Positions 1 to 32,000 are shown, numbered from the stretch's first letter. The stretch is 32,000 nt of DNA from Candidatus Harpocratesius repetitus (GCA_021498095.1 JAIZWK010000001.1:3900001-3932000), one strand, 5' to 3'. Made by a program: numbers and translations. Notes: a model not told the origin generated them from the sequence alone.

Positions 1-545
1 AAATTACAAGTCATAATAACAGGGTAACGGGAAATAGATATAATTTTCTTAACTGCAGCGGCACCTCCTCTATCATTTCTTCCATGAATACCGTCTACTT
101 CATCAATTAAGATCAATTTTCCCTTTACTTTCTGTGATGTAAAAGTCAATAAATTTGTATTTCTTACAGTTTCTCGCAATTTTTCATTAACTGCTTCTTC
201 TGTTCGCACATCTGATGCATTCAATTCAATAACGCTTAAATTATAATCACGAGCGAGAGCATATACAATGGTTGTTTTTCCAACTCCAGGAGGTCCAATT
301 AACATCGCAGCAGTTTTATTAGCAAGTTTACTTCTTATTGATTTAAATTTCAAATCTATTTTTCTATCAATTGAACCAGAAGAAGTTGCTCTTAGCTGTT
401 TTTTGATTTCACGATACTTTTTCTGTAATTCTAAAAAATCATCTAAGAATTTTTGCAGTTTAGAAATTATATCTTCGAAACCAACCATATCTTTAGTTGT
501 TTGAGGACGATACTTTTCAACCCAAGGGATATTATTTTCTTCCAT
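1..545 (-). CDS. rfcL: Replication factor C large subunit (5' part; runs off the left edge of the window)
   Basis: Not in the ORF track. Manual translation from ATG 545 (in-frame GTG at 557): MEENNIPWVEKYRP...AAMLIGPPGVGKTTIVYALARDYNLSVIELNASDVR...KLILIDEVDGIHGRNDRGG...YPVIMTCN. RFC box II, Walker A, NASD motif and the large-subunit DEVDG...DRGG Walker B are all present. Confidence 0.93.
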   Translation of the reverse strand, partial: MEENNIPWVEKYRPQTTKDMVGFEDIISKLQKFLDDFLELQKKYREIKKQLRATSSGSIDRKIDLKFKSIRSKLANKTAAMLIGPPGVGKTTIVYALARDYNLSVIELNASDVRTEEAVNEKLRETVRNTNLLTFTSQKVKGKLILIDEVDGIHGRNDRGGAAAVKKIISISRYPVIMTCN

Positions 546-565
546 TTTTTGTGTCACTTTTTTTA

Positions 566-1648
566 TTAATTAAAATTCATCTTTCCAATCATATTCATTT
601 GTATTAATAGATTTAATAATTGGATTTCGTCACTTTGAGAATCTAATGCACCAAAATCAGTATTGGCAATCAATTCTAAATACAATGCTTGAACATGCGG
701 TTCTAATGGCATATCTGCAATTCTCTTACTCATCTCAAATAAAATTTCATCTTTAGAAAGATTTTGATTCTGAAAGATAGAACGCACTTTAGTTCGGAGA
801 GATTTTACATCACCTTGCATAGTTAAGGAAATCAAATTTAAAATTCCTCTATCTGTAATCATAGAATAAACCTTTGAAAGAGAATCTAGAGAAAGTTCAT
901 TATATTTAATTTTAGTAATTTGAAGTAGATCAAGTGCTTTCCCAATGTTTTTCTCACTCATATGTCGAATATATTCGATCACATCTAATTTAATCGGTAT
1001 TTTTTCTTGATCACAAATAGTTTTAATCAATTTATTAAATTTAAAATCAGGAAGATATGGAACTAACAACAATTGACAACGGGAAACAATAGGGTCAATA
1101 ATGCTTGAGATCCGATCGGTTATTAAGATCATACGGCAATTACGTGAATATCTTTCCATAATTCTTCTAAATCCTTGTTGTTCGACATCTAAATCATGAA
1201 AGTTTTTAATGATTAAGATCTTAAAGGGTGATTTTCCGAATTTTTTTGTGCTTACAAATGGTCGAACGCGAATTTGGATAAAAGGACGAAAGTTTTTTTG
1301 TGATCCTGCACCTGAGCCAAGCATTTTTGATGAGACTCGCCCCTGTCGTTTTGATTCATTACGTTCTGCTTTCCCAATTGGATCATCTGCATATAAGATT
1401 TTGCTGTTCATTGTAAATTCTTTTCCCAGAATTTCTCGAGCAATTAACTCTCCAATCATTGTTTTTCCACTTCCTGGAGGACCAATTAACATTAAATGAG
1501 GAAAATTGTTAGATTGGATAAAACCCTTTAATTGTTCATATAATTTTGGGAATAAGTTCTTAATTTCACTTAGTTTTTTTGGGCGATATTTAATTCTCCA
1601 TATTGGACTATCTTCTTCAGACATTATATTAATTTTTGATGAACTCAA
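566..1648 (-). CDS. rfcS: Second RFC small-subunit paralog with degenerate Walker B (probably ATPase-dead)
   Basis: IWRIKYRP box, Walker A GPPGSGKT, RRIME, IIDPIVSRC (arginine finger) and C-terminal DEIQL are present. The Walker B position reads KILIIKNFHDL instead of KFIILDEADL. Start is either TTG 1648, overlapping the upstream TGA, or ATG 1624. Confidence 0.85.
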   Translation of the reverse strand: MSSSKINIMSEEDSPIWRIKYRPKKLSEIKNLFPKLYEQLKGFIQSNNFPHLMLIGPPGSGKTMIGELIAREILGKEFTMNSKILYADDPIGKAERNESKRQGRVSSKMLGSGAGSQKNFRPFIQIRVRPFVSTKKFGKSPFKILIIKNFHDLDVEQQGFRRIMERYSRNCRMILITDRISSIIDPIVSRCQLLLVPYLPDFKFNKLIKTICDQEKIPIKLDVIEYIRHMSEKNIGKALDLLQITKIKYNELSLDSLSKVYSMITDRGILNLISLTMQGDVKSLRTKVRSIFQNQNLSKDEILFEMSKRIADMPLEPHVQALYLELIANTDFGALDSQSDEIQLLNLLIQMNMIGKMNFN

Positions 1649-2649
1649 TTTATTCCCTCCAATAAAATCATTAATTCTGAAATGAAACCATCAATTTGTA
1701 TTGTAGGATCAGCAGATAATGTCAAACGAAAATCAAATTCTCCGATTTTTGAAATAATCTCTTCTTTTTTGTATTTATCAAATTTTTGTTTTAAGATCCA
1801 ACTTAAAGTTTGCCGAAATAATCCTCGACTTGAATAACTTGGATTCTCTGCTAGAATATTCTTAACTTTTATAATATCTTCTTGATATAAAGCAGTAGAA
1901 AATTCTTTAAATGTTTTTAGAGGAAGAAATCCAGAAATTTGATACACAATATCAGGATGTAAAAATACTCTTTTTTTACTTTGATTTTCTTCAAAAACTA
2001 AAGATAATGCCATTTGAAGTAAATTAATTGCCTGCCGCATATCACCTTGAGAAATATAAAATATTGCATCTTTTACTTCATCGTTTATAAAAATATGCTC
2101 ATTTTCACATATTTTATCAATTTGCTTAGAGAAGAAATGAAAAGGAAGGGGAAAAAAGCGAAATATTGCACATCTTGATAGAACAGGATCAATTATATTT
2201 TCAATATAATTACACATAAAAATGAATTTTACATTTGAAGGCGCCATTTCTATAATCCGGCGAAATGCACCTTGCATTGCCTTTGGAATCAAATCTGCTT
2301 CATCCAGTATTATAAATTTATATTTAGGCTGGAACATACCGGTATGATTGACAAAATTTTTAATTTCATCTCTAGTATCCATTCTTACATTATCACTAGC
2401 ATTTCGTTCTAAAATTGTATCAGCCAATATTTTATCAGTTCCTAAAACATCATGAATCAATGCATATGCAGTAGAAGTTTTTCCTGTACCTGCTGGCCCT
2501 GCAAAAATAAGATGAGGAATGCTGTCTTTTTCAATAAATTTCTGTAAGGTTTGAACAGTCATGGATTGACTAGCGATTTCTGATAATGTTCGAGGTCTAT
2601 ATTTCTCAACCCAAGGTAAGTCCGCATTAAACTCGATTTGATCGTTCAT
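1645..2649 (-). CDS. rfcS: Replication factor C small subunit (canonical)
   Basis: PWVEKYRP, GPAGTGKT, NASD, ILDEAD, SRC and GDMRQAIN motifs are intact. ATG 2649 is preferred over TTG 2673. Confidence 0.95.
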   Translation of the reverse strand: MNDQIEFNADLPWVEKYRPRTLSEIASQSMTVQTLQKFIEKDSIPHLIFAGPAGTGKTSTAYALIHDVLGTDKILADTILERNASDNVRMDTRDEIKNFVNHTGMFQPKYKFIILDEADLIPKAMQGAFRRIIEMAPSNVKFIFMCNYIENIIDPVLSRCAIFRFFPLPFHFFSKQIDKICENEHIFINDEVKDAIFYISQGDMRQAINLLQMALSLVFEENQSKKRVFLHPDIVYQISGFLPLKTFKEFSTALYQEDIIKVKNILAENPSYSSRGLFRQTLSWILKQKFDKYKKEEIISKIGEFDFRLTLSADPTIQIDGFISELMILLEGIN

Positions 2650-2794
2650 TATAATTTTTCCTTTTAATTTCAAATAAATTTCAAAAATTTCGCTAATAAT
2701 ATTTTTAGGGCTTTATTATAAAAAAAGACCTCACTGATCTTTTAATAAATTTAAGCTCAATTTCTTAAATATTTTGGATTATCATGGGTAATAA

Positions 2795-2824
2795 CTAAAA
2801 TGGATATCATATCTAAAATGGATA
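2795..2824. repeat. 12-bp perfect direct repeat CTAAAATGGATA x2 (2795-2806 and 2813-2824)
   Basis: Read directly in the intergenic region between the divergent rfc and vapBC genes. Confidence 0.8.
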
Positions 2825-2827
2825 AGA

Positions 2828-2859
2828 TTTTATATATATATTGAATATATATTGAATAT
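2828..2859 (+). promoter_or_regulatory. Probable TATA box with tandem ATTGAATAT repeats upstream of and overlapping the vapB start
   Basis: TTTTATATA at 2828-2836 lies about 25 bp before ATG 2858, which is leaderless geometry. ATTGAATAT occurs at 2840-2848 and 2851-2859. Confidence 0.45.
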
Positions 2860-3106
2860 GGCATCTCATCAAATATCTATTCGTGATGATGTTTATAAGA
2901 AATTAAATAAATTAAAGATGAAAAATGAAAGTTTTTCAGATTTACTTGATCGGTTATCACAGCAAGTAAAGGGATCATGGCATGCGTTAGAACAATTAAA
3001 TGGCATAGCAGGGCCGGATGAACTCAATTTTGAGACAATCATTAGTGAAAATCGAAAAGAATTAGAAAAATTGTTTAAAAATAGACTTGGAATAAGAGAT
3101 TTGTGA
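2858..3106 (+). CDS. vapB: Archaeal VapB-type antitoxin (DUF217-like)
   Basis: QISIRDDVYKKLNKLKMKNESFSDLLDRL matches the archaeal antitoxin pattern TISI-D-Y-L-K-ESFSD-R. It lies 4 bp upstream of a PIN gene. Confidence 0.85.
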   Translation: MASHQISIRDDVYKKLNKLKMKNESFSDLLDRLSQQVKGSWHALEQLNGIAGPDELNFETIISENRKELEKLFKNRLGIRDL

Positions 3107-3110
3107 TTGC

Positions 3111-3536
3111 ATGATAATTTTAGATACAAATGTTATAATAAAAATAATTCATAATAAGCTAAATTTGGAAAAATTAAAGGGAAAAGTTCCCGAAGAAGAA
3201 ATTTTTGTGATCTCTTCGGTTTCACTTTATGAATTATATTTTGGTTTATACCAATTAAAATTTAATAAAAGAATTTCCTTAAATCAAACGAAATGGGATA
3301 AAGAATTACAAAGTATTCATTTAATTGAAGAAAAATTAGATATTTTACCATTTAATTCAAAATCTGCTGAAAATAGTGCTAAGTTGTTCAATGATTTACG
3401 TTTTCGAGGGACAATGATTGAAATATTTGACTGTATGATTGCTGGAATTATGAAAGCATTTGGGATTAAAAAAATACTCACCACAAATATTAAGCACTTT
3501 AAAATAATTCCTGGTATAGAAATTATTGAAATTTGA
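3111..3536 (+). CDS. vapC: PIN-domain ribonuclease toxin VapC
   Basis: IILDTNVII, SLYELYFG, IFDCMIAG and ILTTNIKHF PIN motifs. Confidence 0.92.
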   Translation: MIILDTNVIIKIIHNKLNLEKLKGKVPEEEIFVISSVSLYELYFGLYQLKFNKRISLNQTKWDKELQSIHLIEEKLDILPFNSKSAENSAKLFNDLRFRGTMIEIFDCMIAGIMKAFGIKKILTTNIKHFKIIPGIEIIEI

Positions 3537-3812
3537 TTTCATAGATTGTTGAATACATGATTTTATTCAGAAAATTGCGTGATAAATTTTTTTTGTACTA
3601 TTGCTCTTGAAGGATAAAAGCTAATTAAGATAAAGTAAAATTAAAAATGGGAAAACAAAATTTAATTTAATGATAAAAAATCTTAAAAATCTAAACTTTG
3701 AAAAGAATTCAACCAGATTATTAAGAATAATTGAAAGATTATCTGGTAATTTAAATAATGTTTGATATCAAATAAGTTATTTTTTTTAATTGTTATTGCT
3801 ATATATTATATC

Positions 3813-4139
3813 ATGAGTAATCAAATAAATTTTCGTTTAAAATCAGATGAATTATTTATAGTAAAAAAACTCGCAAAAAAAAAGGGAATATCCTTAGCAG
3901 AATATGCAAGAAAGGCATTAGAAGAAAAGGTCAAGCCAGAAAGAGTAGATTTAGCATTTAGGTTATTAATAGAAGGTCATGTTGGATTTAAAGGTGCATG
4001 GAAAATCTCTGGCTTGGAATATAATAAGTTTTTGACAGAATGGGCAAAAAGAGGTGCAGTTGAAGAAATTCCAGAAGAAATTGTTGAAAAAAATATAGAA
4101 AAATCTAAAAAATTTGATTGGGAATCCTTATTAAAATAA
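3813..4139 (+). CDS. Putative antitoxin (ribbon-helix-helix N-terminus plus UPF0175-like HTH)
   Basis: QINFRL...LAKKKGISLAEYARKAL is RHH-like, followed by GAWKISGLEYNKFLTEWAKRG. It lies directly upstream of a PIN gene. ATG 3813 is preferred over TTG 3762. Confidence 0.7.
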   Translation: MSNQINFRLKSDELFIVKKLAKKKGISLAEYARKALEEKVKPERVDLAFRLLIEGHVGFKGAWKISGLEYNKFLTEWAKRGAVEEIPEEIVEKNIEKSKKFDWESLLK

Positions 4140-4155
4140 ATTCATCTTGATTTTC

Positions 4156-4656
4156 ATGAATCTACTTTATATAGATACTTGTGCTCTTAGAGATATAATT
4201 TCTTTAAGGGAGAATATAAATGTGAATTTCTTTCCTTTATTATCTCAATTTCGGTTAGGAATTACAAAAGAATTAGAAAAGGAATATAAAAATTTTAAAA
4301 TTTATAACGATATACCCTTAAATTTTGATTTTTTTGTTAATATTAGAAAAAATGAAAGATTAAATTACTTAAAAAAATATAACTTAGAAGAATTTGATCT
4401 TGCAGATCAAGATTTGTTTATTATTGCAAAAAGAGATAATTCTACAATTATAACTAATGATCGGCCTCTCTTTTTACAGTGTTATCAACAACATTTAAAT
4501 GGTTACTACCTCTATGATTTTTTAATTGCCATGGTTTATCAAGGGAGAATTAAAAAGAATTTGTTGTATAAATGCAACAAACATTGGACTAAAATATCTA
4601 GATTTCCAAAATCAACATTAGATAGAATAAAAAGAGAATTCCACGCAATTTCATAG
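4156..4656 (+). CDS. PIN-domain protein (second toxin, DUF3368-like)
   Basis: LYIDTCAL, GITKELEKE, DLADQDL and IITNDRPL carry the acidic PIN motifs. Confidence 0.75.
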   Translation: MNLLYIDTCALRDIISLRENINVNFFPLLSQFRLGITKELEKEYKNFKIYNDIPLNFDFFVNIRKNERLNYLKKYNLEEFDLADQDLFIIAKRDNSTIITNDRPLFLQCYQQHLNGYYLYDFLIAMVYQGRIKKNLLYKCNKHWTKISRFPKSTLDRIKREFHAIS

Positions 4657-4729
4657 AAATTTTCTTCAAAATGCTAGTTTTTGAAATAAAGTCAATTGTA
4701 TTTCATTTCAATCTTCTTTCCATCTTCAA

Positions 4730-7700
4730 TCAAAAATCATATTTATCGTTTAAAACTTGTGCGTTTATAACCTGTGCATACTGCTCTGAAATTGTCATTG
4801 CCATGATATAAATCCGTTCATCTACTGGGAGAAGAAGTGATTTTGCACCTTCTGGAATATCAAGTGTTATAGAAAACAGATATCCAAATTGATAAGGTAG
4901 ATCGTTGCCATTTTTATGAGTATGGAGGGAGTACCATTCTAGACGGTCCCGATTAATGAACCCTGGTTTTATCCCTATGCACTTATTTAACCAAATATAA
5001 TCTCGTTTAAGTTTCAGATGATGTTTTGGAGTTTTTGACCATATTCGAGTATCCCACTGACCTATAAAACCTGTCATGGGAGATATATGGCAATTTTCAT
5101 ATCCTATCGATTCTCCATTTACTTCATACCATCTAAAAGAAGTCTGACATTCTTCTGTTGAACCTAATAGAATTGAGAGAGTATTGAAGCCATTCGGTAT
5201 TGAAATTGTTTGACCTTTACATTGGAGTGCATTTTTTTCTTTATTTGATGAAAGAGAATAGGAGATAAGTCCTGCTCCAATTTTTGGTGGTGTTAACTCC
5301 GCGGGGAAAATGCCTTTTAGATCACCATTTTTTCCAATCAGTTTACAGTTATAATCTAATTTTAGGGGTTTTTGCTTAATTTTCAAAGATTTCTCCGATT
5401 GTTCAAGAATAATGATAAAGGAACGGATTCCATTTGCCCTAAATTTGACTGAAAATTTGTTTTTATTAAATGATAAGTCATCAATAGGTTCTTCCAATCC
5501 ATTTACTTCCATTACACTTCTAATGGGGGCACAAAATAATATTTCTGCATCGCAATCCTTTCCATAGCGCTCATATACCCGAATCAAGATACCTTCACCC
5601 TTTTCTGGCTTCTTTACTGCTAAAATACCCAATTGAGCATTTGAAATCTTAAAAAGAGAGAATTCTTCTGTTATTTTTGAAAGATTTGGAAGTTTGTTAC
5701 TGATTAAAAATGATCGAATAGGTTGATTAAAACGCCTTGCGATAGAATCAGTTTTTTTGTAATCTCCTTCATGAGCATAGATTCCATATCTAATAGTATG
5801 TTCTCCCCAATCTTGGAACTTTTGATCTCGAAAACCTTGGATTAAGCCGATGCCAGGAGTATAGAGCAAAGTTATTCGAATAGTCTCATCTGTAGGATGG
5901 TCATAACCATATTTAGAATCTTCAACTAGGGAGATTCCCCAATTATCTTCACTCATGTCCACCCATAAACGGGATGGCATTTCAAATAATTTTGCATGGT
6001 TTTTTCCACGAGTCATCCTGCATGTTTCCCAATTGAAGGTAACAATCGGTTTGGTTTGATTTACAGTTAGTGCAAGCTTTAGGGAGCAACCGCTCTCCCT
6101 CCAATGTATTCTTTCTGTAAATTCCACTATTTCGGATTCTTCGCTGAGACTAATTTCTTTAATAAAAATTGAAGGTTGATGCAAAGTAGAGCTTTGATAT
6201 TTGGTAATGATCTGAATTATACAGCGTAGAGAGCCTTGTTCGATAATAGAAACAGATCCACCACCTTCAATTCGGGCGAATGGCTTCCTTTTTCTATCTT
6301 TCCAATCCATATTCCATGCAGGAAACAGTTTAGGATGTTCTTTTTGCAATTCATATGCCATAGGTGCTTTTAGTAGTTCTTTTTCCAATTTTTTATGGAA
6401 AATCGATCCAATTTTACCATCTTTTGAAATTTTCACCTGAAAATATGAATTTTCCATAATATAGTAGTCATTTTCTATTTTTAGCTTTTCAGTAGCAGAT
6501 GTTTTTGATTTTCTTTCACTCAACCAATTTGAATGAGAAATACTAAATTTAGTCCAACTAACTGGTTTTAGCTTAGGAATAAAGGTCAATTGGTATTTAC
6601 CATCTGAACAATTTTTTATTTGAGCAGGATATGAATTTCCATCTGAATCTGTAATTGTTATCTTAGTATCTTGATTTTCATCCCATTTAACAAGAGAAAT
6701 ATTAACTGCATCTTTTCGGTTTTCTGGCAGAGGATTGAAAAGAAGAATTTCACCTTCTCCCTTAATAAATGGTGCAATGCTTGCAGCAGAATCATGTAAG
6801 ATTGAGGTCCAAGTGGAAAGGGCAACAACTTCATCATTTTGGGAGAATTCATATGCTGTAGGAGTGGAGGTACCTGGAAGAATATCATGCATTTGGCTCG
6901 CAATTGTTCGGAACCAAGCCGATTGAATTTTTTCGCTTGGATATTTTGTGTTTAACGCCCAATAAGCAGTTACAGCGGCCATTTCAGCAGCAAAAGCCAT
7001 TTGTTCATTTTTTCGGTTCCAACGTTTCATTATTGCTGCAGAAGTCAAAGATCCAGCACTATGATTTACCAAGAGTAAATCACCTTCATACCGATCCATT
7101 TTCTTTTTTTCAATTTGAGTAATCTCACGGAAAAATTGATCAGGAGAACCTTGTCTTACAATTAATTCGCTTTTCTTCTCTAAAGAATGGTTGATACTGG
7201 AAATTGCCCTTCTAACTGAACCCTCTGTGGGAGCACCTCCAATATCACCTACACCATAATATTGAAAGGATTTCCAAATCCCGTTATTCTTTCCCAGTTT
7301 ACGTAGTCTTCTAAGACGTCTCCAACTTCTTTGAACCTTAGGAAAAACTCGGGAAATATACGCGCCAGGATTAAGAGCACTGATAAGTTCACTACCGTCT
7401 GGTCCTTTCCAAATTCCAATTTCAAATGGAATCCCTACAGCTGAATTCCAAGTAAGTTTTTGGCTGGAAAATCCATGGATTCCACAATGAGTTAAAACCG
7501 TCGGCATATTTGCAGGAAAACCGAAACAGTCAGGAATCATGTAATCTCGCGAACTTTTCCCAAATTCTTCTTTAAACCATTGATCTCCGTAAAGAATATT
7601 CCGAATCATCGATTCTACTGAAGGAATTAAAGCATCTGTTTCATCTAAACATGTTCCTGCAATGTTCCATCGTTCTTCTTTAATTAATTCTTTTATTTCT

Positions 7701-7921
7701 TCAAATAGTTCTGGATAATATTCTTTCATCATGGCGTAGCGCAAAGCACCCGTAAAATTAAAGGTATACATAGGATATTTGCTAAAAAGATATATATTTC
7801 TTTCAAGGGTGTTTTTTATATATTTTTTAATGGTTGTGGGATATTCCCAGCGCCACTGTGTGTCTAAATGTGAATAGGGGATAAGAAAAATTTCTTTATG
7901 CTTCACATCAAGATTTTTCAT
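4730..7921 (-). CDS. Glycoside hydrolase family 38 alpha-mannosidase
   Basis: PYSHLDTQWRW (Zn-binding HxD), PDCFGF (nucleophile Asp) and QMHDILPGT motifs. 1063 aa with no N-terminal hydrophobic segment. Confidence 0.93.
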   Translation of the reverse strand: MKNLDVKHKEIFLIPYSHLDTQWRWEYPTTIKKYIKNTLERNIYLFSKYPMYTFNFTGALRYAMMKEYYPELFEEIKELIKEERWNIAGTCLDETDALIPSVESMIRNILYGDQWFKEEFGKSSRDYMIPDCFGFPANMPTVLTHCGIHGFSSQKLTWNSAVGIPFEIGIWKGPDGSELISALNPGAYISRVFPKVQRSWRRLRRLRKLGKNNGIWKSFQYYGVGDIGGAPTEGSVRRAISSINHSLEKKSELIVRQGSPDQFFREITQIEKKKMDRYEGDLLLVNHSAGSLTSAAIMKRWNRKNEQMAFAAEMAAVTAYWALNTKYPSEKIQSAWFRTIASQMHDILPGTSTPTAYEFSQNDEVVALSTWTSILHDSAASIAPFIKGEGEILLFNPLPENRKDAVNISLVKWDENQDTKITITDSDGNSYPAQIKNCSDGKYQLTFIPKLKPVSWTKFSISHSNWLSERKSKTSATEKLKIENDYYIMENSYFQVKISKDGKIGSIFHKKLEKELLKAPMAYELQKEHPKLFPAWNMDWKDRKRKPFARIEGGGSVSIIEQGSLRCIIQIITKYQSSTLHQPSIFIKEISLSEESEIVEFTERIHWRESGCSLKLALTVNQTKPIVTFNWETCRMTRGKNHAKLFEMPSRLWVDMSEDNWGISLVEDSKYGYDHPTDETIRITLLYTPGIGLIQGFRDQKFQDWGEHTIRYGIYAHEGDYKKTDSIARRFNQPIRSFLISNKLPNLSKITEEFSLFKISNAQLGILAVKKPEKGEGILIRVYERYGKDCDAEILFCAPIRSVMEVNGLEEPIDDLSFNKNKFSVKFRANGIRSFIIILEQSEKSLKIKQKPLKLDYNCKLIGKNGDLKGIFPAELTPPKIGAGLISYSLSSNKEKNALQCKGQTISIPNGFNTLSILLGSTEECQTSFRWYEVNGESIGYENCHISPMTGFIGQWDTRIWSKTPKHHLKLKRDYIWLNKCIGIKPGFINRDRLEWYSLHTHKNGNDLPYQFGYLFSITLDIPEGAKSLLLPVDERIYIMAMTISEQYAQVINAQVLNDKYDF

Positions 7922-8072
7922 GGAATAATATATATAATTTTTATCCTATAATTCTTCTCAAAGGAAAAAAAAGTTATTCTAGTGATTTATTTGTGGCAAA
8001 ATTCAAAGGAATATAGAGAAAACAGAATCCCAATGAAGCAGTGGTTTATGAAAATATGTCTTAGATTCCCCT

Positions 8073-8103
8073 GTACTGATTAAAGTACTGAAGTCCGTAC
8101 TGA
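8073..8103. repeat. Three GTACTGA copies at an exact 12-bp period
   Basis: Copies at 8073-8079, 8085-8091 and 8097-8103. Confidence 0.7.
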
Positions 8104-8312
8104 ATGGAGATGATGTGTGCCAAATAGAAATTACTTTACAAAAACTAAAATCATTATATAAAATGAATACAAAACTTTTGCTTTTCGGTTGATGGATATG
8201 GGAAAAATAATTGCTTTTATCAATCATCGCAAGAAACTTATTCACATCATAAATATGATAATTTTTATAATTGAAGATTTAAGAATAATTAAGAACTTAA
8301 ATTATTATTAAT

Positions 8313-9110
8313 ATGATTTCACGAAGAATTGAAATATTACGCTTAGATTATCTATTTGCGGTTATCGTGCCTACATTGATGGCTATATTTCTTAATAGAT
8401 TGGATTTGAAGAAATATTGGAATTTGATTGTAGCATTTAGTTTTTTTGGAATCAGCGGCAATATTATTAATGACATTTTTGATCGCAAAGAAGACACAGA
8501 TTTAGAAGCTCAAGATCGGACAAAAGGGTATAAAAATAAAGAATTGTGGGCAATTGCAATAGTAAGTGGAACACTTGGATTAACATTACTCGTCCCAATC
8601 ATATTTGTGTTTCCTATAATTGGATTGTATTCAGGTTTAGCATTTGGTTTAGTAATAATTTACTGTGTGAAAAAAAAAATACCCATCTTAAATCAAGTAT
8701 TGCTTGCTATGAGTCACATAATCATTCCCTATCTTATAATAAAAACTATTGCAGATCTCATTCATCCACTACTTTCATTGGGGGAGTTTTTTTTCTTGAT
8801 TGCACTTTTATTTTTTGCTGTATCAGGACAAACTGTTCATGAAATAATCGATGGAGACGCAATAAGTCGATTTTCATTGAAAACCCAGCAAAAAGTAGTA
8901 ATTGTTAGTGCGTTATTTTCAATTATCTTTGGATTTTTCGCAATTATTTTATTGCAAAATTATATTTTAATTGGTTTAGTATTAATTCCTGTTGGAACGA
9001 TATATTCTTTCAGACACCCAAAAAAATCAAGAAAATCCATAAAAGATACAGGAATTATAATGGGAAATCTGGTCATGGTATTTTTAATTGTATTAATTCT
9101 CTACTATTAG
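8313..9110 (+). CDS. UbiA-family prenyltransferase
   Basis: Polytopic membrane protein with first Asp-rich motif NIINDIFDRKED. Second motif reads HEIIDGD. Confidence 0.85.
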   Translation: MISRRIEILRLDYLFAVIVPTLMAIFLNRLDLKKYWNLIVAFSFFGISGNIINDIFDRKEDTDLEAQDRTKGYKNKELWAIAIVSGTLGLTLLVPIIFVFPIIGLYSGLAFGLVIIYCVKKKIPILNQVLLAMSHIIIPYLIIKTIADLIHPLLSLGEFFFLIALLFFAVSGQTVHEIIDGDAISRFSLKTQQKVVIVSALFSIIFGFFAIILLQNYILIGLVLIPVGTIYSFRHPKKSRKSIKDTGIIMGNLVMVFLIVLILYY

Positions 9111-9916
9111 TGAATAATTGAATTATCACTTTTTTTGGGCATTTTTTTAAATAAAAATCCAATATTCATTATTTTCGATAATGGTTGAAATTTTGCATCA
9201 AGCATCATCCAAAATTTACCAAAATCCACTATTTTATCCCAAATTTTTCTAAATGTCGGATTATTAAGGTATCTTTCTCTAAGTGTTAAAATTCCTTCTT
9301 CGGTTTCTGAAGGTTTAGCTGCTTGAAAGAATTGAACTTTCATTGCTTGTCCATAAACACCAAAAATCTTAAGAATTTTAAAAGAATAATCTCGAAATAA
9401 ATATTGTATATCATTAATCTCATACCTTCGATAATGGCCAATTAAAAGATCTTGGTAAGTGTAATATTTCATTCGATGAGGAACAGTTAAAAGTAAAATA
9501 CCTCCAGGTTTTAATATCCGGTTAATTTCAGACACAGCTAAATGATCTTCTTTTATATGTTCAATTACATCTAAAGCAGAGATAAAATCAAAAGTATTAT
9601 TTTGATATGGAAGATCTTGAAGAATTCCAATTGTAGGAAATTGATGAATATTAGTCTTAAATTGTGTGAGAGGGATTCGAGCAATATCAAAATAAAATCT
9701 TCTACGGATATGCTTTAAAAAGGGTAGAATTGAATTTCCACTACATCCTAAATCAAGCGCATTTATAAAATTACGATTGCCTAATTGTTCCTTGATGATA
9801 TCGAATTTTGCTTTTGTCCCTGGAGAAATAAAATAATCAACAAGTGTTCGTGCAGAAAAATTAACATGGCTATCATAAAATTCTTTCTTGTTTAGTATCT
9901 TGATATCTTTATTCAC
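9107..9916 (-). CDS. Class I SAM-dependent methyltransferase
   Basis: ALDLGCSG motif I, LPYQNNTFDFISALDVIEHI, ILKPGGILLLTVP, GHYRRY. GTG start. Its 3' end overlaps the convergent UbiA gene by 4 bp. Confidence 0.9.
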   Translation of the reverse strand: MNKDIKILNKKEFYDSHVNFSARTLVDYFISPGTKAKFDIIKEQLGNRNFINALDLGCSGNSILPFLKHIRRRFYFDIARIPLTQFKTNIHQFPTIGILQDLPYQNNTFDFISALDVIEHIKEDHLAVSEINRILKPGGILLLTVPHRMKYYTYQDLLIGHYRRYEINDIQYLFRDYSFKILKIFGVYGQAMKVQFFQAAKPSETEEGILTLRERYLNNPTFRKIWDKIVDFGKFWMMLDAKFQPLSKIMNIGFLFKKMPKKSDNSIIH

Positions 9917-10043
9917 AAAGAATAGTTAATTATTTTTCATAAAATTAATTTTGGAAAATATTGATCAAAAATCAAAAAAAAAAGCTTAAAATATTTTAAG
10001 AAGAAATACTATCTTATAGTAAATACCAAAATTGGAGATTCCC

Positions 10044-10658
10044 ATGTCTGAATTCACTACATCGTTAAAAAATTTCGGTAAAGCTGTTGGGATATATATC
10101 CTTTTAAATTTTGTTTTTATTATCCTTTTTCCATTGTTTAATGGCATCCCGATAGGATATTATATAACTGGAATGATTGGTAAGGATATTACCGGATTTG
10201 TTGTGGCCTTATTAATTCCTGGAGGAGGACTTCATTCAGGATATGTTTTTTCATCAACGAGTTATTATCTTGGGGATTTAATTAATTATTGGGGTACTCG
10301 TGAAAATTCAATTATGGGAAATATTCTTGGATTTTTATGGGTTTGGTTACCTGGTTTATTAAGTGCAATATTCATGGGTAAGATATTTTGTCAAGAACGC
10401 CCATCTAAAAGTTTTTGGAACGAATTCTGGGCAATTTTTGTTTTAACAATTCTTCCATTAATAATTGTGTTTGCTATTGAAATTAATGGAATCTATGAAT
10501 TGACTCAAAATATCATACCCTTATGGTTACGAACCCATACAGAAGCTGGAATTTCCATTAATTGGATACCAACAATGTATTTAAACGTAATTCTGATTGG
10601 ACTTTTTAATGGTTTGTTTTTTGGTGGTCTTGCATCCATCAGTTCAACTGAATTATAA
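10044..10658 (+). CDS. Hypothetical Gly-rich integral membrane protein
   Basis: About 4-5 hydrophobic segments. GGAG at 10034-10037 precedes ATG 10044. A T-rich tract follows the stop. Confidence 0.7.
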   Translation: MSEFTTSLKNFGKAVGIYILLNFVFIILFPLFNGIPIGYYITGMIGKDITGFVVALLIPGGGLHSGYVFSSTSYYLGDLINYWGTRENSIMGNILGFLWVWLPGLLSAIFMGKIFCQERPSKSFWNEFWAIFVLTILPLIIVFAIEINGIYELTQNIIPLWLRTHTEAGISINWIPTMYLNVILIGLFNGLFFGGLASISSTEL

Positions 10659-10679
10659 TAAATATTTTATTTTTGTTTT

Positions 10680-11146
10680 TTTTCATAATTTGACAACATA
10701 ATCTTCCGTCAATTTTTTTCCATTTTTGTTAATTGTAAACCATACATCATTGACCAACACAATCTGGCTATTTTTAATTATGAAGGATCAATTCACTGAC
10801 ACTTCGGTTTGAATTTTTTTCCCCCATTTTTCGTTTAATTGAAATAATCGTTGAATCTTCGAATTATTCCACTCATAAAAGAGAATTTTTGGGCTAAATC
10901 GCAGTGGAACAATGGTTTTTCCTAAGATTTCGTGTTAATTTTTGATCATAATATATGCATGAAGTCGCTGTTTTAAACCCTCAGGTGTTTTAGGACCAGT
11001 TTAATGCACACGAGTCTTAATCCCACTATTAATATTCTCCACCAGATTATTTAATAAAACTTTTGCCATAAACAGTCTTATATTTCCTTTATAGCAACTG
11101 TAACTGCGGAGAACACATTTTTTACCAGTTTGAGAGTTTTATAAAA
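10680..11146 (-). pseudogene. Degraded ORF remnant of unknown identity, interrupted by the ISH3-like element
   Basis: Protein-like minus-strand fragments broken by stops: ...RVH*TGPKTPEGLKQRLHAY and HEILGKTIVPLRFSPKILFYEWNNSKIQRLFQLNEKWGKKIQTEVSVN*SFIIKNSQIVLVNDVWFTINKNGKKLTEDYVVKL*. Confidence 0.3.
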
Positions 11147-12582
11147 CAGTTCTCAACGATTCGACAAAAATAAATATTTGATATAGCATGATTATCTAGT
11201 GTTTGCATCAACGAGAATAAATTAAATGGATACTTGAGTTATTGTATGAGCATAAAAACTCAAGCCGTGCATCGAATTTCACGATTCGGTACACATTATC
11301 CATATTTTAATAAGATTTCGTTCTTCAAAAATCTTGCGAAATCGATTCGACATACTTTAAACCTTTCAAATCAACGTATTGAGCGTAAATGGAGTTTAGA
11401 TGAAATTTTGACGGTTCTCTGCTATTGTTGGATTCGTGGTGTCTCAATTCATCATGCCTCCGAAAAATTGGAACGGTAAGCATCTAAATTTTTGAACTTT
11501 CAACCAAAAATATTTCATGATAGACGAAAATCACGCGCTTTTCCGCACCAAACAACAATTAATGATTGGTTACGTACCCAATCATCTGAAAAAATCGAGG
11601 AAATCTATCGAATTGTGTTTGAAAAAATGATTCAGCGTGTATTTTTAAAAAATCCTGATTGAACTAGTTATGTTTTAGAATTTGACCTTACATACTTAGA
11701 ATATTGAGGAAAACGGAGGGATGCGCTGATCAAAAAAAGTCGAATGGTTAAAGGTATCAGACGAATTCGCCATTATCATGGTGCGCTCATTCATGAAAAT
11801 TCTACTTCATTATTTATTGGTTGCCATCATGTTGCCAATCGAGAGTCGAAAATCCCTTTTATGCTAAAAATTGTGGATTGGCTCCAATATTTAGGTCTAA
11901 AAATAAAGATTTGTGTCATAGATCGCGAATATTATCGACACGATATTTTGAGATCATTTAAAGATCGTGATGTTTCTGTTGTCACTCCTGCTAAAAATTA
12001 TAAACAGCTGAAACTGGCCAAAGAACAGTATTTAAAAGGTGAAAAGGGCCGAATTCAGACATATTTCATAAGACCTAAATCAACTAATAATCGAAATAAG
12101 AAATTGATGCGCAATTGGGTACATTTATATCCAAAAGGTAATCAATCTTTAGGTGAAATAAAAACCGCTTATCGACAAGGATGTCTAAGTTTAGCAGAGG
12201 CATCCGAGCAAATTTATGGTTTAATTACCACTATTGCGCCACAATATCGCTCGAAATCGTTCGTGTATTTGATCAAGCGTTATTACAAAATGAGATGGCA
12301 GATCGAAACCGCTTTTCGCGATGTGGAGGTGCATAAAGGAATTTGGCGGTCAAACAACGATGCAACTCGACTCTTTGCTGAAATGGGGAAATATCTGCTC
12401 TTTAATATGTGGCAATTCGAACGAGATCAAATTCGCCCAGAGAGACGTTTGACCTTTCAAGAGTTTCGAGATTGGCTTGTAGATGAAATTTCTTAGACAA
12501 TTAACCTCTAAATCTTCAAATTTCGACTGAAACAAAAAAGGAAGGAAAGAAAATGTAAAAAACATTATTTCATTGGGAACTG
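11147..12582 (+). mobile_element. Full-length ISH3-like (IS4-superfamily DDE) insertion sequence, 1436 bp, inactivated
   Basis: Left end CAGTTCTCAACGA versus right end (reverse complement) CAGTTCCCAATGA, 11/13 match. ATAAAA is repeated directly at 11141-11146 and 12583-12588, a candidate 6-bp target duplication. Encodes a DDE transposase. Confidence 0.88.
11246..12496 (+). pseudogene. ISH3-like transposase pseudogene with three in-frame stops and no frameshift
   Basis: The ORF-track pieces at 11234 and 11744 are one reading frame of about 416 codons from ATG 11246. Stops are TAA 11477-11479, TGA 11660-11662 and TGA 11705-11707. Motifs LEFDLT, VIDREYY and YKMRWQIETAFR. Confidence 0.9.
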
Positions 12583-12640
12583 ATAAAAAATATCAATTTT
12601 TGCATATCCCTGCTTTTCATTGTCATAAGCATTAAAAAAG

Positions 12641-12760
12641 TGTACGTTTTGCTCTAAAACTTCAATGAAATTGTCAATAAGATTTTTTTGAAAGATAATT
12701 TTAAAATAATTTAAAAAATAAGACTTCTCTTAATTGATCCTTTATTCTTAAAAATAGTCC
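12641..12760 (-). repeat. 120-bp repeat X, copy A (probable end of a second mobile element)
   Basis: Aligns without gaps to 18051-18170 at 99/120 identity by manual count, with 47/50 in the last 50 bp. It ends sharply at ...AAAAATAGTCC (GGACTATTTTTAAG on the minus strand). Confidence 0.8.
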
Positions 12761-12780
12761 ACGATCTTTAAATAAAGATT

Positions 12781-13464
12781 TCATTTATTTTTTTCTAAAT
12801 TGATTTCTTCGAAAACGAGCTTTTCAAAATTTTCAATTTTCCTCATTTTTTTGTTCCACCTTAGGAAATGATGCCACTCAAAAAACATGTAAATTAATAA
12901 TCCAAACTCTGAAATACTGTTAAATACATGAAATAACAGATTTGGAGGCAGAGGTCCAGGAGGAATTAAGTGAAGATAGGTCAAAATAAACCTAATAGAC
13001 CATTGTAGATAAAACACAAATGTAATATTGATAACTAAAAACAAAAATCTAACAATATTCATGTATTTAATTAAATCATATAAAATTTTGATTAAAGAGG
13101 GAATTTCACGGGGTTCTTCATTGTCCTTCATTTGATTTTGATTGTCCAACCCATTAAAATAATTTTGAACGTTTTTAGATTTCTTCCTTAATAGCATCAA
13201 AAAGATGAATTTCATGAGGGCGAATAATGAGATCATCAAAAACACAATAAATGGTGTAATGATATCAAATACCGGTAAAGGAGGATGTTGGGGAGGAGGG
13301 GAGCGTTTCAAAATTTTAATTATATATACCATATTTACTATTTGCACGATAATGGAATAAATTGGAAATAAAATGCTTATAAAGAGGTATCTTTCTTGAT
13401 TATGCAGATATTTTAAACTGTTCTGCTGAATATCATTTTCGATTTCATTTTTTTTAGGAATCAT
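12781..13464 (-). CDS. Hypothetical 4-TM membrane protein with proline-rich loops
   Basis: Four hydrophobic segments with loops SPPPQHPPLP and PPGPLPPN. Lies 61 bp downstream of a wHTH gene on the same strand. Confidence 0.75.
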   Translation of the reverse strand: MIPKKNEIENDIQQNSLKYLHNQERYLFISILFPIYSIIVQIVNMVYIIKILKRSPPPQHPPLPVFDIITPFIVFLMISLFALMKFIFLMLLRKKSKNVQNYFNGLDNQNQMKDNEEPREIPSLIKILYDLIKYMNIVRFLFLVINITFVFYLQWSIRFILTYLHLIPPGPLPPNLLFHVFNSISEFGLLIYMFFEWHHFLRWNKKMRKIENFEKLVFEEINLEKNK

Positions 13465-13525
13465 ATATCGTTTCTCTCCTTTAACCAGTACATTTACTCT
13501 TTATAGCCTTAGAAATCTCCGAAAT

Positions 13526-13825
13526 TTATTCTAATTCCGCATTAATTTGCATAAACCATCTATAGCGTTCTTTTCCTTTTTCTGTTAAGTTATAGATGAT
13601 AATTTCCCTTTCACCCCATGGTTCTTTGCTGGATATAATATATCCTGCTTGTTCCATTTTGGTTAAGTATTTTTCTGCCGTGCTAGCTTTCAATTTGCAC
13701 CTCTTCAAGAGATGAGATTTCACAATCCCTTTTTTAGTCAAATAATGGCCTTGTTCTGCGCGAAATATCGCTTCTAATATAGATAATATGATCATATTCG
13801 ATGAGCGATATTTGGAGGTCACCAT
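13526..13825 (-). CDS. Archaeal winged helix-turn-helix regulator (HTH_45-like)
   Basis: YRSSNMIILSILEAI...GIVKSHLLKRCKL...AEKYLTKMEQAGYI...YNLTEKGKE pattern. Confidence 0.8.
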   Translation of the reverse strand: MVTSKYRSSNMIILSILEAIFRAEQGHYLTKKGIVKSHLLKRCKLKASTAEKYLTKMEQAGYIISSKEPWGEREIIIYNLTEKGKERYRWFMQINAELE

Positions 13826-13859
13826 GGTAATAATATCCCTTCTCTTAAAGAAATCTTTC

Positions 13860-13872
13860 AGAACAATGTTCT
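13860..13872. promoter_or_regulatory. 6-1-6 palindrome AGAACA-A-TGTTCT, candidate operator
   Basis: Perfect inverted repeat between the divergent wHTH and CotH genes. A second 4-1-4 palindrome GGTA-A-TACC is at 13877-13885. Confidence 0.4.
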
Positions 13873-13992
13873 ATTAGGTAATACCAAAGTTCTGAAACCA
13901 TTTATATCTTTTTTTCCGCTTTTCACTATTAGACAATTATTTCCTATCACTGCGATTAAATTATCGAGAAAATTAGAAAATATTCAGAGTAG

Positions 13993-16610
13993 ATGACTAA
14001 TGGTTTCAAGAGCAATTTTAAAAAATGGAAAAAAGGGAGATTTGCAGCATATTTATCCATATTTATGATTTTAATGTTTTTTCTGCAATTTTTAAATAGT
14101 ATTCAATATTTGGGAATCAATTCTGAGTCTAACAATTCCCTTTGGAACAGTAATATCCTCAATGAGAATATGAAAACTCCTGAATCAAGTGCTACACAAA
14201 CTGTTTTCGAAAATCTCACCACCCTAACCAGTTTGTACGAAACAAGTGATGAATTTTTCGCCTCAGAACAGATTCATGAAATATACTTGGAATTTGAGGA
14301 CGAAGATTGGTACGATACTCTATACCAATCCCATCAAAATGATGCGGAGGGTCCATATTTTCCCGTTACATTCAAATATCAAGACTTTGAATCAGAAATA
14401 GGAATTAATATGAAAGGTCATTCCAGTTTTCAACAAAGTGGGACAAAAAATCTTTTAGATTAGATTTTAATGAATATAATCAAAGTTGCAACTTCTACGG
14501 TCTTCAAAAATTAAATCTAAATAATGGCTTCTCAGATCCCACAATGTTGAGAGAAAAATTATTTTGGGATGTAGTAAATGAGTATGTTTCCTCCGTCCGT
14601 TGCAGTTTTGCCAAAGTTTTCATTAATGGTGAATACTATGGATTTTACACTGTGGTGGAGCAAATTGATGATGTGTTTTTCGAAAGTCGCTTCGGATCCC
14701 ATGAAGATGGAAATCTTTACCGCGCTGAGACTGCAGGAACTTTAGAATATCTCGGAGATTCCCAAGATCAGTATTCGAGTAAATATGAATTAAAAAATAA
14801 CGAAGAACTCAACGATTATTCCGACCTATATCTTTAACAAAGGCTTTAAACCAAGATATCACCAAAGACTATAAAGAAAATCTTGAAGAAATATTGGATG
14901 TAAACTCCACCCTCTATTCATTGGCACTTTTAAACATCTTCAGCAGTTTGGATTCCTATATCGGTTCAGCCCATAATTATTATCTCTATCATCGTCAAGA
15001 TACGGGTCAATTTCTTTTTCTTCTATGGGATGCAAATATGGCTTTCGGAACTTTTACGTATGGTTTGGATGAAAACGAAACACCATTAAATTTAGACCCA
15101 TTTTGGACCCCTACCTCGACATCTAACGATTTCCCGATAGGTGCTGGAAACGAGACAGATTTTATACAAAATGAAGATGTAATAGAAAATGCAGGGGAAA
15201 ATCAACCCCCCATGCCACCGATAAATCCCCCGGATAATCCATTTGGTCAACTTTCCAATGCCCGGCCATTGATTGAGAAGTTGCTTTCAATTCCTGAAAA
15301 TAATAGAACTTATCTGACTTTCATGGCAGAAATACTCACAAACCACTTTTCATGGGATATTATGGAATCTTCTGTCGAGAAGTATTGGGATTTAATCAAA
15401 ACAGATTTAAAGGCAGATCCCAATGCTTTGTTTACCATTGAGGAATCAGATTCGAACTTGATTCAAGACCTTTCCAGCCAAAGAATGCTGATACGGTTTG
15501 AAGAATTATGTTACCACACGTAAAGCATACTTAAGGAATTGGCTTCAAGATTATGCTAATCCGAACGAGGTGGTTATTAATGAAATAGGAATTAGCAAGA
15601 TCGAGGAAAATTACAATGATTCAGATGGAGAAATTTGGGTAGAACTCTATAATAACAGCCCTGGTATAATAAATATCGGTTCTTTTTTCCTAACTGATGA
15701 TTTAAAAGAGCCTTTAAAATGGTGTGTGGGAAATTGTTCAGGAAATAATCTTGAACTTAAACCAGGAGCCCCACTTGCATTCCAATTACCCTTAAAACTT
15801 TCTGAAATTGAATCAGAAAAATCGATGTTATACCTATTTTTTCAAAATGTAAATGAAAACGAGGTGAAAAAAGATCAAATAAATATTTCGCAACTTAAAT
15901 TAAACAACTCACTTGGACGTTATCCAGATGCTGCAAGTCAGTGGTATGTGTTTACAGATCATCCTTCTCCAAATAGTTCCAATCAGATGAATGATCCAAA
16001 AATAAACTATCCCACCACTTTGGTAATTAATGAAGTTTTAGCCGAAAACAGTCAAACAATAGAAGATCCTTATTCAAGTGGATTAACTGCTGGTTGGATT
16101 GAAATATATAACCATGGAAATTCAATTGTGGAATTAGATGGGCTTTATCTAACAAATAATTTAGAAGATCCAACCTTGTGGCGCTTTCCTGACAATTTAT
16201 CTTTATTGGCTGGAGAATATCTAATTATCTGGGCCAGTGGTCTAAATTCAGCTGAGAACCTCCAAACAAACTTTAAACTCAGCGGAAATGGAGAAGCACT
16301 GGCGTTGTTAGCATCTGATGGAAGAACCCTAATTGATAATGTATTTTTTGCAGATTCAATTACGGATTATTCCCAAGGCCGAATTCCTGATGGATCCGAG
16401 ATTTGGATGTATTATCTTCCCATACCTACGCCTGGTTTTGAAAATATAGTAATTGTTGATGAAGGCAAAGATTCCAGCACGGATTCATTATTTGCCGGGA
16501 TACTTTTCAGTACTTGCAGTTTAATTGGTCTTATTTTCATTTTCCAAAAAAGACACCGCCAGAAACAAAAAAAACTAGCGATTTTGGCCTTTCAATCAAA
16601 AAAACATTGA
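13993..16610 (+). pseudogene. CotH-kinase / lamin-tail-domain (x2) membrane-anchored protein of about 870 aa, split by three frameshifts
   Basis: CotH motifs: GINMKGHSS, KKSFRLDFN and GLQKLNLNN (restored across shift 1), MLREKL, VFINGEYYGFYTVVEQID, DSYIGSAHNYYLY, LLWDANMAFG. Two VINE...WIE(L/I)YN...L..F(F/Y)LT lamin-tail repeats. N-terminal and C-terminal TM segments. Shifts near 14450, 14830 and 15495. Confidence 0.85.
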
Positions 16611-16624
16611 AAACAGGTGATTCA

Positions 16625-17209
16625 ATGATTCAAACATATTTTAACCGCTATGAAATTAAATATCTAATCAGCTTAGCCCAGCGTGACAAAATGATTCAGT
16701 ATTTGAAAAACTTCATGCATTTAGATTCTCACACATCCAATGGGATAAATTATGAAGTAAGAAGTGCTTATTACGATTCTCCGGTTCGTAAAGCATTACA
16801 GGAGAAGATAAACGGCTTAAACGTTCGCAAAAAACTGAGAGTTAGATATTATCCAAATAGTAGTATGAATGGAAATAGCTTTGGAAATGATAAGATGGTA
16901 TTTCTGGAGATTAAGCGGAAATTTGGAGAAAATCTCAGCAAATCTCGAATTGTTGCCCCAATGCAAAATTGGAAATCGATAATAGATGAAAATTCAAATG
17001 AAGCAGCACTACATTTTAATTCATTATCTCCCAAAGAACGTCGCACTTTGAAAGAGATTTGGTTTCTCCGCCATAAATTCCACTTGTATCCCGATACTTC
17101 AAGGATGTGGGATGACTTTATTTTCCGAATTCCCTCTGCTTCGATAAAAGTAGTATCGTTCAAAACACATCGGAATCGCCGCAAAATGGCTAAAATTTCA
17201 AGGGATTAA
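16625..17209 (+). pseudogene. VTC (polyphosphate polymerase-like) domain protein, 3'-truncated
   Basis: NRYEIKYLIS, YEVRSAYYDS, RKKLRVRYY, VFLEIKRK and KSRI motifs. AGGTGA RBS at 16615-16620. After HLYP (about 17093) the expected C-terminal VTC motifs are absent. Confidence 0.75.
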
Positions 17210-17335
17210 CCTTAGCTATGCATTAATGGATTAAGTTTTTTTTTAATATTAAGAATTTTATACTATCTCTTATTTCAGTGTTTCATTCATTTAATATTCA
17301 CTCTATTGATCAAAAATGTACCAAACATTAACTTT

Positions 17336-17617
17336 CTAGAAAGGATCATCATATATATTTTCAAGATAGTATATTCCTTTTTCTGTTAATCCAAATAATT
17401 TCCCTTTTCTCCGATTAGGTGTTAGACAATGAAGCAAATCCATTTCAATTAGATGCTTTAGGATTGTACTAGTATGAGATGCAGATAAATTTAGTGAATT
17501 TGATAGATTGTTGGGAGTAGAAGGTCCGTTATATAAAAAAATTAGAATTTTTTGCATATATTTGGATGCAAGTATTTTTGAATGAATTTGCCATTTTTCT
17601 ATTTCGGAATCATCCAT
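17336..17617 (-). CDS. ArsR/MarR-type winged-helix regulator
   Basis: KILIFLYNGPSTPNNLSNSLNLSASHTSTILKHLIEMDLL...FGLTEKG. Confidence 0.85.
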   Translation of the reverse strand: MDDSEIEKWQIHSKILASKYMQKILIFLYNGPSTPNNLSNSLNLSASHTSTILKHLIEMDLLHCLTPNRRKGKLFGLTEKGIYYLENIYDDPF

Positions 17618-17667
17618 ATTTAAATTTAAAAAATTTTAGTATAAAAATTGAGCTATTTTAATTAAAA

Positions 17668-18040
17668 CAGTTCTCAACGATTCGACAAAAATAAAGATTT
17701 GATATGGCATGATTATCTAGTGTTTGCATCAACGAGAATAAATTAAATGGATACTTGAGTTATTGTATGAGCATAAAAACTCAAGCCGTGCCTCGAATTT
17801 CACGATTCGGTACACGTTATCCATATTTTAATAAGATTTCGTTCTTCAAAAATCTTGCGAAATCGATTCGACATACTTTGAACCTTTCAAATCAACGTAT
17901 TGGGCGCAAATGGAGTTTAGATGAAATTTTGACGGTTCTCTGCTATTGTTGGATTCGTGGTGTCTCAATTCATCATGCCTCCGAAAAATTGGAACGGTGG
18001 GCATCTAAATTTTTGAACTTTCAACCAAAAATATTTCATG
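17668..18040 (+). mobile_element. Truncated ISH3-like copy (left 373 bp only)
   Basis: 364/373 identical to 11147-11519 by manual ungapped alignment. Similarity stops abruptly at 18040, and there is no right end. Confidence 0.92.
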
Positions 18041-18050
18041 CTTAACGTAT

Positions 18051-18170
18051 TGTACGCTTTGCACATAAATTTCAACTAAATTGCCAAAAATAAATATTTG
18101 AAAGATATTTTGGGAACAATTTAAAAAATACGGCTTCTCTTAATTGATCCTTTATCCTTAAAAATAGTCC
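18051..18170 (-). repeat. 120-bp repeat X, copy B
   Basis: 99/120 identity to 12641-12760. Confidence 0.8.
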
Positions 18171-18190
18171 CAATTACATTGATAATGATT

Positions 18191-18217
18191 AAATTGAATA
18201 TAAATTGAATATAAATT
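18191..18217. repeat. 11-bp tandem repeat AAATTGAATAT x2 plus partial AAATT
   Basis: Read directly about 115-140 bp upstream of the V4R gene. Confidence 0.7.
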
Positions 18218-18329
18218 ATAAGCAATATATTTTAATTATCAATTTCCTTGATTTCTTCAAACTGAATTTTGTGATACTTAGTTCTCTATTTCACATTTTT
18301 GGTGTAAAAACAAAATAAGGAAATCTACA

Positions 18330-18797
18330 ATGGATTATAAGCAGTTATTAGATTTTTCCAATGCTTATGCAGTGTCAATAATTGAAGCAATGGAGAAAAT
18401 GGGTTTAGATGTGGCTCTATTGGGTTATCAAATATCTCTAACCCTTAATAAAGAAGCAAGCGATTTATTAGCGGAAACTGGCTTGAAAATTAAAGGCAAC
18501 GACGTCAAATTAATGACTGAAAGCTTTGTCTCTTCACTAAAAGAAGTAGGAGCGTGCCAAATCGCAGAGATAAAAAGTATGGATGACAAAAATATGGAAA
18601 TTCATTTAGGTGAGTGTATCCTTGCTCCAGCAAGATTTCATATTCTCAATTCACATCCGGATATTATCCCTCCTTGTCCGATGATGGCACTTCTAGTAGG
18701 TCAACTAGAAAAACAACTTGGAAAACATGTTTTTATCGATTCATGTGAGTGGAAACAACAATTGAATACAGGTATTTTTAAAGTAAGGATGGAGTGA
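18330..18797 (+). CDS. Stand-alone V4R-like (Bet3/TRAPPC3-fold) protein
   Basis: 155 aa, with a helical N-terminal half followed by MEIHLGECILA...PPCPMMALLVGQLE...IDSCE...IFKV, the V4R-like spacing. Cys at residues 76, 96, 116 and 139. Confidence 0.65.
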   Translation: MDYKQLLDFSNAYAVSIIEAMEKMGLDVALLGYQISLTLNKEASDLLAETGLKIKGNDVKLMTESFVSSLKEVGACQIAEIKSMDDKNMEIHLGECILAPARFHILNSHPDIIPPCPMMALLVGQLEKQLGKHVFIDSCEWKQQLNTGIFKVRME

Positions 18798-18803
18798 GAG
18801 AAA

Positions 18804-18929
18804 ATGTCGTTAGATTGTGTATATGCTGGTGCTACCAATTCACAAGGATTGATTTGGTGCAAAAAGAAGAATACATATGTTTCAGGTAAAGAAAAAGATA
18901 CTTGTCCTGATTATAGGAAAAAGGAGTAA
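18804..18929 (+). CDS. Unannotated 41-aa three-cysteine small protein
   Basis: Manual translation MSLDCVYAGATNSQGLIWCKKKNTYVSGKEKDTCPDYRKKE*. GGAG/GGAGTGA RBS-like sequence at 18791-18797. It fills the gap between the V4R and Roadblock genes almost exactly. Confidence 0.7.
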   Translation: MSLDCVYAGATNSQGLIWCKKKNTYVSGKEKDTCPDYRKKE

Positions 18930-18932
18930 AGA

Positions 18933-19307
18933 GTGAAGAAAATGTCTGCTTTAAGTGAAAAATTAAAGGCAATTCTTAAAAAATTAGAGCAAAATTCTGA
19001 TGTATTTGGCGGTGCTGTAGTAAATAATCGCGGCCAAATGATGGCAAGTGCTTTAATGGGAGATTATGATGAAAATACAGTCGCAGCTATGTCTGCTGCA
19101 TTGACCAGTGTAGGAATTCGGGTTGCGAAGACTTTATCGGCGGGCGATATGCTTTCAATTACTCTAAATGCTAATGATGCTGTGATATTAGTAAAACAAT
19201 TGGATCGGTCGGTATTAATTGCACTTGCTCCTACAGATGCTAAGATCGGATTAATTGAATTTGAAATTGACCAAGCAGTTGAAGAGATCAAAAAAACACT
19301 GAAATAA
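18933..19307 (+). CDS. Roadblock/LC7 (MglB-like) protein 1
   Basis: GGAVVNNRGQMMAS...VAAMSAALTSVG...KIGLIEFEI is the canonical Roadblock pattern. Start is GTG 18933 or ATG 18942. Confidence 0.9.
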   Translation: MKKMSALSEKLKAILKKLEQNSDVFGGAVVNNRGQMMASALMGDYDENTVAAMSAALTSVGIRVAKTLSAGDMLSITLNANDAVILVKQLDRSVLIALAPTDAKIGLIEFEIDQAVEEIKKTLK

Positions 19308-19354
19308 TTAGTAATTCTCAATTTTTTTAATATAAACATGATTTGGGTGAAAAT

Positions 19355-20041
19355 ATGAAAAGAAAAATAAAATTTGATTATCATATCTTGATTACAGGAT
19401 ATTTCAATGCGGGAAAAACAACATTGATTCACTCATTAGACTCGGAAGCTATTTCCATTGAAAAACCATTGTCAGAGTTTACGAAACAGAAATTACACCT
19501 TGAATCTAATTCCCAAAAAACTCACACTACGACAGGATTCGATCGTGGGTGTTTATACTGGGTAAGAAATTCCCTAGAAGGAAATGGGGTTTTAATGAGT
19601 AATAAAGATTATGAGCGGGATCAAGATGAATTTAAAGATTGGATAATAAAATTTGTCGAACTTAAGGGTGTTCCGGGTCAATCACAATTCAAGATTGTAA
19701 GGAAACTATTAAGTGATGGATCTGACGGTGTTGTGTTTCTCTTTGATGGAGTAGATCTGACAAATATAGGAAATGGGATGGCTATACTCGAAGAAACTAG
19801 GACATATATGAATTCTAATCCCATGGTGATTGTAGCAAACAAGAATGATCATCCGAATTTTTATGGATCAGAAATTATAAGTTCAATGATAGGTGAATCT
19901 GATATTTATGAAGCTTCTGCTTTGAAAAACATTGGGATAAAAGATGCTATAATTGATTTATTGAAAACTATTGAACAAAAACACATAACTTTCGAATCTG
20001 GGCAACTAACTACTTCAGTTGGAGACGGTATGAATGTTTAG
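19355..20041 (+). CDS. Ras-superfamily small GTPase, MglA/CvnD (COG2229)-like
   Basis: G1 GYFNAGKT, G2 region TTTGFDRG, G3 GVPGQ, G4 NKND, G5 SAL. GGGTGA RBS precedes ATG 19355. Confidence 0.9.
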   Translation: MKRKIKFDYHILITGYFNAGKTTLIHSLDSEAISIEKPLSEFTKQKLHLESNSQKTHTTTGFDRGCLYWVRNSLEGNGVLMSNKDYERDQDEFKDWIIKFVELKGVPGQSQFKIVRKLLSDGSDGVVFLFDGVDLTNIGNGMAILEETRTYMNSNPMVIVANKNDHPNFYGSEIISSMIGESDIYEASALKNIGIKDAIIDLLKTIEQKHITFESGQLTTSVGDGMNV

Positions 20042-20486
20042 TCATGAAATAATTAGCGAAGATCTAGAATTAGGAAATCCTTTAATCGATGAAAGACAAC
20101 TCAAGAAGTTTTTATCTCATCTTCGAGAAAATAGCGATATCTTTAATGCAATTTTATTTAACGATGACGGATTAGAAATTGCTTTTTCCGACTCAAATAT
20201 GCAAGGAAATTTTGGACATAAATTCTTCCAAGATCTTTCTGCGATCTCCTCTGGAATTATATCTATGGCTAATAGTTTAGTTTTAATGACAAATCCTTCC
20301 TCTATTGTCACTAAAGTCAATATACAAGCAAGTTGTGAAAGAGATGTAGAGAGTTTCGGGATGATCTTTACCTCTATTACCGAAGAATTTCATTTGGTTG
20401 TCGTTTTTCCTACTAATGCAAATGTAGGCTTAATCAATTTTGAAATTAATCAATTAAAAGAAAAGTTACTCACATATTTAAGCTAA
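20034..20486 (+). CDS. Roadblock/LC7 protein 2
   Basis: NAILFNDDGLEIA...LSAISSGIISMA...LVVVFPTNANVGLINFEI. Overlaps the GTPase gene by 8 bp. Confidence 0.8.
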   Translation: MFSHEIISEDLELGNPLIDERQLKKFLSHLRENSDIFNAILFNDDGLEIAFSDSNMQGNFGHKFFQDLSAISSGIISMANSLVLMTNPSSIVTKVNIQASCERDVESFGMIFTSITEEFHLVVVFPTNANVGLINFEINQLKEKLLTYLS

Positions 20487-20503
20487 GGAGAATATGAGAA
20501 AAG

Positions 20504-20977
20504 ATGTCTTCGAAAGAGAAAACATTGAAATCCAATTTAGATTTCGTACTAAAGGATTTGTTAACTCAGTTTATATCCAACATTCAAGGAAATAGTGCTT
20601 GTCTATTAACTGAAGATGGATTAACCATTGCAGAAAGCAATAAATTAGAAAATGAACAGTATGATAATAATAATGAATTTGGAGCAGTTATCGCTACTAT
20701 GCTTTCAATTGCTGAACAAGCAGTTCTACATTACAAATCAAGTCAAAATCTCTCTCATTTTTCGATTGAAACCCTCGATTTAGAATCTCCAGAGCAAAAA
20801 GGGCATATTATTTTTGCATATCAAATCTACCCCAACGTTTTATTTGCGTATAACTCCCCTAGTTCTATTCCTGATGGATTAATATCTTTTGAACGCAGTA
20901 AAACAATTCAAGATTTGCGGGAAGTTATACATGGCAATGAAGAAGAACTGATGCGAAGTATAGGATCGATGATATGA
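20504..20977 (+). CDS. Roadblock/LC7 protein 3
   Basis: SACLLTEDGLTIAES...FGAVIATMLSIAE...PDGLISFE. AAGGAG upstream. Confidence 0.8.
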   Translation: MSSKEKTLKSNLDFVLKDLLTQFISNIQGNSACLLTEDGLTIAESNKLENEQYDNNNEFGAVIATMLSIAEQAVLHYKSSQNLSHFSIETLDLESPEQKGHIIFAYQIYPNVLFAYNSPSSIPDGLISFERSKTIQDLREVIHGNEEELMRSIGSMI

Positions 20978-21633
20978 TTATGATGTATGAATCAAAAATA
21001 AGCTATGAGCAAACTCATATACAGAAGAAAAGCCGGAAAATAATCTTAGATGAAATAATCAAAACATTAAATGAAAAAGGAAATTTCGAATTGACCATTT
21101 TATTAGACGATAGAGGAATGATTCTCTCAGATTATAATACAACAATAACAATGGAAAGGGAATCTATCGCTGCTATGTTTTCTTTGATCAATACAGTAAT
21201 AAATCGGACAGTTAAAAATTTGAATCTAGAATCTAAGGAACTTATTGTAATTAAAACTAATCAAGGTGTGTTTAAAACTTGTGATTTCTCACTACAAAAC
21301 TATAATCGAAAAATGATACTAGTAGTCTATCAATCTACTATTCCTAATTCAAATGCATCATTAAAATCAACCAAGTTTAAACAGAAGAAATTCAATGATC
21401 TAGAAAAGTATCTTGGGTTCAAAATTTCATTTTGGCGTCTTTTTAAAGTTTATATTACACATAAATTAAAGATTCTTCCGGATTTGGAAAATATCTCTCG
21501 CAATATTTTTCGAATCAAGAAATTCGATTCTTTTTTTAATGATTTTGCGAAAAACAAGGTTCATGGCGAGGAATATCATTCAACCTTGTTTAAGGACACG
21601 ATTAGGGAAATTCAAGCAATTTTTAAGCAATAA
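20974..21633 (+). CDS. Roadblock/LC7 protein 4 with a long basic-aromatic insertion
   Basis: TILLDDRGMILSD...SIAAMFSLI...LIVIKTNQG...MILVVY, then about 78 extra residues before the terminal helix LFKDTIREIQAIF. ATGA overlap with Roadblock 3. Confidence 0.72.
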   Translation: MIMMYESKISYEQTHIQKKSRKIILDEIIKTLNEKGNFELTILLDDRGMILSDYNTTITMERESIAAMFSLINTVINRTVKNLNLESKELIVIKTNQGVFKTCDFSLQNYNRKMILVVYQSTIPNSNASLKSTKFKQKKFNDLEKYLGFKISFWRLFKVYITHKLKILPDLENISRNIFRIKKFDSFFNDFAKNKVHGEEYHSTLFKDTIREIQAIFKQ

Positions 21634-21642
21634 TTTTTTTTT
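21634..21642 (+). terminator. T9 tract, probable archaeal intrinsic terminator of the V4R-Roadblock-GTPase operon
   Basis: Nine T immediately after TAA 21631-21633, followed by about 650 bp with no convincing gene. Confidence 0.5.
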
Positions 21643-22290
21643 ACTTGATCTTAAGTTTACAAGTTAATTAATTTTTTACAACTTTTTATTATATTTAAAG
21701 GCAAAAGATTCTTTTTCATCTCCGACTTATTTCTTTTGGTTGGTTTATTGTCTTTGTTTATATTCTTTGATTTTTGTCGTCATAGATCTAAATTTCTAGC
21801 AAATACACGATTAATAGTTACCTCCGAATTTTTTATTAAAATTCGATAACTATTAGTGTTTGCATTGAAATACCAAATTTTTACCATAGTGAAAAGTGAA
21901 AAAATAAAAATAACTGGGGTATATCTTCTAAATCCAAAGAAAATAAAAAATATGTGTTTTTTTTTCACAAAATCAAATTTATGGTTAGGTGTTATTTTAT
22001 CTTATCAAACTTCTGAATTATTAATGAAAATTGCTAAAAAAATAACTCAAGATCAGATTTATCAAAAATATTCAAATCAAAACGACCTGAAAGAGAAACT
22101 TTTTTCATATTTCTTAGTCCAATATCGATTTCCAAAAGCATTAAATTAATTTTACTTTTTTCAATTCAAAATATTGCAGAAATTCCTGAAAATATAGAAT
22201 TTTTTTCTGAAATAAGAAATCTATTCAAAAAATCGTTAGAAAAAATTGCAGATTTTGTATCTTAACTTTGAAATTATTTTTTATTTATTA

Positions 22291-22944
22291 TTAAAGTCTT
22301 ATTTCTTCAATTTTTATTTTTAGATCTTCTAGAATTTCCTTCATTTTTGGGATAATATCATGATTGTGAATAATATAGTTGCATAATATATCATATTCTT
22401 TCTTTAATTCAAATTTTCTTTCCTCTTCATAAAGCTTAGAAAGATAATCAATATATTTATTCATACTTTCATTACTCTGAGCAATTTTCAATTTATTAAG
22501 AATATTTTTTTTATTTTTCTTTAACCCATATTTATAACGTTCATCTAAATAAGATTCAATTAATTCACGTGCTTGTTGAAAATCAAGTTTGTTTATTAAA
22601 TTATCAGCTTCATCCAAAATTTCACGTTCCTTTAAGAGAATTTCTTGAACAATGAAAAATCTTTCGCTAATTGGCCCAAAAATACTCAGAGCGATACAAA
22701 TAATGAAGATTCCAGCACTTGTATATAGCATCCACTTCAAATTATAAGGTAATATGTTATTTCTGATTAAATCAGTAATATAATCTTGATAAGTAAGGTA
22801 ATAAACTAAAAGAAAAGAAGATACACTAGCTAATGACAAAATAATAAATTGAATTGAAATTATCTTATTCATTGGAGATATCTTTTGAATTAATGATAAT
22901 TTTCTTTCTGCATATTTTTTATCTGAGACTTCAACAGAGCTCAT
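22291..22944 (-). CDS. Hypothetical protein with two N-terminal TM helices and a charged helical C-terminal domain
   Basis: 217-aa ORF with two hydrophobic segments followed by a K/E-rich region. Confidence 0.7.
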   Translation of the reverse strand: MSSVEVSDKKYAERKLSLIQKISPMNKIISIQFIILSLASVSSFLLVYYLTYQDYITDLIRNNILPYNLKWMLYTSAGIFIICIALSIFGPISERFFIVQEILLKEREILDEADNLINKLDFQQARELIESYLDERYKYGLKKNKKNILNKLKIAQSNESMNKYIDYLSKLYEEERKFELKKEYDILCNYIIHNHDIIPKMKEILEDLKIKIEEIRL

Positions 22945-22996
22945 AATTAAAGTTTAAAAGGAGTTCGGGTTTAAATCTTTTGGGAGTCTTAAAAAA

Positions 22997-24061
22997 ATGT
23001 ACGATCATGAACAAGATCTTAATGAAATTAATACTCGTTTAAAGAAAGATAATATTTCATTTAAAGATAAAAATATTTTGATTACTGGTGGTGCTGGCTT
23101 TTTAGGGTCTTGGATATGCGAAACTCTTCTTATGCAGGGAGCAAAAATCATCTGCTTAGATAACTTGAGTTCTGGCCAATGGGACAATGTAAAACACTTA
23201 AATTCAAATCCAAATTTTACCTTTATTCACCATGATATTTCAATACCAATTTACTTTGGACGAACAATGCCTAATGCAGTTTCATATCCAAATATTTCAG
23301 AAAAGTTAGATTATGTTATGCATCTTGCTAGTCGTGCATCTCCATTTGAATTTAAGAATTTTGCGATATCAATTCTCAAATCTAATACTTTAGGCACTAT
23401 GAATGCATTAGGTATCGCTACAGCACACCAAGCAATATTATTTTATTCATCAACATCAGAATGCTATGGAAATCCCCCACCAGATCAAGTTCCAACTTCA
23501 GAAGATTATTGGGGACATGTTAACCCAATTGGTCCAAGGTCATGTTATGATGAATCAAAACGTGCAGGAGAAGCATTTTGTAAAGCCTATGAATTACAAC
23601 ATAATATTAATGTCCATTTTGTTAGAATTTTCAACACTTATGGCCCAAGAATTCGTTCAGGACACGAATTTGGACGTGTAGTTCCAAATTTTATTCATCA
23701 ATGTTTAAATGATGATCCCATAACAGTTTTTGGAGATGGAACTCAAATTCGATGTTTAACCTATGTTGTTGATGAAATTGAGGGATTACTACGTGATGCA
23801 TATATTCCAGAAGCTAGAGGCATTCCAATTAATGTAGGAAATGATAAAATGATCTCTATTTTAGATTTAGCTCATTTGATCAAAGAACTAACTGATTCTA
23901 ACTCAAAAATTATTCATAAACCTCTTCCAATTGATGATCCTATTTTGCGACAACCAGTCTTAACTCGTGCAAAAACAATTCTGAATTGGGAGCCACATAC
24001 AGAGTTACGAGATGGATTATCAAAAACCATCCAGTGGTTTAAAGAGACATTTGATAAATAA
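22997..24061 (+). CDS. uxs: UDP-glucuronate decarboxylase (UDP-xylose synthase), extended SDR family
   Basis: GGAGFLGS, HLASRASP, STSECYG, VNPIGPRSCYDESKR, RIFNTYGPR and DDPILRQP are characteristic of UXS. Confidence 0.85.
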   Translation: MYDHEQDLNEINTRLKKDNISFKDKNILITGGAGFLGSWICETLLMQGAKIICLDNLSSGQWDNVKHLNSNPNFTFIHHDISIPIYFGRTMPNAVSYPNISEKLDYVMHLASRASPFEFKNFAISILKSNTLGTMNALGIATAHQAILFYSSTSECYGNPPPDQVPTSEDYWGHVNPIGPRSCYDESKRAGEAFCKAYELQHNINVHFVRIFNTYGPRIRSGHEFGRVVPNFIHQCLNDDPITVFGDGTQIRCLTYVVDEIEGLLRDAYIPEARGIPINVGNDKMISILDLAHLIKELTDSNSKIIHKPLPIDDPILRQPVLTRAKTILNWEPHTELRDGLSKTIQWFKETFDK

Positions 24062-24083
24062 TAATAGAGAGTAGTAATCAATT

Positions 24084-24617
24084 ATGCGCAAAAAATCAAC
24101 GAATAAGCGAAATCCATCAGAACTTTCCTTAGAGAAAATCACAAGAATAGTGCTAGTCGTTGGAATCATTTGCGTTTCAGGTGCTATTATCTATACATTA
24201 ACTATTCCAGAAGAAGAAGATGTTCTTTTTTTTTTATTAAATGAAAACAAAGTTCTTCGAGATTATCCAACTAATGTTACTCAAGAAGAGAAGATAACAA
24301 CTTTTATTTTTATACAAAATTTATTAGGAGAATCTCATGATTTTCAAATTCGTTGCTACCGCGGAAAAGCAGAAACCTATTTAAATCCCCAAATAGGAGT
24401 GGCTACGAATACTAATGTAACTTTTATTTCCAGTCAGAATATTAGCCTTGGAAATAAAGAAGAATGGATTTCAAATCAAATCAATATAACTTTTCCAGAA
24501 GTGGGCACAAATCAATTAGCTCTTTATGAATTGTGGATTAAAAATGGTGATTCATGGGAATATTTGCCAAATTATCTATTAACATTGCGCATTGATGTTC
24601 TTCCCTTGAATCAATGA
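24084..24617 (+). CDS. DUF1616-like archaeal membrane-anchored protein
   Basis: One N-terminal TM, then FFLLNENKVLRDYPTNV...FIQNLLG, ending YLLTLRIDV. Confidence 0.65.
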   Translation: MRKKSTNKRNPSELSLEKITRIVLVVGIICVSGAIIYTLTIPEEEDVLFFLLNENKVLRDYPTNVTQEEKITTFIFIQNLLGESHDFQIRCYRGKAETYLNPQIGVATNTNVTFISSQNISLGNKEEWISNQINITFPEVGTNQLALYELWIKNGDSWEYLPNYLLTLRIDVLPLNQ

Positions 24618-24637
24618 ATTTATACACTTGATCTATA

Positions 24638-26029
24638 TTAACGACTGGAAATTTTTATATTTCGCAATTTTGTCCATGGAACTAATGCTTCATCAATCCA
24701 CTCTCGTTCTCTTGATAACTCTTCGATATTTCGAAAAGCATCTAATAAATTAACCCCCAACATTGTTTCGCTCAAACTAGATCCCAATACTCCGTCCTTT
24801 ATGAGGTATCCGGTCATTATTAATCCTGAAAAATCCCCAGTAATATAATTTGGCGTATCCCCAGAATATTCCAGATAGATACCTTCTTTTATTTCTGCAA
24901 TAATATCGTCTTTTGCTTGTTTTCCAGGATCAACAAGAATATTATTACTAGATATTCCAACAGGAGAGTTATAACCACTTCTACTAGCATGTCCATTAGA
25001 TTCGATATTTTCTTTTCCAGCAGTAAAAGTATTATGATAGAACGTATTCAACACACCTTTTTCTACAATAAGAAGCGGTTTTGTTGGCACTCCCTCTGCA
25101 TCGAATGATTCAGTGCCTAATTTTCCTGGAATATGTGGATCATCACGAATTGAGAGATTATGTGAGAAACAATCTTGATGTAAATATTCACCTAAGAATG
25201 ACATTTGGTTCTGAACGCGTTCAGCATTAATGCATGTTGTTAATGGATCAATAAGAAAATAAGCAGTTGCTAAGGGAGATAATACTACAGGATATTCTTT
25301 TGTTTCAACAGTAGTTTTTTTCAAACCACGAAGAGCCATAAGATAACTTTCTTCTGCAACTTTGTTTGTGTCAATCTCTTTTAAATTACAAAATGATTGC
25401 CATTGAAAACCAGAACTTGTCATATTAGCTCGAATTAAACTTACTTCAGCACTTACATTTGCAGTAGAATATTTCTCCCAAATAGAGATCCCATTATTAT
25501 TCCAAATAAAAGTTCCTCCAACTGAACTTGAAAAACCTCCACTTAATGCCTTTGGGACAAGATCTCGTTCTTTTAAATTAAAAATTGGTTGAAGAATATC
25601 ATTGATATCTTCTGGACAAATGAATTCTAAATTTGGATCATAAATATCTTCTACGAAGTGATAAGACTTTGAAGGATAAGCTAAATCTTTAAAGTAAGGA
25701 TTAGGTGTGGCAGCTTTCATCATTTTTTCTGCATAATTCACAATTAATTGTAATGCATAATCAGAAAAATCTGAAGTATAAGTCATTCCCTCTCTGCCTT
25801 CACTATCGATGATGCGAAGTCCAATACCTGCAGTCGTTTTTTGATGCGCATCTTTTACAAATCCAGCTTCAAAATTAACATTGGTTGATTTTGATGCAGT
25901 AGCATAAATTTCAATATGCTTTATAGAAGATTTCTGCTTTAATATTGAAAAAATTCTGCGAGCTTGAGCTTCAAAGAACCCATCCTCGAACAATTCAATG
26001 ATTTCACATGTATTTTGGGTAATATTCAT
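24638..26029 (-). CDS. pmbA: PmbA/TldE (non-catalytic partner of TldD)
   Basis: AGIGLRII, FDAEGVPT, GHASR, NYITGDFS. No HExxxH. ATG 26029 overlaps the tldD TGA (ATGA), so the longer ORF-track start is unlikely. Confidence 0.88.
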   Translation of the reverse strand: MNITQNTCEIIELFEDGFFEAQARRIFSILKQKSSIKHIEIYATASKSTNVNFEAGFVKDAHQKTTAGIGLRIIDSEGREGMTYTSDFSDYALQLIVNYAEKMMKAATPNPYFKDLAYPSKSYHFVEDIYDPNLEFICPEDINDILQPIFNLKERDLVPKALSGGFSSSVGGTFIWNNNGISIWEKYSTANVSAEVSLIRANMTSSGFQWQSFCNLKEIDTNKVAEESYLMALRGLKKTTVETKEYPVVLSPLATAYFLIDPLTTCINAERVQNQMSFLGEYLHQDCFSHNLSIRDDPHIPGKLGTESFDAEGVPTKPLLIVEKGVLNTFYHNTFTAGKENIESNGHASRSGYNSPVGISSNNILVDPGKQAKDDIIAEIKEGIYLEYSGDTPNYITGDFSGLIMTGYLIKDGVLGSSLSETMLGVNLLDAFRNIEELSREREWIDEALVPWTKLRNIKISSR

Positions 26030-27456
26030 CGCCCTCCAATTATCATATTTTTCAGCATTACATATGGCCCTCCACTTCCGACAGGAACGTGTTGCCCTCC
26101 CTTTGAACAATACCCTGCATCATATTCAATCTTATTACCTATTAAGCTAATCCGATTTAGAACATCAAGGGTTAAACCAGAAATCGCAGCGTCTCGGTAA
26201 ATTTGTGTTTTTTCTCCATTTTCAATTTTATATGCTTTTGCCATTTTGAATTGATGAGTGCCTTCAATTGGATCGACGTATCCATATTTCCAATTTACAC
26301 ACAGCAAACCATTTTTAAGTTCAGAGAGCATCTCATCGAGATTAGAATCTCCAGGTTCTAAGTATGTATTAGTCATTCGGACTTGTGGTAAACTAGAAAA
26401 ACCACTTGCTCTTCCATTTCCAGTTGGTTCACACCCCATTCGAGAAGAAGTTTCAAGGGAATGGAGAAAATTAATCAATTCTCCGTTTTTTACTATTTGA
26501 GTCTTTTGAGTTTCTGTTCCTTCAGAATCTACTGGAAGATATCCAAACCAGGTTTCTAAATAAGGATTATCAACAATATTTACATTTGGATTTCCTATTT
26601 TTTGTCCAATTTTTTCTGAAAGGATGCTTTCTCCGCTAATAACACCATCTGCTTCAGCAGTATGACCAAATGCTTCATGAATAAAAGTACCACACAGCAT
26701 TGGATCCAAAATAATATTGAATTTTCCCCCCGGGGCAATTTTTGAATCTAATAATTCAATTGCTGATTCCGCAGCTTTATGACCCAGTCCCAAGGCATCA
26801 GATAATGCTTCAAAACCGCCAATTCTTCCATGAGATACATGATATCCTTCTTGGCGGTTTCCATCACTTGCAATGGCTTGAAGTATGAAAAAGACCCAAC
26901 TATTCTTTAAACGGACAAAACGATTGAAATTATTATATATAATATTTTCAACTTCTAAATCGGAATAATTAACATTAGTAGACTTGATTCTAGGATCATA
27001 ATATGCTTCATTTTCGATTTCAAGAAGCATTTGCATCTTTTTATCCGGGGAAGTATTACCAATAGAAATTTTTTGAGGAATTACATATTCTTTTTTGTGA
27101 TCATCAGTTTGTTGAATTGAAAAAGGAGATTTTACGAATTGTGCACTCCAATGTGCAAGATCTGCAGCATTATGAAAAGTTTCGGTAATTGTTTCCTTAT
27201 TAAATTTATAACCTACCGCAAAACCATATCCTCCCTTAGTAAAAGCTTGAATTGAAAAACCTTTTCCAATTCCAATGCTTGAAGATTTAGTTATTTTTTT
27301 TAATAGGGAGAATGAAGTCATTTTTCCTTTAGCAAACCTTATATTAAAATATTCGATTTTTCTCTCTTTTGCTAAGTCTCTTAAAAAGTCTAAATCTTCC
27401 CGATCAATTGAAATTGGTTCAAGATCTATATTGATTTCCTCTGAATTTTCATTCAT
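26026..27456 (-). CDS. tldD: TldD metalloprotease
   Basis: HEAFGHTAEAD zinc motif, GNGRA, VRMTNTY and C-terminal CSKGGQHVPVGSGGP. Confidence 0.92.
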   Translation of the reverse strand: MNENSEEINIDLEPISIDREDLDFLRDLAKERKIEYFNIRFAKGKMTSFSLLKKITKSSSIGIGKGFSIQAFTKGGYGFAVGYKFNKETITETFHNAADLAHWSAQFVKSPFSIQQTDDHKKEYVIPQKISIGNTSPDKKMQMLLEIENEAYYDPRIKSTNVNYSDLEVENIIYNNFNRFVRLKNSWVFFILQAIASDGNRQEGYHVSHGRIGGFEALSDALGLGHKAAESAIELLDSKIAPGGKFNIILDPMLCGTFIHEAFGHTAEADGVISGESILSEKIGQKIGNPNVNIVDNPYLETWFGYLPVDSEGTETQKTQIVKNGELINFLHSLETSSRMGCEPTGNGRASGFSSLPQVRMTNTYLEPGDSNLDEMLSELKNGLLCVNWKYGYVDPIEGTHQFKMAKAYKIENGEKTQIYRDAAISGLTLDVLNRISLIGNKIEYDAGYCSKGGQHVPVGSGGPYVMLKNMIIGGR

Positions 27457-27497
27457 TTTTATCAAAAACTGTATTTCTATAAATATTTCTATAATTA

Positions 27498-28079
27498 TTA
27501 TTTAACGCTGGATGATTTTTTGGTTTTTTTTCTAACATTAATTTTCCCAAAAGTAAATGGAATGGAAGGAAATTTGAGTAATTGATCTGTGGAACCAGGG
27601 CGAAAATCTTTATTTATCAACATCAAGCCTGCTTGGCTTAATCTTGAAAGATTTTCTTCAAGTTTATTTAAATCTAACCCAATATTTTTTGCATTTTTGA
27701 TTAAATAAGATTTAGGTAACTGATTGGGAAAAAGTAATATTAATTCCGAGAGAAGATCTCCCAAGAGAATTTCTTGATTTTTTTTAGTTCCTTGAAGTTT
27801 TGCTTTAAATTCTTCAATTTTTAATTCATACTTATTAGGAGACTTCATGGTTTGAACAATTTGTAAAGCTTCATGAATATTTTCTGCTTTTGCTAAGATC
27901 TTCAATGTTTGGCATTTGATTCTTTTTCTACATTTAGGACATGTGCGTGTTTTTTGAGTTTCTCGAATGTATTGAGGTGTTCCACAATTTGAACAACGAA
28001 CTACGTAATAAACGGTAATCAACTCACTGCAATAATAATTTTTATAAATAACTTTAATATCTAAAAAGTAAGTATTCAT
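27498..28079 (-). CDS. DUF1922-like Zn-ribbon protein with a C-terminal winged-helix-like extension
   Basis: CSNC...CPKC ribbon. The true start may be TTG 28022 (MITVYYVVRC), which has GTGAG upstream. Confidence 0.7.
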   Translation of the reverse strand: MNTYFLDIKVIYKNYYCSELITVYYVVRCSNCGTPQYIRETQKTRTCPKCRKRIKCQTLKILAKAENIHEALQIVQTMKSPNKYELKIEEFKAKLQGTKKNQEILLGDLLSELILLFPNQLPKSYLIKNAKNIGLDLNKLEENLSRLSQAGLMLINKDFRPGSTDQLLKFPSIPFTFGKINVRKKTKKSSSVK

Positions 28080-28122
28080 AAAAAGTATTTTTTTTTGGGA
28101 TCAATATTTTATTAAAATATCA

Positions 28123-28569
28123 ATGAAATTTTTAACTTCAAAGAATTCCAGGCGTGGTTTTTATGTACTTTCTGCGATAGTTTTCATTATTTTATTCGTA
28201 ATTTTAGGCTCTATGATAAAAAATTTGAATACCTTCAATAATGAAAAATTGAATGGAGATTTTGCAGGAACAATTTCAATTCCAAACGAACCCCAGTATT
28301 ATCTTAATATTACCTTTAATGAAGAAGGAAAATTAAATGGAACTCTTCAAATTGGAAATGATACCAGAATTTTTGACAACATGGAGTATTTTATTATAGA
28401 TACTCATGTTGAATTTAGTATCTATTTCTTTGATCAAACAACTTCGATTGATATTGTATTCATTGGTGATATGAATGAACAAGGAACTTTATTAAGCGGA
28501 ACGGTTCAGATTTCAGAAGGAAATAACACCCCTAAAGAAGGTTCTTTTCATTTAGCTATTGTAGATTGA
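28123..28569 (+). CDS. Hypothetical membrane-anchored, beta-rich extracellular protein
   Basis: Basic N-terminus plus one TM, followed by repeated xGT(I/L/V)xI strands. Confidence 0.7.
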   Translation: MKFLTSKNSRRGFYVLSAIVFIILFVILGSMIKNLNTFNNEKLNGDFAGTISIPNEPQYYLNITFNEEGKLNGTLQIGNDTRIFDNMEYFIIDTHVEFSIYFFDQTTSIDIVFIGDMNEQGTLLSGTVQISEGNNTPKEGSFHLAIVD

Positions 28570-28671
28570 TATTTTCTTCTTCTTTTTTGATGTATTGTTT
28601 CATTCCGAAGAAATTTTATTTCATTTCACAAATTCTAAATTATTGAATTTATTGTTGTACATGACTACATT

Positions 28672-30066
28672 ATGAATGAAAATTCTATCCATCCAATTGA
28701 AGGTAGGTACAAAACCGAGCAAATGGCTAAAATATTTACACAAAGTGCAAAACTAGCACGATGGCTACGAGTTGAATCCGCTTTGGCTCAAGCACATGCA
28801 TTTGTAGGCAATATTCCCAAAAAAGCTGCAGATGAAATTTCTAAAAAAGCAACTTTAGAATATGTAAAAATTTCCAGAGTTTTGAGCATCGAACATGAGA
28901 TTCATCATGATTTAATGGCAATGGTCAAAGGATTAACCGAGCAATGTGAAGAACAAGCGGGAAACTACATTCATTTAGGCGCAACTTCTTATGATATTGA
29001 AGATACTGCGACAGCAATTCAGTTATCTCAAGGTCTAAAAATTTTACGTAGTTCAATTAAAAAAGTTTTAATTCTTCTTACAAATCTTGCAATAAATCAT
29101 AAAAACCACGTGTGTGTGGGCCGTACTCATGGACAACAAGCATTACCTACTACTTATGGCATGCGTTTTTCTGTGTGGGCATCAGAAATAGCTAGACATA
29201 TTGATCGAATTGATAATATCCTGCCACGCATAGCTGTTGGGAAAATGTCCGGAGCAGTAGGAACAATGGCATCATTCGGTGAAAAAGGATTTCACATTCA
29301 AAATAAAGTCATGGAAATTCTTAGTAAAGAATATAATATCCCAATTCGACCAGTCTTGGTTGCTAATCAAGTAATTCAAAGAGATCGACATGCAGAAATT
29401 TTAAACTTGACTGCATTAATTGCTGGAACTATTGACAAGATTGCCAGAGAAATGAGAATCTTGCAAAGAACAGAAATTGGAGAAATGTTTGAACCTTTTA
29501 CAAAAAAACAAGTTGGAAGTTCAACTATGCCTCATAAACGTAACCCACATAAAGCAGAAAGACTGTGTTCCTTAACAAGATTATTGAAATCTAATATTAT
29601 TGTAGGTATCGACAATATTGGATTAGAAGATGAAAGAGATCTAACAAATTCTGCTAATGAACGCATAATTTTCGCAGAAAATTTTATACTTTTAGATTAT
29701 ATGCTCAATCAACTCGCTCAAATTTTGGATGGTGTAGAATTCAATGAAGATGCAATAACCCGCAATCTAAATTTTACTCATGGAGCATTCTTGGCAGAAA
29801 AAATTATGGTGGCATTAGTAAAAAAAGGCATAGGTCGTCAAACAGGACACGAAATACTAAGAAATGCAGCAATTCAAGCACGATTACAAAATTTATCCAT
29901 GAAATCAATACTTATGAATGAACCTGAGATCTCTTCCCGATTTACTGAAAAAGAACTTGATGATCTTTTATGTCCTGATCAATACTTAGGAACAGCTATA
30001 ACACAAGTGGAACGCACTGTAACCTTTTTAAAACAAAATTACATACTTGAGAACAATTCAACGTGA
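28672..30066 (+). CDS. purB: Adenylosuccinate lyase
   Basis: HLGATSYD, GRTHGQQA and the SSTMPHKRNP signature. Confidence 0.96.
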   Translation: MNENSIHPIEGRYKTEQMAKIFTQSAKLARWLRVESALAQAHAFVGNIPKKAADEISKKATLEYVKISRVLSIEHEIHHDLMAMVKGLTEQCEEQAGNYIHLGATSYDIEDTATAIQLSQGLKILRSSIKKVLILLTNLAINHKNHVCVGRTHGQQALPTTYGMRFSVWASEIARHIDRIDNILPRIAVGKMSGAVGTMASFGEKGFHIQNKVMEILSKEYNIPIRPVLVANQVIQRDRHAEILNLTALIAGTIDKIAREMRILQRTEIGEMFEPFTKKQVGSSTMPHKRNPHKAERLCSLTRLLKSNIIVGIDNIGLEDERDLTNSANERIIFAENFILLDYMLNQLAQILDGVEFNEDAITRNLNFTHGAFLAEKIMVALVKKGIGRQTGHEILRNAAIQARLQNLSMKSILMNEPEISSRFTEKELDDLLCPDQYLGTAITQVERTVTFLKQNYILENNST

Positions 30067-30073
30067 AACACTT

Positions 30074-31264
30074 ATGGATCAAAAAAAAACAACATATGAA
30101 ATGTTAGGAGTATCTTCACAGAAAGAAGAAGTGCATGCAGCAGTCAAAAACCTTAATCAAGGCATATTTCCAGGTGCTTTTTGCAAGATAATAGCAGATA
30201 TTGCAGATAATCCTGCTTATTGTTCTTTAGTCCATGCAGATGGCGCAGGAACAAAATCGTCTCTTGCTTATATGATGTTCAGTGAAACAGCAGATCTTTC
30301 TTATTTTGAGGGAATTGTTCAAGATAGTATAGTAATGAATGTAGATGATGTCCTTTGTGTAGGTGCCGGAACGAGTTTCTTATTATCCAATACAATTGGT
30401 CGAAATAAAAAACTAATTTCTGGTGCTGTAATTAAAACAATAATCGAAGCTTATGATAAATTTATTCAACGATTACAAGAATTTGGACTTCCTATTACAT
30501 CATGTGGAGGAGAAACAGCTGATGTTGGTGATTTGGTTAGAACTTTAATTGTTGATTCCACATTGGTTACACGAATGAAGAGATCTGAGGTCATCCATCC
30601 AAAATCAATTCAGCCAGGAGATGTAATTGTTGGATTAAGTAGTTTTGGAAAAGCAAATTATGAAGATGAATATAATAGTGGTATTGGTAGTAATGGCTTA
30701 ACACTAGCACGACACGGATTATTGCATCATGACTATTATAAAAAGTATCAGGAATGTTACAGCCCAGAATTGGATGAAAATTGGACATTTTTTGGAAAAT
30801 ACAGTCTGCATGACAAAGTGCCTCAAACGAACTTAACTGTTGGCCAAGCTATTTTATCACCTACTAGAACCTATACCCCAATTCTTTTAGAATTATTTAA
30901 AATTGATCGATCACAAATTCATGCAATTTTCCATAATACTGGTGGAGGTCAGACTAAATGTTTAAAATTTGGGGAATCTCTTCATTACTATAAAAATAAC
31001 ATGTTTGCAGATCCACCATTTTTTAAACTAATTCAAGAATCATCTCAAACAGGATGGAAAGAGATGTATCAAGTATTTAATATGGGGCATAGAATGGAAA
31101 TTATATGTTCTGAAGATTTTGCAAAAGATTTCGTTATTAGAACTGCTCGCAAATATGGAGTTGAATCGAAAATAATTGGAGTTGTTGAGCGTTCTTCAGA
31201 AAAACATAAGAATTATTTGACTATCGAGAATTTGCATGGTAAATTTGAATATTCCTCAAAATAA
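30074..31264 (+). CDS. purM: Phosphoribosylformylglycinamidine cyclo-ligase (AIR synthase), Bacteroidetes-like type
   Basis: GVSSQKEEVH, FPGAFCKI, HADGAGTKS, GGETADVGDLVRT, GIGSNGLT, HNTGGGQTK, VFNMGHRME. ATG 30074 lies 7 bp after the purB stop. Confidence 0.9.
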   Translation: MDQKKTTYEMLGVSSQKEEVHAAVKNLNQGIFPGAFCKIIADIADNPAYCSLVHADGAGTKSSLAYMMFSETADLSYFEGIVQDSIVMNVDDVLCVGAGTSFLLSNTIGRNKKLISGAVIKTIIEAYDKFIQRLQEFGLPITSCGGETADVGDLVRTLIVDSTLVTRMKRSEVIHPKSIQPGDVIVGLSSFGKANYEDEYNSGIGSNGLTLARHGLLHHDYYKKYQECYSPELDENWTFFGKYSLHDKVPQTNLTVGQAILSPTRTYTPILLELFKIDRSQIHAIFHNTGGGQTKCLKFGESLHYYKNNMFADPPFFKLIQESSQTGWKEMYQVFNMGHRMEIICSEDFAKDFVIRTARKYGVESKIIGVVERSSEKHKNYLTIENLHGKFEYSSK

Positions 31265-31287
31265 GAGAAATATGGTGATTCTTGAAA

Positions 31288-32000
31288 ATGACAACTTCTG
31301 AAAACTATGCAAGGCTTATATTTTTGCTCCTTTCAAGCGTCTTAACAAATTTTTTTTTCTATTTTATTTCTCAAATAATTTTAGATAAATCACTTTCTGA
31401 TGGATTATTGAAACTATATATTTACTGGATCAGTTTAGCGGTTTTCACCTTTTTTTCCTTATCATTTGGAGTCTGGATCGTTTACAAAATTTTCCCAAAT
31501 AACCAAGTTAAAAATATCCAACAATCAAAAAAACAAGATAAAAAAAAAAAAAACAATTCATTATCTTTACCTCCTAAGAACAAAGATCAAAAACCCCATC
31601 TAAAAATTCTATTCAAAGGATTTACAAAAAAAAACTTTTTTTCTCAAATTAAGGATGGTATTTTACTTTTCACTTGTATTTACATTCCCTTAGATTTTAT
31701 CAGTTATCTTATTCCAGGAGTTTTAGATTATTCAGTCAATTCTTTACAAGTATTAGATTTGAACGATCCTATGAACTATTTTCTTTATAATTTTCCTTTA
31801 ATGATAATCACAACTCTTTTTATCCATTTCTTAGTTGCGAGTCGAGAAGAATTCATATACCGGGAATTTTTCTTAACGATTGGCAAAGAAGAACTTCAAT
31901 CGCCCAAAGTATTCTTGTATAGTGCAATCCTATTCGGATTGGCACATTTTAATTATATTTTTATTCCAAATAATATTGGTAAATCTGTTTTTTATCCAAT
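31288..32000 (+). CDS. CPBP (CAAX/Abi-family) intramembrane glutamic protease, runs off the right edge
   Basis: Not in the ORF track. The frame is open from ATG 31288 (GGTGA upstream) to the window end, with several TMs, REEFIYR (EExxxR) and SAILFGLAH (FxxxH) motifs. Confidence 0.85.
   Translation, partial: MTTSENYARLIFLLLSSVLTNFFFYFISQIILDKSLSDGLLKLYIYWISLAVFTFFSLSFGVWIVYKIFPNNQVKNIQQSKKQDKKKKNNSLSLPPKNKDQKPHLKILFKGFTKKNFFSQIKDGILLFTCIYIPLDFISYLIPGVLDYSVNSLQVLDLNDPMNYFLYNFPLMIITTLFIHFLVASREEFIYREFFLTIGKEELQSPKVFLYSAILFGLAHFNYIFIPNNIGKSVFYP

Follow-up and report, generated by a model that had tools for sequence, protein, structure and literature searches.

The closest described system is the RFC clamp loader of the Lokiarchaeales, in which rfcS3, rfcS2, and rfcL form an operon and rfcS1 lies elsewhere in the genome (Nat Ecol Evol, October 2025; PMC12680538). 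RfcS2 of this loader was reported to have Walker A and an arginine finger but no Walker B, a combination described as "akin to the eukaryotic RfcE," and to carry an insertion at the E-plug site with a predicted structure different from that of the E-plug. RfcL was reported to be without an arginine finger (PMC12680538). The four proteins of Ca. Harpocratesius repetitus copurified through His-RfcL and then Strep-RfcS1, RfcS2 took the E position in AlphaFold3 models of either stoichiometry, 1:2:1:1 or 1:1:2:1, and RfcS2 and RfcE were sisters in phylogeny (PMC12680538). [quoted passage not shown] The RFC of Methanosarcina contains three RFCS1, one RFCS2, and one RFCL, with RFCS2 ending the small-subunit chain (PMC2880001).

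[quoted passage not shown] Named homologs of the proteins encoded in the window are from Promethearchaeota or Lokiarchaeota. The loader found here matches the published Lokiarchaeales RFC point for point and shows no difference of substance from it, with the same four genes, operon, RfcS2 motif pattern, insertion, and fingerless RfcL; the operon, the dead subunit, and the insertion were already known from that work (PMC12680538).

According to Pfam and NCBIfam models, the operon, which occupies the minus strand, encodes one large and two small RFC subunits. The first gene, rfcS3, runs from 2673 (TTG) or 2649 (ATG) to 1645 and encodes a catalytically complete, divergent small subunit of 342 or 334 aa, respectively; the ATG appears to be the likelier start, with an AGGA ~12 nt upstream of it. 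The second gene, rfcS2 (1648 to 566), starts with TTG and encodes a noncatalytic small subunit of 360 aa. The rfcS3 stop codon TGA (1647-1645) overlaps the rfcS2 start codon (1648-1646) to give TTGA, and a GGAGGG box is present at 1660-1655, 7 nt upstream of this TTG. Between the rfcS2 stop codon (568-566) and rfcL is a gap of 8 nt, if rfcL begins at the GTG at 557, or of 20 nt, if it begins at the ATG at 545. Only the 5' part of rfcL (3 to 557) lies within the window, encoding residues 1-181 as counted from the ATG; an additional 825 nt lie past the window start, and the whole ORF (L052:1676-3046, minus strand) encodes a product of 457 aa. These ORFs and coordinates, with the in-frame ATG at 2649 matching the end coordinate in the earlier note, bear out its description of rfcS, an rfcS paralog, and rfcL adjacent on one strand with a TTGA overlap and a gap of 8 to 20 nt. 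The overlap and the Shine-Dalgarno box suggest that the three adjacent genes are probably translationally coupled, and the gene order rfcS3-rfcS2-rfcL was found in all 31 of the Lokiarchaeales genomes examined. A TATA-like A/T-rich box, TTTTTTTATAATAAAG, at 2711 to 2726 on the minus strand, ~65 to 75 nt upstream of the rfcS3 ATG, is a candidate promoter for the operon on the basis of sequence alone.

Searching the genome with RfcS3 revealed an extra small-subunit gene, rfcS1, at genome positions 1436888-1437856, 2.46 Mb from the operon. Its product (323 aa) contains GPAGTGKT, VLDEAD, SRT, and GDLR and is the canonical copy, with 351.6 bits to Pyrococcus furiosus RFCS. RfcS3 reached 209.6 bits to Archaeoglobus fulgidus RFCS, and RfcS2 reached 133.4 bits to archaeal RFCS. 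Although RfcS3 has a full set of motifs (GPAGTGKT, ILDEAD, sensor 1 CN, SRC, and GDMR), it is only 37% identical to RfcS1 of the same genome, clades with operon-linked paralogs of the same order (support 99), and scores ~174 bits to yeast Rfc3 and human RFC5. Judged by its sequence, the first gene of the operon is thus a divergent paralog rather than the ordinary RfcS that the earlier note had taken it to be. The canonical rfcS1 is nearly universal among 201 Asgard genomes and is kept in the Lokiarchaeales genomes that have the operon. The genome has one rfcL and one PCNA gene. RfcL contains GPPGVGKT and LIDEVDG; in our alignment, no SR motif follows its sensor 1, so that it lacks an SRC arginine finger. 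The loader therefore has four genes, and the term "three-component" fits the operon but not the system.

RfcS2 and RfcS3 are 30% identical, and BLASTP aligned ILIIKNFH of RfcS2 to FIILDEAD of RfcS3. Together with the motif analysis, this alignment confirmed that the paralog keeps GPPGSGKT and SRC and has KNFH instead of DEAD. Walker A (residues 56-63) is encoded at 1460 to 1483, the KNFH remnant of Walker B (residues 148-151) at 1196 to 1207, and the SRC arginine finger (residues 189-191) at 1076 to 1084, all on the minus strand. Both sensors are also lost, sensor 1 with its Asn (CN to TD) and sensor 2 with its Arg (GDMR to KNIG). With these residues missing in addition to the Asp and Glu of Walker B, RfcS2 is, as far as its motifs indicate, unable to hydrolyze ATP. 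With the P loop kept, it probably holds nucleotide in a structural role, by analogy with the ADP held by the eukaryotic E subunit.

This division between motifs kept and motifs lost extends across the family. In an alignment of 25 diverse RfcS2 homologs, G56, G61, K62, S189, R190, and C191 were invariant, and GxxGxGK[T/S] was present in nearly all RfcS2 homologs. In contrast, the DE pair was absent from all of the ~120 homologs, down to 38% identity. The nearest group has KNFH as its Walker B remnant, a group of 348-aa proteins has KNFE or KNFD, and a profile search over 1.8 billion representatives added RDFH, TDFH, HDFD, and others. REFH in two representative clusters and DDFH in a sister genus indicate that some lineages retain a single acidic residue. 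RfcS2 itself was found in 42 of 44 Lokiarchaeales genomes, at 186 bits at least, and a search of 157 other Asgard genomes returned nothing above 121 bits. A search of genome contigs for related loci, with RfcS2 as the query, yielded no relative. An apparent C-terminal truncation of RfcS2 in one congener (G089) proved to be an assembly artifact caused by a stretch of N.

Between Walker A and Walker B, RfcS2 carries an insertion of 33 residues (residues 90-122; 1283 to 1381, minus strand) in place of the 5-residue ERGI loop of canonical RfcS, with boundaries set by comparison with the RFCS chains of A. fulgidus and P. furiosus. The insertion is basic (KAERNESKRQGR), and its invariant core among the 25 aligned homologs consists of G-S-x-x-G (G111, S112, and G115) and P90. 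In the AlphaFold2 model of RfcS2 (mean pLDDT of 83), a helix at residues 93-102 is followed by a low-confidence loop, with pLDDT of 58-59 across residues 101-120. The insertion is located at the site equivalent to the E-plug but is modeled as a helix and a low-confidence loop rather than as a beta-hairpin. A PDB search with RfcS2 residues 40-160 gave no RfcE match across the insertion and no sequence likeness to the E-plug region.

RfcS2 resembles the eukaryotic E subunit (yeast Rfc5, human RFC3/p38) in having an inactive ATP site with a retained P loop, an SRC finger that would be given to a neighbor, and inserted residues between its Walker A and B motifs that would enter the DNA chamber; like that subunit, it is predicted to contact the large subunit in its C-terminal part. 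Unlike in eukaryotic RFC, its partners are two kinds of active subunit instead of three. RFCS2 of the Methanosarcinales and Halobacteria is likewise a second small subunit, with 36-38 residues inserted where RfcS2 has its insertion. It has lost the catalytic Glu (IDNAE), as has RfcS2, but the Methanosarcina form keeps the Walker B Asp that RfcS2 lacks; the two proteins are only 26% identical, and the loader of the former (known from Methanosarcina acetivorans) has three components as opposed to the four found here. Bacterial delta-prime (HolB), a nonhydrolyzing end subunit that donates an arginine finger, is comparable to RfcS2 by analogy only. Delta-prime has also lost nucleotide binding, and its origin was a separate one within the bacterial gamma/tau family.

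The score of RfcS2 to NF009067 (PRK12402, the family of RFC small subunit 2 of the Methanosarcinales and Halobacteria) was 164.7 bits (164.3 in the genome search), below the curated cutoff of 317 bits, with true members at 319-426 bits. To NF001679 (PRK00440, canonical RfcS; cutoff of 303 bits), RfcS2 scored 195.7 bits in two stretches and RfcS3 scored 264.6 bits, and neither passed. RfcS2 was also below the cutoff of TIGR00678 (holB), at 29.8 against 180.6 bits. Among solved RFC subunits, archaeal RFCS ranked first by sequence (133 bits), whereas yeast Rfc5 and human RFC3 scored 66-70 bits to RfcS2, below archaeal RFCS and below Rfc2-4. RfcE (the E chain) was absent from the best 50 Foldseek matches of RfcS2, a comparison in which TM-scores were ~0.5-0.6 to all RFC small subunits alike and thus did not discriminate among them. 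An ESM Atlas feature search with RfcS2 returned only archaeal RFC clusters and none that were eukaryotic, and the best 150 representatives of the profile search were archaeal or unnamed. The finding that neither sequence nor fold similarity points specifically to eukaryotic RfcE as the relative of RfcS2 is new to this analysis.

We modeled the RfcL-RfcS2 pair and obtained an ipSAE of 0.74, compared with 0.01 for the best of three controls; 58 of 80 solved complexes reach this ipSAE mark, as do 2 of 110 mismatched pairs. Separate runs shared at least 35% of contacts, with partner pLDDT of at least 77. The predicted interface consists of RfcL residues 306-345 and 408-439 against the RfcS2 collar (333-356) and AAA+ face (14-19, 63-67, 84-90, and 148-149). 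In the model, the collars pair and the C-terminal segment of RfcL (408-439) lies on the RfcS2 AAA+ face, where it touches the Walker B remnant (148-149). This predicted E-to-A geometry, which is also new here, supports binding of RfcS2 to RfcL but does not show it, and the score may reflect memory of solved RFC structures by the model rather than independent evidence.

In clamp loaders generally, an arginine finger is not required of the subunit at position A, and no neighbor completes the site of the subunit at position E. The motif pattern found here fits this logic, since RfcL has no finger and RfcS2 has a finger and a P loop but no catalytic residues. The motifs and their conservation, the synteny, and the purifying selection reported below were observed directly, and we consider it very probable that this locus is the Lokiarchaeales RFC operon and that RfcS2 is a structural and regulatory, nonhydrolyzing subunit, most likely at the E position. 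In the arrangement that we propose, RfcS2 would occupy the last position of the pentamer, beside the gap, and its arginine finger would complete the ATP site of the active small subunit next to it. At position A, RfcL would be bound through its collar and C-terminal segment by the collar and AAA+ domains of RfcS2, and the basic insertion of RfcS2 would project into the central DNA chamber at the E-plug site. RfcS3 and RfcS1 would between them fill the three active positions, and the loader would act on the single PCNA of the genome.

The loss of four catalytic motifs from RfcS2 could instead be read as a sign that rfcS2 is a decaying or strain-specific broken paralog. However, rfcS2 has an undisrupted reading frame, ~120 homologs share its motif pattern, Walker A, SRC, and the core of the insertion do not vary among the aligned homologs, and its synteny is fixed. 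In a comparison of this genome with one congener (NG86), dN/dS was 0.089 for rfcS2, 0.035 for rfcS1, 0.186 for rfcS3, and 0.115 for rfcL; dS was near saturation, which makes these values rough, but every one is far below 1. We therefore rejected a pseudogene reading of rfcS2 on the grounds of conservation, purifying selection, and synteny and give it virtually no credence. The earlier note had suggested testing whether the Walker B loss is conserved under purifying selection, and the results agree with such conservation, with dN/dS of ~0.09 and no DE in any of the ~120 homologs; orthologs with DEAD and a dN/dS near 1, the two sequence-based observations that it had named as contrary, were both absent. 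A different question is whether the operon alone builds the loader, as RfcL with three copies of RfcS3 and one of RfcS2 and with RfcS1 excluded. The adjacency and probable translational coupling of the three genes, their fixed order in 31 of 31 genomes, and the same 3:1:1 design in Methanosarcina RFC (PMC2880001) are in favor of this 1:3:1 loader, which the earlier note had inferred. Nevertheless, rfcS1 is retained alongside the operon as the most constrained of the four loader genes, the single rfcL encodes the only partner available to RfcS1, and the tandem pull-down with His-RfcL and then Strep-RfcS1 recovered all four proteins (PMC12680538). The 1:3:1 arrangement is that of Methanosarcina and is highly improbable here. 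What stands from the earlier proposal is a conserved, noncatalytic, Rfc5/RfcE-like second small subunit, upheld by its homologs, its dN/dS, the predicted RfcL contact, and the published copurification (PMC12680538), whereas "three-component" does not stand given rfcS1. An unlikely arrangement, to which we give some small weight, is that two alternative loaders, one based on RfcS1 and one on RfcS3, share RfcL and RfcS2, with labor split via small subunits, unlike the alternative large subunits of eukaryotes. Two complete active paralogs do coexist stably across the order with very different evolutionary rates, and the published AlphaFold3 models accept ratios of 2:1 and 1:2 (PMC12680538). However, the RfcL/RfcS1 tandem pull-down also brought down RfcS3, indicating that mixed complexes form, at least in Escherichia coli (PMC12680538), and with only one PCNA there is no second clamp to serve.

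The likeness of RfcS2 to eukaryotic RfcE may, with appreciable but lesser probability, be due to convergence rather than descent. Under this view, terminal subunits that are dead and bear an insertion have had more than one origin, and the Loki copy may instead be kin to RFCS2 of the Methanosarcinales and Halobacteria. Neither sequence nor fold makes RfcE the closest solved relative of RfcS2, and the RfcS2 insertion has no sequence likeness to the E-plug and is also predicted in the published work to differ from it in structure (PMC12680538). Other insertion-bearing paralogs occur separately in Helarchaeota and in an Asgard family (f7). Furthermore, a Methanosarcinaceae RFCS2 (P0203; 426 bits to NF009067) aligned with RfcS2 from end to end, reads IDNAE at Walker B, and has at the same site an insertion of comparable length. 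Against convergence, the published phylogeny relates RfcS2 to RfcE, and topology tests reject a placement of eukaryotic RFC outside the Asgard clade (PMC12680538). Our tree was built from archaeal sequences, without eukaryotic ones, and contained a 24-row RfcS2 clade (support 100) that included a protein of Ca. Lokiarchaeum ossiferum (P0010). A free maximum-likelihood search kept this Loki clade apart from euryarchaeal RFCS2, both being long-branched, but a constrained tree that joined the two was 5 lnL better and was not rejected (p-AU of 0.596), an outcome that may reflect long-branch attraction. Common ancestry with Methanosarcina RFCS2 is thus not rejected by the AU test, which is a further new result. 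We tentatively entertain, as possible though doubtful, that Loki RfcS2 and RFCS2 of the Methanosarcinales and Halobacteria descend from a single terminal subunit, already dead and equipped with an insertion, that passed between lineages. If this is true, the E-type subunit would be older and more widespread in archaea than the Lokiarchaeales, and the eukaryotic RfcE lineage, or a look-alike of it, would trace to an older invention rather than to a Loki-specific one.

Placement of RfcS2 as a nonhydrolyzing, E-type subunit of a four-gene loader is a case already in the literature, and this window extends the group by one member. Caution is warranted on its evolutionary side, where phylogeny is the one line of evidence that links RfcS2 to RfcE and kinship with euryarchaeal RFCS2 is a credible alternative. 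The gain of parts by molecular machines has a textbook example in the passage from loaders whose four small subunits are identical to the heteropentamer of eukaryotes, and an archaeon with a dead, plug-bearing E-type subunit and two active paralogs opens that passage to experiment.

RfcS2 takes a variant form in a sister genus. In its genome G165, RfcS2 (L048:2992-4032, minus strand) has DDFH at the Walker B position, in contrast to KNFH in the RfcS2 of the window, and its P-loop reads GKM rather than GKT. This protein thus has one acidic residue at Walker B but lacks the P-loop Thr. We also detected a separate RfcS paralogue at loci L041-L045, L049, and L050 of an Asgard family, f7, and in proteins P0207 and P0177. 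This paralogue is about 375 aa long, carries about 60 inserted residues where RfcS2 has its insertion, retains an acidic Walker B (LDESD/RDAD), is encoded by a solitary gene without RFC genes as neighbours, and forms a clade of its own in the tree.

In the product of the full rfcL ORF (L052:1676-3046, minus strand), the WVEKYRP box is separated from Walker A by an additional charged segment roughly 40 residues long, within residues about 25-80 of RfcL (alignment A2). This segment, which is likely helical, occurs in most of the order, with a much shorter version in genus g2. At the other end of RfcL, modelling predicts that a C-terminal F-P-R-Y segment contacts the RfcS2 dead site.

Directly upstream of the RFC operon, in divergent orientation, lies a VapBC pair (2852-3536, plus strand) composed of a VapB-type antitoxin of 84 aa (PF02697) and a PIN-domain toxin of 141 aa (PF01850) that begins 4 nt after the antitoxin gene. 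A ribbon-helix-helix-like protein of 125 aa (NikA-like/DUF6290) and, 7 nt after its gene, a 169-aa protein without a match in Pfam are encoded at 3762-4656 (plus strand) and may form a second toxin-antitoxin pair. A GH38 alpha-mannosidase gene (4730-7921, minus strand; 1063 aa) contains all four family domains.

Two antisense ORFs on the plus strand, opposite the P-loop regions of rfcL (268-504; 78 aa) and rfcS2 (1209-1499; 96 aa), are shadow frames and were rejected as genes; the FPxPGGPI found in both is GPPGxGK read in reverse.

RfcS3 (1645-2673, minus strand) scored 264.6 bits, below the 303-bit RfcS cut-off of NCBIfam, and public databases give most RfcS2 homologues no name beyond "AAA family ATPase" or "hypothetical protein". 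Annotation pipelines therefore under-call this RFC system.

Follow-up and report, generated by a model that had tools for sequence, protein, structure and literature searches.

An operon of an MglA-like GTPase, four Roadblock proteins, a V4R-fold protein and a cysteine microprotein in an Asgard archaeon: a candidate multi-subunit GTPase signalling system

The described systems closest to the locus studied here are the MglA-MglB systems of Myxococcus xanthus and Thermus thermophilus, in which the gene for a small GTPase of the prokaryotic MglA family, lacking the Asp of G3 (xPGQ), adjoins one or more Roadblock genes (Wuichet and Sogaard-Andersen, PMC4316618). MglA is under the control of dimeric MglB, and MglB is in turn bound by a Roadblock paralogue, MglC (PMC11016934, PMC7949163, PMC9481161). 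In known systems one MglA gene can be accompanied by two MglB genes, and stacked MglB-MglC Roadblock dimers have also been described. Actinobacterial conservons (CvnA-CvnB-CvnC-CvnD) likewise combine an MglA-family GTPase and a Roadblock protein in a multi-protein signalling unit, and Ragulator-Rag (LAMTOR1-5, RagA/C) unites several different Roadblock subunits with small GTPases. The TRAPP core, a Rab1 GEF, consists of Bet3/TRAPPC3 family proteins and longin subunits (Bet5, Trs23, Trs20). Asgard genomes encode dozens of small GTPases, Roadblock, longin and V4R/TRAPPC3-like proteins, and since most of these genes lie outside operons it is hard to match a regulator to its GTPase (PMC10933270). 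According to Tran et al. (2024, PMC10933270), GTPase genes of MK-D1 generally do not share an operon with genes for Roadblock, longin or TRAPPC3 proteins. An Asgard operon of a LAMTOR1-like Roadblock, a Rab-like GTPase and a DENN protein (Liu et al., bioRxiv 10.1101/2020.10.19.343400) shares with our locus the conserved pairing of Roadblock and small GTPase, but differs in GTPase family and gene set.

Here we analysed seven genes (g1 to g7) in a window of 32,000 nucleotides from the Loki-type Asgard archaeon Candidatus Harpocratesius repetitus. A sequence-only reading had proposed them as a candidate undescribed multi-subunit GTPase signalling system. Our literature search found no paper that describes the operon. 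The layout of that reading was reproduced from the ORF listing and the sequence: seven co-oriented ORFs on the + strand, with intergenic gaps of 6, 3, 47, -8, 17 and -4 bp, RBS-like motifs and a terminal T9 tract. Its family assignments (one GTPase, four Roadblocks, a V4R-like protein and a tiny Cys protein) were likewise all confirmed by profiles, hhalign and model folds. A GGAG-like motif precedes each of g2, g3, g5 and g6. The third gene is annotated from a GTG (18933-19307, 124 aa); because its orthologues begin at the residue aligned with Met4, the ATG at 18942 may be the true start. The 47-bp spacer between g3 and g4 (19308-19354) is a candidate internal terminator or promoter and contains a T7 run at 19322-19328 and the TATA-like sequence AATATAAA. 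In one Loki-type family (f3), the unit of g1, g2 and A-type Roadblock is transcribed divergently from the GTPase gene. The start of g5 overlaps the stop of the GTPase gene by 8 nt, and the same overlap recurs in many orthologous loci. Directly 3' of the last stop codon, the T9 tract TTTTTTTTT (21634-21642, + strand) resembles an archaeal terminator and is regarded as a putative one.

Components of the operon are also found in the neighbourhood of 65 orthologous Asgard GTPases. The identical gene set and order was found on a metagenome contig (L013), where the GTPase is 76% identical and the flanks are different, and again in a further locus (L017); the operon is therefore conserved beyond chance. 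Among the 44 orthologous Asgard loci with enough flanking sequence, 39 contain three to four Roadblock genes, and subfamilies A, B and C are represented in 41, 40 and 41 of them, respectively. This gene-order survey bears out the earlier expectation that the set is kept together across Asgard archaea. Roadblock genes flank the GTPase gene in the window and in 42/44 orthologous loci. Part order and orientation differ between lineages, and despite these rearrangements the three Roadblock subfamilies and the one GTPase family stay together across Loki-type, Thor-type and other Asgard genomes. Thor-type and Loki-type genomes have three to four Roadblocks, a Baldrarchaeia variant combines the GTPase with two A-type Roadblocks, two g1-like proteins and GNATs, and Korarchaeota possess a minimal form, in which a GTPase orthologue neighbours a single Roadblock of the A-type. 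The cluster is patchily distributed (51/400 Asgard genomes) and was found in none of the 13 other genomes of the window's own family.

The single GTPase gene, g4 (19355-20041, + strand), encodes 228 aa from its ATG, with an alternative TTG at 19343, and the protein consists of a G domain and a terminal helix. Its motifs, G1 GxxxxGKT, G3 ELxGxPGQ (without the Asp) and G4 NKxD, are invariant in 63 orthologues, and a helix is inserted in the interswitch. Pfam searches returned Arf, MMR_HSR1 and Ras, and no Gtr1_RagA match; the top solved sequence match is MglA (3e-5), covering residues 102-207 with GVPGQ aligned to TVPGQ. The model (pLDDT 88) matches Arl2 (Z 20.4), Asgard ArfR (Z 19.3) and MglA (Z 19.2), the top identity being that to MglA (27%). 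With these tied Z scores, the fold is as near to Arl/Arf as to MglA. A P-loop and NKxD, xPGQ for DxxGQ and a Roadblock gene close by are the features of the MglA family, and judged by them g4 is classed as an MglA-like small GTPase. A Rag-type C-terminal Roadblock domain and Rab features are absent from it. By hand comparison, the conserved motif TTTGFD of the g4 family corresponds to what we take to be RTLFFD in MglA, with a Thr at the R53 position. The intrinsic arginine finger of switch I (R53) is thus not present at the hand-aligned position in g4 and, assuming this MglA motif, the catalytic mechanism would not be that of group 1 MglA. On this comparison the system would resemble MglA groups 2-5 rather than group 1.

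The four Roadblock proteins fall into three clades of the Roadblock tree, subfamilies A, B and C, and the profiles of all three match solved Roadblock, MglB and CvnB chains. The protein encoded by g3 belongs to subfamily A (~121 aa; 61 members, support 0.91). It matches Pfam Robl_LC7 at 4.5e-8, and its family profile finds the solved Asgard Roadblocks 9jue (5.6e-20) and 7f8m (6e-19) as well as CvnB5 (1.3e-7) and MglB (3.7e-5). Subfamily B is represented by g5 (20034-20486, + strand, 150 aa), whose family aligns with subfamily A in hhalign at 98.3% probability (E 1.2e-14) and matches 7f8m (5e-12) and MglB (4e-6). The tree places g5 in a 23-member clade (support 0.95) with those copies of Loki family f3 that lie directly downstream of the GTPase. 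A second subfamily-B copy, B', is encoded by g6 (20504-20977, + strand, 157 aa); it matches Robl_LC7 weakly (0.032), joins the g5 cluster at blastp E < 1e-20 and stands within clade B, outside the clade of the copies directly downstream of the GTPase. The last gene, g7 (20974-21633, + strand), encodes a 219-aa protein of subfamily C, the family of which aligns with subfamily A at 98.1% probability in hhalign and matches 9jue at 1.9e-7. An insertion of ~80 aa before its last helix carries a conserved amphipathic motif, ISFWRLFKVxIxxKL. It groups with long C proteins (~480-560 aa) of Loki family f3 (support 0.87), and no DENN-family match was returned for these long C-type proteins or for g1-g7. 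The Atlas look-alikes of g7 are Robl_LC7 proteins, including a few LAMTOR3 (MAPKK1_Int) clusters. LAMTOR2 was matched by the Roadblock profiles at E 0.04-0.09, compared with ~1e-5 to 1e-7 for MglB and CvnB.

The fourth Roadblock is of type B' in Loki-type genomes and of type A' in Thor-type genomes. By its placement in the tree it is a lineage-specific duplicate that arose separately in the two groups, and 17/44 loci have three Roadblocks only. Therefore, the two heterodimers that had been proposed as the regulatory platform would be neither a conserved design nor the ancestral one.

The first gene, g1 (18330-18797, + strand, 155 aa), belongs to a family annotated as hypothetical only. It found no match in Pfam (E up to 1), including V4R (PF02830) and TRAPP Bet3, or in NCBIfam, and its family profile returned no V4R or Bet3 match among solved chains. 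The AlphaFold model (pLDDT 93.7) superimposes on TRAPPC3/Bet3 (6aq3) with Z 10.8 and an rmsd of 3.4 A over 147 of 155 residues, and on Thor TRAPPC3 (7yh3) with Z 10.4; PoxR/MopR V4R sensors reach Z 9.2-9.6 and H-NOX Z 8-9, and Atlas rows with V4R and DUF2507 give TM 0.59-0.64. Judged by its model, g1 is a V4R/Bet3-fold protein over its whole length. Of its four cysteines, C96 and C116 are nearly invariant in 36 orthologues and C76 and C139 are variable; they appear to be placed at the position at which V4R and Thor-TRAPPC3 proteins have a Zn site that ties the sheet to a helix. A sensor role of g1 is putative. Its neighbour g2 (18804-18929, + strand, 41 aa) encodes a Cys3 microprotein with invariant C5, C19 and C34 and an invariant Trp (37 orthologues, mean column identity 62%), and this domain also makes up the C-terminal part of GNAT acetyltransferases encoded nearby. 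Both genes are present in 26/44 loci and both are absent from the other 18, neither occurring without the other; g1 and g2 thus form an optional pair of the cluster. Prediction of a g1-g2 complex gave weak support, with a score of 0.40 against 0.00 for the best control, a contact agreement of at least 92% and a partner pLDDT of at least 76. The mark used was reached by 58/80 solved complexes and 2/110 mismatched pairs; seven of the 80 solved complexes passed with scores of 0.60 or below, a range that also includes both passing mismatches.

Taken together, we lean, with slightly better than even confidence, towards the cluster being an elaborated MglA/MglB-type switch, in which an assembly of several Roadblock subunits controls the MglA-like g4. 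Because an A-type Roadblock is the sole partner in Korarchaeota, g3 would be the ancestral MglB-equivalent. It would dock as a dimer on the switch regions of the GTPase, either by itself or jointly with the B-type, translationally coupled g5, and would determine how fast GTP is hydrolysed and/or nucleotides are exchanged. The B' and C proteins g6 and g7 may add a further layer of Roadblocks, comparable to that of MglC on MglB, with the C-type extension of g7 as a scaffold or membrane-binding arm. Potentially, g1 and g2 are an optional input subcomplex for a small ligand or metal, and the microprotein fold could double as a docking domain that in relatives brings the GNAT acetyltransferase to the same complex. 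Compared with MglA-MglB, the Asgard operon has Roadblock genes of three to four distinct subfamilies side by side, a GTPase with an inserted interswitch helix and, by the hand comparison, no arginine at the R53 position, an added V4R/Bet3-fold protein and Cys3 microprotein, and an archaeal host. It is tempting to go further and imagine a stable hetero-oligomer, a Bet3-fold/microprotein pair on stacked Roadblock dimers holding the MglA-like GTPase, that would combine the principles of TRAPP, with its Bet3 fold and platform fold, and of Ragulator, with its several Roadblock dimers, would have grown stepwise from the Korarchaeota-type pair and would use the Cys3 fold as a docking tag to recruit GNAT; we consider this whole picture quite improbable, and, if true, such a hetero-oligomer would link the G-protein switch to protein acetylation.

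Other readings of the cluster have to be weighed against this switch. Sensor histidine kinases might signal through the GTPase-Roadblock module, as they do in actinobacterial CvnA-D, and the V4R-microprotein pair would then take the position of CvnC. The match of the A-type Roadblock to CvnB5 fits such a complex, as does the neighbourhood of the relatives' clusters: PAS histidine-kinase homologues occur within ~5 kb of 28/60 cluster loci (8.8 per 100 kb), compared with 1/20 random loci of the same genomes (0.5 per 100 kb), although the cluster loci are related and not independent and the control set is small. In 14 loci the cluster is also bordered by HisKA-receiver proteins. However, these kinases lie outside the operon proper, the window around the cluster has no kinase or receiver gene that could stand for CvnA, and by Pfam search no DUF742/CvnC homologue was seen in operon or window; several Roadblocks and the V4R-microprotein pair are found instead. 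The earlier remark that the system has no kinase thus holds for the window; in relatives, the neighbourhood of the cluster is enriched in PAS histidine kinases. We regard a conservon-like complex as possible but unlikely. That the genes are mere neighbours, e.g., a simple GTPase-Roadblock pair beside unrelated Roadblock and V4R genes, would suit the dozens of Roadblock and GTPase genes that Asgard genomes carry mostly outside operons (PMC10933270) and the variable order and orientation of the parts. It is very improbable, given on the other side that the same three Roadblock subfamilies remain with one GTPase family despite rearrangements and different flanks, that the gaps are tight and that starts overlap stops.

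A third reading takes the operon for a proto-Ragulator or TRAPP-like platform homologous to the eukaryotic assemblies, with two Roadblock heterodimers and a Bet3-fold subunit as a scaffold or GEF placing the GTPase on the membrane. The composition echoes both complexes, since there are four distinct Roadblocks and the top match of g1 is TRAPPC3/Bet3, albeit with V4R sensors effectively tied. The amphipathic insertion conserved in the C-type Roadblock could bind membrane, and LAMTOR3 clusters appear among the look-alikes of g7. Against it stand the ancestral set of three Roadblock types, as the fourth is a recent duplicate acquired separately in Loki-type and Thor-type genomes, the lack of g1 and g2 in 18/44 loci and of a LAMTOR1-like wrapping subunit, and the marginal match to LAMTOR2, the Roadblocks being nearer to MglB and CvnB. 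As in the TRAPP core and among the Asgard TRAPPC3/V4R proteins described by Tran et al. (2024, PMC10933270), g1 has a Bet3/V4R fold, and its gene stands together with genes for platform-fold proteins and a small GTPase, but its partners are Roadblock and not longin proteins, the GTPase is neither Rab-like nor Rag-like, and identity is no more than 11-15%, with V4R sensors and H-NOX nearly equal in score. This homology is distinctly unlikely in our view. With an MglA-like GTPase that has no Rag C-terminal domain and Roadblocks nearer to MglB and CvnB, the Ragulator-likeness put forward by the sequence-only reading is a matter of composition only, and a place of the operon as a forerunner of Ragulator or TRAPP would be speculative.

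For Asgard archaea, this conserved operon names defined candidate partners for an archaeal G-protein switch. The microprotein domain common to GNAT enzymes suggests a possible link between G-protein switch and acetylation. The graded series from Korarchaeota through Baldrarchaeia to Thor- and Loki-type genomes could reveal the way in which gene duplication enlarges multi-subunit GTPase platforms.

Seven open reading frames occupy positions 18330-21633 on the + strand, with gaps of 6, 3, 47, -8, 17 and -4 bp. They encode a V4R/Bet3-fold protein (g1, 18330-18797), a three-Cys microprotein (g2, 18804-18929), four Roadblock proteins (g3, 18933-19307; g5, 20034-20486; g6, 20504-20977; g7, 20974-21633) and a GTPase (g4, 19355-20041). 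GGAG-like motifs lie 5' of g2, g3, g5 and g6, and a T9 run directly follows the last stop codon. The ORF listing and the sequence thus confirm the layout proposed in the sequence-only reading, namely co-oriented genes with these gaps, RBS-like motifs and a final T9 tract. The G+C content of the cluster (0.324) is close to that of the window (0.312), the host genome is closed (4.36 Mb), and homologues of the window are named Promethearchaeota, Lokiarchaeota and Thorarchaeota, which places the host among the Loki-type Asgard archaea. The g3-g4 spacer (19308-19354) contains a T7 run, then AATATAAA. Given the divergent layout of the cluster in Loki family f3, this spacer may represent an internal terminator or promoter that divides the cluster into two transcription units. 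For g3, ATG 18942 might be the start instead of GTG 18933 (window 18933-18944), as orthologues start at the residue aligned with Met4. Upstream of the cluster, the opposite strand (17336-17617, -) codes for a winged-helix protein of 93 aa (HTH_27/HTH_45).

Pfam and NCBIfam gave little or nothing for g1, g2 and g5-g7, which were identified by family profiles or folds. Among the Roadblock candidates, g3 is clear (Pfam Roadblock, 4.5e-8), g6 and g7 have weak Pfam matches only, and g5 matched no Pfam or NCBIfam family. Iterated searches seeded with g3, g5, g6 and g7 converged on one superfamily within the collected loci, and in hhalign the profiles of the g5 and g7 families matched the g3 family with 98.3% and 98.1% probability. 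All three profiles matched solved Roadblock chains (Asgard 7f8m, 9jue and 7yh1; MglB, CvnB5 and dynein LC7). Taken together, these results uphold all four Roadblock calls. A maximum-likelihood tree of 195 Roadblocks resolved three clades, A (containing g3; support 0.91), B (g5; 0.80) and C (g7; 0.84). In this tree, the fourth copy is a second B-type protein (B', g6 in the window) in Loki-type loci and a second A-type protein (A') in Thor-type and family f19 loci. Loki family f3 has its C-type Roadblock domain at the C-terminal end of a longer protein of 480-560 aa (L052:7592-9202; L047:1688-3124), whose N-terminal ~320 residues matched no family besides a weak coiled-coil-like one. A different Asgard operon, in which a LAMTOR1-like Roadblock is encoded together with a DENN protein and a Rab-like GTPase, was described previously (Liu et al., bioRxiv 10.1101/2020.10.19.343400). 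A DENN/folliculin identity of g7 or its long relatives, and with it identity to that operon, was rejected because these proteins gave no Pfam DENN match but only the weak coiled-coil-like one.

The small GTPase call for g4 is likewise well founded. Across 63 orthologues, GxxxxGKT, NKxD and an invariant ELxGxPGQ are found, and the last of these shows that g4 is devoid of the G3 aspartate. Absence of this residue is a defining trait of the MglA family (PMC4316618). MglA is also the closest solved sequence (3e-5), with GVPGQ opposite TVPGQ. The model of g4 (pLDDT 88) is Ras-like in fold, and its interswitch contains an additional helix that is modelled with confidence. Fold comparison left Arl2/3 (Z 20.4) tied with Asgard ArfR (Z 19.3) and MglA (Z 19.2); among these fold matches, sequence identity is highest to MglA (27%). 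By hand comparison with the MglA motif, g4 carries a Thr at what is presumably the position of the MglA intrinsic arginine.

The V4R-like assignment of g1 is borne out by its fold and not by Pfam: no Pfam or NCBIfam family matched, and its profile found no match among the sequences of solved structures. The g1 model (pLDDT 93.7) resembles TRAPPC3/Bet3 (Z 10.8, rmsd 3.4 Å, 147 residues), Thor TRAPPC3 (Z 10.4), the V4R sensors PoxR/MopR (Z 9.2-9.6) and H-NOX (Z 8-9), and its atlas shape matches include V4R, DUF2507 and RdxA_C clusters. The window g1 has four Cys, and C96 and C116 are nearly invariant among orthologues. A related-locus search with a reduced g1 alignment, its reach bounded by its search patterns, recovered Asgard loci only. 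The tiny Cys protein g2 matched neither Pfam nor NCBIfam, and its atlas look-alikes are unnamed 41-aa proteins only; three Cys and one Trp are invariant in its 37 orthologues, which establishes it as a real gene. A g2-like domain also forms the C-terminus of GNAT acetyltransferases beside the cluster in the loci L013 (8294-8989) and L017 (7218-7856, -) and in Loki family f3 (L052:3017-4477, -), with 56% identity over 36 residues; the family f3 GNATs additionally carry HEAT repeats as a fusion. No g2-domain GNAT was found in the genome of the window, where the L013 protein used as query matched g2 alone. In the Thor-type loci L079, L082-L084, L088, L091 and L093, a second g2-like gene lies ~230-300 bp upstream of g1, additional to the copy between g1 and the A-type Roadblock. 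Complex prediction for g1, g2 and Zn lent weak support to a contact between the two proteins, scoring 0.40 versus 0.00 for the best control, with a contact agreement of at least 92% and a partner pLDDT of at least 76. Passes at or below 0.60 are wrong more often than right unless the prior is good, and here the prior comes from the strict co-occurrence and adjacency of both genes. According to this model, the microprotein may bind to g1.

All seven genes occur in the same order on the L013 metagenome contig, with other flanks and a 76% identical GTPase, and on L017 (63% identical). Orthologous GTPases (E at most 1e-35) were detected in 51 of 400 Asgard genomes, and all 13 further genomes from the window's family lacked them, thus the distribution is patchy. 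The locus survey covered ~5 kb to either side of 60 GTPase matches, and every ORF was classified; component counts are based on those 44 of 65 orthologous GTPase loci that are flanked by 2.5 kb or more in both directions. A-type (~121 aa), B-type (~150 aa) and C-type (~140 aa, or long) Roadblocks are present in 41, 40 and 41 of the 44 loci, respectively, with three Roadblocks in 17 loci and four in 22. Both g1 and g2 are present in 26 loci and both are absent from 18; neither was found without the other. Gene order is co-linear in the window, Thor-type loci and families f5 and f6, whereas in Loki family f3 the genes for C(long), B', A, g2 and g1 are divergent from GTPase and B. At many loci, the beginning of the B-type gene and the end of the GTPase gene share 8 nt. 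The gene set is thus kept together, but the order differs by lineage and the g1-g2 pair is optional, being absent from 18 of 44 loci. In several family f3 loci a TFIIB paralogue lies directly 3' of the GTPase and B-type pair (nine loci in total, e.g., L015:6130-7020 and L133:8112-9014). The absence of the cluster from the 13 relatives could reflect horizontal acquisition by the window's genome. However, its B and C Roadblocks cluster with the Loki family f3 copies (support 0.95 and 0.87), which makes loss in the relatives just as probable.

No PAS histidine kinase or HisKA-receiver gene is present in the window, in line with the initial observation that the system has no kinase. In relatives, homologues of PAS histidine kinases occur at 8.8 per 100 kb around the cluster (28 of 60 loci), which is ~18 times the rate of 0.5 per 100 kb at 20 loci picked at random from the genomes concerned, only one of which has such a homologue. 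HisKA-receiver proteins (~280 aa) adjoin the cluster in 14 loci. Loci with such flanking genes include L130, L132, L133, L013 and L017. Since related loci are not independent, this enrichment is only a lead.

In the literature searched, with incomplete coverage, no description of the seven-gene operon was found. GTPases of MK-D1 generally lie outside operons with Roadblock, longin and TRAPPC3 genes (Tran et al., 2024; PMC10933270), archaeal group 4 MglA was described as having no conserved neighbours (Wuichet and Sogaard-Andersen; PMC4316618), and modelling in a 2026 paper was confined to an MglA/MglB-like pair of Thorarchaeota. The observation made in the sequence-only reading is confirmed, and its interpretation as a Ragulator-like signalling system is partly supported: the likeness to Ragulator lies in composition, but the Rag-type GTPase of Ragulator is not found here. 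A proto-Ragulator/TRAPP-like platform is possible and partly compatible with an MglA/MglB-type switch, although the defining longin subunits and Rab substrate of TRAPP are also missing from the cluster. A conservon-like organization is possible as well, and partly compatible with such a switch. The evidence best fits an elaborated switch of the MglA/MglB type, in which several Roadblocks would make up the regulator and the V4R protein and the microprotein would serve as an optional input pair.

The window's GTPase belongs to a small, distinct family: only 14 of 1.84 billion representatives reach E 1e-30, and beyond these, generic GTPases match g4 in two pieces. Distant full-length members occur in Baldrarchaeia, Ranarchaeia and Korarchaeota. 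The Korarchaeota locus (L155:5001-6127) is a minimal form of GTPase and one A-type Roadblock. The Baldrarchaeia variant (L156:4280-8147) contains the GTPase, two A-type Roadblocks and two g1-like V4R-fold proteins (one Pfam RdxA_C), with GNATs flanking both sides. Together, these two loci suggest that the system grew out of an MglA/MglB-like pair.
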